Shown here: positions 1-64,000 of the stretch, piece by piece | Position numbering within the stretch: position 1 is the stretch's first letter | Layout of the letters: the number at the start of each line of letters is the position of its first letter | NCBI GenBank assembly: GCA_945859975.1 | Contig: CAMAPH010000001.1 | Location: 32,001-96,000, forward strand | Reading direction: 5' to 3' | DNA from: Chthonomonas calidirosea | GTDB taxonomy: Bacteria > Armatimonadota > Fimbriimonadia > Fimbriimonadales > Fimbriimonadaceae | DNA: 64,000 bases | Notes under the pieces: model-generated | What the model was told of the DNA's origin: nothing | Database searches by the model: none | Seen by the model: the letters and a program-made list of their open reading frames with translations, nothing else | Made by a program: the position numbers and the translations under genes

Positions 1-185
1 TGATGTCTTGTCAGGCTGATCTCAAAGTCACGCCCCCGCACAAAGCCTTGTCCGCGCAAAGTCATCATCATCAGCCAACTTGTTGCGCCGGTTGAGCGCA
101 CGGTCCGGTAACCGGGCCCCTCGCGAAAGTGGCCTGTCACAAGCTGAGCAACGATTGGATCATCGTAAATAGCAGATTCTTTAAT
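1..185 (-). CDS. AraC-family transcriptional regulator, N-terminal part (runs off the window start)
   Basis: Manual translation IKESAIYDDPIVAQLVTGHFREGPGYRTVRSTGATSWLMMMTLRGQG resembles an AraC ligand-binding domain; divergent from the PhyH gene. Start codon uncertain (ATT at 185 or an internal GTG). Confidence 0.65.
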   Translation of the reverse strand, partial: MKESAIYDDPIVAQLVTGHFREGPGYRTVRSTGATSWLMMMTLRGQGFVRGRDFEISLTRH

Positions 186-240
186 GCCTATAGCATATCC
201 TTCTATTCGACCTAGCCGAGGTTGCAGTCAAAATATTAAT

Positions 241-1092
241 ATGTCGATTCAAGATTCACCGCTGAAATTACAGTTCGATTCCGATGGATATGCGATTGCG
301 AGGGGACGATTCTCATCCGATGAGTGCGACGCATATTCCAAGTACTTCACGGACATGATTGAACGCGGAGGAGATGGCTATGCAGAAATTTGGGGTTCCG
401 CCAACCTCAACGACCCTTTGGTCAGATATCCCCGATTGATGCAGCCTCATCGGTCTGATTCCGTCGCGTTCAGTTTTATGATCGATCCACGAATTGCCGA
501 CGACCTAACGACGCTTTGTGAGACTCCGCCGTTGGCCGTTCAAACCATGGTCTATTACAAGCCCGCCGGAGCACGTGGCCAAGCGCTCCACCAAGACCAG
601 CGCTATCTCAACGTTCAGCCTGGAACCTGCATTGCGGCATGGCTCGCGCTTGACGATTGCGACGATGAAAACGGCTGCCTAACCGTGGTTCCGGGCACCC
701 ACAATATTCCGGTCCTGTGCCCCATCGCGAGTGACCCTGAGCAGTCATGGACCGGAGAGACTGTGCCAGTTCCGCCCGGCATGACCGTGAAGCCGATTCA
801 CATGAAGCGAGGAGATGTCCTTTACTTCAATGGCCAACTGATTCACGGCTCTGGCAAAAATATTTCGAAAGATCGATTCCGACGAACGCTGATCGCGCAC
901 TACATCGATGGTGCCGCGGAATCGGTGAGTAAGCACTACTTCCCGGTTTGGAATCTAGCGGGCGAAATCGTGTCCCAAGTTCAGCCAGGCATCGACGGCG
1001 AAGGTGGCCCCTGCGGCGTCCCACGCGAGGATGAAGGGGAGATTCGTTACGAGATCGTAGGTTCGGTTAGCGCGGCCTTAGCCGCGCACTGA
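241..1092 (+). CDS. Phytanoyl-CoA dioxygenase (PhyH) family Fe(II)/2-oxoglutarate dioxygenase
   Basis: HQD motif (QALHQDQRY), AAWLALDD, NGCLTVVPGTH, distal H in LIHGSG and RR. Start moved to ATG 241. Confidence 0.9.
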   Translation: MSIQDSPLKLQFDSDGYAIARGRFSSDECDAYSKYFTDMIERGGDGYAEIWGSANLNDPLVRYPRLMQPHRSDSVAFSFMIDPRIADDLTTLCETPPLAVQTMVYYKPAGARGQALHQDQRYLNVQPGTCIAAWLALDDCDDENGCLTVVPGTHNIPVLCPIASDPEQSWTGETVPVPPGMTVKPIHMKRGDVLYFNGQLIHGSGKNISKDRFRRTLIAHYIDGAAESVSKHYFPVWNLAGEIVSQVQPGIDGEGGPCGVPREDEGEIRYEIVGSVSAALAAH

Positions 1093-2057
1093 GCTTCTTT
1101 GAGTCGCTCCTTCCGCCTGGCCCGATAGGCCTGGCGGCGGAGCTTGATTCGCTCCGAGCGCAATTCGATCGCGAGTTTGCCGTTCTCTTCTCGCCGACGC
1201 TCAGAGTGAATGCACGCCTCTGAACACGAGCGGAAGAACTTCTCCTCGCATTCCTCGCAACAAGTGAACTGCTTGTTGCAATCCACACTGGCGCAGTTGA
1301 TAAACCTTGCAATTTCAACGCCGCAATGTAGGCATCGCGTAACCGGGGTCACGTTAGGACCGATCGGTACGGTGACGCGGTCGTCGAAGACGTAGCACAC
1401 GCCCTCCCAATGCTCTCCCTGGGTCTGCTCGTCCTTGCCGTAGGTAACGATGCCGCCGTGGAGTTGAAAGACGTTCTCGATCCCCTGATCGACCAAGTAA
1501 GCCGTCAGCTTCTCGCACCGAATTCCGCCGGTGCAGTAGGTCAAGATCGGACGCTCCTCGCCGGGCTCGATCACCGTGCGCAGCCAGTCCGGGAACTCCT
1601 TGAAAGTCTTCACGTCCGGTCGGACCGCACCCTTGAATCGCCCCACTTCGAACTCGTAGTCGTTCCGAATATCTAGAATCAGCGGATTCTCGGTCTCCAT
1701 CATCGCCTTGAATTCGGCAGGTTCCAGATGCTTTCCGGTCTTTTCCCAAGGCTCACATTCATGGCCAAGCGTGACGATTTCCGCGCGGGCTTTTACGCTC
1801 AGTCTGCCAAAAGCGTGGCCCTCGAACGGGTCGATCTTGTACTCGGTCTCCGCAAAAAGCGGATGCGCCTCCATCCATGCCCGGTACGCGTCACACTCGG
1901 CTACGAGCCCGGAAACCGTGCCGTTGATTCCTTCCGGCGCGACGATGATCCTGCCCTTCAAGTTGAGCCGCATGCAAATTTCAAGTAAAGCGTCCCGCTC
2001 GCTAACGGCGTCAGCGACCGGGACAAACTTATAGAAGAGCAAGATTTGGTAATCCAT
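1047..2057 (-). CDS. trhO: tRNA U34 hydroxylase TrhO (UPF0176 rhodanese-domain protein)
   Basis: LLFYKF, LKGRIIVAPEGINGT, DIRNDYE, YCTGGIRCEK, LHGGI, CYVFDDR and a Cys-rich C-terminus. Confidence 0.9.
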   Translation of the reverse strand: MDYQILLFYKFVPVADAVSERDALLEICMRLNLKGRIIVAPEGINGTVSGLVAECDAYRAWMEAHPLFAETEYKIDPFEGHAFGRLSVKARAEIVTLGHECEPWEKTGKHLEPAEFKAMMETENPLILDIRNDYEFEVGRFKGAVRPDVKTFKEFPDWLRTVIEPGEERPILTYCTGGIRCEKLTAYLVDQGIENVFQLHGGIVTYGKDEQTQGEHWEGVCYVFDDRVTVPIGPNVTPVTRCLHCGVEIARFINCASVDCNKQFTCCEECEEKFFRSCSEACIHSERRREENGKLAIELRSERIKLRRQAYRARRKERLKEAQCAAKAALTEPTIS

Positions 2058-2084
2058 CACGAAGCCCTGTAGGCTCCCTATAGA

Positions 2085-2657
2085 TTACTTGCTCGCTTTG
2101 AAGGTGAGCGCATCGGAGTTGATGCAGAACCGAAGGCCGCCCTTGTCGGATGGGCCGTCGTCAAAGACGTGACCCAAGTGACCGTCACATCGGGCGCACA
2201 AAACTTCGTCGCGAATCATTCCGTACGAACTGTCCCGCTTGGTCCAGGTGTTTGCCTTGCTCACCGGTTGGAAGAAGCTTGGCCAGCCCGTACCGGAATC
2301 AAACTTCGCGTTACTCGCGAAGAGCGGCAGTTCGCAACCTGCGCAGTGGTACACGCCCGTCTTCTTGTTATCGTGGAATCGACCGCAGAACGCAGCTTCC
2401 GTTCCCTTAACTCGCAGAATCTTGTATTGCTCCGGAGTTAGGCGCTTCTTCCACTCGGCGTCCGTGCGTACAACTTTGTCCTTTCGCTTTGGGCTTCCGG
2501 GCTCAACCCCCGACATGCCACCAACCTCGTCTTTGGGCTTCGAAACCGCCCCGTTCGATTGCATCGATGCGGTCGCGAACGCTCCTAGCACAACGAGTCC
2601 AACCACACTTACGGCGAGTAATCCAATCTGCATATTCGTCACAACGTTTTGTTTCAT
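2085..2657 (-). CDS. msrB: Peptide-methionine (R)-S-oxide reductase MsrB with N-terminal signal/membrane anchor
   Basis: KFDSGTGWPSF, GHLGHVF, RFCINS and two CxxC zinc motifs; GGAG Shine-Dalgarno before ATG 2657; hydrophobic N-terminus. Confidence 0.93.
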   Translation of the reverse strand: MKQNVVTNMQIGLLAVSVVGLVVLGAFATASMQSNGAVSKPKDEVGGMSGVEPGSPKRKDKVVRTDAEWKKRLTPEQYKILRVKGTEAAFCGRFHDNKKTGVYHCAGCELPLFASNAKFDSGTGWPSFFQPVSKANTWTKRDSSYGMIRDEVLCARCDGHLGHVFDDGPSDKGGLRFCINSDALTFKASK

Positions 2658-2688
2658 CTTTTTGCTCCCAAGACCACAATTTCTGGGC

Positions 2689-3042
2689 CTACGGTCGCTG
2701 AAGCGAATTCGGATCTTCGCCACAAAGCAGTCCGATCCGCGCTCCTTCTTTCCCAAGCCCTAGCAACTCGAACAAGTTCCGCATTCGCTGACCGATCCGA
2801 TCTGATTTCACCCCTTCCAGCTGAATATCGGCAACTAGCAGCCTTGCTTCGGCACTTGCGGAAAGGCAAATTTCCTCTTCTGTCCCGGGACCTTGCAAGA
2901 TTTCTTCGAGCCGTCCGAGTCGCGCAAGGCTGAGGTGCGGCGCGGAATCACCAACCACCCCTTGCAATAAAATGTACTGGACTCGACCGACAACGGTGAG
3001 CGCGTGCTCAATATCTATCGGAACGTTGAAAAAGCGGTCCAT
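2689..3042 (-). CDS. Hypothetical protein (117 aa)
   Basis: Fills the gap upstream of msrB; amphipathic helical composition; no recognised motif. Confidence 0.6.
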   Translation of the reverse strand: MDRFFNVPIDIEHALTVVGRVQYILLQGVVGDSAPHLSLARLGRLEEILQGPGTEEEICLSASAEARLLVADIQLEGVKSDRIGQRMRNLFELLGLGKEGARIGLLCGEDPNSLQRP

Positions 3043-3163
3043 CAGTAACTTTATCTACGGGTCAAGCGCGCGAAAAAAACCTGCATTGCATGATTGCTTG
3101 AAAGATTATCGATATCAGCGATGCGAGCCTGGAACAACGTGACCAGCGGATGCGGACCGGAAA

Positions 3164-3180
3164 CTGTACGAAAGTGTCAA
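3164..3180. promoter_or_regulatory. Putative Rrf2 (IscR/SufR-like) operator upstream of sufC
   Basis: CTGTAC-gaaagt-GTCAA is the reverse complement of the TTGAC-N6-GTACAG motif before the rrf2 gene (8038-8054). Confidence 0.6.
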
Positions 3181-3218
3181 CTTTCATGTCACAATTTCCG
3201 TAGATCGCAATGCCGTCC

Positions 3219-3977
3219 ATGTTAGTTATTCAGAACCTCCAAGCCCGCGTTGAAGAGAAAGAAATTCTCCGCGGTATCAGCCTCACCGTCAACGCTGGCG
3301 AAGTCCACGCGATCATGGGCCCGAACGGATCGGGCAAGTCCACCCTCGCCTCAATCTTGGCAGGCAAGCAGGACTATGAAGTGACCGGCGGATCGGTGGA
3401 TTTTGATGGAGAGGACCTTCTTGAACTTGATCCCGAAGAGCGGGCGGCCGCAGGACTCTTCCTCGCATTCCAATATCCAATCGAGATCCCAGGTGTCACG
3501 AACACCTACTTCCTCCGCGCTGCCTTGAACAACGTTCGCAAAGCTCGCGGCGAAGCTGAGCTCACGATGACGGAGTTCATGAAGCACATTCGCAGCAAGG
3601 TCGAAATGATGGAACTGGATCCATCCCTCCTCAGCCGATCTGTCAACGAAGGCTTCTCGGGCGGAGAAAAGAAGCGGAACGAAATCTTCCAGATGGCCGT
3701 TCTCGAACCAAAGCTGTGTGTGCTCGACGAGACCGACTCTGGCCTCGACATTGATGCGCTCAAGATCGTCGCGAATGGCGTGAACCACCTCAGGGGCGAG
3801 GGCCGCGGAATCATCGTCGTGACCCACTACCAGCGCTTGCTGGACTACATCGTTCCCGACTTCGTACATGTTCTCATGGAAGGTCGCATCGTGAAAAGCG
3901 GCGGCAAAGAACTTGCTCATGAGCTTGAAGCCAAGGGTTATAGCTTCATCGAAGAGGAGCTGGCGGCCGCCCGATGA
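3219..3977 (+). CDS. sufC: Fe-S cluster assembly ATPase SufC
   Basis: GPNGSGKST Walker A, FLAFQYP, NEGFSGGEKKRNE, LDETDSGLDIDAL. Confidence 0.97.
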   Translation: MLVIQNLQARVEEKEILRGISLTVNAGEVHAIMGPNGSGKSTLASILAGKQDYEVTGGSVDFDGEDLLELDPEERAAAGLFLAFQYPIEIPGVTNTYFLRAALNNVRKARGEAELTMTEFMKHIRSKVEMMELDPSLLSRSVNEGFSGGEKKRNEIFQMAVLEPKLCVLDETDSGLDIDALKIVANGVNHLRGEGRGIIVVTHYQRLLDYIVPDFVHVLMEGRIVKSGGKELAHELEAKGYSFIEEELAAAR

Positions 3978-5308
3978 CCACCGACTTACGCGCGAAAGAG
4001 GATACGTTCACAGAGATATTCAATGCCGCTCATGCGGTTCTGAACACCTTAGCCGACGGTCGCTTTGCCGACGTCCGAGAGCGTGGGATTCACAAGTTCC
4101 GGGAGTACGGCGTCCCTACCCATCGAGACGAGGAGTTCAAGTACCTCAGTCTCCGGAATCTGAACGAGACCGCCTTCCAAATCGCTTATGGCGCGACCGT
4201 GTCGCGAGGCGACCTGACTCACCCCATCGTCTCGATCGATGCCATCACCTTGGCGTTCGTGAATGGGCAGTACGCGCCAGAACTAAGCACGGCCGACACG
4301 CTTCCTGATGGCGTGTATGTCGGTCCTTTTGAGGAACTTCCATTCGAAGTCGACCAAGCGTTCGAAAAGCAATTCGGTCGCGTGGCAAACCTTGTCGGGA
4401 AACTTGGCACCACAAACGACGAACGGTTTACCTACCTCAACCAAGCCTTCTTCGCCGACATCGCCGTGATTTACGTTCCGGAAAACGTCGTAGTCGAGCG
4501 ACCGATCCACATTCTCAATCTCAGCACTGCAAATCGCGGTTCGCTGATCTCCGCACCGCGCGCTTACGCTTACTTCAGCACCAATTCTCAGGCCAAGCTG
4601 ATCGAGTCGTTCATCGGTTTGGAAGGGAATTACCTAAACGTTCCGGTCACCGAGGTCGTGCTGGAATCCGGCGCGATCGTGGTGCACGTTCGGGTTCAAG
4701 ACGAAACGCTAGCCGCGACTCACATCGGCACCCACGCCGTCCACCAGGATGCCTCCTCGAATTACACCGCGTTTAACGTGAACTTCGGAGGGCAGATCTA
4801 CCGAAACGATCTGAACGTTTGGCTCAATGGTTCCGGAACCGAAACTCGCTTGGACGGCGTGAACGTTGGCACAGCCAACCAGGTGATGGACAATCACACT
4901 CGAATCGACCACGCGTTCCCTCATTGCAACAGCTTTGAGGTCTACAAGTCGGTTCTGCGCGACAATGCCCAGGGAATCTTCAACGGCAAAATTTTCGTCT
5001 ACGAAGACGCGCAGAAAACCGATGCCAAGCAGACCAACCAAGCGCTGCTCCTATCTGCGACCGCGCAGATGAACTCCAAACCACAGTTGGAGATCTTTGC
5101 TGACGACGTCAAGTGCACCCACGGCGCCACCATTGGCCAGCTTCAGAAGGACGCTCTGTTCTATCTCCAAGCTCGAGGCATTCCCAAAGCCCAGGCCGAA
5201 TCTTTGCTCGTGTACGCCTTCGCTAATGACGTGCTTTCTCGCATATCGAGTGAAGCCGTTCGGCAAGCACTTGAGAATCGACTCTTCGACAAGTTAGAAG
5301 TCGCGTAA
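3974..5308 (+). CDS. sufD: Fe-S cluster assembly protein SufD
   Basis: FNGKIFV..DAQKTDAKQTN, KPQLEIFADDVKCTHGATIG, FYLQARGI; overlaps the sufC stop. Confidence 0.95.
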   Translation: MTTDLRAKEDTFTEIFNAAHAVLNTLADGRFADVRERGIHKFREYGVPTHRDEEFKYLSLRNLNETAFQIAYGATVSRGDLTHPIVSIDAITLAFVNGQYAPELSTADTLPDGVYVGPFEELPFEVDQAFEKQFGRVANLVGKLGTTNDERFTYLNQAFFADIAVIYVPENVVVERPIHILNLSTANRGSLISAPRAYAYFSTNSQAKLIESFIGLEGNYLNVPVTEVVLESGAIVVHVRVQDETLAATHIGTHAVHQDASSNYTAFNVNFGGQIYRNDLNVWLNGSGTETRLDGVNVGTANQVMDNHTRIDHAFPHCNSFEVYKSVLRDNAQGIFNGKIFVYEDAQKTDAKQTNQALLLSATAQMNSKPQLEIFADDVKCTHGATIGQLQKDALFYLQARGIPKAQAESLLVYAFANDVLSRISSEAVRQALENRLFDKLEVA

Positions 5309-5310
5309 CC

Positions 5311-5628
5311 ATGGATCATCGCACCGCGCTCGCAGAGGCAGTCCGGCTCTACAAAGCTGGCGAAGACGATGCGGCTCACGAGATCGTTCAGGACATCGAC
5401 TCGCCGGCCGGTTCGTACCTCCACGGAATCTTGCACCGGGCAGAAGGTGATTACTCAAACGCGCGGTATTGGTTCATTCGTAGTAATGGATTACCGAAGC
5501 AACTCGGCATCGATGCGGATGCGCTCACCCGCGAGCTTCAGTCCCAAGCAGGAACCCCGACGCCGGAGTTGCAGAACCGGCTCAACGAAGAGCTAGATGC
5601 CGTTCTACGCTTCAGCCAAGAAGTTTGA
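5311..5628 (+). CDS. Conserved-looking small helical hypothetical protein in the suf operon
   Basis: Motif AHEIVQD..YLHGILHRAEGDYSNARYWF; tightly coupled between sufD and sufS. Confidence 0.8.
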   Translation: MDHRTALAEAVRLYKAGEDDAAHEIVQDIDSPAGSYLHGILHRAEGDYSNARYWFIRSNGLPKQLGIDADALTRELQSQAGTPTPELQNRLNEELDAVLRFSQEV

Positions 5629-5629
5629 A

Positions 5630-6895
5630 ATGATTCAAGAACTCCCCAAGATTTCTACATCACTGTTCCCGAAGTCAGACTTTCCAAACCTGCTGACCGA
5701 AGTGAACGGACAGGCGCTCGCCTATCTCGATAGCGCGGCGAGCGCACAAAAACCACACGCCGCAACCGAAGCTACCGCCGCGTTCGTCGAGCACCAATAC
5801 GCAAACGTTCATCGCGGCGTACACACGCTCAGCCAACTAGCGACCGACGCTTACGAGCTCGTCCGGGGCCAAGTGAAAGTTGTCCTAAACGCTGCCGACC
5901 GAAACGAGATCATCTTCACCAAGGGTTGCACCGAGTCGATCAATCTTGTCGCCCAGAGCTTTGCGCGTCCGCTCCTTCAGCCAGGAGATGAGATTCTTCT
6001 TACCGAGCTCGAGCATCACTCCAATATCGTTCCTTGGCAATTGGCCGCTGAGGCGTCGGGTGCAAAGGTCATAGCGGCGAGAATCCACGATAACGGCGAG
6101 TTGGACATCGACGACTTTAAAGCCAAGCTGAACTCACGAACAAAGATCGTCGCCTTCACTCATATCAGCAATGCACTCGGGACAATCTTGCCCGCAAAGG
6201 TAATGACCCAGATGGCGCACGAGGTTGGTGCAACGGTGCTGATCGACGGCGCTCAGTCCGGACCGCACGCGGCGATCGATGTTCAAGAAATTGGCGCGGA
6301 CTTTTACGTTCTCAGCATCCACAAAATGTACGGCCCAACCGGAGTCGGGGTGCTGTACGGAAAGCTGAATCTCCTTGAGGCCATGCCTCCGTATCAAGGT
6401 GGTGGCAGCATGATCCGTTCGGTTAGCTTTGAAGAAACAACTTTCGCCGAGCTTCCCGCAAAATTCGAAGCGGGGACGCCGAACATTGCCGGCGTCGTGG
6501 GCCTAGGAGCCACCCTCGACTATATCGCCGGGCCAAACTGGAATCGAGACAGCTGGGTCCGTCGCGTTACGGAAATCGGAAACTATGAAGCGGTAGTCAG
6601 AGAATACGGCGTGAGCCAGTTAGCAGAAATCGAAGGATTGAGCGTGTACGGCGATGCGGAAGAAATTGCCGGAATCATTTCCTTCACCCTGAAGAATGTT
6701 CACCCGCACGACCTTGGCACGATCTTGGATAAGCACGGCGTTGCGGTGCGCGCCGGACACCACTGTTGCCAGCCCCTGATGAAACGGCTTGGCGTTCCTG
6801 CCACCGCACGGGCCAGCATCGCCGCCTATAACGACCTCGAAGACATGGATCGGCTAGCGTCAGCGGTTATTGCCGCAAAGGAGATTTTTGCATGA
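5630..6895 (+). CDS. sufS: Cysteine desulfurase SufS
   Basis: YLDSAASAQKP, NVHRGVH, EHHSNIVPWQ, HKMYGPTG (PLP Lys), RAGHHCCQP (catalytic Cys). Confidence 0.96.
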   Translation: MIQELPKISTSLFPKSDFPNLLTEVNGQALAYLDSAASAQKPHAATEATAAFVEHQYANVHRGVHTLSQLATDAYELVRGQVKVVLNAADRNEIIFTKGCTESINLVAQSFARPLLQPGDEILLTELEHHSNIVPWQLAAEASGAKVIAARIHDNGELDIDDFKAKLNSRTKIVAFTHISNALGTILPAKVMTQMAHEVGATVLIDGAQSGPHAAIDVQEIGADFYVLSIHKMYGPTGVGVLYGKLNLLEAMPPYQGGGSMIRSVSFEETTFAELPAKFEAGTPNIAGVVGLGATLDYIAGPNWNRDSWVRRVTEIGNYEAVVREYGVSQLAEIEGLSVYGDAEEIAGIISFTLKNVHPHDLGTILDKHGVAVRAGHHCCQPLMKRLGVPATARASIAAYNDLEDMDRLASAVIAAKEIFA

Positions 6896-7350
6896 GTTGG
6901 GACCTACGCGACCTTTACCAAGAAACAATCTTGGATCACCAGAAACACCCTCGTGGCAAGGGCGCATTGGAAAATGCGACTCACACCGCCACCGGTTACA
7001 ACCCGCTGTGTGGCGACAAAGTCACCATCCAGCTGGCGGTTAACGACGGCAAGATTGACGAAATCCGGTTCGACGGCGAAGGCTGCGCGATCTGTATGAG
7101 CAGCGCAAGCATGATGACCGTAAGCCTCCAGGGCCAGCCGGTCTCGGACGCGGAAGAACTTTTTCAGCGTATCCAGAAATTTTTGACCGCCAACGACGAG
7201 TCGGCCGCGATGGAAGATATCGACACTCTCGGCGACCTTGCCGCTCTCGGCGGCGTCCGCCGCTTGCCCGTGCGAATCAAGTGCGCGAATTTGCCGTGGC
7301 ACACCTTCAAGTCCGCGATCCAAGGAGAGCAAAGTGCAAAGACAGAATAG
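6892..7350 (+). CDS. sufU: SUF system NifU-family protein SufU
   Basis: LYQETILDH, NPLCGD, GCAICMSSAS, RIKCANLPW. Confidence 0.95.
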   Translation: MSWDLRDLYQETILDHQKHPRGKGALENATHTATGYNPLCGDKVTIQLAVNDGKIDEIRFDGEGCAICMSSASMMTVSLQGQPVSDAEELFQRIQKFLTANDESAAMEDIDTLGDLAALGGVRRLPVRIKCANLPWHTFKSAIQGEQSAKTE

Positions 7351-7418
7351 GCCCTTTGACGGCGATTTAAACAATGTTTGCAAAAATTGCGATTTTTGGA
7401 GTATTTTAGTGATTAATC

Positions 7419-7652
7419 GTGGTACGAAATCCATTCCAGTCGAAACGCAAGGGGCCAGGAGAGTTGGCCAGAAGGCGAGCGGTGCTCCGCAACGTCGATC
7501 GCGTCTTACTTTCGGCCCTCACGGTGATGGGAATTCTCACCCTGATTTACGCTCGGCAAAACGCGCACCTCGATGCCTTCCCGACCCTCATTTGTGCGTT
7601 GGCGCTCGTAGGGTGGGGGGTAATCAGTTTGTTTATCTACCGGAAGCCTTGA
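7419..7652 (+). CDS. Small two-TM membrane protein
   Basis: Basic N-terminus and two hydrophobic segments; preceded by an AT-rich spacer. Confidence 0.6.
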   Translation: MVRNPFQSKRKGPGELARRRAVLRNVDRVLLSALTVMGILTLIYARQNAHLDAFPTLICALALVGWGVISLFIYRKP

Positions 7653-7667
7653 GCTTAGGAGGCAAAG

Positions 7668-8030
7668 TTGCCTGAGCGCATCGCCGTAGATCGACCCGAG
7701 CAGCCGGGTCTTTCCCCCATTGCACGTTCTTTGTTCGCTAACGAAGTTGCGGAGCAAATCCGGACGGTTTACGACCCTGAACTTCCAGTCAACGTCTATG
7801 ACCTTGGGCTGATTTACGATATTCAGGTGGCTGACAACCGTGACGTGCATATCATGATGACCCTCACGAGCCCAGCGTGCCCGGTAGCAGGCACGTTGCC
7901 AGGTGAGGTTCAAATGGCGGCCCGGCAAACCCCTGGAATCGGCACCGTGACCCTCGAACTGACCTGGGATCCACCATTCACCATCGACTCGATGAGTGAG
8001 GAAGTCCGGCTCATGCTCGGACTCATGTAA
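7668..8030 (+). CDS. sufT: DUF59 / SufT Fe-S assembly protein
   Basis: VYDPELPVNVYDLGLIY, MTLTSPACP, WDPP. Confidence 0.92.
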   Translation: MPERIAVDRPEQPGLSPIARSLFANEVAEQIRTVYDPELPVNVYDLGLIYDIQVADNRDVHIMMTLTSPACPVAGTLPGEVQMAARQTPGIGTVTLELTWDPPFTIDSMSEEVRLMLGLM

Positions 8031-8037
8031 ACTAATC

Positions 8038-8054
8038 TTGACGGAAAAGTACAG
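8038..8054. promoter_or_regulatory. Putative Rrf2 autoregulatory operator
   Basis: ATCTTGAC-ggaaaa-GTACAGAT imperfect palindrome immediately before the rrf2 ATG; same core as upstream of sufC. Confidence 0.6.
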
Positions 8055-8057
8055 ATA

Positions 8058-8534
8058 ATGAAATTCTCGTCGCAGGAAGAATACGGACTCCGTTGTCTGC
8101 TCCAAATCGCACGATTAGGAACGGAAGGCAGCCTCACGATTCCTGAGATCAGCCGCATCGAAGGCCTCAGTCAAACGCATGTGGCCAAACTGCTCATGAT
8201 CCTCCGAAAGGATGGAATTATCACGAGCACGCGCGGCCAAAGCGGCGGCTACTCGATTGCTCGCAAGCCGTCCGAAATCTCCGTCAAAGAGGTTCTCGAA
8301 GCCCTTGGCGGAAGACTTTACGACGCCGAATTCTGCGAGCGCCACACGGGCCAGCTTGACGTTTGCAAACACTCCGTCGATTGCGGACTCAAAAGCCTAT
8401 GGCAAGTAATCCAGGTTGCAGTCGATGATGTCGTTGGGAGCATTTCTCTCGCCGATCTGATCGCCGAGTCACAACCCGGACCCAACGTCTCCTTCTTCGC
8501 GGCTCCTGCCCGCCCTACGGTGCCAATCCGATAA
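8058..8534 (+). CDS. Rrf2-family (IscR-like) transcriptional regulator
   Basis: EYGLRCL, STRGQSGGY, three Cys (FCERHTGQLDVCKHSVDC) as likely cluster ligands. Confidence 0.92.
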   Translation: MKFSSQEEYGLRCLLQIARLGTEGSLTIPEISRIEGLSQTHVAKLLMILRKDGIITSTRGQSGGYSIARKPSEISVKEVLEALGGRLYDAEFCERHTGQLDVCKHSVDCGLKSLWQVIQVAVDDVVGSISLADLIAESQPGPNVSFFAAPARPTVPIR

Positions 8535-8893
8535 TGTCGAACCCATCCGAACTCGCCTTCCCCATCATCATCACCGACCGCGCCATTGCGCAGCTGCGGA
8601 GACTTTTGGAGCGAGACGGCCGGCCGGAAGCATTCTTGCGTGTCGGAGTGAAAGGCGGCGGTTGTTCTGGATTTGAGTACGTCACGCGAATCGACACGCA
8701 ATTGAAGCAAATCGACTTGGAACAAACCTTTGAGGGTGTGAAAGTGGTTTGTGACGCCAAGTCGGCCGTTTTCTTGCGGGGAGCCACGTTCGATTACACC
8801 GGCAACTTGATCGGCGGCGGATTCAAGTTCGAAAATCCAAACGTGGCCAAGAGTTGCGGTTGCGGTACAAGCTTCACTCCCAAAAAGGCTTAG
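8534..8893 (+). CDS. A-type Fe-S carrier (IscA/SufA, HesB family)
   Basis: GVKGGGCSG, FKFENPN, SCGCGTSF. Confidence 0.95.
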   Translation: MSNPSELAFPIIITDRAIAQLRRLLERDGRPEAFLRVGVKGGGCSGFEYVTRIDTQLKQIDLEQTFEGVKVVCDAKSAVFLRGATFDYTGNLIGGGFKFENPNVAKSCGCGTSFTPKKA

Positions 8894-9219
8894 TAAAGCC
8901 GAGAGCCGTTGGTCACCGGGAAATCTGGCCGGACAAGAACGACGTTGCCATCGGCATCGTTTACGCCGCACACCAATACTTCGGATACAAATCCCGCGAT
9001 TCGCTTTGCGGGAAAGTTTGTGACCGCCATCACTTGTGTCCCAACAAGTTCTTCCGCCAGGTAAAGGGTCGTAATCTGCGCACTCGACTTTCGAATCCCA
9101 AACTCTCCGAAGTCAATCGTCAATTGGTATGCCGGCTTTCGAGCTTCCGGAAACGGAGCAACCTCGACGATAGTTCCCGCCCGTAACTCAATCGCCAAAA
9201 ACTCATCGAACGATGCCAT
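8890..9219 (-). CDS. csaA: CsaA / tRNA-binding OB-fold protein
   Basis: FPEARKPAY, IDFG, KSSAQIT, NFPAKRIAGFVSEVL. Confidence 0.92.
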   Translation of the reverse strand: MASFDEFLAIELRAGTIVEVAPFPEARKPAYQLTIDFGEFGIRKSSAQITTLYLAEELVGTQVMAVTNFPAKRIAGFVSEVLVCGVNDADGNVVLVRPDFPVTNGSRLY

Positions 9220-9255
9220 CACCAAAGTATGTTCCGGCGGTAATCTCCCGCCGAA

Positions 9256-10248
9256 ATGTCTGAACGCGTTCGATGGGGAATCATGGCAACCGGCGGAATT
9301 GCTCGCCAGTTTGCAAACGGGCTCAAAGAGTCCAAAACGGGAGAGTTGGTAGCGGTCGGTTCGCGGTCCGATGAGGGCGCGAAGAAGTTCACCGACCAGT
9401 TCGGCGGAAAACCATACGGGTCATATGACGACTTGCTCGGCGATCCAAATGTGGATGCGGTCTATATTGCAACGCCGCATCACCTTCACATGCAAAACAC
9501 GATCGACGCGGCGCGAGCCGGAAAGGCGATCCTGTGTGAAAAGCCGTTCACGCTCAACGCCCTAGAGGCCGAAACCGCCCTCAAAGTCGTTGACGAAATG
9601 GGTGTTTTCTTCATGGAAGCATTCATGTATCGGTGCGCTCCGCAAACGATCGAAATCAAGAAAATCTTGCGGGATGGCGAAATTGGCCAGGTGCTCCAGG
9701 TGAATTCTGAATTCGGCTTCCAAGCTGGCAAGGACTGGACCAACTTCCGCGCCGACGGCGCGCTGGGCGGCGGCGGACTGATGGACGTCGGTTCCTATTG
9801 CGTTTCCTTCTCTCGACTCGCCGTGGGTGAAGAGCCAAGTACGCACAGTTTCTCTGGCCTCTTTTCCGACAAAGGCTATGACGAATCCTCAGCTGGACTG
9901 CTAGGGTTCCCCAGCGGCGCTGTAGCGCACTTTGGCACCGGAATTCACGTTAGCCTGCGCAACGACGCCCGCGTCTACGGAGAAACCGGACGGCTCTTCG
10001 TCGACGAACCCTGGAAGTGCAGCAGCGGCAAACTCCGCCTAGAACGACACGGCAAGGACCCAATCGAGCAAGAGTTCGTTCTCACGAACAACGAACTGTA
10101 CGCTCTCGAAGCCGACGCTGTCGCTGCCTTCCTTGCTGAAAAAGAGTGCCCGCACATGACTAAAGCGGACACCCTCGGCAATATGCGAACCCTCGATGCT
10201 CTTCGCGCAAGCGCAGGCTTCACCTTTGCGAACGAACTCAAATCATGA
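9256..10248 (+). CDS. Gfo/Idh/MocA family oxidoreductase
   Basis: RWGIMATGGIA, DAVYIATPH, LCEKP, FMEAFMYR, GGGLMDVGSY. Confidence 0.93.
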   Translation: MSERVRWGIMATGGIARQFANGLKESKTGELVAVGSRSDEGAKKFTDQFGGKPYGSYDDLLGDPNVDAVYIATPHHLHMQNTIDAARAGKAILCEKPFTLNALEAETALKVVDEMGVFFMEAFMYRCAPQTIEIKKILRDGEIGQVLQVNSEFGFQAGKDWTNFRADGALGGGGLMDVGSYCVSFSRLAVGEEPSTHSFSGLFSDKGYDESSAGLLGFPSGAVAHFGTGIHVSLRNDARVYGETGRLFVDEPWKCSSGKLRLERHGKDPIEQEFVLTNNELYALEADAVAAFLAEKECPHMTKADTLGNMRTLDALRASAGFTFANELKS

Positions 10249-11168
10249 AATACGGAACCGTTCCTCACTTCGATAAGCAAATCTCCCGGCTCGTCATGGG
10301 CGTGATCCCTCTGCCGCAGAACGACAACGAAAAGGCGTTCGCCCTTTTGGATACGTACCGCGCGGCGGGTGGAAACATCATCGACAACAGCTACCACTAC
10401 GGCCCAGGATTCTCCGTCGTGATGAAAGCCTATTACGAAGCACGCGGCGAAGACGCACTGATTCGATTTGATAAAGGCAGCCACCACTACTACGGCCGAG
10501 AGAATTGGAATCGGACGACCCGAGAGGCGATGGACGAAGAGATTCGCGGCAACCTGGAGCGACAGGGCGTTAGCTACAGCGATTTCTATGTTCTCCACCG
10601 TGACAACGAGGCCGTTCCGGCAGGCGAAGTTGTCGAATGGCTGAACGAGCACAAGGATGCAGGTCGAATCAAAGCGTTCGGCGGTAGCAACTGGTCTGCG
10701 GCCCGAATCGCCGAAGCCAACGAGTATGCGGAGAAGCATGGCCTGCAAGGGTTCAGCGCATCGTCTCCAAACCTCAGCTTGGCCCTGGCGAATGAGCCAA
10801 TGTGGACTGGATGCTCGCAGCCAACTCGCGAAGAGCGAGCCTGGTATGCCACTCAACCCGTTGGCCTCTTCTCCTGGTCGAGCGGCGGTGGCGGCTTCTT
10901 CGCTCACCTCGACGAAGTTCCAGACATCATTCGCGTTTATCACAACGAGATCAACTTCGCCCGACGCGAACGCGTTGGACAAATGGCCGCCGAGAAGGGT
11001 GTCACCGGAACCCAGCTTGCGCTCGCTTGGACCCTCAACCAGCCGATCAATGTGTTCGGATTGATCGGCCCTCGAACCGTTGAACAGCTTGAAGACAACC
11101 TGAAGGCGGTTGACATTGAGCTAACGCCCGAAGAGCTGACATGGCTCGAAGACGGCCCAGTCGCCTGA
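10245..11168 (+). CDS. Aldo/keto reductase
   Basis: GGNIIDNSYHYG, LHRD, GRIKAFGGSNW, QLALAW; coupled to the Gfo gene. Confidence 0.9.
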   Translation: MKYGTVPHFDKQISRLVMGVIPLPQNDNEKAFALLDTYRAAGGNIIDNSYHYGPGFSVVMKAYYEARGEDALIRFDKGSHHYYGRENWNRTTREAMDEEIRGNLERQGVSYSDFYVLHRDNEAVPAGEVVEWLNEHKDAGRIKAFGGSNWSAARIAEANEYAEKHGLQGFSASSPNLSLALANEPMWTGCSQPTREERAWYATQPVGLFSWSSGGGGFFAHLDEVPDIIRVYHNEINFARRERVGQMAAEKGVTGTQLALAWTLNQPINVFGLIGPRTVEQLEDNLKAVDIELTPEELTWLEDGPVA

Positions 11169-11184
11169 TCCGACTAACCCATCG

Positions 11185-11225
11185 AAGCTGCCGTCACGGA
11201 AATCCGTTGACGGCAGTTTTTGTTT
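11185..11225 (+). terminator. Rho-independent terminator
   Basis: GCTGCCGTCA...TGACGGCAGT stem followed by TTTTTGTTT. Confidence 0.8.
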
Positions 11226-11259
11226 GTAATTCGAGGCAATCCAACGTATCCTATGCCTC

Positions 11260-13017
11260 ATGCCCACCTCGTGGCTTTTCGCCGCATCGTTATTGTTCCA
11301 ACCGCAATCGGCACCCACATTTCTAGAAGCCGATGCGAGAAGTATCGTTACCGAGTTAGCCGACCCGAAATACAAGGGCCGCAATTCGATGACCGAGGAC
11401 TTTGCCAACGCGTCCAAGTACTGCGTTGACTGGCTCAAAGCAGCAGGCATTCCACCCGCGGCCAAGAACGGCGAATACGAGCAGCGGTTCACCTTGCAGC
11501 GGGTTGGAGTCGACCCAACCGCATCATCGATCTCTACCAAAGATAAGAAAATTTCTCTCGTGTACGGGACGGATTTCGTTCTGAGCGCTTTCCACACGTT
11601 TTTACGCGAAGTGGAAGCTGTGTTCGTTTGGGTTCCTGCCGGAAAGTCCCTCACCGACGCCCAGCGCCGGAGCTTGCGCGACAAGTTGGTCATCGTCCAT
11701 CCCAGCCAGCAACGCGATAATGCGGCTTTCTTACTAAGCCTTGCCCCGAACACTCCGAACCCGCCGCTTTCAGTTGTTCGATACGCCGAAACCCTCGGCA
11801 ACACCAGCTTGACCGAGCTTGTGATCAAAGACTCGCCACTCAATGCTCCAGGGTTCCGAAACTTTCGGTTGACTAAGGCAGCCGCCGAAAAGCTCGCAAG
11901 CACATACACCTTGCCCGAGTTCTTCGCCCAATCGCCGAACGCAGCAAGCGTTGAAACGATCCCTACCAAGCTCGTTCTCCTAGCAAATTCAAAGATCATC
12001 ACCGAGTTTCCGATGCACAACGTGGTGGCGAAGATTGAGGGATCGGATCCGAAGCTGAAGAATCAAGCGGTTCTGTTCGGCTCGCACCTTGACCATCTCG
12101 GCCTCAGCACGGACGGAAAGGTCCACTTCCCCGGTGCCGACGACAACGCGAGCGGCGTTGCCGCTAGCCTGCTCATTGCGCGCGCATTTAAGAACGCGAC
12201 GATCAAGCCGAAACGAACGATCATCTTTTCGCTCTGGACAGGAGAGGAAACCGGCACGTTTGGCTCGCTTTACTACAGCCGAAATCCGATCGTCAACCTC
12301 AAGGACACCGTTGCTTATCTCAACCTCGACATGGTCGGTCGCGACAGCGACAACCGTCCATTGAACGATGCCGCCGATGACAACCGGGATTCGGTTTATG
12401 CCGGGATCGCCCGACTGAACTCCCCCGATCTCTACAAACTGGTTAAGGAAACCAGCCAAGGCACAAACCTCAACCTGCGAGACGACAAAGACGACCGAAC
12501 TGCCCGCAGCGACACCCGGAACTTCGTGCCGTACGGCGTGCCCTCGCTCAAGGTCTGGACCGGGGAGCACCCCGACTATCACCGTCCCGGCGACACCGCG
12601 GACAAGCTGAACTACGCGAAGATGGTCCGCATCACGCAATGGCTGTATAAGACCGCCGACCGGCTGGCAAACCAGTCCGGGCGACCGGCTTTCTCTGAAG
12701 GGGCCGAGTATCTGCAAGGCCGGTGGACGGCAGCCGCGAACACTGTGGTTCCCGCAACGGCGACGGCGACTTTCACTTTGTTCGAAGTGAATGGAGCGCG
12801 TGAGACGGTGGTTGACCAGATCACCGCTGTCCGCCCAGGCGCATTCCCGATTCGATTCGCCCTGCGCACCGACCCCAAAAAGCTCCGTAAGGATCGAAGC
12901 TACCGAGTCGACGCCATGATGATGGATGGCGCAACCAAGCTGTTCTCCGGAACGGCCGCCAGCTTGACCGGCGACAATGGCCGCCTCACGGCCGTCGAGA
13001 TCGTCGTTCCGGGCTAA
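11260..13017 (+). CDS. Secreted M28 metallopeptidase with C-terminal YbaY-like domain
   Basis: Signal peptide; SHLDHLG, GADDNASG, WTGEE, NLDMVGR, RSD, DYH; C-terminal beta domain with FPIRFAL..DP...Y pattern. Confidence 0.88.
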   Translation: MPTSWLFAASLLFQPQSAPTFLEADARSIVTELADPKYKGRNSMTEDFANASKYCVDWLKAAGIPPAAKNGEYEQRFTLQRVGVDPTASSISTKDKKISLVYGTDFVLSAFHTFLREVEAVFVWVPAGKSLTDAQRRSLRDKLVIVHPSQQRDNAAFLLSLAPNTPNPPLSVVRYAETLGNTSLTELVIKDSPLNAPGFRNFRLTKAAAEKLASTYTLPEFFAQSPNAASVETIPTKLVLLANSKIITEFPMHNVVAKIEGSDPKLKNQAVLFGSHLDHLGLSTDGKVHFPGADDNASGVAASLLIARAFKNATIKPKRTIIFSLWTGEETGTFGSLYYSRNPIVNLKDTVAYLNLDMVGRDSDNRPLNDAADDNRDSVYAGIARLNSPDLYKLVKETSQGTNLNLRDDKDDRTARSDTRNFVPYGVPSLKVWTGEHPDYHRPGDTADKLNYAKMVRITQWLYKTADRLANQSGRPAFSEGAEYLQGRWTAAANTVVPATATATFTLFEVNGARETVVDQITAVRPGAFPIRFALRTDPKKLRKDRSYRVDAMMMDGATKLFSGTAASLTGDNGRLTAVEIVVPG

Positions 13018-13019
13018 GA

Positions 13020-14195
13020 CTATCTACCGGGTCGCTTCGATTGGTTTCGCGAGCGGCCCCGCCGTCCGCCTGGCTTGGGCGGACCGGTGCGGGGCTTGAA
13101 CTTCGGCTTCGCCGGACGCGGGTTCGGGCGGTTTTTCGGAGGCTTTTCTTTTTCTGCTTCTTCTTCTGGTGCCGGAGCTTTTGGCGTGAACGGCAAAGCA
13201 TCGCCGTAAGCCCAAAACGGCGGTAGGGTGCTCAGATCCACCGGCTCGGATGTCGCAACGTCCGTTCGGCGCAGGAGGCATGTAAACGCGCCGGCACCCA
13301 TGCCCTGCTGCGGGAACAGTCGGTAGCACGGAAACTGCGTGTACTCGGATTGGTACGCCGCCAAGTGCGGAACGGGGACGGCTTCCATAAACGGATACTC
13401 ATCTAGCATCCACTCCAGAATCTTTTCGTTCTCTTTGTAGGAGTAGGTGCAAGTCATGTAGAGCAAGTGCCCGCCCGGCTTGAGGGCGTTAATCGCGTTT
13501 CCGGTGATCCGCCGCTGGCGGCTGTGGTTCATGTCCACCATCGAGTTCGTGAACGCCCCGACCGCCTTGTCTCCTTTGGCGATCATCGACTGCCCCGAGC
13601 AGGGCGCGTCCACGATGATGAAGTCAAAGGTCGCCGGGAACTTCTTCGCGTAAACCCGAGGGTCGGCGACCCAAACCTGTGACCGCTCGATTTTGCATCG
13701 GTGCAAGTTGTTGATCAGTGACTCCGTGCGGTTCCGCATCGTCTCGTTGCAGATCAACGCCTCTGGCTGAAACATCCGCCAGGCGAAGATCCCTTTTCCT
13801 CCGGGCGAGGAGCACAGGTCCAAAATCGTCTTAGGCGCTTCCGGGATCGCCATCATGGCCGAAGCCGCGAAGACCGACGAAAAGTCCAGCGAGTAGTAGC
13901 TGCCGCGAGCGTAGAGCGGGTGTTGGGCGGGCTTGAAGGTCTCCTGTAGCCGAATGACAAAGTCTGGCTGCCATGCGGCGGCGCTGACGCGCGGGAAGGT
14001 TCGGATTTCTGGCCGTTCTTCGATCACCAAGATCGCCTTCTCTCGGCTCTGGCCCTCTAGAATCGCCTCGATAAACAGCTCGCGCTCCGCTTCATCCGGG
14101 AAAAGCATGGTTGCAAGCTTCACCATCGGCGGCGTGGCGGTCTTTTTGAGCTTGCCGCCCTTCTTTTTCAGCTTCTCCGTTTTGCGTTGCATCAT
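13020..14195 (-). CDS. RsmB/RsmF (NOL1/NOP2) RNA m5C methyltransferase
   Basis: LDLCSSPGGK, DAPCSG and YMTCT catalytic Cys motifs; Lys/Arg-rich termini. Confidence 0.88.
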   Translation of the reverse strand: MMQRKTEKLKKKGGKLKKTATPPMVKLATMLFPDEAERELFIEAILEGQSREKAILVIEERPEIRTFPRVSAAAWQPDFVIRLQETFKPAQHPLYARGSYYSLDFSSVFAASAMMAIPEAPKTILDLCSSPGGKGIFAWRMFQPEALICNETMRNRTESLINNLHRCKIERSQVWVADPRVYAKKFPATFDFIIVDAPCSGQSMIAKGDKAVGAFTNSMVDMNHSRQRRITGNAINALKPGGHLLYMTCTYSYKENEKILEWMLDEYPFMEAVPVPHLAAYQSEYTQFPCYRLFPQQGMGAGAFTCLLRRTDVATSEPVDLSTLPPFWAYGDALPFTPKAPAPEEEAEKEKPPKNRPNPRPAKPKFKPRTGPPKPGGRRGRSRNQSKRPGR

Positions 14196-14272
14196 CTCGT
14201 TGCCACCATTTCCCCAGGTTCATGATGGCAGGACGATGACACCGAGGAATGCGCGCGGTAACCTGCCGAGCC

Positions 14273-15352
14273 ATGGCTGCTTGGAAAGGGATCATTCACG
14301 CCTACGGCGACCGGATGAACATCAGCAAATCGGTAGCTCCCGTTACGCTTTGCGAAGGCAATACGCCGTTGATTCCGTTGCCGAAGCTTGCTGCCCAAAT
14401 CGCCCCTGGGGCTGAACTCTATGCCAAGTTCGAAGGGCTCAACCCCACCGGTAGCTTCAAAGATCGCGGCATGACGACCGCGATCACGCAGTCCGTGGCC
14501 GATGGCGCTCAAACCGTGATCTGCGCCAGCACGGGCAATACCGCCGCCGCGGCAGCCGCCTACGCCGCCCGAGCGGGGCAAACCTGCGTCGTTCTGATTC
14601 CCGACGGCAAGATCGCCCTGGGCAAGCTGGCCGGGGCGATTGCCTACGGAGCCCGCGTGATTGCGATTGATGGCTCGTTCGACGCTGCGTTGCGGATGGT
14701 TCGGGAAGTGAGCGATCGTGCACCCATCGCTCTCGTGAACTCGGTTAACCCTGCCCGATTAGAAGGGCAGAAGACCGCGGCTTGGGAAGTTTGTGAACAG
14801 CTTGGTGGCTTTCCGGATTGGCTTTGTCTTCCGGTGGGCAATGCGGGCAACATCTCGAGCTACTGGATGGGCTTTTCGGAATGCCCCGGGCCGTGCCGAT
14901 GCGAAGTCTGCCCTCGGCCCAATCGCAAGCCGCAATTGCTCGGTGCCCAGGCCGCAGGTGCCGCGCCGCTGGTCACCGGTCTTCCCTGCCCGAACCCGGA
15001 GACCCGCGCAACCGCTATCCGCATCGGCGCCCCCGCCCGGGCTGAACAGGCTCTGACCGCCATTCGCGAATCGAACGGACAAATGCTCGCCGTCACCGAC
15101 GAGGAGATTTTCCGCGCTTATCACCTCGTCGCGGAGACCGAAGGGGTGTTCTGCGAGCCTTCTTCCGCGGCCGGGCTTGCTGGCCTAAATCAAGCGGTGC
15201 AGAATGGCACTTTAAATCCCGAAGGCAAACGCATTGTCTGCGTCCTCACCGGGCACGGCCTCAAAGACCCCGATTCGGCCGTGGCTGAGGGCGCAGATAT
15301 ACAGAAGGTGGAAGCCAACGTCGATGCACTGCTGAGAGGACTCAACCTATGA
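14273..15352 (+). CDS. thrC: Threonine synthase
   Basis: EGNTPL, NPTGSFKDRGM, CASTGNT, PVGNAGN, FCEPSSAA, LTGHGLKDP; adjacent to thrB. Confidence 0.95.
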   Translation: MAAWKGIIHAYGDRMNISKSVAPVTLCEGNTPLIPLPKLAAQIAPGAELYAKFEGLNPTGSFKDRGMTTAITQSVADGAQTVICASTGNTAAAAAAYAARAGQTCVVLIPDGKIALGKLAGAIAYGARVIAIDGSFDAALRMVREVSDRAPIALVNSVNPARLEGQKTAAWEVCEQLGGFPDWLCLPVGNAGNISSYWMGFSECPGPCRCEVCPRPNRKPQLLGAQAAGAAPLVTGLPCPNPETRATAIRIGAPARAEQALTAIRESNGQMLAVTDEEIFRAYHLVAETEGVFCEPSSAAGLAGLNQAVQNGTLNPEGKRIVCVLTGHGLKDPDSAVAEGADIQKVEANVDALLRGLNL

Positions 15353-16281
15353 TCCGCGTCCGAATCCCCGCCACCACCGCGAACATCGGCCCTGGCTTTG
15401 ACTGCATGGGCTTGGCGCTGGACCTTTGGAACTCTTTCGAGTTGCACCTTTCCGGCGAAGGTTCGGGCTTCTCTGTGGAGAACCACGGTGAGGGAGCCAG
15501 CGTTCTTGCGACCGACCACACCAACCTGACCGCGACCATTCTGCGAGAAGAACTTGAGCGTTCCGGGGTCGAGCTCAGCGGCCATGCGAAGATCGTTTGC
15601 CACAACGCCATTCCTTGCGCTTCTGGGCTTGGATCAAGTTCCACTGCCACCCTCGCCGGGGTGTTGTTCTCGCAAGCCGTTCTTCGCGCCCAGGCCGGCG
15701 AGGACCCAGCCGAGCTTGACCGAACTCTCGTTTTGGAACGCGCGGTCGAACTCGAGGGGCACGGAGATAACGTCGCCCCGGCCCTGCTCGGAGGGTTTGT
15801 GATCGTGGTTCCAGATGGCGGGCGGGTGCTGACCAAACGCATTCCGCACGTGCCAATCAAAGCGGTGGTCTGCGTGCCGGAGTTCAAATACTTCACCAGC
15901 GAGGCCCGCGCCGCACTGCCGAGCCAGTACAGCAAAGCCGACGCGATTTACAACATCGGCCGCGCCATGCTCGTCGCCGAAGCCCTCCGCGCCGGAGACG
16001 ACACCCTTTTGGCGCAGTCGCTGAACGACCGGATTCACGAGCCCTACCGCCTCCCCGCCATCCCCGGCGCGGTCGCGGCGAAAGAGGCGGCAATGCAAGA
16101 AGGCGCGGTCGCGGTTGCCCTCTCCGGCGCCGGCCCTGGCACCATCGCCTTCGCCCGCCACGGCTTCGACCGAATCGGCCGCGCGATGAACCAAGCCTTC
16201 GCAGCGGCGGGTCTTAAAAGCCGCTACTGGATACTAGACGCCACCGACCAAGGCACCCACATCGGCCGCCTGCCGGTGTGA
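15349..16281 (+). CDS. thrB: Homoserine kinase
   Basis: [16 protein letters not shown] motif [21 protein letters not shown]. Confidence 0.95.
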
Positions 16282-16333
16282 GAGTTTCCGGTCGCCGAAT
16301 ACGCCTCCCATCCGGGTAACTTCCCGGACGTCA

Positions 16334-18103
16334 ATGAAGATCAATCCGCCGCAGAATCGACTCGTCACTCCGCTTCCTAAGCTCGGAATTCGGCCGACCA
16401 TTGATGGTCGTTACGGCGGGGTTCGGGAGTCGTTGGAAGAGATCACGATGGCGATGGCGCGTTCGGTGGCCAGCCTAATAAGCGAGACCCTGAAACACAG
16501 CACGGGCGAGCCGGTGGAGTGCGTGATTGCCGACACTTGCATTGGCGGATTTTCTGAGGCGGCGGCTTGCGCGGATAAGTTCCGTCGCGAGGGCGTCGGG
16601 CTGACGCTCACCGTCACGCCTTGCTGGTGCTATGGGTCGGAAACGATGGACGACGACCCGACGATGCCGAAAGCGATTTGGGGCTTTAACGGGACGGACC
16701 GGCCTGGCGCGGTCTATCTTGCGGCAACCCTGAGCGGGCATGCGCAGTTCGGCGTCCCGAGTTTTGGCATTTACGGCCAAGACGTACAAGACCTCGGCGA
16801 TGAGAACGTCCCGACCGACGTGCGCGAACGGCTGTTCCAGTTCGTCCGCGCGGGAGTGGCCGCCTCTACCATGCGGAACACCGCTTATCTCGCCATGGGC
16901 GGCACCAGCATGGGCATCGCTGGAAGCGTGGTAGACGGCGATTTCTTCCGCCGCTACCTGGGCATGCGGGTGGAATCGGTCGACATGAGCGAGTTCACCG
17001 GGCGAATCCAGAACGGCATCTTCGACCACGAAGAGTACGAAAGAGCCCTCACCTGGTGCAAAGAGAACCTGCACGAGGGCGAAGACTTCAACTCGCCCGA
17101 GAAGACCCGCACCCGCGAGCACCTGGATTCCGAGTGGGAAACCAGCATCAAGATGACCCTTATCGCGCGGGACCTAATGATCGGCAACCCGCGCCTGGCC
17201 GAGTTGGGCTACCCCGAACAAGCGCGCGGCCACAACGCCATCGCCGGCGGATTTCAGGGCCAACGGCAATGGACGGACTACAACCCGAATGGCGACTTCC
17301 TGGAAGCGATGCTGTGCAGCAGCTTCGATTGGAACGGCATTCGCCAACCGTTCCTCGTTGCGACCGAGAACGACGCGCTGAACGGTGCCTCGATGCTCTT
17401 TGGCCACCTCCTCACCGGCACCGCGCAGATGTTCAGCGACGTCCGCACCTACTGGTCCCCCGACGCGGTGGAGCGAGTCACCGGATGGCGGCCCGAAAGC
17501 GGCTTCCTGCACCTAATCAACTCCGGCCCGAGCGCCCTGGACTGGACCGGCGAGGGTGGGCTTCAGCCTTGGTGGGAAATGAACGCCGATGACGCGAAGC
17601 GCTGCATCGATTCCACCCGCTTCTGCCCGAGCATCACCGAGTACTTCCCTGGCGGCGGCTGGTCGACCGACTTCACCACTCGCGGCGGATATCCGGTGAC
17701 GATGTTCCGCATCAATCTGGTCCACGGGCTCGGCCCGGTGCTCCAGATTGCGGAAGGCGAAACGATCGAGCTTCCAGAAGAGGTTCACAACGCCCTTGAC
17801 GCTCGCACGAACCCAAGCTGGCCGACGACCTGGTTCCGCCCGCGCGTCACCGGACAAGGGGCGTTTGCCGACGAGTACCAGGTGATGGCGCATTGGGGAG
17901 CGAACCACGGCGCGATCTCGGTCGGCCACATTGGCGCCGACCTCATCACGTTGGCGGCCATGCTCCGAATCCCGGTGGACATGCACAATGTCGAGTCCGC
18001 GCAGGTGTTCCGTCCGGCGGCGTGGCACCGGTTTGGTTCGGGAATGGAGAGCGTCGGCGCAGATTTCCGCGCCTGCGCCAACTACGGCCCTCTCTACGGA
18101 TAA
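16334..18103 (+). CDS. fucI: L-fucose isomerase
   Basis: [49 protein letters not shown]. Confidence 0.96.
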
Positions 18104-18111
18104 GGACTTAT

Positions 18112-18142
18112 GGTCCGGGGTCGGAAACCCTAGCCCCGGACC
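18112..18142. repeat. GC-rich intergenic inverted repeat (hairpin)
   Basis: GGTCCGGGG...CCCCGGACC directly after the fucI stop; no U-tract. Confidence 0.5.
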
Positions 18143-18157
18143 GACGGTCTCAGTTGC

Positions 18158-18385
18158 ATGCTCAAGGCATTCCGAGAGAAAAATGGCTTCTCCCTTCTTC
18201 CGCTGATCGTTGGCGTGCTCTACGGCGCGTCACCCCTGGATCTCATTCCAGACCTGATTCCACTCATCGGCTTTGTGGATGACGGAATCATTGTCGGATT
18301 TCTCGGTCTCATCATGGCTTGGCAATGGCTGGGTCGCGGACGACGAGCCCGCACTGCTCAATTGCAGCCCATTCGAGTCCGTTAG
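18158..18385 (+). CDS. YkvA / DUF1232 membrane protein
   Basis: YGASPLDLIPDLIPLIGFVDD signature. Confidence 0.9.
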   Translation: MLKAFREKNGFSLLPLIVGVLYGASPLDLIPDLIPLIGFVDDGIIVGFLGLIMAWQWLGRGRRARTAQLQPIRVR

Positions 18386-18398
18386 GTAAACCTTGCGG

Positions 18399-19088
18399 GT
18401 GAAGCTTAAGTTCGTACTGCCGTGTCTTTTCCTGGTTCAGATGGCCACGGCACAAACCGTCTGCATTGACGCCGGACACCCGAGCGAGGTCGGCATGGGA
18501 ACCAAGGGCAAGGTTCATACCGAAGTCAGCCTCGCTTGGAAGATTGCCAAGGGCCTGCAGAAAGCACTTGAGGCGGAAGGCGTAACGGTCGTTCTGACGA
18601 AATCAGAGGAACTCGAAAAAGTCCTGAATCGACGGCGAGCCGAGATCGCCAACGACGCGAAGGCGGACCTTTTAATTCGACTCCACTGCGACGCCGCATC
18701 TGGCACCGGCTTCGCGGTGTACTACCCCGACCGCACCGGAACCACCAAAGACGGCATCACTGGCCCTAGCAAGGACGTGCTGGCGAAAACCGCGATCGCC
18801 GCGAAGAAGTTTCACGCCGTCTATGCAGCCGCTTTGAAAGGCGCGCAGAAGGATAACGGTCTGAAATCTGATCTTAAGACTGCCATCGGCGCGAAGCAAG
18901 GCGCGCTCACCGGTTCGATTTTCTCCAAAGTCCCGGTTTTGCTCGTCGAGATGTGCGTGCTCACGAACCCCGCAGACGAAGCATTCATTGGTTCCGGTGA
19001 CGGCCAGCAAAAGATCATTTCGGCAATGACGAAAGCAACCCTTGCCGTGGTCAAACCTGCCACCGCGAGCCAAAAAGCCCGGTTATAA
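18399..19088 (+). CDS. N-acetylmuramoyl-L-alanine amidase (Amidase_3), secreted
   Basis: Signal peptide; IDAGH, E, RLHCD, LLVEM zinc/catalytic residues. Confidence 0.92.
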   Translation: MKLKFVLPCLFLVQMATAQTVCIDAGHPSEVGMGTKGKVHTEVSLAWKIAKGLQKALEAEGVTVVLTKSEELEKVLNRRRAEIANDAKADLLIRLHCDAASGTGFAVYYPDRTGTTKDGITGPSKDVLAKTAIAAKKFHAVYAAALKGAQKDNGLKSDLKTAIGAKQGALTGSIFSKVPVLLVEMCVLTNPADEAFIGSGDGQQKIISAMTKATLAVVKPATASQKARL

Positions 19089-19097
19089 TAACAGTCA

Positions 19098-19252
19098 TTG
19101 CGAAGGGTGCCCTGTCGTGGGGCATCTGTAAATTGGGGAAAGTCCGGTGAAATTCCGGCACTGTGCCGCAACGGTAGATCGACCTTGGTCGAAAGTCCGA
19201 ATGCCCGCTTCGCAGAAAAGAACAGCGAGTGCTGTCACCTACGAGCATGGGT
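19098..19252 (+). ncRNA. Cobalamin riboswitch (compact, class-II-like)
   Basis: P1 TGCGAAG/CTTCGCA; GGGAA-GTCCGGTGAAATTCCGGCACTGTGCCGCAACGGT core; B12-box-like AAGTCCGAATGCCCGC; downstream ACCTACGAGCATGGGT P13-like hairpin. Confidence 0.9.
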
Positions 19253-19325
19253 CCCCGGAGCGGCGCAACGTCGCCTCCCTGTCCATTTCTCCGCAACTGA
19301 CGGCCTTACCCGTGTGAGGTTCAGC

Positions 19326-20090
19326 ATGAAAAATCGAGCGTTTACTCTCATCGAGCTTCTCGTCGTCATCGCCATCATCGCGATTCTCGCCGCCATCCTC
19401 TTCCCAGTCTTCGCCCAAGCCAAGGCCGCCGCCAAAAAGACCCAGTCGCTGAGCAACCTCAAGCAGATCGGGCTCGCCTGGCTGCTTTACGGCAACGACT
19501 ACGACGACACCATGATGCGCGTCGCTACCGGCTCCGCCGCTTCAGGCAAGGTGTTTTACTGGTGGGGCAGCTTCGACGGAGCTACCCTTAGAGAAAACGA
19601 GGGGCTGCTCTTTCCGTACACCAAGAACAAAGGAATTCAAACCGACCCGGCATTCCCGGAAACTCTGCGGACCACCGTAGGGCTGACCGGATATGGCTAC
19701 AACTACAACTATCTCAGCCCGACAGATTACGTTCCGCCGACCTACAACGAGGTGGCAAAGCCCGTGAACTATGGCGCGGTGGGATCGGTTGCCGACACCG
19801 TTGCTTTTGGTACATCTGCGCGGATGAGCTTTGGCCTGCCGCATCAGCTTGAGGGCAATACATACCTGGAGCCCCCGTCCAGCGAGTACCCAACCTTCCA
19901 CGGGCGGCATTTGAGCACCGGGTTAGTGGCATGGGCCGATGGGCACGCAACAGCATTCCGCCCGAAGCTACGACGCGGAACGTTCGGTTATGGTGGAGCC
20001 TACAACGAGTCCGAGTTCAACCCGGTCCAGCTCGGTGAGCTAGACCGAGACGGAGACTTTTCGACCGACGAACTGTTCGATCTCGAATAG
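19326..20090 (+). CDS. Prepilin-type N-terminal cleavage/methylation protein with C-terminal H-X9-DG motif (DUF1559-like)
   Basis: [52 protein letters not shown] at 19908-19943. True start ATG 19326 with a GAGG SD. Confidence 0.92.
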
Positions 20091-20092
20091 GA

Positions 20093-20515
20093 TCAGCGTC
20101 GCTCGACCGTGTCGATTCCGAGCTCCCAGAACCACACGGTCGAGTTTGCCGGCACTACCTTTTGGTAGGTTTCGTTCGTGCCCTTGCGGGTGACGCGAAT
20201 GCTGCAAACTCGATCGTTCGGAGAAGTGTTCACCACGTACGCCCGGTAAAGCGTGAATGAGGGCTGGACATCGAATCGAAGCTCTTGGATGCTCGGGTTG
20301 GAGCACCACTCAGGTTGGGAAGACAAAGTGCATTCCTGACCGGCACCTGGAACGCGATTGCTACGCGTGACGACGATTTGCGTGTTTGCCGAATCCGTGG
20401 TCGCGAAGTTGAGGGTCGTAGGGACGGCCTGAACAAACGAAGTGCCACCGCACCCAGATAGGGCCGAGACGGCAATAACTACTGACGTGAGCCAAAGAGG
20501 GTGAATGTTCTTCAT
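20093..20515 (-). CDS. Hypothetical lipoprotein
   Basis: Lipobox LSGC after a hydrophobic leader; beta-rich mature part. Confidence 0.75.
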   Translation of the reverse strand: MKNIHPLWLTSVVIAVSALSGCGGTSFVQAVPTTLNFATTDSANTQIVVTRSNRVPGAGQECTLSSQPEWCSNPSIQELRFDVQPSFTLYRAYVVNTSPNDRVCSIRVTRKGTNETYQKVVPANSTVWFWELGIDTVERR

Positions 20516-20619
20516 GTTTTCTCGATTGCGAATGGTACCAATGCGGATTATCTCCCATAGGACGTTGGCACCAGCTTTGCGCTACGTTCAAACCGTCCCC
20601 GAGGGTTCACAATCATTGA

Positions 20620-21951
20620 ATGTCCTCCGTTTTCCCTGGCCCGATCTCGCAACGCATGCTCACCGAGCTTTCCGAGTTTGTGATCGCCGAGCCATATCCC
20701 TTCGTCCTTGACATTTCGAAGGGGGACGGGATGTACTTGGAAACGGTGGACGGGCAGCGCCTGTTCGACTGGGCCGGATATTACGGCAGCAAGCTCATTG
20801 GCCACAACCACCCCGGCTTGTACGAGCCGGAGTACACCAAACGTCTTGTGGTGGCCGCCAACAATAAAGTCGCCAACCCAGACTTTCTAACGAAAGAATG
20901 CCTGGACTACTACCAGCTCCTCTACCGAATCGCGCCGGAGATCATGAAGAGCGACACGCTCGAAGTCTACGCGGTGAACTCCGGCGCAGAAGCGGTCGAA
21001 AACATGATGAAATATCTGGTTGCCAAGTTCAACCAGAAGCGAGCAAAGAAAGGTGGGCCGAGCGGACATCGCCGATTCCTCTACTTCGATAAAGCCTTTC
21101 ATGGCCGAACGGTTTTTGCTCTTGGTGTGACTCAAACCATTGACCCGGTTGCAACGAAAGACTTCCTTGGACTTACAACCACTGGCAACATTAAGTTGCC
21201 GTTCCCTTCGTACAGCAGCGATTTATCAGAAGAAGAGAACCTTCGCGCCGCCGAACATTCGCTTCAGCAAGTTGAAAGCGCACTATCGCTCATGAGCGAT
21301 GAAATCGTTGGAATCATCGTTGAGCCAATTCAAGGTGCGGGAGGTCACCGAGTAGCAATCCCTCAGTTCTTCCAGGGCCTCTCCGAACTCGCCCACAAGT
21401 ACGACGTGTACCTAGGCTTCGACGAGGTCCAAACTGGGCTTGGGGCAACCGGAAAGATGTGGGCGATAGATCACTTTGATCTTCCATACCCTCCCATGGC
21501 CATCGCGACCGGAAAGAAGTTCGGCAACGGCGTGGTTTATATGGTTGAACCACTCGAAGATGTCGGCGTTCTGGATTCAACCTGGGGAGGCTCCTTGGCT
21601 GATATGGTGCGTGTTGTTCGTGAATTCGAGATCCTTGAACAGGAAGACTTGATTTCTAAAGCGGCAATCAAAGGCGAGCTACTTGCCAAGGGATTAAGAG
21701 AACTTGTAAGCAAATACTTCCCAATGGTTCGGAACGTTCGTGGACTTGGCTTATATCAAGGGATATCTTTAGATTCAACGTCCCGAAAAGCGCGACTAAT
21801 CGACGTTGCACTGACCGAATATCAGACAATTTTACTAGGTGCAGGCTCAAGATCGATCCGTACCCGGCCAAATATGTCGGTCACGGAAGATGAAATTGCG
21901 CACTTCATCACAATTCTTGGCCAATCCATCGCAACGGTTCAGGACAACTAA
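20620..21951 (+). CDS. lat: Class-III aminotransferase, L-lysine 6-transaminase-like
   Basis: AANNKVAN, SGAEAVEN, AFHGRT, EPIQGAGG, FDEVQTG, GKK, STWGG. Substrate is inferred. Confidence 0.75.
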   Translation: MSSVFPGPISQRMLTELSEFVIAEPYPFVLDISKGDGMYLETVDGQRLFDWAGYYGSKLIGHNHPGLYEPEYTKRLVVAANNKVANPDFLTKECLDYYQLLYRIAPEIMKSDTLEVYAVNSGAEAVENMMKYLVAKFNQKRAKKGGPSGHRRFLYFDKAFHGRTVFALGVTQTIDPVATKDFLGLTTTGNIKLPFPSYSSDLSEEENLRAAEHSLQQVESALSLMSDEIVGIIVEPIQGAGGHRVAIPQFFQGLSELAHKYDVYLGFDEVQTGLGATGKMWAIDHFDLPYPPMAIATGKKFGNGVVYMVEPLEDVGVLDSTWGGSLADMVRVVREFEILEQEDLISKAAIKGELLAKGLRELVSKYFPMVRNVRGLGLYQGISLDSTSRKARLIDVALTEYQTILLGAGSRSIRTRPNMSVTEDEIAHFITILGQSIATVQDN

Positions 21952-22020
21952 CCTGCAAAAAATACCGTGTTTTGATACAGTCACAGAACCTTGGGCATTT
22001 TCTGACGATTATGCCAATGT

Positions 22021-23418
22021 ATGGTTAGAGAGCTTCTCGCCGCAGCAGTTTGCTGTACACCACTTTTTGCTTTTGCGCAACCGTCTGTTGTATTCCAAGT
22101 TGATGCGGAGGTTAGGGCCAACGCAGTAACGAGGACGTTACCGGTTACGACCAGTGATGCGGTTTCTTGGAGCCAGAGGGCGCAAGCATCCGTTTCGTAT
22201 AATTCAGGTAACGCTTACCTGGACCACGCAGTTCAGATCCTGAGTGCGGACGGCACGCTCTCGATCAAGCGATCCGCCCAAAACGTTTACAATCACGAGC
22301 TTCTTGCTCCGAACGTATCCAATACGACCAGCGATGTAGTCCGGGTTAAGGCCTTTGTGCGCGGCGCACCAGGAACGCCTTACTCGTTCTTCATCTCGAC
22401 AAACTCGTTTGCAACTCCCTCTACTTCCGCTGGTACCAGCACCGCTTCTACCACGGAATCGGCAACCGGAGCTTCCTCGTTCTCCTTCAATGCTGGTCGG
22501 AATTCGAGCTACGCACAAGGCGTGTCGACCTCCGAGACAATCACTCACATGGGTGAAACGTACTCGGCCGTTGATCTTTCTTGCAGCAGTGCCAGCAACA
22601 CCGCCTACAACTTCTCCAGCATCAATACGGTTTCCCCGTTCTATGCCAACAGTCGAGTGAGCGGAACCACTACGATCAAGCTGAAGAACTTGGCGTTCGA
22701 CGACATCATCCTCAACCTGGCGAGAGTTCAAGACACGAACAACCCTGATCGACCCAGCGTCGTCGTTGTGCCCGACATCAACTTGGATGAAATCCAGTAC
22801 ACGATCAACGGCATCACGTACACCCAACCTGGACCGTTCGCCGCGAACGTCGGACAAAAGGTCTTGATGCCAAACCTCAACGGCATCGCTCCTGGCGCTT
22901 ACACCGTTCAGTTCACCGGAACTCAAGGCGCTTTGACAACTGAAATCGCCTCCACGACGCTCGATACATCGGCCTTCAGCCAAACTCTGAATGCCACGCT
23001 TCAGCCTGTTTCTGGCTCTGCCGGGCCAGGGCAGCAAGGCGGAGGCGTTAACTCCTTCGCGGTGACGATCAGCGGATTCCGCCGAGCCTGGGGCCTACCG
23101 GGCACCATGGTCGATCGAAAGATCACCTCCTACTCTGCAGCCCTAAGTTCCAACTTCTTCGTTGGGCCAACTTTCTCGAGTAACTTGCAAGGAATCATCT
23201 CCGGTGCGACGTTTGGGGCACCAGCCACCTTTAATGCCGCAGGAACCGGCGGGAACAGTGGCGGACTGCTGACGATGACCTATGGCAGCCTGTACACCGT
23301 ATACGCAAAGTCTGGCAACGCAATTGAGTTCCGGTTGAGCGGAACCCGTAATGGCACCCCCTGGCTCTGGAATCCAGGCTCTACCTCGTACGGATCTGTA
23401 TCCGCTAACATCAACTAA
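22021..23418 (+). CDS. Secreted Ser/Thr/Asn-rich beta-strand hypothetical protein
   Basis: Signal peptide ending AFA-Q; 465-aa ORF with its own terminator; no recognised domain. Confidence 0.8.
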   Translation: MVRELLAAAVCCTPLFAFAQPSVVFQVDAEVRANAVTRTLPVTTSDAVSWSQRAQASVSYNSGNAYLDHAVQILSADGTLSIKRSAQNVYNHELLAPNVSNTTSDVVRVKAFVRGAPGTPYSFFISTNSFATPSTSAGTSTASTTESATGASSFSFNAGRNSSYAQGVSTSETITHMGETYSAVDLSCSSASNTAYNFSSINTVSPFYANSRVSGTTTIKLKNLAFDDIILNLARVQDTNNPDRPSVVVVPDINLDEIQYTINGITYTQPGPFAANVGQKVLMPNLNGIAPGAYTVQFTGTQGALTTEIASTTLDTSAFSQTLNATLQPVSGSAGPGQQGGGVNSFAVTISGFRRAWGLPGTMVDRKITSYSAALSSNFFVGPTFSSNLQGIISGATFGAPATFNAAGTGGNSGGLLTMTYGSLYTVYAKSGNAIEFRLSGTRNGTPWLWNPGSTSYGSVSANIN

Positions 23419-23426
23419 TCCACTCA

Positions 23427-23465
23427 CCTCCTTCGTTGCCTATGCAACGAAGGAGGATTTTCTTT
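23427..23465 (+). terminator. Rho-independent terminator
   Basis: CCTCCTTCGTTGC-ctat-GCAACGAAGGAGG then ATTTTCTTT. Confidence 0.8.
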
Positions 23466-23497
23466 GCGGCAGCCTCCAACTGGGTACCGTACTTGCC

Positions 23498-24604
23498 ATG
23501 AGCCCATTGAAGATTGGAATCGTCGGGTGCGGGAACATCAGCGGCATTTACTTCGAGAACCTTGGAAAGTACACCGCGACTTCGATTGTTGCAGTGGCAG
23601 ATTTGGACCTCGAGCGAGCCAAGCAAGCGGCAGAAAAGAACGGCATTCCGCTTGCCCTGAGCCCCGACGAGCTGATTGCCCATCCAGACGTGGACTTGGT
23701 GCTGAACCTCACGATTCCAAAGGCGCACGCCTCCGTTGCCCAAGCCGCCGTCGAAAACGGCAAGCATGTCTACAACGAAAAGCCGCTGACGGTAGACCTT
23801 GCTGAAGCGCAGCAGCTTCTTCAAACTGCCAAAGAAAAGGGCGTGCGAGTTGGCGGAGCTCCCGACACGTTCCTTGGCGGCGGACATCAAACCGCACGAG
23901 CCGCCATTGATCGCGGCGACATCGGCGAGCCGATTGGCTCCCACGCCTTCATGCTTTGCCATGGTCACGAGTCTTGGCACCCGTCGCCGGAGTTCTATTA
24001 CGAGCGCGGCGGTGGACCAATGCTAGACATGGGCCCGTACTATCTCACCGCTCTCGCCAACATGATCGGCTCGGTCAAGCGGGTCACCGGTTCAACGCGA
24101 ATCACGTTCCCCACCCGCACAATCACCAGCCAGCCAAAGCACGGCAAGGTCATCGAAGTCGAAACCCCGACCCATATCGCCGGAATCATGGACTTCCAAA
24201 ACGGCGCTGTCGGCGAAATCACCACCAGCTTTGATGTTTGGTACAGCAAGGTTCCTAGCATCATCGTTTACGGCACGGAGGGCTCACTCTTGGTTCCAGA
24301 CCCGAACGGTTTTGGTGGAGAGGTTCAGATTCGCCAGCGCGGCCAAGCCGAGTGGGAAGTTGTGCCTAACCTACATGGGTTCAACGGCAACTCTCGCGGA
24401 GTTGGCGTTCTTGATATGGCTATCGCGATCCGTGATGGTCGCCCTCACCGAGCCAGCGGCGAACTTGCCGGGCACGTGCTTGAGGTGATGCATGCCTTTG
24501 AACAAAGCAGCACGACATCTCAGCACATTTCTTTGAGTTCTGAGCTGGTTCGACCGGCGGCGCTTGGCGAAACCGAGCTTCACGAATTCCTTCCCGTTGG
24601 ATGA
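23498..24604 (+). CDS. Gfo/Idh/MocA family oxidoreductase
   Basis: IGIVGCGNIS, LNLTIP, HVYNEKP, GAPDTFLG, GGGPMLDMGPYY. Start ATG 23498. Confidence 0.93.
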   Translation: MSPLKIGIVGCGNISGIYFENLGKYTATSIVAVADLDLERAKQAAEKNGIPLALSPDELIAHPDVDLVLNLTIPKAHASVAQAAVENGKHVYNEKPLTVDLAEAQQLLQTAKEKGVRVGGAPDTFLGGGHQTARAAIDRGDIGEPIGSHAFMLCHGHESWHPSPEFYYERGGGPMLDMGPYYLTALANMIGSVKRVTGSTRITFPTRTITSQPKHGKVIEVETPTHIAGIMDFQNGAVGEITTSFDVWYSKVPSIIVYGTEGSLLVPDPNGFGGEVQIRQRGQAEWEVVPNLHGFNGNSRGVGVLDMAIAIRDGRPHRASGELAGHVLEVMHAFEQSSTTSQHISLSSELVRPAALGETELHEFLPVG

Positions 24605-24622
24605 ATGTAAACTGCCACTACT

Positions 24623-25747
24623 TTGGCTAGCGCATACACCCCGGGACTAACCGTAAGCGGTGACATCTTTGTACGTCGCCTTCGACGCCTTCCGATCAAA
24701 GGCGACGTACTCGTGAAAGTTGGTGACCACGTGGAACCCGATTCCGTGGTCGCCGTGGCCATGCTTCCGGGCGTGCTGCAAACCATGAAGATGGCCGACA
24801 AACTCGGCATCGAAGCCCGCGACGTCCCGTCCGTCTTCCCGCTGAAGCCCGGTGCGAAGGTCGCGAAAGGCGATGTCATCGCCGAAACCAAAGGCATGAT
24901 GGGCTTCTTCAAGACTAAGGTGGAAGCCGACTTTACCGGCACGATCGAATCCGTCTCCGAAGTCACCGGAAACGTGCTCATTCGAGAGCCATCGATCCCG
25001 GTCGAAATCAATGCATACATCAAGGGGCGGATCGTTGATGTGCTCCCAGATGAAGGCGCGATTGTCGAGACCCGAGCCGCCATGGTCCAGGGCATCTTCG
25101 GTGTTGGCGGCGAGCGCGTTGGAACCATCCGCGTTGCGGCGAACTCTCCTGAAAGCGTTCTAGAGGCCGATCACATCCACGAAAGCGACCGAGGCAAGAT
25201 TCTCATCGGCGGCGCGGGAATGGCGCTGAGCGCAATCAAGAAAGCCGCCAGCGTTGGTGTTATCGCCCTCGTTGCCGGCGGATTGCGAGACGAGGATCTG
25301 ATCAATTTCCTTGGCTACGACATCGGCGTAGCGATTACCGGCTCGGAAAACATTCCGCTCACCCTCGTCGTCACCGAAGGATTTGGCTACCTCAACATGG
25401 CGCAGCGCACCTTCGACCTCTTCCGATCTTTGGAAGGAAAGGAAGCCAGTGTCAATGGCGCCACTCAGATTCGTGCCGGCGTTATTCGACCGGAGGTCAT
25501 TGTCCCACTCCCGCTAGATCAGGCGGAGTCGGTCCGCGCCGCGGATGTCTTCGAACTGACGGTCGGAACCCCGATTCGAATGATCCGCGAACCGTACTTT
25601 GGCGAACTGGGAACGGTTACCGGACTTCCGGCGACTCTTCAGGTCCTCGAGTCAGGCACCGAAGTCCGTGTTCTCACCGCGAAGCTGCCTTCTGGCGAAG
25701 AAGTCACCGTTCCGCGAGCGAACGTCGAAATCATCGCCAGCAACTAA
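24623..25747 (+). CDS. Conserved hypothetical protein with barrel-sandwich-like repeats and a C-terminal KOW-like motif
   Basis: LVKVGDHVEPDSVVA and LKPGAKVAKGDVIAE repeats; VQGIFGVGGE; TEGFG; C-terminal VGTPIRMIREPYFGELGTV. Confidence 0.8.
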   Translation: MASAYTPGLTVSGDIFVRRLRRLPIKGDVLVKVGDHVEPDSVVAVAMLPGVLQTMKMADKLGIEARDVPSVFPLKPGAKVAKGDVIAETKGMMGFFKTKVEADFTGTIESVSEVTGNVLIREPSIPVEINAYIKGRIVDVLPDEGAIVETRAAMVQGIFGVGGERVGTIRVAANSPESVLEADHIHESDRGKILIGGAGMALSAIKKAASVGVIALVAGGLRDEDLINFLGYDIGVAITGSENIPLTLVVTEGFGYLNMAQRTFDLFRSLEGKEASVNGATQIRAGVIRPEVIVPLPLDQAESVRAADVFELTVGTPIRMIREPYFGELGTVTGLPATLQVLESGTEVRVLTAKLPSGEEVTVPRANVEIIASN

Positions 25748-25749
25748 GG

Positions 25750-27924
25750 CTAGTTTCGGAGCGCCGTCTTGTGCTCTATCATGTGGCGCAATCTGACTTG
25801 GCTCAGGTTGCGCTGACATAGATCGAGGAACTCGGACCGCTCCATCCGTAATGCGTTTTCGTACGAGTTCGTTTTTGCAAAAATCGCCTTCAGCCGATCC
25901 CCGATGACCTCGTCATATTCGGTCAGGTCACCCTTCGCCATTTTCTCTTTCTGCAGTCGGTCAATCATTCCGACCGTCGGGCCAACGACGTCCTTCCATT
26001 CGGGTCGCTGCGAAACCGTAACCTCGAGCGCCACTTGTTTCGCCTGCCACAGCAACCGATCTGGGTGGTAGCACGTCACGTCATCTGGGCCAAGGTAACC
26101 GAATGACCGGGCCTGATCCGCGTTGATGCTCGTCTTCCCTTCCGTTAAGGTTAAGCAAGCATCGGCGAGAGTTGCCGAGGTGGCTTGATGTCTCAGCCGC
26201 ATGAGAGTAACGCCACGTCCGCCTGGCAACAGCCCGACTTTCGATTCGGGTAGCCCGATCTGCGCATCCGCCGCCGCGACAATTCGACTGCAGGATCGAG
26301 CGAGTTCAAAGCCCGCGCCAAGACCATAGCCATGAATCGCCGCTACCGTTCGCCGCGCTTCAAGAAGCTCACCGAGGGTCTGCAAATCCTGCAGCGCGAC
26401 ATCGATGCTCGCCCAGTCTTCTTTCTGAATCGCGTCGTGGAAAAAGTTGAGATCAAAACCGACGCTGTACGCCTTTCCGGGCGTGGTGAGCACAAGCGGA
26501 GCGTCCGATTGGCTCGTGAGCCATCGCGACAGGCCCTCCACCAGGGCGGGGGTGATCAGCCCAAGCTTGGTTTTCAGGACAACCGCTCGAACGCCATCTC
26601 CCAAGTCTTGAACTCGGAAGGTCTCAAGCTCTTCGAGAACCGGCAAATCGGCGAGAGTCACGTATTCTGGTTGCGCAGCCGGTTCGACATATTCCCCGGT
26701 GAAGCTCCGAATCTTGCCTTCGGAATAGAACCTGACCGGCTCGACGCCAACCTGCTCTGCCCCGATGGCGTCGATCATCTCGAACGGCCCCATCTCCCAG
26801 CCAAAGCCCCACTTCATCACTTGGTCGAAGTCTTGCACTCCGTACGAGACCTCTTCTTTCACCACGTTGGCGTATCGCAGAATCGGTAGCAGGTACATCC
26901 GCAGGTACTCGCCGACTTCATCTTTCGCGGCGAGTCCAGATCGAAGTCGTTCGGCAAGAGGCAGTTTGCCGAACTCCGAGATGGATGGCAGTTCGGGCTC
27001 CATCCGCTCGCGATAGGTGTTCGTCACGAGATCGAATGAAAGCAGTTGCTTTCCGTCGCGTCGATAGTAACCCTGTCCGGACTTTTCGCCCAGGAATCCA
27101 CGAGCCATCAGTGAGTTGATCGATTCCGGTCGGTGCAAAACGCCTACGTGCGCATCGTTAACGCATCGCTGAATCAAGTTGCTCGCGATGTCCTCCATCA
27201 CGTCCAGCCCGACGAGGTCATTCAAACGGAACGTCCCGCTCTTGGGCCGGCCAATGAATGGTCCGGTAATGGCATCGACCTGCTCAACGGTCAGCCGAAG
27301 CTTTTCTGCGACATGGGTCGCAAGATACATGCACCACATTCCGTAGCGATTGGCAATAAAGCCAGGGGTGTCTTTGGCTGGCACAACCCTTCGCCCGACG
27401 GAATCTTCTAGGAACGCGGTCAAAGTCTGAACAACCGCAGGATCGGTCTCGGCGGTCGGAATCAGTTCAAGGAGCTTGAGATATCGTGGCGGATTAAAAA
27501 AATGTGTTCCAACAAATCGACGCCGAAAAGAGTCGGATCGGCCTTCGGCGAGGTGGGCGATCTCAAGGCCGCTTGTGTTCGTGGAAATGAATGCATCGTC
27601 CCGCAGATAGGGCTCGATCGATGCGTACAACTCCCGCTTGATCTCAAGCTTTTCGGCCACCGCCTCGACCACCCAATCCGCTTCAAGGATCCAGTTCGAG
27701 TTAAGGTCAACGCCGCCCAATCGAACCTGATTCGCTCGTTCGGGCAAGAAAAAGTGGGGAGGCTTCGCCATCTTGGCACGATCAAAGCCGACAACGGCGC
27801 GCTCCATGGTTTGGTCGAGCAAAGTGACCTTCAATCCCAGGTTGACCAAGTGGGCTGCAATCCCGCTTCCCATGGTTCCCGCACCAATGACGCACACGTT
27901 TCGGATGGAGTTGGGTTGGCTCAT
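25750..27924 (-). CDS. 3-hydroxyacyl-CoA dehydrogenase / enoyl-CoA hydratase (FadN-like)
   Basis: VIGAGTMGSGIA, STNTSG, THFFNPPRY, KDTPGFIANR; C-terminal crotonase (GLPESKVGLLPGG). Confidence 0.92.
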   Translation of the reverse strand: MSQPNSIRNVCVIGAGTMGSGIAAHLVNLGLKVTLLDQTMERAVVGFDRAKMAKPPHFFLPERANQVRLGGVDLNSNWILEADWVVEAVAEKLEIKRELYASIEPYLRDDAFISTNTSGLEIAHLAEGRSDSFRRRFVGTHFFNPPRYLKLLELIPTAETDPAVVQTLTAFLEDSVGRRVVPAKDTPGFIANRYGMWCMYLATHVAEKLRLTVEQVDAITGPFIGRPKSGTFRLNDLVGLDVMEDIASNLIQRCVNDAHVGVLHRPESINSLMARGFLGEKSGQGYYRRDGKQLLSFDLVTNTYRERMEPELPSISEFGKLPLAERLRSGLAAKDEVGEYLRMYLLPILRYANVVKEEVSYGVQDFDQVMKWGFGWEMGPFEMIDAIGAEQVGVEPVRFYSEGKIRSFTGEYVEPAAQPEYVTLADLPVLEELETFRVQDLGDGVRAVVLKTKLGLITPALVEGLSRWLTSQSDAPLVLTTPGKAYSVGFDLNFFHDAIQKEDWASIDVALQDLQTLGELLEARRTVAAIHGYGLGAGFELARSCSRIVAAADAQIGLPESKVGLLPGGRGVTLMRLRHQATSATLADACLTLTEGKTSINADQARSFGYLGPDDVTCYHPDRLLWQAKQVALEVTVSQRPEWKDVVGPTVGMIDRLQKEKMAKGDLTEYDEVIGDRLKAIFAKTNSYENALRMERSEFLDLCQRNLSQVRLRHMIEHKTALRN

Positions 27925-27961
27925 GCTTCTCTCGATTGTCCTACGTAAGAAGGGCTTTTAG

Positions 27962-27990
27962 TTGACGAGCCCTCGGGGGCCAGATATACT
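27962..27990 (+). promoter_or_regulatory. Sigma70-type promoter of infC-rpmI-rplT
   Basis: TTGACG-17 nt-TATACT. Confidence 0.8.
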
Positions 27991-28025
27991 CGATTCCTGC
28001 CGACAATTGGCACGAGGTTACGAAC

Positions 28026-28715
28026 ATCCAGAGATTTAGAAGAGACAATCGACCCGATCCGGGTCCTCCCGTCAACGAGCGTGTGCTCCGGTTCCGCGAA
28101 ATTCGTGTGGTTGATGCTGATAACAAGCAGCTTGGCATCATGCAAAGCCGAGCCGCGCTCACATTGGCCAGAGAACAAGGCCTCGACCTTGTGATGGTTT
28201 CCCCAAATGCTGATCCTCCCGTATGCCGAATCATCGACTACGGCAAGCATAAATACTTGGAATCGAAACTGGGAAATAACAAAAAGAAGCCCCAGCAAGA
28301 AGTAAAGGGTATAAAGATTAGTCCGCGTATTGCGGAAAACGATATCCAGACGAACGTCACTAAAGCAAGGAAGTTCATTGCTGAAGGCGACAAAGTCAAG
28401 GTGACGTGTATGTTCCGGGCCCGTGAGGTCACTCACCCTGAACTCGGGCGGCAAAAGTTGGACAGGTTCGCAGAACTTGTGGCAGATATCGCGATCGTCG
28501 AACGCGCTCCTCAAATGGAAGGACGAATGATGACCATGATTCTGCTCGCTAAGCCTTCCACCGGAGGACAGAAGAAGAAAGATGCCAAAGATCAAAACAA
28601 ACAAGACGGCGGCAAAGCGGTTCAAGATAACGGGAACCGGGAAGATCACCCGGCGGAAGACCCACAACAACCACCAGTTCCAACACAAGCGGAAGTCGGC
28701 GAGACGACGGCTTGA
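28026..28715 (+). CDS. infC: Translation initiation factor IF-3 (non-canonical ATC start)
   Basis: [36 protein letters not shown]; in-frame ATC at 28026 after a GAGG SD. Non-AUG starts are typical of infC. Confidence 0.93.
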
Positions 28716-28875
28716 GTCGGAACCGGAAGTGTTCCAGGGCGAGCAGAAGCGCATGCGCAGACTGCTCGTTTTGGGTCTGACCAAGAAGTCAAACCGCATT
28801 GCGAAAGCCCCCGTCGACAAGGTTGCTCAGTCTAACGAAGCCCGAGCAACTCTCTTGTCGATGCTTTCAGCGTAA
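28582..28875 (+). CDS. rpmI: 50S ribosomal protein L35 with C-terminal extension
   Basis: [21 protein letters not shown]; lies between infC and rplT. Confidence 0.95.
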
Positions 28876-28973
28876 TTGACCGAGGAAACTCGGTCCACGA
28901 TCTCTACCACTACCTCCCGGCCTTAGGCTGCAGGATGGGACCCGGTACGCAAACAAAGGAGAAACATTAATAT

Positions 28974-29336
28974 ATGGCACGTGTAAAACGCGGCCTTATG
29001 CGCCACAAACGGCACAAGAAGGTCATCGAAGCAGCATCCGGCTATTGGGGACGTAAGAAGAACGTCTTCAAGCGCGCTCACGAACAGGTGATGAAGGCGG
29101 GGCAATATGCCTTCCGCGACCGTCGCCGCCGTAAGCGAGATTTCCGACGACTCTGGATCGTTCGAATCACCGCCGCCTGCACCCACTGCGACATCAAATA
29201 CAGCGAATTCATCCACGGACTTACCGTTGGTGGCATTCAAGTCAACCGAAAGATGCTCAGTGAACTGGCGATTGCCGACATGGACGCTTTCAAAGCCGTC
29301 GTCGCCCAAGCCAAAGCCGCCCGCGCAAAGGCTTAA
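28974..29336 (+). CDS. rplT: 50S ribosomal protein L20
   Basis: MARVKRG, YAFRDRRRRKRDFRRLWIVRI, NRKMLSELA; AAGGAG SD. Confidence 0.98.
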   Translation: MARVKRGLMRHKRHKKVIEAASGYWGRKKNVFKRAHEQVMKAGQYAFRDRRRRKRDFRRLWIVRITAACTHCDIKYSEFIHGLTVGGIQVNRKMLSELAIADMDAFKAVVAQAKAARAKA

Positions 29337-29345
29337 TTCAAACGT

Positions 29346-29384
29346 AAAATCGTCCTGCCGCTATCGCGGCAGGACGATTTTTTT
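29346..29384. terminator. Rho-independent terminator (likely bidirectional)
   Basis: AAAATCGTCCTGCCGC-tatc-GCGGCAGGACGATTTT plus T-run, between convergent genes. Confidence 0.9.
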
Positions 29385-29404
29385 GTGCGTCAGGTTTTTT
29401 CCGT

Positions 29405-29626
29405 TTAGAGCTCGGGTTCTCCGCGGCGTCGAACGCCGCCAACAGATCGATCCAATCGTTCAGACCCGCTGCCAGGATGAATCACCTCGTGATAGAGTTC
29501 GCGCAGCTCAAACATGGCTCGAATCCTTTCTTCCGGGGTCGCTGCCGCCCAGAATTCGCGGTCGTAAGAGCGGTCAGGATCTGAGACTCGCCCTTTTCCC
29601 CCAATCATTTGACCTCGTTCTGCCAC
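29405..29626 (-). CDS. Small hypothetical protein (73 aa)
   Basis: DREFWAAATPEERIRAMFELR..RLDRS pattern; TATACT box 6 nt before GTG. Confidence 0.7.
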   Translation of the reverse strand: MAERGQMIGGKGRVSDPDRSYDREFWAAATPEERIRAMFELRELYHEVIHPGSGSERLDRSVGGVRRRGEPEL

Positions 29627-29669
29627 AAAGTTAGTATACGACTCGGGGGAACCGTGCGATCAGCTCCAC

Positions 29670-30623
29670 TTAGTTCCGCGACGCCGCGTTCTCTTGCTCG
29701 GCACTGCGAGCGTCCATGTTCGGCAGATGCTCCGTCGCGAACGAACGCAGGTCCTTCGCGGCAAAATCGGCTCCTGCCGATAGGAAGCGCGCCGGATCCT
29801 GATTGACCATCGCGCCTCCTACGCCAATCGTATATGGCTGGCGACGGTCTCGGACGCGGACCAGTTCCTTCAGCAAAGCTTCGGTATCCGCCGCACTCTC
29901 CTCTGCGGCGCAGCTCAACAGAACCAAAGTTGGTCGGTGGTTGCGCACCGTGGTGATGAAGCTCTTGACCGGCACGTTGGCGCCGAGGAACAGCGTGCGC
30001 CATCCATGTAGGCGAAGGTAGTCGCCAATCATGCGAAGTCCGATGACGTGCCAAGAGTTCGGCGCGCAACCAAGAAGGGCAACCCGGCCGTGCCGACGCA
30101 TTGGCCCCATGATCTGCGAGGTTCGAGCCAACATTCGCTCCGTAACCGCGCTGGCCATGTGCTCCTGGGCCTCGTCAATCGCTTCGACCTTCCACCAGTT
30201 CCCAACCATCGTCATGGCGGGGGCCAACAAGTCCTCGTAGATTTCGATCAGTGAGACCTGCGCGCGGAATGCGGCGTCCATGATCTCGGAGCAAGTCTGC
30301 TCATCACCCTGAACTGCGGCTCGGGCGTACTCTTTGGCCAGTTCGCCCAGGTGCACGTCGGCTGCGCGCAACTCAGGCTGCGTGAATACGGAGTTCACAA
30401 TCGCTTCAATCTCTGGCGTAGCAAGGCTGTAATAGACCTGTCGGCCCGATTTGGTGGCTCGAACGATACCGCGTGCTCGCATTCGTGCGAGGTGGTTGCT
30501 CACGTTCGGCTGCTTCAGATCCGTGGCTTCACAAATTTCCGAGACGTTCCTATGCCCCGCTCGAAGCTCCGCCAGAATTTGGCGACGCGAAGTATCTCCG
30601 AGTTCTTCATAGACGTTTATCAT
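29670..30623 (-). CDS. ArsR/SmtB HTH fused to a CarH-type cobalamin-binding module
   Basis: N-terminal LGDTSRRQIL..QPNVSNHLARMR..G..VYYSL; helical cap with W-x9-EH; Rossmann domain WHVIG, GW..LFLGANVP, LLSC, VGG. Confidence 0.88.
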   Translation of the reverse strand: MINVYEELGDTSRRQILAELRAGHRNVSEICEATDLKQPNVSNHLARMRARGIVRATKSGRQVYYSLATPEIEAIVNSVFTQPELRAADVHLGELAKEYARAAVQGDEQTCSEIMDAAFRAQVSLIEIYEDLLAPAMTMVGNWWKVEAIDEAQEHMASAVTERMLARTSQIMGPMRRHGRVALLGCAPNSWHVIGLRMIGDYLRLHGWRTLFLGANVPVKSFITTVRNHRPTLVLLSCAAEESAADTEALLKELVRVRDRRQPYTIGVGGAMVNQDPARFLSAGADFAAKDLRSFATEHLPNMDARSAEQENAASRN

Positions 30624-30765
30624 ATTGACCTTGACATATTACAATACGCGTGACTGATATGTTTCGTCATAAAAAATTACTGAAGAATAAATCTGAGGGT
30701 CTAAAGGTAACCATGCCGGTAAAATAGCTGTAAATCCCAGGGAGAGATTCTCTCAAAGGCGAGCT

Positions 30766-31878
30766 ATGTATCTATCCATCCATCCCGAAGAATCAACCTT
30801 TCTAGATCGAGTCCGCGAGTTCGTCGCGAATGACGTTCTACCAAACACCCGAAAATGGGAAGAGCAAACAGGTTTCGACGACGAAATCTGGGAGAAGCTC
30901 GGCACCGTCGGTCTGCTCAAGATGGGCCTGCCCGTCGATCAAGGCGGCGTCAGCTGTGCCGCATATTGCGAAGCGATTCGTGAACTTGCGAAGGGCGACC
31001 CTGCGTTGGCAATGAACGTCGCGGCCATCAATGCTCTCGTCGTTGCTCACATCGTAGCGTTTGGCACCCAAGAGCAGAAAGAAAAGTACTTGGCCGATGT
31101 CACCGCTGGCCGCGTGAAGGTCGCTTGGGGACTCACCGAGCCAGACGCCGGATCGGATGCGCGCCGAGTCAAGACCGTCGCCGAACCGATCGAAGGTCGA
31201 GATGGCTTCTACAACATCACCGGGCGAAAGATGTTCATCACGAACGGCGGCAAAGCCGATCTGATTGTGATCATCGCGCGAACCTCCGAAAAAGAGCTCA
31301 GCGCGTTCCTCCTGGAAACCAATCAACCTGGATTCACCCTCGAGAAGCGAATTCACACCGTCGGCGTTTCTGCCTCGAACACCGTTCAGTTCGGCTTAAA
31401 CAACGCCGTTGGCTGGCACACGCCATGTAAGTTCGAAGAAGCGATCGGCTTGCTCTACCGGGGTCGACTTGGCATTGCCGGAATGGCGGTCGGAATCGCT
31501 GAAAAGGCTCACGAACTGGCTGTCGAGTACTCCAAGCAGCGCGAACAGTTCAATCGCCGGCTCTGCGATATGCAGAGCGTGCAGAACATGCTCGCTGACA
31601 GCGAAGTCGAAGTCGAAGCCGCCCGCTTGTTGCTCCAAAAAGGAGCCCAGCTCTTCGACATGGGTCTTCCGATCATCAAGGAAAGCTCCATCGCCAAGCT
31701 TTACAGTAGCGAGACCGCAAATCGCGTGACCAACCGAGCGGTCCAGATTCACGGCGGTCGAGGCATGACCCGCGAGTTCCTCGTTGAGAAGCTTTGGCGA
31801 GATGCCAAGCTCACCGAAATCGGCGAAGGCTGCTCAGAAATCCAGCGGATGGTCATCGCCAAACAGATCACGAAGTAA
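30766..31878 (+). CDS. Acyl-CoA dehydrogenase
   Basis: WGLTEPDAGSD, KMFITNG, REQF, AVQIHGG, WRDAKLTEIGEG. Confidence 0.95.
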   Translation: MYLSIHPEESTFLDRVREFVANDVLPNTRKWEEQTGFDDEIWEKLGTVGLLKMGLPVDQGGVSCAAYCEAIRELAKGDPALAMNVAAINALVVAHIVAFGTQEQKEKYLADVTAGRVKVAWGLTEPDAGSDARRVKTVAEPIEGRDGFYNITGRKMFITNGGKADLIVIIARTSEKELSAFLLETNQPGFTLEKRIHTVGVSASNTVQFGLNNAVGWHTPCKFEEAIGLLYRGRLGIAGMAVGIAEKAHELAVEYSKQREQFNRRLCDMQSVQNMLADSEVEVEAARLLLQKGAQLFDMGLPIIKESSIAKLYSSETANRVTNRAVQIHGGRGMTREFLVEKLWRDAKLTEIGEGCSEIQRMVIAKQITK

Positions 31879-31941
31879 TTCTCATCCCGAGCGGTGAGAT
31901 TTCTGCGGCGATGGCGCAAATGCTAGGCTATCATGTCTGGC

Positions 31942-33000
31942 ATGAGCCCCATCGCCGTTCTTGCTTTTCTGAGCGTATTCCCGTTCCAACAGACTCCGGC
32001 CAAACCGGTAACGCTCACCCGAAAGTACATCCTCGGCGAAAAGGCGGCCTACCGAGTGCGTGCGGACATCCAGATTCAAAGCCGCGAGGGTGAACTCCGA
32101 ACATTCATTCCCGAAGACGAGGGCCTCGAGTACGACTTCACCACCGAAGTCAAGCAACTTAAGCCGGACGGGATTGCCGACATCATCTATCGCCGTCCGA
32201 CGATCAAAATCATCCAGGGGGAGACCTTTGATTCGGGCATCAAAACAACGACCGAAAAGATCAACTTAAACTATCTCCTGACTCTGTCGCCTATCAACGA
32301 GGTCCTGGCGGATAAAGACCTGAATCCACCGAAGAAGGAGAAGGCGGGGCCGGACAAACTGAATCTAGCCAACAAGGCGGCAGTCACGCGAAAAGCACAG
32401 GACTTTTTCGACGGGTTTATCGAAGAGGTTCAGCGCCTTTCCGTTTTCATCGGGTCGCTCGACTCTTCTCTGGACTTCAATCCGAAGTTCCCGTTTGATG
32501 AAGTCGTCGCGGGAGACACTTGGAAGCGTACCGTTGGGTTCCAACCACAGAAGCTGAAAGGCACCGACGGGAAGCAGGCCGTGCAGCGGCTCGACATCAC
32601 CTACACCTTCAAAGGCAGCACAAAGCGCGGACCGAAGGACGTCTACCGGATCGAGGCTGACCTGAATCACGAAACGGACTTGAGTCAATTCTTGAACCAG
32701 CTTGCCGAAGTAGATTCGGAAATCACAGGAATTAAGCGCTTCCCCCTCCGGTTAAAGGCGAAGGTCACCTACGACATCGATCCGGCAACCGGCCGCACGC
32801 TTGGGGCCGTTGCCGAGTCGGAAGGCGGCTACGAGGTCGTCCTCACGAGCAATGAGAACGATCCTATTGTCGAAGAAAAACTCAAGGGGCGAACCGTCAT
32901 GTCGCTACTCAGCGTGACCAACCCGTCGTCGACCAAGAAAGCACCAGCCAAAAAGACTCCGCCGCCCAAGGGCAAAACCAAGGGCAAATCGAAAGGCTAA
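31942..33000 (+). CDS. Secreted hypothetical protein with Lys-rich C-terminal tail
   Basis: Signal-like N-terminus; GDTWK motif; beta-rich. Start placed at ATG 31942, 7 nt after TATCAT. Confidence 0.8.
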   Translation: MSPIAVLAFLSVFPFQQTPAKPVTLTRKYILGEKAAYRVRADIQIQSREGELRTFIPEDEGLEYDFTTEVKQLKPDGIADIIYRRPTIKIIQGETFDSGIKTTTEKINLNYLLTLSPINEVLADKDLNPPKKEKAGPDKLNLANKAAVTRKAQDFFDGFIEEVQRLSVFIGSLDSSLDFNPKFPFDEVVAGDTWKRTVGFQPQKLKGTDGKQAVQRLDITYTFKGSTKRGPKDVYRIEADLNHETDLSQFLNQLAEVDSEITGIKRFPLRLKAKVTYDIDPATGRTLGAVAESEGGYEVVLTSNENDPIVEEKLKGRTVMSLLSVTNPSSTKKAPAKKTPPPKGKTKGKSKG

Positions 33001-33015
33001 GTACACTGCCGAATC

Positions 33016-34692
33016 GTGAATTCGCCGAAGAAGCTCAACCTGTGGATCGCCATCGGGCTGTTTATCCTCGCCCTTGGCCTCCGCGGCTTTGGCATCGGTT
33101 GGGGACTGCAAAACGATCTCCACAATCAGAGCTATCACCCGGATGAACTCCCGATCTTTGCTGCTTCGCAACAGATCGTCCCGACCCAAGGCAAGTTCAC
33201 GCCCGGGTTTTACAACTACGGAACGCTGTATCTCACCGTCCTGCGGGTTGCGTCCGATGCCGTGACCGCCTACACCGGTGGACCCGCAGAAAATGATGCA
33301 AACAGCACCTGGGCCTGGGTGTCCCGCATCCACCTCGTTGGCCGATGGCTGAGTGCGCTTTGCGGAGCCGGAACGGTGGTGTTCGTATTTCTGACGCTGC
33401 GCCGTTTCATTGGTCAGTTCGGGGCGGTTTTTGGCGCGCTGGTTCCGCTCGTAGCTCCGGCGTTCGTGGTCCATTCCCGGTTCCAGACCGTCGACGTGCC
33501 CGCCACTTTCCTTCTCGCGGCTTCGACCTTCTTTGCCGTTCTTTTGCTCCCGACCGAGGACGATCCGGAGCCAAAAAACCTGATGCGCTGGGCGATGCTC
33601 AGCGGACTCTTCGCTGGCCTCAGTGCGGGCACCAAGTACACCGGCATCCTCGTTCTCGCGACTCTCATAATTGCCGCGTTCTTTGGCGCTAAGAAAGATT
33701 GGCTAAAGCTCTCCGCCGCCGCTATCGGAGTGGCGCTTCTTTCGTTCGTCATCTGCACCCCGGGCGTCCTGCTGGATACGACCGAGTTTCTCACCGACTT
33801 CAAATACGAAATGGCTCACACCAGCACCGGGCACGGTCTGGTGTTTGTCGGAACCTCGTCCGGGTTCCTCTATCACGTCAGCAACCTTCTCGTCGGCGTT
33901 GGTCCGCTTCTAACGCTCCTCGGAATCCTTGGTCTCGGAATCGGGGCCCGGCAGAAGCAGCCTTGGATTTTCGCGATCATCGCGTTTGCGTTGCTTTACT
34001 TCGTCCTTATCGGTCGTGCCGAGGTGAAGTTCCTTCGCTACACTTTCCCTCTTATCGTCGGCCTCGCCGCAGGGTTTGGGGTGTTCATGGACTACTGCGA
34101 GAAACAGCCGAACCTCGGTCGGATCGGCGCCGCCCTCGGCATTGCCGGAATCGGCGGAATCGATCCGGGAGGGATGCGGCAGGCGATTAACCTGACCCTT
34201 TGGATGACCGGAGACGACCCCCGAGATAGTGCGGTTCAATATTTGCGCACTCAGCAGGGCAACGTAGGGATCGCTAGCCTGCCGTGGTTTTATACGGCGC
34301 CCACCTATCGCAACGCAACCCTCGGCCCTCAGGCTTCGCTCAGCTCAAGTCTTGGCGAAATGCAAGAGACCGCAAATCCTCCAACCGTCTTCTTCGCGCA
34401 ATCACCCGATGACCCGTATGCGTTTAACTTAGGGTTGCTGGAGCAAACAAAACCAGACCGCATCGCGATTAGCTCATTCGAGTATGGCGATCCGCTTCGG
34501 ATCAAAGCGGCCGGAATTGAACCGAAAGATCCGGTGGAAAAGCTCCTCGTGGACCGGGCCGTAACTTTCATGGAAGCGATCAAAAAGGACTACGAAATCG
34601 ACAAAGCCTTCGGCATCGATGGGATTCGCATCCATGACTTGGAGTACATCCGTCCAGAGTTGATGGTATGGAAACGAAAGTCGACGAACTGA
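33016..34692 (+). CDS. GT-C membrane glycosyltransferase (ArnT/PMT, GT39/83-like)
   Basis: HPDE motif, many TM helices, GLSAGTKY, RY. Confidence 0.85.
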   Translation: MNSPKKLNLWIAIGLFILALGLRGFGIGWGLQNDLHNQSYHPDELPIFAASQQIVPTQGKFTPGFYNYGTLYLTVLRVASDAVTAYTGGPAENDANSTWAWVSRIHLVGRWLSALCGAGTVVFVFLTLRRFIGQFGAVFGALVPLVAPAFVVHSRFQTVDVPATFLLAASTFFAVLLLPTEDDPEPKNLMRWAMLSGLFAGLSAGTKYTGILVLATLIIAAFFGAKKDWLKLSAAAIGVALLSFVICTPGVLLDTTEFLTDFKYEMAHTSTGHGLVFVGTSSGFLYHVSNLLVGVGPLLTLLGILGLGIGARQKQPWIFAIIAFALLYFVLIGRAEVKFLRYTFPLIVGLAAGFGVFMDYCEKQPNLGRIGAALGIAGIGGIDPGGMRQAINLTLWMTGDDPRDSAVQYLRTQQGNVGIASLPWFYTAPTYRNATLGPQASLSSSLGEMQETANPPTVFFAQSPDDPYAFNLGLLEQTKPDRIAISSFEYGDPLRIKAAGIEPKDPVEKLLVDRAVTFMEAIKKDYEIDKAFGIDGIRIHDLEYIRPELMVWKRKSTN

Positions 34693-35570
34693 AGCAAGAC
34701 GTTGCCTGGTTCCTCGACCACTTGAAGCATGAACGAGGAGCCAGCGAACACACCCTCCTCGCCTATCAGAACGACCTCCACGCCATCGCGATCCACTTCG
34801 CCGGTCAAGAACTGCCCCACTGGTCTCAACTGACCACGCCGATGCTTCTGAGCTTTGAAGCAACGCTTGGCGCCCCAATGGCGCGAACAAGCGCCCAGCG
34901 ACGCGTGAGTGCCCTACGATCCTTCCTAAAGTTCCTGAAGCGGAACAATGCGGGGCCAACTATTGACCTCCCCAGTACCGGAGGATTTAAGCCACCGAAG
35001 ACCCTTCCTAAAGCACTGACAAAGCCAAAGGTCAATGAGCTTCTTGCCGCGGCGGTCCCGGAAGAAGCCGCGACCTACCGAGACCGGGCTCTTTTTGAAC
35101 TCATTTACGGAGCAGGACTGAGAATCTCCGAAGCCGTCGGAATAACCCTGGATGCCGTCCGATTGAACGATCAGGTCATTCGGGTGACCGGAAAGCGCGG
35201 CAAGACCCGCGTGGTTCCACTTCCCGATGAAACCGCGCGGTGGCTTCGACAATATCTCGATGAAGCGAGACCCAAGCTCCTCAAAAAGCCGATGGAACAA
35301 CTCATCATCAGCGATACCGGAAAGGTGATGGCACGCCAGACTGCGTACCAGCGCATTCGGCGAATGGCCACCCTCGCGGGCATTGAGGGCCATTTGTCGC
35401 CGCACACCCTACGGCATACCTATGCCGTGCACCTTTTGCAGGGCGGCGCAGACCTCCGGGCCGTTCAAGAATTGCTTGGGCACGAGTCGATCGCCACGAC
35501 CCAGGTTTACACGCAATTGGAAATGGACGAGATTAGGAAGCGGTACCTCGATGCCCACCCGCGCCAATGA
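34668..35570 (+). CDS. xerD: Tyrosine recombinase XerD/XerC
   Basis: SEHTLLAYQNDL, GLRISE, GKRGKTR, HTLRH, GADLRAVQELLGH, TTQVY. Chromosomal Xer type, not a phage integrase. Confidence 0.88.
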   Translation: METKVDELKQDVAWFLDHLKHERGASEHTLLAYQNDLHAIAIHFAGQELPHWSQLTTPMLLSFEATLGAPMARTSAQRRVSALRSFLKFLKRNNAGPTIDLPSTGGFKPPKTLPKALTKPKVNELLAAAVPEEAATYRDRALFELIYGAGLRISEAVGITLDAVRLNDQVIRVTGKRGKTRVVPLPDETARWLRQYLDEARPKLLKKPMEQLIISDTGKVMARQTAYQRIRRMATLAGIEGHLSPHTLRHTYAVHLLQGGADLRAVQELLGHESIATTQVYTQLEMDEIRKRYLDAHPRQ

Positions 35571-35576
35571 ATCCCG

Positions 35577-35789
35577 TTAGGCCGCTTGACTCACATCGGC
35601 GTCAATAGAGAACGCCGTTTCTCCCGTCAGAAGCATTTTCGTGATGTACGGCCGGCAGGTGCCGCACTTCGTGCCGCAACCAAACCTCTCGCTGGCTTCT
35701 TCTAGGGTAGCAACTCCCGCTTCCGATAGCTCCTCAAAGGTTACGTTAAAGCAGACGCAACGTCGAATGGGAGTCGGATCGAAGACCAC
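35577..35789 (-). CDS. BFD-like [2Fe-2S]-binding protein
   Basis: CVCFNVT...GTKCGTCRPYI. Confidence 0.85.
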   Translation of the reverse strand: MVFDPTPIRRCVCFNVTFEELSEAGVATLEEASERFGCGTKCGTCRPYITKMLLTGETAFSIDADVSQAA

Positions 35790-35807
35790 ACTGACAAATT
35801 ACGAAAC

Positions 35808-36845
35808 TTAGACCGGATTCGCATCCCAAATGTCCGCATTCGGTAGCGCATCTAGGCTGAAGTCGGATCGCTCGCCTCGCTCGAGGCGCCAAGACCCGGC
35901 CAGACCAATCATCGCGGCATTGTCTGTGCAAAGCGAAAACGCTGGCACGGCAAAGGCGGTGCCTCGCTTCCGAGCCTCTTCTGAGAGTCGCTCGCGAAGT
36001 GCAACGTTCGCCGCCACACCACCCACGAGCGAAAGGGCACGCACACCCGTTTCATCGATCGCGAGAAATGTCCGCTTGACCAGCACGCTGACAATCGCCT
36101 CCTGAAGGCTCGCAGCAGCGTCGGAAATGTTGATTTGATCCCCTTCGAGCTCGGTGAGCCGAAGCATGGCCGTCTTCAGACCGCTGAAACTAAAATCGGT
36201 CGTATCTCCGCGCAAGCCAACCGGAAGCTTATATCGCTTTGGGTTTCCCTCTTTGGCCGCTCGCTGGACGGCGAGCCCACCTGGATACCCGAGTCCCAAA
36301 AGGCGCGCCCCCTTATCGAACGCTTCACCGGCGGCGTCATCGATCGTCGCGCCGATCAGCCGATAATGGCCCGGAGCTTGAACGTGAACGAGCTCGGTGT
36401 GCCCACCCGAAACCACAAGCGCGACGTGCTCCGTAGGGAAATCCTCGTGTTCCGCGAAGATGCTGCAAAGGTGCCCTTCGAGGTGATGAACGCCCAAGAA
36501 CGGAATGCCAAGCGACATTGCGAGCGCTTTTGCGGAAGTCACCCCAACGCTTAACGCACCCACCAACCCCGGGCGATTAGTGATCGCAATTCCGCCAATT
36601 TCAGAGAGCGCGACTCCAGCCGAATCTAAAGCTTCACGAACAACCGGAATGATCGCCTCGACGTGCGCCCGGGACGCAGCCTCCGGCACGACACCGCCCC
36701 ACTTGGCGTGGAGTTCGATCTGGCTGGCAATTACGTTCGAGCGAATCTCGCGGCCAACCAACACGGCGGCACTGGTTTCGTCGCAACTCGACTCGATGGC
36801 GAGCAAGCGCTTCGTGAAGAAATTCAGTTCACGAACGAGGCTCAC
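35808..36845 (-). CDS. tsaD: t6A threonylcarbamoyltransferase TsaD
   Basis: LAIESSCDETS, GGVVPEAASRAH, HHLEGH, VSGGHT, DDAAGEAFDK, TDNAAMI; GTG overlapping the rimI stop. Confidence 0.96.
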   Translation of the reverse strand: MSLVRELNFFTKRLLAIESSCDETSAAVLVGREIRSNVIASQIELHAKWGGVVPEAASRAHVEAIIPVVREALDSAGVALSEIGGIAITNRPGLVGALSVGVTSAKALAMSLGIPFLGVHHLEGHLCSIFAEHEDFPTEHVALVVSGGHTELVHVQAPGHYRLIGATIDDAAGEAFDKGARLLGLGYPGGLAVQRAAKEGNPKRYKLPVGLRGDTTDFSFSGLKTAMLRLTELEGDQINISDAAASLQEAIVSVLVKRTFLAIDETGVRALSLVGGVAANVALRERLSEEARKRGTAFAVPAFSLCTDNAAMIGLAGSWRLERGERSDFSLDALPNADIWDANPV

Positions 36846-37321
36846 CGGAACGGCGGCTCCCAACTCTTCAGGTCGTACAGCCACATCACGACGGCGTCTT
36901 CCTGATTATCGGGGTAGTACTTGCGCCGAACGGCGGCCCGTTGAAATCCGAGTCGCTCGTAAAGCCGGATCGCCACGTCGTTGCCAGCTCGTACCTCGAG
37001 CGTGCTGCAAAGCATGCCTTGATCTCGGGCCGCCGAGAGCAACTCGATCACGAGTCGACGCCCGATTCCTTGTCGCTGGACCTCAGGCTTCACCGCCACC
37101 GTCGTAATGTGCGCCTCGTCGATCACGAGCCAGACGCCGCCGTACCCGACCACCTCACCGTCCTGAATCGCAACTCGAAAAATGCCGTTGTCGTGGTTCA
37201 GCTCGTTGCGAAAAGCACGCTCGGACCATGGTGCGGTGTTCACCGTAGGCTCAATCAACAAAAGAGCAGACAAGTGCGACTCGTCGAATTTCTCAAGTCG
37301 AAGGGTGGATTTAACGGACAT
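36842..37321 (-). CDS. rimI: Ribosomal protein S18 alanine N-acetyltransferase RimI
   Basis: PWS, DEAHITTVAV, RQGIG, LEVRAGN, RRKYY..EDA; adjacent to tsaD. Confidence 0.93.
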   Translation of the reverse strand: MSVKSTLRLEKFDESHLSALLLIEPTVNTAPWSERAFRNELNHDNGIFRVAIQDGEVVGYGGVWLVIDEAHITTVAVKPEVQRQGIGRRLVIELLSAARDQGMLCSTLEVRAGNDVAIRLYERLGFQRAAVRRKYYPDNQEDAVVMWLYDLKSWEPPFR

Positions 37322-37339
37322 GGGGATCCTTACTCGGCG

Positions 37340-38041
37340 TTATCCGCCCAGATACGCTTCTTTGACCTTTGGATTCGCGAGGAGCGACTTACCGGTATCG
37401 GAAAGGACAATCTTGCCCGTTTCCAAAACGTAGGCTCGGTGCGCGATTTCTAGCGCCCGGTTCGCGTTTTGCTCAACGAGAAGGATTGTCGTGCCTTCCT
37501 TGTTCAGGTCAAGCACGATGTTGAAAATCTCGGTTACGAGGTTCGGGGCCAGTCCAAGGCTCGGCTCATCGAGAAGCAAAATTTCAGGGCGAGCCATGAG
37601 CGCGCGACCAATAGCGAGCATTTGCTGCTCTCCGCCGGACATCGTCCCGGAGTTCTGCTTGAATCGCTCCCGAAGGCGAGGGAATCGTTTCAGAACGTGC
37701 TCCATGTCGTCCGCAACTCCGGCGTCCTTCCGAATGAAAGCGCCAAGTTGCAGGTTCTCGTGAACCGACATGTTCGTAAAAATGCGTCGGCCCTCGGGCG
37801 AGTGAGAGATTCCCGCGCGCACGATGTCGTGCGGAGCCATCGTCGTCAGGTCCTTACCCTTGAAGCTCATCGTGCCCGTTCGAGGGCGGAGAAGCCCGCT
37901 GATCGTGCGCAACAGGGTGCTCTTTCCGGCACCGTTACTGCCAATAATTGCCACGATTTCGCCAGGTTCAACTTTGACGGTGACGTCTTCTAGCGCATGA
38001 ATAGCGCCGTAGTAAACGTTGATGTTGCGAATGTCGAGCAT
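37340..38041 (-). CDS. livF: Branched-chain amino acid ABC transporter ATPase (LivF-like)
   Basis: GSNGAGKST, PEGRRIF, SGGEQQMLAIGRALM, LDEPSLGLAP, VEQNA. Confidence 0.92.
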   Translation of the reverse strand: MLDIRNINVYYGAIHALEDVTVKVEPGEIVAIIGSNGAGKSTLLRTISGLLRPRTGTMSFKGKDLTTMAPHDIVRAGISHSPEGRRIFTNMSVHENLQLGAFIRKDAGVADDMEHVLKRFPRLRERFKQNSGTMSGGEQQMLAIGRALMARPEILLLDEPSLGLAPNLVTEIFNIVLDLNKEGTTILLVEQNANRALEIAHRAYVLETGKIVLSDTGKSLLANPKVKEAYLGG

Positions 38042-38081
38042 CGGGAACCTTTGGTGATACCAGAACCGGGCGTTGGTTCGG

Positions 38082-39293
38082 CTAAAGCCGGTCCAACCAG
38101 CGGGTCAGAAATTGCCGTTCCAGCATATTTTGCGTGCTCGCCAGGGCCAAGTTGAGCGAGTCCCGTGCCTCCATAGGTCGGCCCATCCTCTCCAATAGCC
38201 ATCCGTGGATGGTGTGGGTATGAACGTAACCGACGAGGCTTCGCCGGTCGGCACTTACGACTGCTTCCCATCTCTGTAGGCCCGCGATCGGTCCCTCTGC
38301 CATCGCAATCGCGACGCACTCGTTCAGGCAGGCAATGGGTGACGGAAACCGTTCTACGAGATCGCCAAAGTACTGCCGAACTTCCACCCAATCCGTCGCC
38401 TCAAAGCTGGCAGCTCGGGCGTGGCAGCCGGCGATCGCTGCCTCAATGTGATACCGGCTGAGGATATCTCCCCGCAAAGAGGCTTCCAGGTACCAAAAGC
38501 CAGCCGCGATCCGCTCCCGATCCCACAAAGATCGATCCTGATCTGCCAACTGAACTAGGCTGCCATCTTCGGCCACTCGCGCCGGAAACCGGGAACGGTG
38601 AAAGTGAAGGAGCGCCAGCAATGCATCCGCAGCCGGATCGTCTCCAATTCGGGAAGCCCGAAATCTCTCGACTAACAGGATTGCCTCGTCACAAAGGTCA
38701 GAACGCACAAGCTGGCTGCCAGAAGACGCCAAATGCCCCTCGTTAAACATGAGATAGATCGATCTCAGGACCACGTCCTTTGCGCTGAAGAGCTGATCTC
38801 CGGTCGGGAGGCTGAAGGTGGCTCCGGTCTCCCGTAAGCGTCGCTTTGCTCGGACAATCCGCTGAGAAATGGCTTCGCTAGTGGTAAGCAGTCCTGCCGA
38901 AATTTCAGCGACGCTCATTCCGCAAAGGGTGTGAAGAATGAGACAAGTCGTCGACGCCTCGTCTAGGCTGCGATGGCAGCACATGAAGAGCATCTGCAAC
39001 TCCGCGTCCTCCAGCGCATCCGGGTCAAAAGTCGGAGCGGCGAGTTCCTCTGATTCGGGCGCATAAATCTGCTCCCGTCGCAAGCCGTCAATCAGGGCAT
39101 GCGTTGCGACTACATAAAGCCAAGCGCCTGGGTTCTGAGGAACGCCACTCGCGGGCCAGGATTGGGTTGCCTTTACAAAGGCCGACTGGACGGCATCCTC
39201 CGCGCGATCCTGATTCCCAATCCCAAATCGAGCCACTAGCCGAGCAAGAATCCTGGAGGATTCGCGGCGAAACGAAACCTCCAGTTCTTTCAA
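38082..39293 (-). CDS. ECF sigma factor with C-terminal TPR-like extension (ECF42 type)
   Basis: AEDAVQSAF, WP..GVP.NPGAWL, LFMCCH, IYLMFNEG, LADQDRSLWD; next to a DGPF gene. Confidence 0.9.
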   Translation of the reverse strand: MKELEVSFRRESSRILARLVARFGIGNQDRAEDAVQSAFVKATQSWPASGVPQNPGAWLYVVATHALIDGLRREQIYAPESEELAAPTFDPDALEDAELQMLFMCCHRSLDEASTTCLILHTLCGMSVAEISAGLLTTSEAISQRIVRAKRRLRETGATFSLPTGDQLFSAKDVVLRSIYLMFNEGHLASSGSQLVRSDLCDEAILLVERFRASRIGDDPAADALLALLHFHRSRFPARVAEDGSLVQLADQDRSLWDRERIAAGFWYLEASLRGDILSRYHIEAAIAGCHARAASFEATDWVEVRQYFGDLVERFPSPIACLNECVAIAMAEGPIAGLQRWEAVVSADRRSLVGYVHTHTIHGWLLERMGRPMEARDSLNLALASTQNMLERQFLTRWLDRL

Positions 39294-39299
39294 TTGACC

Positions 39300-39632
39300 T
39301 CAGTAGCTCATTTGAGCGCGAAGTTCGATGTTTCCGCCGTACTCCAAAGACGGACAGTCCTTGGCAATTGCGGTCGCTTCATCCCAGTCAGCGGCCGTAA
39401 AGACGTAGTAGCCGCCGATCATCTCTTTAGCTTCTGCGAACGGACCGTCGGTGGCAACCCCTTCTGCTCCGATCCGAACAATCTTTGCGTCCAGTCCTTC
39501 AGCGTCAACGAACCGCCCTTCTTCTCGAAGTCGAGCCGCAAAAGCCTGGTACTTCTGCAAACCTTCCTGCATCTGGGCGGGCGAAAGCTCGGCCCACTTA
39601 TCTTCACCTTTGATCAAGATCACGAATTTCAT
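39300..39632 (-). CDS. YciI-family DGPF protein
   Basis: TDGPFAEAKEMIGGYY motif. Confidence 0.93.
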   Translation of the reverse strand: MKFVILIKGEDKWAELSPAQMQEGLQKYQAFAARLREEGRFVDAEGLDAKIVRIGAEGVATDGPFAEAKEMIGGYYVFTAADWDEATAIAKDCPSLEYGGNIELRAQMSY

Positions 39633-39669
39633 GTTTTTTCCTGCGAGCAGATCGGCTCGTCACTAGCTT

Positions 39670-39696
39670 GCCGAACGGGAGTCCACAAAACCGACA
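39670..39696 (-). promoter_or_regulatory. Putative ECF42-type promoter
   Basis: TGTCGG...CGTTCGGC upstream of the DGPF gene resembles the TGTCG(A) -35 / CG(A/T)C -10 pattern described for ECF42. Confidence 0.55.
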
Positions 39697-39703
39697 AGCA
39701 TTT

Positions 39704-40852
39704 TCAGACTTTTTCGAGAACGGGCAAAATTTCCTCGACGACCGTTTTTTCGCCGACGCCAAAACTCAGCGTCATCCCCGCTCCGCCGATCGCGCCGACC
39801 ACAAAGACGTTCGGCTCAGGTTTCAGAACGAGATAGGGCTCCGTCGGGTGTTTGCCGTACACACCTTCCCACCGTTGCGTGATCGCGAGTTTGTCCGTTG
39901 GAAGGAACGTATCCAGATAGCCGAGAATCATGTCGTCCACGGCTTCGCTGGAATACGGCATGTGGTGCGGGCCGTAATGGTGCGAGTCGCCAATCGTGAC
40001 CGAGCCATCGGCATGTTGACTCACCAGCACATGAACGCCGTTCTCCAACAGCGGCGCATGATCGGCCTCGAGCCGTGCCCGAAGCTGCGGAAGAGTTGGG
40101 CAGTCTCGGAAGCTTTGGTAATGAAGCGAGGTCAAACCAGCACACAAGTGGGTTCCGATCCGATAGCTAGCTTCCTGCGGCGTGGCCCGAAGCATTTGCA
40201 AACGAACCTGAACCATGCCGTTCTCGACAAGTAGCGGACCGTAAACACCCGAAACTCCGGCACCGGGACAGACGACAATGGCCCGGGCTGAGATCCGCGC
40301 GGAATCGGTGACGACCTCACCTTGATCCACCACGAGCGCCGAGTCGCCAAACCGAAAGTCGACATCGAACTTTGTCGTGAGATACGACGCGATTTCCGCG
40401 ACCGCAGTCCTCGGATCGACGCAAAGCTCATGCGGTGACCACAAACCGCCTAGGAGGCCTTCCTGACGCAGTTGCGGGGCTTTTTGAAGCGCCGCGTCAT
40501 GCGAGAGAACAACTCCAACCTCTTCTCCCGCACTGGCCGCGAACTCGTTAAGAACTTGCAGTTCGTCCTCGTGGTAAGCGACGTGGAGCGACCCGCACGC
40601 TTCGAACCACAATCCGGCATCCTGGCAAACCTCCCGCCATAGGTCTCGACTTTGGAGCGCTAAGTCACGCATCGGGCCAAGAGGTTGCCCAATGGGCCAG
40701 ACCATTCCAAAGTTACGCACCGAGGCCGAAGACGCGAAGGGGTGCCGCTCGATGACCGTGACCCGATGGCCACGTTTGGCGAGGGCATAGGCATGGGCAA
40801 GCCCGACAATTCCCGCCCCTACCACCACCGCATCGGTCTGCTGACGAATCAT
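39704..40852 (-). CDS. FAD-dependent oxidoreductase, TIGR03364 (phosphonate-associated) type
   Basis: VVGAGIVGLAHA, ASVRNFGMVW, IGDSHHY, WEGVY, GGAGMTLSFG. Start ATG 40852. Confidence 0.88.
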   Translation of the reverse strand: MIRQQTDAVVVGAGIVGLAHAYALAKRGHRVTVIERHPFASSASVRNFGMVWPIGQPLGPMRDLALQSRDLWREVCQDAGLWFEACGSLHVAYHEDELQVLNEFAASAGEEVGVVLSHDAALQKAPQLRQEGLLGGLWSPHELCVDPRTAVAEIASYLTTKFDVDFRFGDSALVVDQGEVVTDSARISARAIVVCPGAGVSGVYGPLLVENGMVQVRLQMLRATPQEASYRIGTHLCAGLTSLHYQSFRDCPTLPQLRARLEADHAPLLENGVHVLVSQHADGSVTIGDSHHYGPHHMPYSSEAVDDMILGYLDTFLPTDKLAITQRWEGVYGKHPTEPYLVLKPEPNVFVVGAIGGAGMTLSFGVGEKTVVEEILPVLEKV

Positions 40853-40905
40853 ACAACGGATTTTACTAAGGCAGATATCGTGAGTTCGCAAGGTACAACG
40901 CGTGC

Positions 40906-41592
40906 ATGTTCGATTTGGCAGTTTTCGATTTGGCGGGCACAACGGTGATGGATGATCCAAATGGCGTGGCAAAGTGCCTCGTGGATGCGGTCGTTGCCGG
41001 CGGGTTTGAGACCAGTTTTGAGCAGGCCAACGAATACATGGGCATCAAGAAGATCGTTGCGATCCGGAAATTAGCTCCCACCGCATCGGACGAGGCCGTC
41101 GAAGCGATGCACGAAGACTTTCGGCAACGAATGCTGACCTACTATCGAACCGAACCTAGCGTCGGCGCCTATGCTGGAATCGAGGTTCTGTTCTCAGAAC
41201 TCCAATCTTGCGGGGTCAAAATCGGAATCGACACCGGCTTCGATACTGAAACTGTGGACACCATTTTGGACCGCCTCGGATGGCACGACAAGCTCGATGC
41301 TCGGTCTGCCAGCGACCGAGTGCCCGAAGGACGCCCCGCGCCATTTATGATCCAAGACCTCATGGCCCAGGTCGGCTGCCAAGACCCCGGTCAGGTGATC
41401 AAAATCGGCGACACTCCCAGCGACCTGCACGAAGGCACCAATGCCGGATGCGGCTTGGTGATTGGCGTTACTTACGGTACGCATACTCGGGAGCAGTTGC
41501 AGCCACATCCCCACACCCACCTTGTGGACAGCGTTGAAGAGCTACACACGCTCCTTTTGATGATGCTCGCTAGTTCACTTCTGGACTTGTGA
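40906..41592 (+). CDS. Phosphonatase-like HAD hydrolase (PhnX-like)
   Basis: FDLAGTT, MGxx[22 protein letters not shown]. Confidence 0.85.
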
Positions 41593-43455
41593 GCCTGCGA
41601 CCACGCCCCGAAGGTAGCCCACAAGGAGCGCGATATCGGACGGGCGCACACCAGGCACGCGCGACGCTTGTCCAACGGTGACTGGCTTGATGCGCGACAG
41701 CTTTTCGCGACTCTCGTAGCTCAGGCCATTCATCGCGTGGTAATCCCATTCCGACGGAATCGGCATATCATCGAGCTTTCTTGACTGGTTCGCCAGCTTC
41801 GTTTGCTTATCGATATAGCCGTCAAATACGGCGGCAAGCTCGATCTGCTCCAGCACGTCTCGATCGGTCGAGATACCGAGGTTTGGGAACATCTGAAGCA
41901 CCCCGGCGAGACGCAATTCGGGACGCTTGACCAAATCGAAAAGTGATGCTTTGCTCGCGAGCGGCTTACTTCCGAAGGCAGTCAGCATTTCAGAATCAGC
42001 TGGGAATACGAAGCGATTTTCGAGCTCGGCGCGACCACGAGCGATCGCCTCTTGCTTCGTCTGGAATCGCTCCCAGCGCATTTCTGAGCACAGGCCAAGC
42101 TCTCGCGCCATTGGGGTTAGCCGGACATCGGCATTGTCGTTCCTCAAAAGCAGGCGATGCTCGGCGCGAGCCGTGAGCATTCGGTACGGATCGTCAACGC
42201 CTTTCGTGACAAGGTCGTCGACCATGACGCCGATAAAGCTGTTATCTCTCGGGAACCAGACGGGCGCCTCGCCTTCGGAATACTTGGCCGCGTTGATGCC
42301 CGCCACAATGCCCTGCCCGCCCGCTTCTTCGTAGCCGCTTGTACCGTTCAACTGCCCTGCCAAAAATAGGCCAGGAACATGCTTCGCCATGAGCGCAGGG
42401 GAAAGTTGAAGCGGATCGACCATGTCGTACTCAACCGCGTAGCCTGGTCGGATCATCTCAACATTCTCGAGCCCACCGATGGTCTTCAGAAGAGCAAGCT
42501 GAACATCAGCCGGGAGGCTGGTGGAAACGCCCTGAACGTACACTTCTTCGCCCGTCCAGGTCTCCTGCTCCAGCCAGACCGGGTGGGAATCCTTGTCTGC
42601 AAACCGGACAATTTTGTCCTCGATGCTGGGGCAGTATCGCGGTCCAACGCCTTCGATTTGGCCACCGTACATGGCGCTTTGGTGCAGGTTCTCGTGCACG
42701 ACCTCGTGAGTCGCGAGAGACGTGTGCGTTTGCCAACACGGCAACAGGTCGTGCTTCGGCATCGTTCGAGAGTGAAGGAAGCTGAACGGACCCGCGTCGT
42801 CTTCGCTCGGGGTTTCAAGCGTCTTCGTGAAGTCAACGCTCGAAAGCCTAATCCGCGGCGTTGTTCCGGTCTTGAACCGGCGGATATGAAAACCTAGATC
42901 GTGCAGCGATGCGGATAGCCCGATTGAGGCTTGATCGCCGTGACGCGCCGCGACGGTCTTCTCTTTTCCGAGATGGCAAAGCCCGTTCAAAAAAGTTCCG
43001 GTCGTCAGAACGACGGCTCTCGCGGAGATCACCGTTCCGTCAGCGAGTTCCACTCCGGTTACCGCTCCATTTTCGGTGACTACCCTCTCCACGCTTGCGG
43101 AAATCAGCGTGAGTCCGAGTTGGGTTTCGACCACCTGTCGCATGTACTGCGGATAGAGGTCCTTACAAACGTGAGCTCTGATCGTCTGAACCGCTGGTCC
43201 ACGTCCGGTTCCAACCCGGCGGATATGGGTCAGCGTGTGATCGGTCGTCACGCCCATCTGGCCACCGATCGCATCAATCTCGCGAGCAATGTGGCCCTTT
43301 GCCGGCCCGCCGATGCTGCAATTACACGGGAGATATCCAATGCGATCAAGACGCATTGTGATGCACGCCACTTTTCGGCCCATCCGGGCGGCGGAAAGTG
43401 CGGCTTCGATGCCCGCATGGCCAGCACCGACCACAATGACGTCGAACTCGTTCAC
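41575..43455 (-). CDS. mnmG: tRNA U34 modification enzyme MnmG (GidA)
   Basis: [60 protein letters not shown]. Confidence 0.97.
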
Positions 43456-43478
43456 TTGGAAAGTGTACTAGGTTAGTT

Positions 43479-44090
43479 CTAACCGACCGACGTTTCTCGA
43501 CCTTCAAGGCAAGCCAACATCACCGCCGCCGCGAGTCCGAGCCGACGATCGAACTGACTCGCCGGCACGAGATATCGAACGGTTAGCCGATACGTGAGCG
43601 GATTCCAGTTCTGGGAGTACCGCGCAACCTTTTTCCCAGCGATCTTCAGGTCGTACTTCTGCGGGATCAAGTTGAAAAGCAATTTACGGACGATGGACAG
43701 GAGCAAGCTGTCCTCCCTGAGTTCGCCAATTTCCCGCCCCCAAGCATCGTAAATCCGAAAATCATCGTTTCCGATCTTGTGGATCACGCCGATCTTTTGG
43801 TTCGACATGAGGTCAACGATGTCGTGCGGTTGGTAGCCAATCACTTGCGGCGCCGTGAACGCACCCAGGACAGGCCGGGTTTGCGCTTCGTCGAGAAAAA
43901 CTCGGATCGGTGCTTTGATCATGAGCCCTTCCTGCTCAACCGTCAGCACGACTTTGCCGCGCTCCAGGATTCGGAGTTTCTTGCCAAGCAAGCGTACGAC
44001 CTGCTTCTTCAGGAGAAGATCAGAGGCGTTGAGGATCGCAGAAAACTGCGCCTCATCTCGGGGTGAAGGAACGAGCGGTGGGTAATTGAT
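43479..44090 (-). CDS. LURP-one/scramblase-like hypothetical protein, paralog 2
   Basis: Clear paralog of 44122..44748 (YDAWGREIG, RRLGLA, EGR). Similarity extends upstream of TTG 43991; proposed ATC start at 44090. Confidence 0.7.
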   Translation of the reverse strand: MNYPPLVPSPRDEAQFSAILNASDLLLKKQVVRLLGKKLRILERGKVVLTVEQEGLMIKAPIRVFLDEAQTRPVLGAFTAPQVIGYQPHDIVDLMSNQKIGVIHKIGNDDFRIYDAWGREIGELREDSLLLSIVRKLLFNLIPQKYDLKIAGKKVARYSQNWNPLTYRLTVRYLVPASQFDRRLGLAAAVMLACLEGRETSVG

Positions 44091-44121
44091 TGAAAAGCTC
44101 CACCGCTCGCGGATTGAGTAT

Positions 44122-44748
44122 TTAGTTCTGGCGGCCTTCGATGCAGCCGAGCAATAACGCCCCGGCCAGCCCGATCCGCCGGTCGAACTGCTCCGGCGGG
44201 ACCATGAACTGGATCTTAAGGTTGTAGGTGAATGGATTGAACGTCTGCTTCAAGTCCACCGTTCTGGCACCACCAATCGTCAGGTCAAAGTTCTGCGGAA
44301 CGAGGTTCGAGAGGAATCTTCGGACCAACGCCAGGATCAAATGATCCTCTTTGATCTGGCCAATCTCCCGCTCCCAGGCATCATAGACAATCCAGGTGTC
44401 TTGGATGATGCTCTGGAGGCCCTTCCGCTCGAACACGCCGATGCGCTGGTTCGTTTCCAAGTCGACGACGTCGTACTTTGCGGAGAAGTCAATAATCTGG
44501 CGCGCAAAGATTCCGATGACCGGAACTTGGCAAGGCTCGTCGAGGCAAATACGCAACTCTTCCTTAAGCTTGAAGCCCTTTTGCTCCGCGAAAAGGACTG
44601 GCTGCTCGCCCGCCAAGAACTTAAATTTTTTGCCAACCAGCTTCAAGATCTTCCGCTTCATGAAAAGCTCGGGTTGGTTGAGGGCCGCGACCAGTTGGGA
44701 CTGGTTCGCGGACAAAGGCTGATTTTGCGAAATAATTTCGGGCTGCAT
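44122..44748 (-). CDS. LURP-one/scramblase-like hypothetical protein, paralog 1
   Basis: EQKGFKLKEELR, ARQIIDFSAKYDV, DRRIGLA...IEGRQ. Confidence 0.8.
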   Translation of the reverse strand: MQPEIISQNQPLSANQSQLVAALNQPELFMKRKILKLVGKKFKFLAGEQPVLFAEQKGFKLKEELRICLDEPCQVPVIGIFARQIIDFSAKYDVVDLETNQRIGVFERKGLQSIIQDTWIVYDAWEREIGQIKEDHLILALVRRFLSNLVPQNFDLTIGGARTVDLKQTFNPFTYNLKIQFMVPPEQFDRRIGLAGALLLGCIEGRQN

Positions 44749-44750
44749 CG

Positions 44751-45098
44751 CTACTCATCCACGCGGGAGAAGTAGATCACCGTCACCCGATGCTCTGGCG
44801 TGATCAGCTCACCGTAGATGCGGCTCATCATTGCAAGAACGTCGTCTCCGGATCGAAACTCTGGGTTCTCTCGCTCAATATCTCGCGGACTGAGTTCCGC
44901 AATTGTTTTGACTTCTACCCGATCTAATATTGCACTGTAAAGCTTTTGCCGTCTTCCAAACCTTGGGCCGACCGTAATCCAAACAATCATGCCGGTCTTG
45001 TACTTGTCCGACTTGTCGCCAAGTCGAATCGTGACGGTTTTGCGGTTGTTCCGAAGCACGTCACCGTAGAGGTCAGTGTAAAAGTTCAGGGCGTACAT
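44751..45098 (-). CDS. ASCH-domain protein
   Basis: LNF, RKTVTIR, terminal VTVIYF. Confidence 0.82.
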   Translation of the reverse strand: MYALNFYTDLYGDVLRNNRKTVTIRLGDKSDKYKTGMIVWITVGPRFGRRQKLYSAILDRVEVKTIAELSPRDIERENPEFRSGDDVLAMMSRIYGELITPEHRVTVIYFSRVDE

Positions 45099-45310
45099 AA
45101 GACTTTGGTCACAGGCGGACTGTCCGGCGGACTGCCCATTCTGAATGTTTTTTCAGGATATCGCAACCAAATCCCGCAGAAACGGGACCACGCAACGTCT
45201 GTTTGAATACGTAGAGTAAAGTCATATCGGTCGGAATACGCACGAAGCTGTGCCCGCCGCTTGTCAAAATAACGGTTCCGAATGCAACGCCGCGTTCAAC
45301 TGCACACGAC

Positions 45311-45823
45311 ATGTGGAAACAAATCGCTCCTTGGCAACTGAAGCAGTTGCAGCGTCTCTCTTCGCTTGATCCCGAGCGATGCGAAACGTTTCTTAACACC
45401 CTCTTCCGGCAGGTGCCTGGGTTGTACGAGGATCTTGTGATCATGGCCGTGGATGCGAACGAACTGTCTGCCGAGAAGGCGGGTGAGCTTCTTCAAGTAC
45501 CAAGTGCCGAGATTGATGCGCGGCTGCAAGTATTCCGCCGGCTTGAAGCCGTGGCCGAGCAGCAGATCACCCGCGATGGAGAATCGCAAATTGCTCGCTT
45601 GCAGTCAGGCGGCGTTGCGATTTGGGAGATTGTTCGCGAGCTACGAAAGCTTGGATCGGTCGAACGACTCGAATCGAGCTTCCCTTCCCTTTCTCGCGGC
45701 GACATTGCGGCTGCCTTGCGCTACGCCCAAAATCACCCCGAGGAAATCGAGTCTCAGATTCGACGCTACGAGGACTCGCTGACCTTCCGACGCTCGATGT
45801 ATCCCAACGTCGTTCACCAATAA
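45311..45823 (+). CDS. DUF433-domain protein with N-terminal HTH-like region
   Basis: VAIWEIV..FPSLSRGDIAAALRYAQNHPEEI is DUF433-like; ELSAEKAGELL is HTH-like. Confidence 0.8.
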   Translation: MWKQIAPWQLKQLQRLSSLDPERCETFLNTLFRQVPGLYEDLVIMAVDANELSAEKAGELLQVPSAEIDARLQVFRRLEAVAEQQITRDGESQIARLQSGGVAIWEIVRELRKLGSVERLESSFPSLSRGDIAAALRYAQNHPEEIESQIRRYEDSLTFRRSMYPNVVHQ

Positions 45824-45880
45824 CCGCATAGGCCCGAGGCCTTTGGCGGGCAAAAAGGTCGCTGGTACACTCCGCTTTCC

Positions 45881-46684
45881 ATGTTCCCGACGCTCTTTAA
45901 GTCCGGCTCGTTTGAGCTACCGAGCTTCGGGCTCTTGATGGTCATCGCGTTCTTCTCGGGTCTGTACATCGCCCAAAAGCGCGCTCCCCGCTTCGGCTTG
46001 ACTTCGGAAGATGTGATTGACTCGTTCCTTCCGATGCTCTTCGCAGGCGTCTTGGGAGCAAGAGTTATCTTTATCGCTCAAGAGTGGGGCTACTACAAAG
46101 ACCACATGAGCGAGCTTCTCACGCTGCGCTTCCAGGGGCTCACCAGTTTCGGCGGAATCCTGTTTGGCCTGATCGCCTGCATGATCTGGTGCAAGCGTAA
46201 AGGCTTCAGCTTTCCGCTTTACGGCGATCTCATCGCTCCTGCGTTCTTGCTTGGTCATGCGATCGGTCGCGTTGGCTGCTTCTTGAATGGGTGCTGCTTC
46301 GGCGGCGTTTGCCCACCCAATTTTCCGCTTGGAGTCAAGTTTGTCGGGCAGGAACTGCTGCACCACCCGGCCCAGCTTTACGACACGGCGATGAACCTAG
46401 CTGGCTTTGCCTTGCTACTCGCGTATGAGAAGCGGCCACATAGCCCAGGACAGACTTTCGGCTTGATGTTTATCCTCCACGGGACCGCGCGCTTCATCTA
46501 TGAGTTCTGGCGAGCAGGATCGGTGGAAGACGTTGCGCTCGGAAAGGCGAGTTCAACGTACATGGGTTCTTTGCCGATCACGGAGGCGCAAGTTGCAGCT
46601 CTCGTTCTGGTGGTCATTGGCGCCGTCCTCATGGCCGTGTTTGGCAGGAAAGGCATGGTTCAGCAAGAGTTGCGCACGGCATGA
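45881..46684 (+). CDS. lgt: Prolipoprotein diacylglyceryl transferase
   Basis: GARV, GLTSFGG, AIGRVGCFLNGCC, HPAQLY, RFIYEFWR. Confidence 0.95.
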   Translation: MFPTLFKSGSFELPSFGLLMVIAFFSGLYIAQKRAPRFGLTSEDVIDSFLPMLFAGVLGARVIFIAQEWGYYKDHMSELLTLRFQGLTSFGGILFGLIACMIWCKRKGFSFPLYGDLIAPAFLLGHAIGRVGCFLNGCCFGGVCPPNFPLGVKFVGQELLHHPAQLYDTAMNLAGFALLLAYEKRPHSPGQTFGLMFILHGTARFIYEFWRAGSVEDVALGKASSTYMGSLPITEAQVAALVLVVIGAVLMAVFGRKGMVQQELRTA

Positions 46685-47652
46685 CTTTTCGAGAACTACT
46701 CCACTCGTTTCAAGACCGCTCGGTTCTCGTCATCGGCGACGTGATGCTGGACGAGTACATCTACGGAACCGCCACCCGCATTTCGCCCGAAGCCCCGGTG
46801 ATGGTCATTCGTCACCGAGAAACCTCAGCAGTTCCGGGCGGAGCCGCCAATGTTGCGCTGAACGTTCTGGCCCTCGGTGGCCATGCGGCGATCATCGGCG
46901 TAACGGGGGCGGACGCTGCGGCGAAGGACTTCCAAGCCGCCATTTCAAACTCTGGGCTCGGCGGCAACTTTTTGGTCCAAGACCCTTCCCGACCGACCAC
47001 CAGGAAAACCCGGGTAGTTGCGAACTCCGCGCACCAAGTGCTTCGGATTGATCAAGAAGTCACCGAAGCCATTGATCGTGATGTCGAAGCGGCCCTGCTG
47101 GATCGCTTAGACTCCGCGATCGCTAATCAACGGCCAGATGCGATTTTGGCGTCGGACTACCAAAAGGGGTGCCTCACCGATTTCGTGATCTCAAGCGCAA
47201 AGGCGCGAGCGCATGACCTTGGCATTCCGTTTATCGCGAACGCAAAGCCCTCCACCGCGCATCGTTACGCCGGGGCGGCCCTCGTCAGCCTGAATAAGCC
47301 CGAGTCGGAGGCCCTGCTCGGACGCGAAATTCATCGTGAAGATGCCGTGCGTGCGGCTGAAGAGTTCAAGCAAGTAGTTGGTTGCCATCACGCCCTCGTG
47401 ACTTTAAGTGGTGACGGTATGGCGACCGAAGAGTTCTTGGTCGATCCGATTTCGGTGAATGTATTTGATCCAGCCGGCGCCGGGGACACCGCGATTGCGA
47501 CGATTGCGCTAGGACTCGCAGCCGTTGGATTCCAAAAAATCTGCTTCGATCTTGCTGCCCAAACCGCGGGTGCAGTGGTTCAGCGTATCGGAGTCGCCGT
47601 TCCAACGTCGGAAGATTTGGAACGAATAGCCTCACGAGGGTATCCTTTCTGA
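46681..47652 (+). CDS. D-glycero-manno-heptose-7-phosphate kinase (RfaE/HldE kinase domain, PfkB family)
   Basis: GDVMLDEY, RISPEAPV, GGAANVA, TTRKTR, SDYQKG, DPAGAGDT. Confidence 0.9.
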   Translation: MTFRELLHSFQDRSVLVIGDVMLDEYIYGTATRISPEAPVMVIRHRETSAVPGGAANVALNVLALGGHAAIIGVTGADAAAKDFQAAISNSGLGGNFLVQDPSRPTTRKTRVVANSAHQVLRIDQEVTEAIDRDVEAALLDRLDSAIANQRPDAILASDYQKGCLTDFVISSAKARAHDLGIPFIANAKPSTAHRYAGAALVSLNKPESEALLGREIHREDAVRAAEEFKQVVGCHHALVTLSGDGMATEEFLVDPISVNVFDPAGAGDTAIATIALGLAAVGFQKICFDLAAQTAGAVVQRIGVAVPTSEDLERIASRGYPF

Positions 47653-47674
47653 TCCAAGTTCAAGGGAACAATTT

Positions 47675-47839
47675 ATGAGAGTTCGAAACAAAGAAATTCG
47701 GCAGCGACGACATCGCAAGCTGCAAAAGATCAAGGAATCTATCAAAGAAGCGATCGCAAACAAGGACGAGAAGAAAGCGTCCGCTCCTAAGGCTGCTAAG
47801 CCAGCCGCAAAGAAAGCTCCAAAGAAAGCGGAAGCCTGA
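47675..47839 (+). CDS. Small highly basic protein (54 aa), possibly DUF6800-like
   Basis: Manual translation MRVRNKEIRQRRHRKLQKIKESIKEAIANKDEKKASAPKAAKPAAKKAPKKAEA; AAGGGA SD; fills the intergenic gap exactly; below the ORF-track cutoff. Confidence 0.8.
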   Translation: MRVRNKEIRQRRHRKLQKIKESIKEAIANKDEKKASAPKAAKPAAKKAPKKAEA

Positions 47840-47844
47840 TTCAG

Positions 47845-50007
47845 ATGCTAGGCCTCGTCTTGGGTTTAGCGGTTCTGCCCTTTGCTACGGCAAGCTCCCA
47901 GACAGAGTCGGCTTCCTTTAGCCGCGCCCAAGATACGCATATCGTTAGCCTCGAGCCGGATGAAAATTTCGGGGGCAGCGCAACACTCAGCGGCGGACCG
48001 GATCGAACTATTCTGATCCGGTTCCCCGAGATCTCTACCCTTAACGGAAACAGAGTCAAAGTCAAGTCGGCGACGCTTCGTCTAACGATCGTCGCCGGAG
48101 ACAAACCCGAGTTTCGCCAGATCGGTGCGATTAAGTCCCCGTGGTCAGAAGGTCCCTTACGGACATTCATCAAGAACTTTCAGGCCAAGCCAAACCTACC
48201 CGTTGGTACCAAGACACCTGCCCCTATCAATGCGGCGACTTGGCGTGAGCGTTTCGGCCAACGAGCGGGCTGGCAACGACCTGGAGCTCAAGGTAACAAC
48301 GACGCCACTGAAATCCCTAACGTCCAGGTGACCTCTTCGGAATCGGAGGTCCTCGTCGGTGGTCTTGGCCCTACCGTCCAGAACTGGATTTCAACTCCAG
48401 AGCAGAATTTTGGGATCGCGCTGAAGCTTGCGAACAAATTTGAGTTCGCCAGCGCGCAGTCCACGATCGGTCAGCCCACGCTAATCGTGGAGTTTGAGCC
48501 AGCCACGAGCGCGACGGGCCCTGATCTGGCGATTGACTCCGTCGAGTCAGCGGCGGACGGACTAAGCATAACCGTTACGAATCTTGGTACCGAGCCTGCC
48601 AAGTTCAGCCTGAGCGCCAACGGCGATGAGCGAACCGGAAGCGAGATTGGTAGCGCCGCTCCACTTGCCCCCGGAAAGAGCGAAACGGTTAAGGTTTCGA
48701 AGCCTGCAATATCGAAGCTTGGTGAAGATTTCGCAAAACCCATTCGAATTCAACTGGTCACTGAGGGCGCAGACGCGAATCCGGAGGACAACCATTGGAC
48801 GTTCTACGACGGCGCGCCGAGCGTACGTGTAGCCCCAGAGCAATGGGCTCAACTCAAAAAGACGACGAGCTTGTTCAACGAGCTTTTGCTACCCATGAGC
48901 CGATACTCGTGGTGCCCCTCTGGGACGTCGGCGCGGGTAAATCCTTCGCGCTCCGCTGAGGCGACCTTGCTCCCGGACGGGTCCATCAAATCCGTCGCTC
49001 TCAGCCTCGGAGCACCAGACTTTTCTGCCACCAACTTCGATCAGACGAAGCCGCCATTCTCGACATCTCGTCGAGGGTCATCAGACTTGGCTCCGGGCTT
49101 AACGGGTTACGGCGACACCCGGTTCGAGGGAACGCTGCCGGGAACGCTCACGATTCCGTACGAGCCGTCATCCAGCCCAATATTCGATGTCACGCCGCTT
49201 TCGGTCCAAGCGTTGCTACCCGCAACGGACATTGCATTTATTGACGCGAAGCACAGAGGAAAGGCGGTCGAGTTACCCAAGACCACGATTATTCGAGTGC
49301 TTGACCTCGTAGGGCGCCCAATTTCGGGAGCCGATTACATTCTGTTGAACCCGAGCACTGGCGTACCTTTTGCCGAAGGAAAAACGGGAACCGGCAGCGT
49401 GGTGCTTCCCGCAACAACGGCTGGAGAACCTGCTGGCATGCGACTCCTTCGCGTTACCAAAAATGGAGTCTCCGACGATTTTTGGATCAAGACCTGGCAA
49501 CTCGTGGACACAGCGGCTCGCGGAAATCAGGCGGTGGCGTTCCTAGAGGCGAGACTCAACCTGCCTGATCTTTCGATCGAGCAATCCGATCTTGCCAAAG
49601 GAAAATCCATTTCCAACTCGGAAAACGATCCTCCAGCAAAACTTGTTTCCTTGGTTGGGAACGGTGCACCGTCGGGCGTTACTTTCGTCGGTAAGGATCG
49701 TGCGTGGGTCGAAATTGATCTCGGGCGAGACAGAACCATCGCGGAGATTGCGCTCTTTTCTGAGGGCGATTTTTGGAAGTCATTCCAGATTCTCGGATAC
49801 GGCACCGGGCAACGCGTGGACGAAGCTTCGCCCTTCGCCATCGAAGCAGACTTTCGGTGGGCTTTTGCGAACCGAAAAGACGCCGACGGCGCGGTTCGAT
49901 ACCGAGGACCGGCACCACGAGTGCGATTCATCCGCATCATCAATCGTGGCAAGTCAGACGGCCGATTAAACCGAATTGAAATCAAAGCTGCCCAACTGCC
50001 CGGCTAA
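47845..50007 (+). CDS. Secreted multidomain protein (DNRLRE-like, CARDB-like Ig, discoidin-like)
   Basis: QDTHI..PDENFGG, VKSATLRL, ATW; GPDLAI..VTNLG..DANPEDN; WVEIDLG..RFIRII. Confidence 0.75.
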   Translation: MLGLVLGLAVLPFATASSQTESASFSRAQDTHIVSLEPDENFGGSATLSGGPDRTILIRFPEISTLNGNRVKVKSATLRLTIVAGDKPEFRQIGAIKSPWSEGPLRTFIKNFQAKPNLPVGTKTPAPINAATWRERFGQRAGWQRPGAQGNNDATEIPNVQVTSSESEVLVGGLGPTVQNWISTPEQNFGIALKLANKFEFASAQSTIGQPTLIVEFEPATSATGPDLAIDSVESAADGLSITVTNLGTEPAKFSLSANGDERTGSEIGSAAPLAPGKSETVKVSKPAISKLGEDFAKPIRIQLVTEGADANPEDNHWTFYDGAPSVRVAPEQWAQLKKTTSLFNELLLPMSRYSWCPSGTSARVNPSRSAEATLLPDGSIKSVALSLGAPDFSATNFDQTKPPFSTSRRGSSDLAPGLTGYGDTRFEGTLPGTLTIPYEPSSSPIFDVTPLSVQALLPATDIAFIDAKHRGKAVELPKTTIIRVLDLVGRPISGADYILLNPSTGVPFAEGKTGTGSVVLPATTAGEPAGMRLLRVTKNGVSDDFWIKTWQLVDTAARGNQAVAFLEARLNLPDLSIEQSDLAKGKSISNSENDPPAKLVSLVGNGAPSGVTFVGKDRAWVEIDLGRDRTIAEIALFSEGDFWKSFQILGYGTGQRVDEASPFAIEADFRWAFANRKDADGAVRYRGPAPRVRFIRIINRGKSDGRLNRIEIKAAQLPG

Positions 50008-50025
50008 TCGCCAAAACTCCGGAAT

Positions 50026-50065
50026 AAAAAAAGTCTTCCTTCAACGGATTACCGGAAGGAAGACT
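50026..50065 (-). terminator. Terminator downstream of tRNA-Ile
   Basis: AGTCTTCCTTC...GAAGGAAGACT stem with an A-run (U-tract on the minus strand). Confidence 0.75.
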
Positions 50066-50141
50066 GGTGGGCCCGACAAGACTCGAACCTGTGACCTCAC
50101 CCTTATCAGGGGTGTGCTCTAACCAACTGAGCTACGAGCCC
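50065..50141 (-). tRNA. tRNA-Ile (GAT)
   Basis: GGGCTCGTAGCTCAGTTGGTTAGAGCACACCCCTGATAAGGGTGAGGTCACAGGTTCGAGTCTTGTCGGGCCCACCA; full cloverleaf, encoded CCA. Confidence 0.97.
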
Positions 50142-50161
50142 ACGCGATTTCAGAAGATACC

Positions 50162-50848
50162 TCAAAGTCCGACGCGCTGCAACAGGGGACGGACCCAAAT
50201 CTTGTAGGTCAGCAAAGGGGGACCATCCCGAAAGCCCACTACAACGCGAGGCAAGCGAAGAGGATCTGCCCCTTCAGGGACCAATCCCTTCGATAACGTG
50301 ACGCCTCTATCTAGACCGATCCGCTTCGCCACGCGAACCGTGAGATCATTGTGCGAGCCAAATGGGTAGCAAACCGATGTGATTGTAAGCCCTTCATCAA
50401 CGAGTGCTTGTTGCGCCAGAAGAAGCTCCTCAAGCACGATTCGTCGGGTTAAGCCGGCCAAGTGCGGGTGCCGATAGGTGTGATTCCCGATTTCGTGCCC
50501 GCCCCTTTCAAGCTCAAGCAGTTTTTCCATAGACGCAAGCTTTCTGGCTCGCGTCCCGTCCCAAGATGATTCCTCCAACCCGGGGACTGCGTAAAAGGTG
50601 GCCGAGAGCCCGTGAGGCTTGAAAATTTCCGGAACGTGATCGGTGGCGCATTGGTATGCGTCATCGAACGTGAAGGCGATTTCTCGAACGTTTGGGGCCA
50701 ATGCCAAGCCGCTGACGGTGCGGCCCTGAAATCCGCGTCGAAAGAAAAACTTGACGTGCTTGGCCAAAGTTTCGGGCGAGACGTTCAAAAATCGACCTTC
50801 GGCCGACTCCGGTCCGACCTTGTGATAACAAAGAATGAGGCTCGGCAT
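50162..50848 (-). CDS. Polysaccharide deacetylase (CE4)
   Basis: LCYHKV, FTFDDAY, EIGNHTYRH, YPFG. Confidence 0.9.
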   Translation of the reverse strand: MPSLILCYHKVGPESAEGRFLNVSPETLAKHVKFFFRRGFQGRTVSGLALAPNVREIAFTFDDAYQCATDHVPEIFKPHGLSATFYAVPGLEESSWDGTRARKLASMEKLLELERGGHEIGNHTYRHPHLAGLTRRIVLEELLLAQQALVDEGLTITSVCYPFGSHNDLTVRVAKRIGLDRGVTLSKGLVPEGADPLRLPRVVVGFRDGPPLLTYKIWVRPLLQRVGL

Positions 50849-50973
50849 CGCTCAAGCGTGACGCGGTGACCGCTTCGCGCGTCCCAAGTATGACTGAGTG
50901 TGTCCGGTAGACATCCCGGACGGGCTCTGTCTACAATGTACGGGGGAGTTTTCCCCGGAGACGAACGGTTACG

Positions 50974-52746
50974 ATGCGAAAAATGCGCACTTTCACAACC
51001 GGCTGTATGGCCCTCTTCGCTACGGTCGCTATGGCCCAACTTGACGGACCGGCACCGCTCGCGTGGCGATGGCTGTACCCAACGACGGTCGCCCCCAGTG
51101 GCGCACCGCTGGTGGATGGAGACACCATGTACACCAGCGTTGGTGGTCGAGTCTTTTCGATCGAAAAGGCGTCTGGGAATCTGAAGTGGCGATATCCGCA
51201 ACTGGATCCAATTGCAGGCGCTTTCCGTTCTGCCCCAGTAAAGGCTGCAGGCATCATCGTCGCGATCGGCGACAACAAGATTGCCTACGGAATTGACCCC
51301 GCGAAGGGCGAACCGAAGTGGACCATCAACACGCCAGGCTCACCCATCGGTCAGCCAATCGTTGTTGAAGATAAATACGTTGTCTTCGCTCAAGCAAACA
51401 ACACGCTGGTAGCACTTGATGCAAACACCGGCGAAACGGCTTGGACGGCACCTTTGGCTGTTCCGGGTGGAATTTCCGGCGGAATTGCTGGCTTTGCAAA
51501 CAACATCCTTGTTTTCAACACGCAGCAAGAACTGCTTTCGATCAACATCGCGACCCAAAAGGTGAACTGGAAACAGCGATTCGAGCGAGTTGTTTCCGGT
51601 GCGGTTCCAATCGTCGCCGCGGATACGATTTACGCAAACTCGGGCGGCGTTTTGGTCGCACTAAACGCGGCAACCGGCAGCCTGAAATGGCAAGTCGCCA
51701 CAGGACTCCAACTGATCTACTCTCCGGCGGTTTCGTCTTCAGGAATTCTGGTCACCAGTTCCGAGGGCATCTGCAAGATTTATGACCTCAACCGAACGCT
51801 GATTTCGAAGGTTCCGGTGAAACTGGGCAGCGGTCCTATCGCAACACCGACTTCATCTGGCAGCAAGTACGTGGTTCTTACCGCGAACGGCGCCGTAAAT
51901 TTGGTGGACCCGACGCAGAGCAAGCCAATCTGGAGCTACGTGATTCGTCCACTTGAAGAGCCAGCTGGCGGTGCGGTCGGTGGTCGCGGACCAGGTGCCG
52001 GTGGTCCTGGCGCAGGCGGTCCTGGTGGCGGCTTTGGTGGCGGCGGCGGCGCTGGTGGATTCGGCGGTGCTGGTGGCGCCGGTGGATTCGGCGGTGGCGG
52101 TGCTGGCGGCGGCCGAAACGGCGGCGGCGGCCAAGGTGCTGGTGGCGGCGCCGGACAAGGCGGCCCTGGCGGCGGCGGTCCTGGTGGCGGTGGTCCTGGC
52201 GGACAGGGTCAGAACACCCTTCCTCCAGTGTTCGTGCAAGCTTCCGGAGCGGCTACCGTTTCTGGAAACACCCTCTTGGTCCCAGCAAAGGATGGCAGCG
52301 TCCTAGCCTTCGACAATCTTCTCGGCGTAGACCTCACGGCTCCACAAGTCACGATGCTGTTCCCTAACCCGGGAGACCAGGTTTCCGGGCAGCCTCCGCT
52401 GTTCCTCGCGTTCAAGATTTCCGATGAGGCATCTGGATGGAACGAGAGCACGCTCAAGATTGAAGTTGATGGCCAGAAATTGGATTACACGATTGGCCGA
52501 GATGGACTGATCGTCGTGCGATTCAGCACCGTCGGTGCAAACCGAGTCCTCACGAACGGTCGCAAGAAGTTCGTAGTCACGGTTCTTGACTGGCTCGGCA
52601 ACGAAGCAAAGCAAGACTTCGCGCTCACCATCGATAACTCGCTCGCTCCGGTTAAGTTGCCAGGATCGCAGAATAATGGCCAGCCTGGCGGAGCCGGTGG
52701 CGGCGGAATCGGCGGCGGCGGTGGCGGTGGCGGAATCGGCGGCTAA
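50974..52746 (+). CDS. Secreted PQQ-like beta-propeller protein with Gly-rich insertion and C-terminal Ig-like domain
   Basis: Repeated LD/N..TG..W blades; poly-Gly segment about 51967-52209; DLTAPQV..DWLGN. Confidence 0.85.
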   Translation: MRKMRTFTTGCMALFATVAMAQLDGPAPLAWRWLYPTTVAPSGAPLVDGDTMYTSVGGRVFSIEKASGNLKWRYPQLDPIAGAFRSAPVKAAGIIVAIGDNKIAYGIDPAKGEPKWTINTPGSPIGQPIVVEDKYVVFAQANNTLVALDANTGETAWTAPLAVPGGISGGIAGFANNILVFNTQQELLSINIATQKVNWKQRFERVVSGAVPIVAADTIYANSGGVLVALNAATGSLKWQVATGLQLIYSPAVSSSGILVTSSEGICKIYDLNRTLISKVPVKLGSGPIATPTSSGSKYVVLTANGAVNLVDPTQSKPIWSYVIRPLEEPAGGAVGGRGPGAGGPGAGGPGGGFGGGGGAGGFGGAGGAGGFGGGGAGGGRNGGGGQGAGGGAGQGGPGGGGPGGGGPGGQGQNTLPPVFVQASGAATVSGNTLLVPAKDGSVLAFDNLLGVDLTAPQVTMLFPNPGDQVSGQPPLFLAFKISDEASGWNESTLKIEVDGQKLDYTIGRDGLIVVRFSTVGANRVLTNGRKKFVVTVLDWLGNEAKQDFALTIDNSLAPVKLPGSQNNGQPGGAGGGGIGGGGGGGGIGG

Positions 52747-52757
52747 GCCCACCTAAC

Positions 52758-53786
52758 ATGACGACGGAGTTCATTCAACAACTCCTCGCCAGCGAAGTAT
52801 CGCCCGCCAAAGCGCGGGCGATACTTGCGTCTGAGGATGATTTTCTCGCTAGCCCTCTACTCACTGAGGTTGAGCGGAATCGTGCCCGAAACGCGCCCCT
52901 AGACGCCCTAACGGACGCGCTTCGCAACGGAGCCGAGCCGATTCGGCCAGCGGAGATGCCCGAGTTACTGCACGAACTTGAGATTCCCCCGCCGGCACTG
53001 TTCGGTTGGGGCGATTTGAGTTGCCTGCATCGACCGACCATTGCCATTGTCGGAACCCGCGGCGCCAGCACTTACGGCAAGGCATGCGCCCAAAAGTTTG
53101 CGGAAGCCTTTGCCCAACGCGGAGTGACGGTGGTCAGTGGCGGTGCGCTTGGAATTGATGCCGCCGCCCATAAGGGTGCCCTGGCGGTTGAAGGCGCCAC
53201 GGTCGCTGTCCTCGCTTGCGGAGTTGACGTGACCTACCCGGCTGCCCATGCCGGACTGTTTATGCAAATCCGGGAGCGAGGCGCGATCCTAAGCCAGTTT
53301 GCCTGCGGCAGCAAACCGAACGAATACAAGTTCCTGCAAAGGAACAGCCTCATTGCGGCGCTGAGCCTCGCGGTGCTGGTGGTTGAAGCGCCGGCAAGAT
53401 CGGGTGCTCTGAGCACGGCGAACATTGCAAACGACATCGGCCGTCCGGTGTTTGTCGTTCCTGCAAACATCAATAATCCGAACTTTCTGGGCTCGTTTGC
53501 GCTTATTCGAGACGGAGCCACCCTGGTCGATCACCCCGACCAAGTGCTGGAATCCCTGGATTTGGACACTACTCCTTCCCTCTTCACCGGAAGTAGTTTT
53601 GCGAAGACCGACTCCGATTCCTTGGCAGGACGAATCCTTGCCGTGCTTACGGTTGAGCCGCAGCCAACCGACAAAATCGTCGCTGCGGTAGGCGCAACGG
53701 CTTCAGATGTCCTTGGAGAACTCACCATGCTGGAGCTTGACGGCAAAATACTTCGGGACGGTCCGGGCTACGCTATAAAGCCATGA
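52758..53786 (+). CDS. dprA: DNA-processing protein DprA
   Basis: IAIVGTR, VVSGGALGIDAAAH, FLQRN, VVEAPARSGAL; C-terminal winged helix. Confidence 0.95.
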   Translation: MTTEFIQQLLASEVSPAKARAILASEDDFLASPLLTEVERNRARNAPLDALTDALRNGAEPIRPAEMPELLHELEIPPPALFGWGDLSCLHRPTIAIVGTRGASTYGKACAQKFAEAFAQRGVTVVSGGALGIDAAAHKGALAVEGATVAVLACGVDVTYPAAHAGLFMQIRERGAILSQFACGSKPNEYKFLQRNSLIAALSLAVLVVEAPARSGALSTANIANDIGRPVFVVPANINNPNFLGSFALIRDGATLVDHPDQVLESLDLDTTPSLFTGSSFAKTDSDSLAGRILAVLTVEPQPTDKIVAAVGATASDVLGELTMLELDGKILRDGPGYAIKP

Positions 53787-54820
53787 AGGGCACTTTCCGC
53801 GCAATCGGTCCGTCGGGATTTGGGACATACGACGTTGACCTCGATTCCGGAACCTGGACACCCACCGATGCCCAGGATGCGCCGCTCCTTGCTCCAGGAT
53901 TTGTCGACATCCATTTCCATGGAGCCTTCGGTATCGACTTCATGACCAGCGACGCCGAGCAACAACTCGAACTCGCGCAGCAACTCGACGCGATTGGTTA
54001 CGACAAAGTGCTCTTCACCACCGTCACCGCGCTCGTTGAAGACGTGACGCGAGCGATCGAAGGGCTCCCGAGCCATCCCGTCGTTGCCGGTTTTCACTTG
54101 GAAGGTCCGTTCATTTCGCCGGTTTTTCCCGGTGCTCAGCCTGCTGCCTTCATTCAAAACCCTGCCGAGCACGGCGACAAGTGGGAAGAAGTTCTCAACC
54201 ATCCTCGACTCAAGCTGGTCACTCTCGCCCCAGAAATCCCGGGGGGATATGCGCTAATCGCGCAACTCACGGAACGCCACGTCGTCTCCAGCCTTGGGCA
54301 CACGAATGCCACTTTTGAAGAATGCGTAATGGCGGCCGACGCCGGGGCGCGGCACACGACCCATACATTCAACGCAATGCGGCCCTTGCATCACCGAGAA
54401 GCCGGAACGGTTGGGTTTGCGTTGCTCGACGATCGAATCCGAACGGAGCTGATCTACGATCGGATCCACGTATCGCCTCCGGCGGCCAGGGTTTTGGTTC
54501 GCGCAAAGTCCGACAAGATCGTCGCCGTCAGCGACTCGACGATGGCTTCTGGCCTGAAGGAAGGGACAGAACTCTTCATGTGGGGACTTGAGTGTGTGGT
54601 AGGAAAGGGCCAAGTGCGACTCAAGAACGGGACACTAGCTGGAAGCGCGATCACGCTAGCAAACGCGTTCCAAAATTTGGCGCAGGACTTTGGACCGGAG
54701 CTCGCCATTCGAAGCTGTTGTCTGAACCCGAGATCGGTGGTTGGGAATCCCCCCATCCGGCAGTGGCTGGTCTTTGACGAACAGTTTAAGGTCGTCGATC
54801 GGTATCGGCTCGAAGCCTAA
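53783..54820 (+). CDS. nagA: N-acetylglucosamine-6-phosphate deacetylase
   Basis: PGFVDIHFHG, HLEGPF, TLAPE, GHT, THTFNAM, LAGS. Confidence 0.94.
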   Translation: MKGTFRAIGPSGFGTYDVDLDSGTWTPTDAQDAPLLAPGFVDIHFHGAFGIDFMTSDAEQQLELAQQLDAIGYDKVLFTTVTALVEDVTRAIEGLPSHPVVAGFHLEGPFISPVFPGAQPAAFIQNPAEHGDKWEEVLNHPRLKLVTLAPEIPGGYALIAQLTERHVVSSLGHTNATFEECVMAADAGARHTTHTFNAMRPLHHREAGTVGFALLDDRIRTELIYDRIHVSPPAARVLVRAKSDKIVAVSDSTMASGLKEGTELFMWGLECVVGKGQVRLKNGTLAGSAITLANAFQNLAQDFGPELAIRSCCLNPRSVVGNPPIRQWLVFDEQFKVVDRYRLEA

Positions 54821-55701
54821 CCCACCATTCGGTTGAGACGGTCCCAAACTGCTGCCCACTCCAAAGTTCGTGGCGGGGTCTGGATCTCAATCTCGGGCGG
54901 GTTCATTTCTTCCATCTGATGCAGGGCGGCGTAGAGTCTCGCCGCGTAGGCTCTTGGCTCTCGGGGCATCGGTATCTGCTTGATCGTCGCGGACAGGATG
55001 GTAAGCCCGTACGCTTCCGGTGTGGGGACTCCCACGAGTCGCACGGGAATCTTCGGAGCGTAGTGCCGCTTGTACTGACCGGGAACGCGGACGTCGGCAT
55101 CTGAATCCACGACCGGGATGAATTGCTCAATATCTGCCCGAGAAATTGAACCGGATCTCAGAATCGCAACAACATCCGAGCGACGGCAGTCGACGATCGT
55201 CGACTCAATACCAACTTCACACGGGCCCCCATCGAGGATCGCGAACACCTTCTGGGAGATTTCCGAGGAAACGTCCTCCGCGCGGGTTGGGGAAAGTCGA
55301 GTAAAAACGTTTGCGCTTGGAGCGACGATTGGTTCGCCAACCAGCTCAAGCAGCCGAAGCGCAACCGGATGCGCAGGCATTCGGATTGCGACCGTTCCTA
55401 ATTCCGAGTCTGTCGGCAGGACGATCGTCATGGGGCCAGGCCAGAATGCTGCGGTTAGCTTGTCACCGGAATAAGTCCACGTTGAAGCGATATTTTTTGC
55501 GTCATCGATGCTGCCGACGTGAACGATCAGAGGGTTATTGGAGGGGCGGCTTTTGACCTCGTAGATTTGGCGATTGGCTGCAGAGCTTCGGGCCAAACCC
55601 GCCAAGCCGTACACCGTTTCGGTCGGCATCACTACCAGCTCTTCGCGAAGCAGGGCGGCGGCGCAATGAGCGAGATTTTCTGAAGACGCCTCCAGAATCA
55701 A
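54817..55701 (-). CDS. sua5: L-threonylcarbamoyladenylate synthase (Sua5)
   Basis: PTETVYGL, K.RP.NNPLIVH, FWPGP, APSAN, GIESTI, HYAP and SUA5 C-domain. Confidence 0.93.
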   Translation of the reverse strand: MILEASSENLAHCAAALLREELVVMPTETVYGLAGLARSSAANRQIYEVKSRPSNNPLIVHVGSIDDAKNIASTWTYSGDKLTAAFWPGPMTIVLPTDSELGTVAIRMPAHPVALRLLELVGEPIVAPSANVFTRLSPTRAEDVSSEISQKVFAILDGGPCEVGIESTIVDCRRSDVVAILRSGSISRADIEQFIPVVDSDADVRVPGQYKRHYAPKIPVRLVGVPTPEAYGLTILSATIKQIPMPREPRAYAARLYAALHQMEEMNPPEIEIQTPPRTLEWAAVWDRLNRMVG

Positions 55702-56492
55702 AGTCCAACCGCCCGCCGCATCGGCTCTCGCGGGACGGGGCGTCCAAGCCAGAATTCCATGGCAAGCGCTCCTTGCGCCACCAGCATCGCGCGGCCATCG
55801 AGCTTTGGGCGCGATCCGGCAGCAGCTAGAAATGCCGTCGGCTCGGAACTGTACATGAGATCATAGGCCACTGCCTCGGGGTCTGCGGCGGTCCAATCGA
55901 GCTCCAGCACAGCTCCGGTTAGCGATGCACTGGTCGCGTTGATGACGATGTCTGCGTCTGCGACGGTTGGCTCGGCTAGGACCACCACTCCTGGGATAAC
56001 GGCGGCAAGTTCGTGAGCCCTTGCCTCGGTTCGGTTCCAGAGCCGGACCTCGTAACCAGCCGCGGACAATGACAGCACGATGGCTCGGGCAGATCCGCCT
56101 GCACCCAGAACGGTGGCGCGTCGGCCGGGAAACTGGGAAATTGTTTCCAAAAAGCCGGGACCGTCCGTGTTATTTCCTTCTCGCCCTTGAAGGGCAATGG
56201 TGTTAACTGCTTCTGCCGCGGAGGCGAACTCAGACACCCTTTCGCACCATTGGCGCGCGGCCGACTTGTTGGGCACGGTCACGTTGATGCCTTCGAATCC
56301 GAGGCTCGAAAGGTGGTCCAGCGCTTTTCCTACTTCGGCTTCTGGCACCTGAATTGCCACGTACTCCCCTCGTTCACCGAGTTCTCGAAGAACCGCGTTC
56401 TGCATTTTTGGCGACAGCGAATGGCTTACCGGATATCCGATCACGGCGAACCGCGCGGCCGGTGCGTCTCGCCAGGGGTACACCTGGTTCAT
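55698..56492 (-). CDS. aroE: Shikimate dehydrogenase
   Basis: GYPVSHSLSP, NVTVPNK, NTDG, LGAGGSARA, NRT, DLMY, MLVAQG. Start ATG 56492. Confidence 0.94.
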   Translation of the reverse strand: MNQVYPWRDAPAARFAVIGYPVSHSLSPKMQNAVLRELGERGEYVAIQVPEAEVGKALDHLSSLGFEGINVTVPNKSAARQWCERVSEFASAAEAVNTIALQGREGNNTDGPGFLETISQFPGRRATVLGAGGSARAIVLSLSAAGYEVRLWNRTEARAHELAAVIPGVVVLAEPTVADADIVINATSASLTGAVLELDWTAADPEAVAYDLMYSSEPTAFLAAAGSRPKLDGRAMLVAQGALAMEFWLGRPVPREPMRRAVGL

Positions 56493-57547
56493 TCTGCCGG
56501 GGCTCGGAAGGCGTAGTACCGCTGGCCCAGGAAGTTCCAAACTGCAACGATTGCCGCGGCAAGGACGTTCGCCAACAAAACGCTGTCACCAGGCAAGACG
56601 TTGTAGAAGAACGAGAATAGGCCGATGTTCAACAGGGCAGCAACCGTCGTGATGACATAGAATTTCCGCACCTGAACGGCGCGAGGTGCCTTGCCAACGG
56701 CTTCAAATGTCCACGACCGATTAAAGATCAAGCTGTTGAAAGTCGCAATTCCCCACGCGATCAGACCTGCAACGGGTGAGGCCAATTTCAGCGGAGCCGA
56801 ACTGCGCATGATTTCCTGAACAACCGTGCCTTGCAACGCACCGCCAATCGCGAGGCCCAGGCCGGTGAAGCGCATGATCACAAGCTTGACGAAACTGTCG
56901 ATGACAAACGACGTTCCCCCGACGACGATGAAACGTGTGAGCTGCTTTAGGAGCGTTCGCTCCTGAACTTCCGGACCACCCGCGCCTTCCTTTCCTAGGA
57001 TTAAGGCCTTGTATATTTGTGTTTTCAAGAATCCCTCGATGGCGCGGTTCACGGCTGTTCCCTTGAACTCCGGGCCTTCCATCTTTTCAACCCAAATTGC
57101 ATCGATTCCGCTCCGGTTCGCGCCAAAAATATCGGTAACCAGTTGATCGCCGATCATGATTGCCTCTGACGGCGCGCACTGGAACTTAAGTAGAGCCAGC
57201 CGAAACATGGCGCGGCTTGGTTTCATTCGGCCCCGCACTACGGCGACATTGAGCGATTCGGACAGTCGCATCAACCTTTCCGGCCGACGCGTGTTGCTGA
57301 TGAGGCATAACTGGAAGCCCATTTCTTTGGCCTTCGTTAGCCATTCGGACACTCCTGGGGCCGGGGCTTCGCCTTTCCATTCGACCAAGGTGTGGTCAAC
57401 GTCGAGAAGGATCAGCTTCTTTCCGCGCTCTTTGAGTCGGTCCAGATCGACGTCTTTTAGGCCATGCACGGCCTCCGCGGGTGTGAACTTGCGGAATCCC
57501 CGACCGACGCGGGCATGATCGAATTCGCCGGTTATCCAAGTTTTCAT
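56489..57547 (-). CDS. YqeG-family HAD-IIIA phosphatase fused to a GtrA-like membrane domain
   Basis: LDVDHTL, ISN, KP, IGDQLVTDIFGANR; then RFIVVG..NRSWTF..WNFLGQRYYAF (GtrA pattern). Confidence 0.88.
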   Translation of the reverse strand: MKTWITGEFDHARVGRGFRKFTPAEAVHGLKDVDLDRLKERGKKLILLDVDHTLVEWKGEAPAPGVSEWLTKAKEMGFQLCLISNTRRPERLMRLSESLNVAVVRGRMKPSRAMFRLALLKFQCAPSEAIMIGDQLVTDIFGANRSGIDAIWVEKMEGPEFKGTAVNRAIEGFLKTQIYKALILGKEGAGGPEVQERTLLKQLTRFIVVGGTSFVIDSFVKLVIMRFTGLGLAIGGALQGTVVQEIMRSSAPLKLASPVAGLIAWGIATFNSLIFNRSWTFEAVGKAPRAVQVRKFYVITTVAALLNIGLFSFFYNVLPGDSVLLANVLAAAIVAVWNFLGQRYYAFRAPAE

Positions 57548-58566
57548 TCTGTCAAACCTTGTCGAAGTTGCCGCAACGCTCGTTGGGCGGTCTTTCGCGC
57601 TCGGAAGTTCACGTTGTGCTGCTCAATCGTCGCCGCGAACCGAGATTCCCCGCTTGGCATGGCAACGTAATACAAGTATGAATGTTGGGCAGGTTTCAGA
57701 GCGGCCTGGATACTTGCCACCGTCGGTGAGCAGATTGGGGTTGGCGGGAGTCCGTCGTTGCGGTAGAGGTTGTAGGGCGAGTCGATGCTCTTATACTCGC
57801 TCCGGAGCAGTGGCCGCCACTTTTGAATTCCGTAGTTGATCGCGGCATCGATCTGCAGCCGCATTCCCTTTGACAGTCGATTCTCGATCACTCCCGCGAC
57901 GATGGGGCGCTCGTTATCCTCTTTGACTTCGAGCTCTACCAGCGAGGCAACGGTGATGACGCGATGCAGATTCTCAGGCTGATCTAGCCCTTGCCAGACC
58001 TTTTTTTCAAAGTTGGCAAGCTGACGAACAATGACACCGCGGGCGCCTAGGAGGGGCGGGAAGTCGTAGGTGTCGGGGTAGAGATAGCCTTCCAGAGACT
58101 TCTCCGGAAGTGGGAAGTTGACGACATCCTTAAAGGCGCTCGGATTGTTGACAAGGGCCATGTATTCGGCGGCGGTGCAGACGTTCGCTTTTGCGAGTAA
58201 GTTCGCCGAGCGGCGGGCCCAGTTGGTTTCGGGCATGCGGACCATTTGGCTGATTGGCTTTTGGAGAACTCGGAAGATTTCGCCGAGTTCCATTCCGGGG
58301 CGGAGTTCGTAGGTGCCGGTTTGGACGGTTTGCGGGGTGCGTTCTAGTCGGGAGAAAAGGTGGGCGGCGAAGGAGTCGGTGACAAAACCTTCGGTTTGCA
58401 GCCTTCCTAAAGCTCGCTCCAAGCTCGTTCTGGACTCGAAGCGGATGAGCTTGGGTTCGCCGTTTGGCTTTGGCGCGAGGCGGGTTTTGAACCAGACGCT
58501 GACGAGAATGAGGTCAACGACCAGAAATACGCAGACGATCAGAATGATGCGCGGCCGGCGGTTCAA
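57544..58566 (-). CDS. mltG: Endolytic transglycosylase MltG
   Basis: LEGYLYPDTY, ASLVELE, NRL..M.LQID, SPYN.Y, GLPPTPI. Confidence 0.94.
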   Translation of the reverse strand: MNRRPRIILIVCVFLVVDLILVSVWFKTRLAPKPNGEPKLIRFESRTSLERALGRLQTEGFVTDSFAAHLFSRLERTPQTVQTGTYELRPGMELGEIFRVLQKPISQMVRMPETNWARRSANLLAKANVCTAAEYMALVNNPSAFKDVVNFPLPEKSLEGYLYPDTYDFPPLLGARGVIVRQLANFEKKVWQGLDQPENLHRVITVASLVELEVKEDNERPIVAGVIENRLSKGMRLQIDAAINYGIQKWRPLLRSEYKSIDSPYNLYRNDGLPPTPICSPTVASIQAALKPAQHSYLYYVAMPSGESRFAATIEQHNVNFRARKTAQRALRQLRQGLTE

Positions 58567-58973
58567 GATTGCCCCCGGAAGAATCGCTCAAGGATTCGGC
58601 AAGCGGCTTCGCCGTCTCGGCGTTTGCGGCGCTCGGCTTCGGTCATGTCGAGTCCGGCCATGGCGTCGGTCGCTTCGACGCTCGTGAAGCTTTCATCGAC
58701 CATGTGGACTTTGTAGCCCAAGGCTTCAAGGTTTGCCCCGAACTGTCGCATCACCTTTGCCATGCGGCCTTCGGTGCCGTCGAGTTCTACCGGTAGGCCA
58801 ACGACGATGGCGTCGACTTGTTCAACCTTTGCCTTTGCGGCGACTTGTTCGGCGTCGAGGGTCAGCTTTCCCCGCGCGGTCAATGCCGGGCGGGGCGAGA
58901 CGACTTGGGGCGAGCTTTCTCCGATCGCCAAGCCGATGCGCTTTGTTCCCAAATCTACGCCGAGCAGTCTCAT
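58563..58973 (-). CDS. ruvX: RuvX / YqgF nuclease
   Basis: LGVDLGTKRIGLA, VVGLP, VDESFTS, AA..IL. Confidence 0.94.
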   Translation of the reverse strand: MRLLGVDLGTKRIGLAIGESSPQVVSPRPALTARGKLTLDAEQVAAKAKVEQVDAIVVGLPVELDGTEGRMAKVMRQFGANLEALGYKVHMVDESFTSVEATDAMAGLDMTEAERRKRRDGEAACRILERFFRGQS

Positions 58974-59743
58974 GCAGCTCGGAACATCTCGACCAGCTCG
59001 TCGTGAACCACGCCGTTCGTAGCGAGGGCAGCGTAGCCTCCCTTGTCGTCGATGGGCGTGTAGCCGTCGGCGCCGTCGGGGGTCGTGAACTTGCCGCCGG
59101 CTTCGGTGACGATGAGTCCGACGCTACTGACATCCCAGAGGGCGACTCGGGGGTCGATCATGGCTTCGGCTTTGCCCCAGGCGACGAGGGCATAGCCGTA
59201 GGCGTCGCCCCAGGTTCGGACGTCCATGGCGCGCTCGCCGGCTTTTAGGTACGGATCGAGGCGGTTGAGGCGCTGCATGGTGCGGAGGCTGCCGCAGCAG
59301 AGGATGCTGCCGTCGAGTCCTTTTTCGCTGACGTGGATTGGGCGACCGTTGACGTAGGCGCCTTCGCCCGTTTCGGCGAAGAACATAAGGTCTAGCCCTG
59401 GGAAGTAGGCGATGCCTAGGACGGGTCGGCGGTCCACTTCGTAGCTGAGCAGGGTGCTGTAGCTTGGGACTCCGGCGACGAAGGCTTTGGTTCCGTCGAT
59501 CGGGTCGATGACCCAGCGGTCGGCTACGGCGGCGTCGCCGCCTTCTTCTTCACCCAGGATGTGGTCGTTCGGGAACTGCTTTTCGATCAGTTCGCGAATG
59601 ATTCGCTCGGCGCCGCGGTCGGCGGCGGTTACCGGGGTGTCGTCGCTTTTGGTATCCACCATCGTTCCGGTTTGGAACAGGGAGAGGGTGAATTTGCCAG
59701 CTTTGTGGGCCGCGTCTAGGGCAAAAGCGAGTCTTGGCGACAT
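58970..59743 (-). CDS. hisN: Inositol monophosphatase family, histidinol-phosphatase HisN-like
   Basis: PVTAAD, GEE, WVIDPIDGT, WGD, WD. Confidence 0.8.
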   Translation of the reverse strand: MSPRLAFALDAAHKAGKFTLSLFQTGTMVDTKSDDTPVTAADRGAERIIRELIEKQFPNDHILGEEEGGDAAVADRWVIDPIDGTKAFVAGVPSYSTLLSYEVDRRPVLGIAYFPGLDLMFFAETGEGAYVNGRPIHVSEKGLDGSILCCGSLRTMQRLNRLDPYLKAGERAMDVRTWGDAYGYALVAWGKAEAMIDPRVALWDVSSVGLIVTEAGGKFTTPDGADGYTPIDDKGGYAALATNGVVHDELVEMFRAA

Positions 59744-59802
59744 GAGCCTCAGTTTGACACCGATCTACTGAACTCTTGGCAAAATGGCCGGTCAATGCTG
59801 GC

Positions 59803-60570
59803 ATGCCATTTGTTGCGATTGCCTTGCTGCTTGCCGTTTCGACCGCCGAAGAGAAAGTGTATGACGTTGCCGGAGTTCAGCGGGAGGCGACGATCATCGC
59901 TCCTACGCGAACGACGGCGAATCCTCCGTTGATTTTCGGATTCCACGGTCATGGTGGTAACCGCCGGAATGCGGCGCGGAGTTTCCGGTTGGAGCAGCTT
60001 TGGCCGGAAGCGATCGTTGTTTACATGCAGGGCCTTCCGACGCCGGGGATGACCGATCCGAATGGCGAAAAAAACGGCTGGCAACAGAACGCCGGGGAGC
60101 AAGGTGACCGCGATTTGGCCTTCTTCGATACGGTTTTGAAGGATGTCTCCTCCCGATTTCGCGTTGCCCCTTCGCGGACTTTTTCGATGGGGCACAGTAA
60201 CGGCGGCCGGTTCTCCTACCTGCTTTGGTCGAAACGCGGCGACAAGTTTGCGGCGTTTGGTCCTTCGGCTTCCCCGGTCGGGTTGATGCCAATTGAACCT
60301 AAGCCGGCCTTCATCATGGCGGGTGAGACGGATGAAGTCGTCAGATTTGCCAGCCAGCAGCGGTCGATCAACCGAGTCCTTCGAATCGACGGCCATCGGG
60401 GAGACGGCAAGAAGATCGCGGAGTACACCACGCGGTACGACGGCGCGACGCCGGTGATCACTTATGTCCACCCGGATGGGCACCGATTCACTTCGGAGGC
60501 GATGCCGATGATGATCACTTTCTTTCGCGAGATCGTGAGTGGTACAATTTCAAATCGGTCGGGGGCATAG
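59803..60570 (+). CDS. Secreted alpha/beta hydrolase (PHB depolymerase/esterase-like)
   Basis: FHGHGG, GHSNGG nucleophile elbow, G..D, GH. Stop codon falls inside tRNA-Ala. Confidence 0.85.
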   Translation: MPFVAIALLLAVSTAEEKVYDVAGVQREATIIAPTRTTANPPLIFGFHGHGGNRRNAARSFRLEQLWPEAIVVYMQGLPTPGMTDPNGEKNGWQQNAGEQGDRDLAFFDTVLKDVSSRFRVAPSRTFSMGHSNGGRFSYLLWSKRGDKFAAFGPSASPVGLMPIEPKPAFIMAGETDEVVRFASQQRSINRVLRIDGHRGDGKKIAEYTTRYDGATPVITYVHPDGHRFTSEAMPMMITFFREIVSGTISNRSGA

Positions 60571-60636
60571 CTCAGTTGGTAGAGCATCTGCTTTGCAAGC
60601 AGAGGGTCAGGGGTTCGAATCCCCTTGCCTCCACCA
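60561..60636 (+). tRNA. tRNA-Ala (TGC)
   Basis: GGGGGCATAGCTCAGTTGGTAGAGCATCTGCTTTGCAAGCAGAGGGTCAGGGGTTCGAATCCCCTTGCCTCCACCA; G3:U70 pair, CCA. Confidence 0.97.
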
Positions 60637-60733
60637 CTTCTCTTTCGGTCCGTTCTGGACCTTCCGCGGCCCCTTTCGGGGCGCTTTGAGTGGCCTTGAA
60701 TGGCTTTGCGTTGCCTTGCGTGGCGGGGATGCG

Positions 60734-60871
60734 GGTTCGGATTCGTTCGGGTTTGTTCGGGGGTTCGGGTTTGTTTGAACCATTCATGTTCTCCTGAACT
60801 TCCCGTCAATTCCGATGGGCGTCTGGTTCGGATTCGTTCGGGTTTGTTCGGGGGTTCGGGTTTGTTTGAAC
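60734..60871. repeat. Perfect 47-bp direct repeat (60734-60780 and 60825-60871) built of GTTCG(G) units
   Basis: GGTTCGGATTCGTTCGGGTTTGTTCGGGGGTTCGGGTTTGTTTGAAC twice, with a 44-bp spacer. Confidence 0.92.
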
Positions 60872-61265
60872 GCCACGCTAGCGATCATTAAGATCGTTTC
60901 CTATGAAACCATTCTGTTCCCTCGATTCCGTAGGCTGGTGGGCGGAAAATTTATTTATAAATGCTCCCGCCTTAGGGCCGAGTGTAAATTTTCATTTCTC
61001 GCGCGGTTCGTCTCTCCATCTATAACGGGCGACGGACGTGAAAAGTCAACCTACGAATTTGGGAATCTAAAGCTAGATTAGGCAGCACGCTCTCATCTTA
61101 GAAAGCAAGTGTTACCTATGTGTTCGGAATAAATTGCATCGGATGCCCAGGAAGGGATGATTTGACACGAATTGGTGGCCCGGGATGCGGGGCTTAACGA
61201 GAAGTGGAGTGGACTCTTCAATCGATCGGTCAATCCTGTTAGACTCGGGTTTTAGGGATCGCCTG

Positions 61266-63536
61266 ATGATAAGCCTTATGTTTGCTGTGGTCGCCAACTT
61301 GCCCAGTGCCGGGCAGTATGTCGCGCCGATTTTGGATGTGGTGAAGCCGGTTGTTGCGGATCGGCAGGTTTTTCAGGTGCCAGACCGAGTTCAGTTATCC
61401 GGTTGGCTGGGGTCTCGGATTGATGCGAATACCCAGAATCGGCTCGAGAAAATTGATATCGACCGACTTTTGGAGGGATACCGGAAAAGGCCGGGGCGGC
61501 AGAGTTGGGACGGCGAGCATATTGGGAAATGGCTTCATGCCGCGACCTTAGCTTGGGTGAATTCTGGAGACCCAAAGCTTCGTAAGAAACTCGACCTAGC
61601 CGTACTTGAGCTTGAAAAATGTCAGCTTTCGGATGGATATCTCGGAACCTATTTAGAGAAGGATCGGTGGACGGAGTGGGATGTTTGGGCCCACAAATAC
61701 AACCTGATTGGCCTCCTCACTTACGTTCGCTACACGGGAAATCGGAAGCCGCTTGTGACTTGCCGAAAAATGGCAGACCTCCTTTGCCGCGAGTTCGGTG
61801 ATCAACCCGGGCAGCGTGATCTCATCCAGGCAGGCGCCCATGTGGGCATGGCACCGACCAGCGTTTTGGAACCCATGACGCTTCTTTATCGCGCGACGGG
61901 CGAGAAGCGGTATTTGGACTTCTGCAAGTACATCATTCGTACGTGGGAGCAACCGAACGGTCCGCAGATCCTTTCGCGACTTTTGGACCGGAAGGGAGTC
62001 GACAAAGTTGGGAACGGCAAGGCTTACGAAATGCTCTCGTGCCTCACGGGCGTTTTAGAGTTGTATCGAACCACCGGGGATAAGTCGCTTTTGCAGGCAT
62101 GCATTAATGCATGGGGCGATGTGGTCCGCAATCGGCTTTACATCACGGGTGCGGCAAGTAGTTTTGAGCTATTTCGCGGCGACTTTGATTTGCCAAACAA
62201 CGGCAACGTTGGCGAAACCTGCGTTACGGTTACTTGGATTCAGCTTAATGCGCAATTACTTCGCCTCACCGGCGAGGCTCGATTTGCCGAGCAGTTAGAG
62301 CACGTTTCACTCAATCAGCTTCTAGGCGCGCAGCAACCGGATGGTCGCGGTTGGGGTTACTACGTTCAGATGGAGGGCCGGAAGCCTTATAGCTCCACCC
62401 TCGACGGCCATTGCTGCCTTTCGAGTGGGCCACGCGGCATTGCTTTGCTGCCGACCTTTGCAATTACCACGGACGCAGACGGGGCGGTTGTTAACCTGTT
62501 TAACCCCGGAACCGCGCATTTGAAGCTGGCCGATGGAAGTCCGATTGAGCTTGAGATTGTTACCAACTTCCCTGCTGATGGCCAGGTTCGAATACACGTC
62601 AAGAATCCTAAGCAACGAGTTTTCTCGGTCAAGCTGCGCCAGCCCACTTGGAGTTCCAAACTGCCGTCTAACCTCGGCTGGGAAAGTAGCCCTGATGGCT
62701 ATCGAGTTATCCGAAAAAGGTGGACGTCTGGCGAAGTCGTTACCGTCAATCTGTCGCTCAAGACTCGGATCGTGAAGGGCGACCATTTGAACTTGGGCAA
62801 AGCGGCGGTGATGTATGGTCCGCTTGTGCTGGCCGCGGATGAGTCTCTTCTTTCCGGAGGACGACTAGCGAATTTTGGCCTCTCCAATGGGGGAAATCCA
62901 CTTGCGGTGAAGCCCGTGGTGGCTCCCGCGTCTCGAAAAACTTGGAAGGGGGCGCAAGTGTTTCGGCTGAACCCAAGGAAGACGCTGGTTCCGTTCTCCG
63001 ATGTGGGGATCACGGGGGCAAGATACAAGGTCTGGATTCCCATGGAGGACTCGTTCAGCTACAACGTTTTGTTGGGAGGGCAAGAGAGCTTCTCAAGACA
63101 GGGCAACGTCGCTGAATCGATTGCGGACGACGATCCGGAAACGATGGCGGTGACCTTCAATAGCGCGCGGGCCGAGGAAGATTGGTTTGCGATTTCCCTT
63201 TCCAAGGAAGTCTCCGCGCAAAGAATTGTTTTTTGGCCAGGTCGAGTTTTTCATGACGGGGGCTGGTTCGACACGCGAACCGGAAAGCCCAAGGTTCAAA
63301 TTCAACGCACCGCAGATGGTCCATGGGAAACCATTGGCGAGCTAGACGACTATCCGGCGGCGACGGATCGAGAGGTGAGCGACCCGAGACTGACGGCCAA
63401 GTCGGTCGGCTTTACGCTGAGCTTGGCGGCTCCGCTGCGGTTCCGCGCCGTGCGGATTCTCGGCGTGCCGGCATCCGGCGATAATCCCGCCCAGAACTTT
63501 TCGTCTTGCGGAGAGCTGCAGGCCTTCGCGAAGTAG
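61266..63536 (+). CDS. GH127-family glycoside hydrolase (beta-L-arabinofuranosidase-like) with C-terminal discoidin-like domain
   Basis: GEHIGKWL, DGYLG, ETCVT, CCLSSG (Zn/Cys nucleophile motifs), LRQPTW, YGPLVL. Start uncertain. Confidence 0.87.
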   Translation: MISLMFAVVANLPSAGQYVAPILDVVKPVVADRQVFQVPDRVQLSGWLGSRIDANTQNRLEKIDIDRLLEGYRKRPGRQSWDGEHIGKWLHAATLAWVNSGDPKLRKKLDLAVLELEKCQLSDGYLGTYLEKDRWTEWDVWAHKYNLIGLLTYVRYTGNRKPLVTCRKMADLLCREFGDQPGQRDLIQAGAHVGMAPTSVLEPMTLLYRATGEKRYLDFCKYIIRTWEQPNGPQILSRLLDRKGVDKVGNGKAYEMLSCLTGVLELYRTTGDKSLLQACINAWGDVVRNRLYITGAASSFELFRGDFDLPNNGNVGETCVTVTWIQLNAQLLRLTGEARFAEQLEHVSLNQLLGAQQPDGRGWGYYVQMEGRKPYSSTLDGHCCLSSGPRGIALLPTFAITTDADGAVVNLFNPGTAHLKLADGSPIELEIVTNFPADGQVRIHVKNPKQRVFSVKLRQPTWSSKLPSNLGWESSPDGYRVIRKRWTSGEVVTVNLSLKTRIVKGDHLNLGKAAVMYGPLVLAADESLLSGGRLANFGLSNGGNPLAVKPVVAPASRKTWKGAQVFRLNPRKTLVPFSDVGITGARYKVWIPMEDSFSYNVLLGGQESFSRQGNVAESIADDDPETMAVTFNSARAEEDWFAISLSKEVSAQRIVFWPGRVFHDGGWFDTRTGKPKVQIQRTADGPWETIGELDDYPAATDREVSDPRLTAKSVGFTLSLAAPLRFRAVRILGVPASGDNPAQNFSSCGELQAFAK

Positions 63537-63738
63537 AGTGCGGATCCCGAGAGTGCTGTCACTTCCTAGAGCGGATGTAAATGATCGGCTTGCGCACGAC
63601 CAGCTTGACAGGATTTGCGAGCGAAAGACACGAAATGGCAACCTGTGTTTTGCGCGGCTCCTGCGAAAAATCGCCTTTGGTGATTGAGAAAGGCGGGTTC
63701 AGGAACTGGATCGCGCGATAAGTTCGTAACATTGCGCT

Positions 63739-64000
63739 GTGCTTGTCAGTTTCATTGCTTCTCTTAGCTTGGTAATTCCAACTGCTGGCACCGGGCCTTT
63801 GGTGGATGGACCTTCCTCGGCGGTATGGTCGAAGGCTCTTGCAGCGGGTGATATTCCGGGGCTAAGCGTAGCCAAGGTTGAGGCGGGTTCGGTGAAGTGG
63901 AGCAATGCGCTTGGCCGTCGGGATGCGACCGACCGATCGGCGAATGCACAGAAGGTGAATTCTGAAACCGTGTTTGAAGCGGCATCGCTGGGTAAGCCGA
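63739..64000 (+). CDS. Serine hydrolase (beta-lactamase family), N-terminal part (runs off the window end)
   Basis: Manual translation ..IPGLSVA..TVFEAASLGKP (SxxK); TAACAT box 6 nt before GTG. Confidence 0.8.
   Translation, partial: MLVSFIASLSLVIPTAGTGPLVDGPSSAVWSKALAAGDIPGLSVAKVEAGSVKWSNALGRRDATDRSANAQKVNSETVFEAASLGKP

Follow-up and report, generated by a model that had tools for sequence, protein, structure and literature searches.

Closest described systems

In Bacteroides, the proteins BtuG, BtuH and BtuJ are described as surface or periplasmic scavengers of vitamin B12 that are encoded in riboswitch-controlled loci (PMC6143338, PMC8941943, PMC13398666), and BtuH and BtuJ carry DUF4465 domains, which are described as B12-binding (PMC8941943, PMC13398666). 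The locus reported here resembles these systems in having an accessory, non-transporter, predicted envelope protein under a cobalamin riboswitch, the Bacteroides proteins being made when B12 is scarce, and in three of its relatives a DUF4465 gene lies directly after the prepilin gene. The Bacteroides proteins are described as lipoproteins that fold as beta-propellers or jelly rolls and cooperate with the TonB-dependent receptor BtuB. In contrast, the protein studied here carries a prepilin signal, is predicted to have a pilin-like fold, gave no match to the Btu proteins and is encoded in a genome without a detected TonB-dependent receptor.

The bindosome of Sulfolobus solfataricus consists of sugar-binding proteins with class III signal peptides that are assembled by the Bas system (PMC3047682). 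The likeness lies in the pilin-type signal on nutrient-binding proteins, which in Sulfolobus need a pilus-assembly-like ATPase and a platform and feed ABC importers (PMC3047682). The bindosome differs in being archaeal and in having classical solute-binding folds and a dedicated Bas system, and riboswitch control is not known to be a feature of it. The head of the protein studied here looks pilin-like and not like that of a solute-binding protein, no assembly genes are linked to its locus, and the analogy is functional only. ComP, a minor pilin of Neisseria competence pili, has a head that binds DNA, and retraction through a secretin brings the cargo in. ComP structures were among the best matches to our protein (5hz7_A, Z 4.8; 2nba, Z 3.5), but the cargo is DNA and the low Z scores show a shared pilin fold only. 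We know of no small-molecule cargo for any pilin.

In Planctomycetota, Verrucomicrobiota and Armatimonadota, few paralog families are larger than those of the H-X9-DG/DUF1559-type prepilins, to which, to our knowledge, no function has been attached. Our protein shares with the DUF1559 (PF07596, 'SBP_bac_10') and H-X9-DG families a prepilin N terminus, a length of about 250-330 aa, an H-X9-DG motif on the C-terminal side and dozens of paralogs per genome, but scores below the PF07596 cut-off. DUF1559 was not found together with a riboswitch in the available text of the literature searched, where DUF1559 itself is rarely mentioned, and no published account of a cobalamin riboswitch-prepilin pairing was found in that literature.

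A cobalamin riboswitch and its leader

The window, that is, the whole 64,000-nucleotide stretch of Chthonomonas calidirosea DNA that was analysed, contains the following features of the locus.

19099..19214, + strand: cobalamin riboswitch aptamer, from the P1 5' strand to the P1 3' strand (RF01689, RF00174, fold, covariation)
19215..19325, + strand: leader and expression platform (direct reading, leader comparison)
19326..20090, + strand: gene for a prepilin-type H-X9-DG protein, 254 aa plus stop, monocistronic (ORF, Pfam N_methyl, AF2)
19326..19400, + strand: class III (prepilin) signal (direct reading, TIGR02532 E 7.6e-8)
19689..19712, + strand: G122-Y-G-Y125-N-Y-N-Y129 segment (clade-specific conservation)
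19908..19943, + strand: H-X9-DG motif, H195-X9-D205-G206, then H207 (direct reading)

Direct reading of the aptamer gave P1 (19099-19105/19208-19214) and the P2 hairpin (19106-19113/19119-19126), followed by the core GGGGAAAG, the P4 hairpin, GCCGCAACGGU, the P6 hairpin and the B12 box AGUCCGAAUGCCCGC. P6 is a simple hairpin without a large peripheral domain, and P1, P2, P4 and P6 all appear in the single-sequence fold. An Rfam scan at gathering thresholds returned no match at the site. A local scan with E-value reporting detected an AdoCbl-II match over the full model 1-81 (RF01689, 19125-19214 on the + strand, 36.2 bits, E 4.3e-7, genome-wide E 8.1e-7), 0.3 bits below the cut-off of 36.5 bits. 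A search of the whole genome gave a match to RF00174 (19086-19226, 27.8 bits, model 1-189, genome-wide E 4.4e-5), 3.7 bits below the cut-off of 31.5 bits. This aptamer is the only RF00174 or RF01689 match in the whole genome (3.12 Mb, 95.8% complete). The class-II-like cobalamin riboswitch with a short P6 that an earlier note had read from the letters is real; the covariance-model check that it proposed gave significant matches to both models, but at scores below the curated gathering values. Position 19098, where the note had begun the feature, marks only the TTG at which a spurious frame opens; this frame passes through the riboswitch.

Related copies of the RNA supported the assignment. P1 of at least 5 bp formed in 24 of 30 unconstrained folds of these copies, with 22 different P1 sequences, and the P2 hairpin formed in 17 of the 30, with 15 different P2 sequences; the helices were tallied from single-sequence folds and the MAFFT alignment misaligned P1 and P2. 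Judged from these folds, P1 and P2 covary across relatives, and the core columns were invariant in 25 aligned sequences. Because of this comparative evidence, and with the Rfam threshold being operational, we file the RNA as a member of the cobalamin riboswitch clan CL00101 (RF00174, RF01689) despite its sub-cut-off scores.

The leader contains a conserved hairpin-like motif, CACCUACGAGCAUGGGU, at 19236-19252, which recurs as GCC[U/A]ACGAGCAU[A/U]GG in most genus-level leaders on direct reading, and a GC-rich hairpin at about 19257-19279. The Shine-Dalgarno sequence GAGG (19316-19319) could pair locally with GCCUUAC (19303-19309). The gap of 70-110 nt between riboswitch and gene given in the earlier note was near enough, since the gene begins 111 nt after P1 and 99 nt after the RF00174 match. 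No terminator-like site was found on the + strand between the aptamer and the ATG. The Shine-Dalgarno window was paired in 20 of 24 leaders compared with a fraction of 0.82 in shuffled-upstream controls, which makes its occlusion indistinguishable from chance, and whole-leader folds were not more stable than shuffles (z -0.81; z -0.41). Since Shine-Dalgarno pairing did not exceed the shuffled control, we infer the regulatory mechanism. A kissing loop between the P4 loop and the leader was considered and rejected; the complementarity search gave scattered 5-mers without covariation.

The prepilin-type protein

The gene behind the riboswitch starts with the ATG at 19326 and ends with a stop codon at 20088-20090, and the next ORF (20093-20515) is convergent. 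The signal consists of the leader MKNRA, a predicted cleavage site before F6 that reads directly as F6-T-L-I-E10, with Glu at +5 (E10), and a hydrophobic helix. The -1 residue is Ala and not the usual Gly; orthologs have G or A. The protein matched Pfam N_methyl (PF07963, E 1.6e-8, 34.2 bits vs. a cut-off of 21.2) and TIGR02532 (31.9 bits vs. a cut-off of 16.3). D205 and H207 of the H-X9-DG region were invariant in the 40-sequence alignment and family-wide. The exact H-X9-DG spacing was uncommon among the paralogs (8 of 61), and in many orthologs the D-G pair was replaced by D-T or D-S. The description of a lone prepilin gene with an exact H-X9-DG motif and a convergent neighbour was thus confirmed by the N_methyl match, H195-X9-D205-G206 and the ORF at 20093-20515.

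The match to the DUF1559 model PF07596 was weak (16.4 bits vs. a cut-off of 23.3; residues 31-60), and the NCBIfam H-X9-DG model, which we take to be TIGR04294, gave no match to the protein at E <= 0.01. We therefore use the term 'H-X9-DG-type, DUF1559-like' and do not treat the protein as a demonstrated DUF1559 member. The DUF1559-like label of the earlier note holds for the H-X9-DG motif and the prepilin layout but not for the PF07596 match, which is below cut-off and confined to the residues given above.

The AF2 model (pLDDT 91.4) has a helix at residues 8-58 and a beta-rich head. Foldseek found nothing in the PDB that matched this model at E <= 0.001. In the wide VIA-align search, pilins or pseudopilins made up all of the top 15 matches, at weak scores (Z 5.4-3.2), and a PDB profile search with the protein matched pilin N termini only. 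No Pfam or NCBIfam match to known B12 binder or uptake families (BtuB, BtuF, BtuG, BtuH/DUF4465) was found in the protein, and no B12-binder fold was among the Foldseek or VIA-align matches listed, although weak or missing structural matches are still compatible with a relationship. In the ESM Atlas, the look-alike clusters of the protein were labelled mostly Verrucomicrobiota, which we regard as a lead only.

Conservation of the riboswitch-prepilin pairing

A riboswitch match (E <= 0.01) was detected at the orthologous position in 35 of 41 related genomes; the copies scored above the RF00174 cut-off in 19 of the 41, and those of loci L062 and L065 exceeded the RF01689 cut-off (39.3 bits). Of 30 order-level loci, 26 had a prepilin ORF directly behind the switch, as did 19 of the best 30 phylum-level loci. 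Among named Armatimonadota MAGs, a same-strand upstream switch was present at three of five ortholog-level loci vs. none of five paralog-level loci. These counts answer the question of conservation in orthologs that the earlier note had raised, and as judged from them the pairing is conserved across the order and the phylum Armatimonadota.

Phylogenetic analysis placed all 43 riboswitch-linked proteins in one clade (SH-aLRT 99), which excluded the 48 paralogs included from this genome. Four residues (G93, G122, Y125 and Y129) were conserved only in this B12-linked clade when it was compared with the TPP-linked clade described below and 47 paralogs. The near-complete relatives G028 and G036, which have no switch, also had no full-length ortholog, a pattern of joint loss; G031 and G034 have a full-length ortholog at 63% identity.

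The prepilin gene is monocistronic in most relatives, with unrelated or convergent neighbours. In L017, L025 and L029, the prepilin gene is followed directly, in the same orientation, by a gene for a DUF4465 protein (E 1e-47 to 1e-53), and in L013, L014 and L066 proteins of about 190 aa with PEP-CTERM signals are the operon partners. Neither a DUF4465 gene nor homologs of the PEP-CTERM partners are present in the genome studied here, so the prepilin protein would act alone or with unlinked partners. In four order-level relatives, a PEP-CTERM beta-propeller protein lies behind the switch instead of the prepilin, and the 1.3-3.3 kb of sequence covered past the riboswitch contained no prepilin gene. 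This propeller was considered as a BtuG-like protein and rejected; its model (pLDDT 80.8) is a generic beta-propeller whose top Foldseek matches were WD40 proteins, designed propellers and SMP-30-type lactonases, and none of its best 50 Foldseek matches was described as BtuG. Elsewhere in the phylum, this class of riboswitch stands before a Peripla_BP_2 gene confirmed with Pfam (L059) and before other B12 genes that were identified by eye. Some other proteins encoded behind it in the phylum contain dockerin-type modules.

A second vitamin riboswitch in the prepilin family

About 60 prepilin-type paralogs are encoded in the genome, and its single TPP riboswitch precedes one of them, at G000:C2:18389-19156 on the minus strand. 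A TPP riboswitch lay before a prepilin gene in 21 of 30 relatives. The TPP-linked prepilins form a second clade, separate from the B12-linked clade, which was unchanged in the tree when they were added. The leaders of 60 other paralogs were scanned and contained no known riboswitch; only the B12- and TPP-linked paralogs carry one. On this phylogenetic evidence, the TPP-linked clade lends independent support to the existence of ligand-specific family members. The view of the family as ligand-specific adaptors, put forward in the earlier note, gains from the TPP switch on a second, separate clade, but its extension to the whole family is an extrapolation from two of about 60 paralogs.

B12-related genes and pilus-type machinery

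The genome contains a split MetH, with the B12-binding and activation half and two Hcy-methyltransferase ORFs. MetE, CbiC, methylmalonyl-CoA mutase and a TonB-dependent receptor were not found in the genome. This gene content fits dependence on imported B12. The supposition that BtuF-type parts would be missing proved wrong, since the genome has a Peripla_BP_2 gene and a FecCD gene, one of each, at other sites and without a riboswitch. The pilus-type machinery comprises eight T2SSE ATPases above cut-off, three secretins and one prepilin peptidase (Peptidase_A24), and PilT-size ATPases are present.

The relation between MetH and the pairing was not clean among relatives, since G028 has MetH but lacks both the switch and the ortholog, and G038 shows the pairing without a MetH match. 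An inverse relation of the pairing to TonB-dependent receptors was not evident in the phylum. Many members with the pairing also carry such receptors, and the pairing is therefore not simply a BtuB substitute.

Proposed function and alternatives

The analysis established a conserved aptamer, a pilin-type signal with a probable pilin-like fold, the clade specificity, the DUF4465 linkage in some relatives and the thiamine parallel. The best reading, for which we consider the chances about even, is that the protein is a B12-repressed, pilin-type component of corrinoid capture that belongs to a dedicated, phylum-wide clade. The short, class-II-like cobalamin riboswitch would turn off the lone downstream gene when B12 is sufficient, most likely at translation initiation. 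The type-IV-pilin-like protein would be cleaved by the cell's single prepilin peptidase and anchored or displayed in the envelope by a pilus or a type-II-secretion-like machine. The task of the B12-linked clade would be corrinoid acquisition: under B12 limitation the protein would be made and may capture corrinoids in the envelope, or help to do so, and these could then be handed to a BtuF-like/FecCD-type importer whose genes lie at other sites.

Other explanations have to be weighed against this one. That the RNA only resembles a riboswitch, by chance or as a decayed remnant, in front of an ordinary, constitutive paralog might be argued from the two Rfam scores below the curated cut-offs in the window, but we regard it as extremely improbable. 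It is already contradicted by the comparative data; against it stand the E-value of 4.3e-7, the orthologous copies above cut-off in 19 of 41 genomes, the 22 different P1 sequences that still pair, the invariant core and the phylum-wide linkage to one protein clade. A role in behaviour and not in uptake, such as adhesion to B12-producing cells or surfaces or a change in motility by a B12-responsive pilin, would accord with the classical functions of type IV pilins in adhesion and motility and with the lack of transport-protein similarity in our protein. A pilin gene placed under a riboswitch for behavioural ends is already known from Clostridioides difficile, where a c-di-GMP riboswitch lies upstream of pilA1. 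However, vitamin riboswitches are known for controlling synthesis, transport or bypass genes, the TPP-controlled clade and the DUF4465 operon partners point to nutrient handling, and the clade-specific, conserved aromatic residues in a protein of 254 aa suit a specific ligand, all of which makes a behavioural role rather improbable.

It is also unlikely, in our estimation, that the protein does not bind B12 and serves as a pseudopilin or minor pilin for exporting, displaying or docking separate B12-binding proteins, with the switch acting on a delivery route. The operon partners in relatives are secreted (DUF4465 proteins at three loci and the PEP-CTERM proteins of about 190 aa in L013, L014 and L066), dockerin-type modules are found in other proteins behind the riboswitch in the phylum, the pilin-like head is ordinary and has no recognisable cofactor site, and the genome has the three secretins and eight T2SSE ATPases that such a route could use. 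These observations must be set against the lack of a DUF4465 gene or PEP-CTERM partner homologs in this genome and the monocistronic gene with unrelated or convergent neighbours in most relatives; a binder is easier to account for than a pseudopilin dedicated to a cargo that is not linked to it.

If the corrinoid-capture reading is carried over to the family, H-X9-DG prepilins might be ligand-specific, cargo-binding subunits of a pilus or pseudopilus import machine, with B12, thiamine and other ligands according to clade. The subunits would be displayed via a secretin and retracted by PilT-type ATPases, so that the cargo crosses the outer membrane in bacteria such as Fimbriimonadaceae, where no TonB-dependent receptor was found. 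Such a machine would correspond in bacteria to the archaeal bindosome and would do for small molecules what uptake pili do for DNA, but we put forward this wider proposal as a doubtful one.

Implications

The B12 and TPP switches, each on its own clade, provide the prepilin family with its first specific and cheaply testable ligands, because riboswitches report the ligand that is relevant to the gene they control. The lone-gene arrangement found here is the cleanest experimental case, since one switch controls one gene without partners. If the proteins bind B12 and thiamine, they would represent a new class of vitamin-capture proteins. If true, this might reveal a TonB-independent route across the outer membrane for large nutrients, a point of relevance to cross-feeding with vitamins in communities of soil and water.

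Cobalamin riboswitch and prepilin-type gene

The genome holding this stretch (G000; 3.12 Mb, 95.8% complete) belongs to the order Fimbriimonadales of the Armatimonadota. A 116-nt element was found between an Amidase_3 gene and a prepilin-type gene, and its helices were placed by direct reading.

18393-19088: Amidase_3 gene, upstream flank of the element
19099-19105 pairing with 19208-19214: P1 helix
19106-19113/19119-19126: P2 hairpin
Rest of the aptamer, in order: GGGGAAAG junction, P4 hairpin, GCCGCAACGGU, simple P6 hairpin, B12 box AGUCCGAAUGCCCGC
ATG 19326, stop 20088-20090: prepilin-type gene, 254 aa
20093-20515: next ORF, convergent, with a lipoprotein-like signal at its start

At curated thresholds, Rfam reported two tRNAs only in the window and not the element. 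The cobalamin check suggested in the earlier note came out divided: with E-value reporting, the whole AdoCbl-II model (RF01689) matched the element (E 4.3e-7), but its 36.2 bits were 0.3 bits below the cut-off, and RF00174 gave 27.8 bits vs. a cut-off of 31.5. Neither family matched elsewhere in G000, and the element is single copy. A short P6 and a closer match to RF01689 are in line with the description of the riboswitch as class-II-like, an architecture linked to MeCbl/HOCbl selectivity. The core was invariant across an alignment of 25 riboswitch copies. Tallied over unconstrained single-sequence folds rather than as pair counts from a structural alignment, a P1 of at least 5 bp formed in 24 of 30 copies (22 different P1 sequences), with the segment just past the B12 box paired to a 5' segment, and the P2 hairpin formed in 17 of 30 (15 different sequences). 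On comparative sequence grounds, the element is more than a chance resemblance.

The motif GCC[U/A]ACGAGCAU[A/U]GG (19236-19252 in the window), 10-25 nt past P1, recurs at the corresponding position in leaders of loci L006-L031. A loop-loop contact is possible between the ACGA of this motif and the UCGU in the conserved P2 loop, GUCGUG, and would differ from the textbook L5-L13 kissing loop; both partners are nearly invariant, making covariation uninformative.

The start coordinate in the earlier note, 19098, is that of a spurious TTG frame running through the riboswitch; the gene itself begins at the ATG at 19326. The other features claimed for the gene held: the prepilin methylation motif is recognised at the N terminus (PF07963, E 1.6e-8; TIGR02532 also matches), the H-X9-DG motif is present as H195-X9-D205-G206, and the next gene is convergent. 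"DUF1559-like" is the right wording because the DUF1559 model matches weakly (16.4 vs. 23.3 bits). An AlphaFold2 model from 40 orthologs (pLDDT 91.4, pTM 0.85) has a helix at residues 8-58 followed by a beta-rich head. Foldseek gave no match at E ≤ 0.001 beyond the pilin helix, and a profile search of PDB sequences found pilin N termini only. In an independent structure search the top 15 chains, among them PilA4, ComP, PilV, EpsG, PilX and PulG, were all type IV pilins or pseudopilins, but with low Z (5.4-3.2). As modelled, the head is pilin-like with insertions, and no cofactor-binding fold can be recognised in it. The C-terminal tail, LGE[L/I]DxDGDxxTDELFDL[E/N] (20031-20087, residues 236-254), is conserved in Fimbriimonadales orthologs and resembles a single dockerin or EF-hand-type calcium loop, for which Pfam gave no call. 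Genuine dockerin modules are found in other proteins encoded downstream of cobalamin riboswitches in the phylum (L216, E 1.2e-4; L038, E 1.8e-6).

Conservation of the pairing

RF00174 matched at E ≤ 0.01 in 35 of 41 order-level genomes, G000 included and nearly all with exactly one match; its cut-off was exceeded in 19 of the 41. The survey of orthologs for a conserved riboswitch, as the earlier note had advised, bore out the pairing: 26 of 30 oriented order-level loci had a prepilin-type ORF behind the switch, 228-258 aa long and beginning 83-242 nt past the Rfam hit. Four relatives (L007, L010, L019, L020) had a secreted PEP-CTERM protein in its place, with no prepilin gene within the 1.3-3.3 kb read beyond the riboswitch. 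At one of these (L010/L219, G035:C34), no stop codon separates the PEP-CTERM propeller protein from a second secreted domain, whose C terminus is dockerin-like; genome G026 encodes these two parts as separate genes.

Across the phylum, RF00174 matched at E ≤ 0.001 in 147 of 151 sampled genomes. When the 30 best-scoring loci were taken, one from each genome, the switch was followed by a prepilin-type ORF in 19. Among the products at the remaining 11, Pfam confirmed a BtuF-like Peripla_BP_2 protein, a ThiC-family radical-SAM protein and a dockerin-propeller protein; PduO-like and CobA-like adenosyltransferases were also present there, recognised by eye only. One contig (L048, G133:C50:4009-11863) carries four cobalamin riboswitch matches, one of them preceding a ThiC-family radical-SAM protein (PF01964, E 1e-178) that is presumably closer to the BzaA/BzaB benzimidazole-synthesis enzymes than to ThiC itself.

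Among loci fetched from named MAGs by protein similarity, the switch was upstream on the same strand in three of five at ortholog level and in none of five at paralog level. Of the remaining two ortholog-level loci, one had the switch on the opposite strand of a chimeric-looking contig and one had none at E ≤ 0.001. In a MAG labelled Solirubrobacterales (L066:2256-3000), a long tandem repeat lies ahead of an ortholog of 49% identity, and the cobalamin riboswitch points in the opposite direction; this contig may be a chimeric assembly, its left half being actinobacterial-looking in composition.

Dedicated clade and thiamine parallel

G000 encodes about 60 prepilin-type paralogs (58-62 by the pattern used). 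In a quick IQ-TREE maximum-likelihood tree (LG+G4) of 43 complete riboswitch-linked proteins and 48 G000 paralogs of 180-360 aa, all 43 were set apart by a single branch (SH-aLRT 99), a separation measured against the paralogs of G000 alone. Conserved in the B12-linked clade and rare elsewhere are G93 and three residues of a G-Y-G-Y-N-x-x-Y segment, G122, Y125 and Y129; F6-E10, Q47, Y55, D58, Y98, D205 and H207 are family-wide. Genomes G028 and G036 (99% and 97% complete) had no riboswitch match and no full-length ortholog, their best matches covering about 140 N-terminal residues only (E about 1e-25), and their relatives G031 and G034 have full-length orthologs of 63% identity at the riboswitch locus.

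Exactly one TPP riboswitch was found in 39 of 41 order-level genomes. Directly after it in 21 of 30 loci, G000 included, is a different prepilin-type protein, ending WYWxCD; in seven other loci a ThiC-like gene was recognised by eye.

C2:19231-19337, minus, outside the window: G000 TPP riboswitch (RF00059, 68.1 bits; the only one in the genome)
C2:18389-19156, minus: G000 TPP-linked prepilin paralog, 256 aa, ending WYWRCD (loci L159, L168)

The TPP-linked proteins that were usable, 19 in number, group in a clade (support 99) distinct from the B12 clade. When about 440 nt upstream of 60 other G000 paralog starts were compared with all of Rfam (E ≤ 0.01), the TPP element was the sole match, so that two of about 60 paralogs lie under known riboswitches, each for a vitamin. 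The proposal that the family acts as ligand-specific adaptors gained a second clade under a vitamin riboswitch; ligand binding by the other paralogs does not follow from the two switches.

Genomic connections to B12

The prepilin gene is monocistronic in most relatives, with unrelated or convergent genes next. A DUF4465 gene is the next co-directional gene in L017, L025 and L029 (three genomes of one genus; E 1e-47 to 1e-53), and in L013, L014 and L066 the neighbour is a PEP-CTERM protein, about 190 aa long, to which Pfam gave no match. DUF4465 binds B12 in Bacteroides BtuH and divergent family members, according to PMC8941943 and PMC13398666. Searches of the 95.8%-complete G000 assembly found neither a DUF4465 homolog nor a homolog of either PEP-CTERM protein, so the window holds the minimal form of the system.

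C9:67994-69679, C2:118149-119087 and C26:38442-39257: split MetH ORFs of G000
Window 29673-30623, minus: ArsR-type HTH + B12-binding_2 + B12-binding protein, 317 aa

The B12-binding and reactivation domains of MetH lie in a 561-aa ORF, and the homocysteine-methyltransferase domain is found in two other ORFs, of 609-653 aa, which points to a split B12-dependent methionine synthase; in G031, G034 and G028, MetH is one protein of about 1160 aa. By its domains, the 317-aa protein is a CarH/LitR-like cobalamin-dependent regulator, possibly light-sensing, and a second B12 user. MetE, CbiC and methylmalonyl-CoA mutase were not found in the 95.8%-complete assembly. The check on whether btuB and btuF are lacking gave a mixed answer: no TonB-dependent receptor barrel was found in that assembly or in five of five other family members (50 of 81 phylum genomes have one), but one BtuF-type binding protein and one FecCD permease are encoded, unlinked and without a riboswitch. 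Pilus-type machinery comprises one prepilin peptidase, three secretins and eight T2SSE-family ATPases, four of them of PilT-like size. A run of seven tandem genes (C6:53282-56820, minus), each for a prepilin-type protein of 123 aa, lies next to genes for a T2SSE ATPase (C6:58669-59826) and a secretin (C6:48518-48991). The run may be the major-pilin array of one of the three pilus-like systems.

Proposed role

Characterised cobalamin riboswitches turn uptake genes off when B12 is abundant. The element here would sense cellular cobalamin and switch its gene off when B12 is plentiful, as PMC6143338 describes for uptake genes. Control is probably translational because no terminator-like site was predicted on the plus strand between aptamer and start codon; it may act through Shine-Dalgarno occlusion, for which pairing in 20 of 24 leaders was no better than control (0.82). 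A class III signal would insert the protein, with cleavage before F6, and the mature protein would stay anchored by its N-terminal helix or enter a short pseudopilus, where the head would capture corrinoids and pass them on.

We give about an even chance to the 254-aa protein being a corrinoid-capture component. Against it count the lack of resemblance to any known B12 binder, the use of a propeller protein instead in four relatives, a MetH distribution that does not track the pairing, and the many phylum members with both the pairing and TonB-dependent receptors. A secretion or display adaptor with no B12 binding of its own would fit the plain pilin-like head and the secreted DUF4465 neighbours in some relatives, and is unlikely; a B12-responsive pilin with a non-transport role is quite improbable. 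That the element is not a working riboswitch, as its sub-threshold scores might suggest, is highly improbable given its conservation; part of the probability is assigned to none of these readings.

In function, the proposed system comes closest to the accessory B12-binding lipoproteins that riboswitches control in Bacteroides; in mechanism, the nearest analogies are the minor pilins that bind cargo in uptake pili and the archaeal bindosome (PMC3047682). The likeness lies in function and not in descent, and where checked by sequence or fold the protein did not group with the known B12-binding proteins or with the binding proteins of the bindosome. Full-text searches, with subscription journals and supplements outside their scope, found no literature pairing a cobalamin riboswitch with a prepilin, pairing DUF1559 with a riboswitch, or joining Armatimonadota, cobalamin and pilin; publications mentioning a riboswitch and a prepilin together, among the matches listed and in their available text, concerned other topics.

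The boldest reading, that ligand-specific pilins carry out retractile, secretin-mediated import in bacteria lacking TonB receptors, is doubtful. Two vitamin riboswitches on separate prepilin clades are the strongest support, at the level of sequence, that the family may include ligand-specific members.
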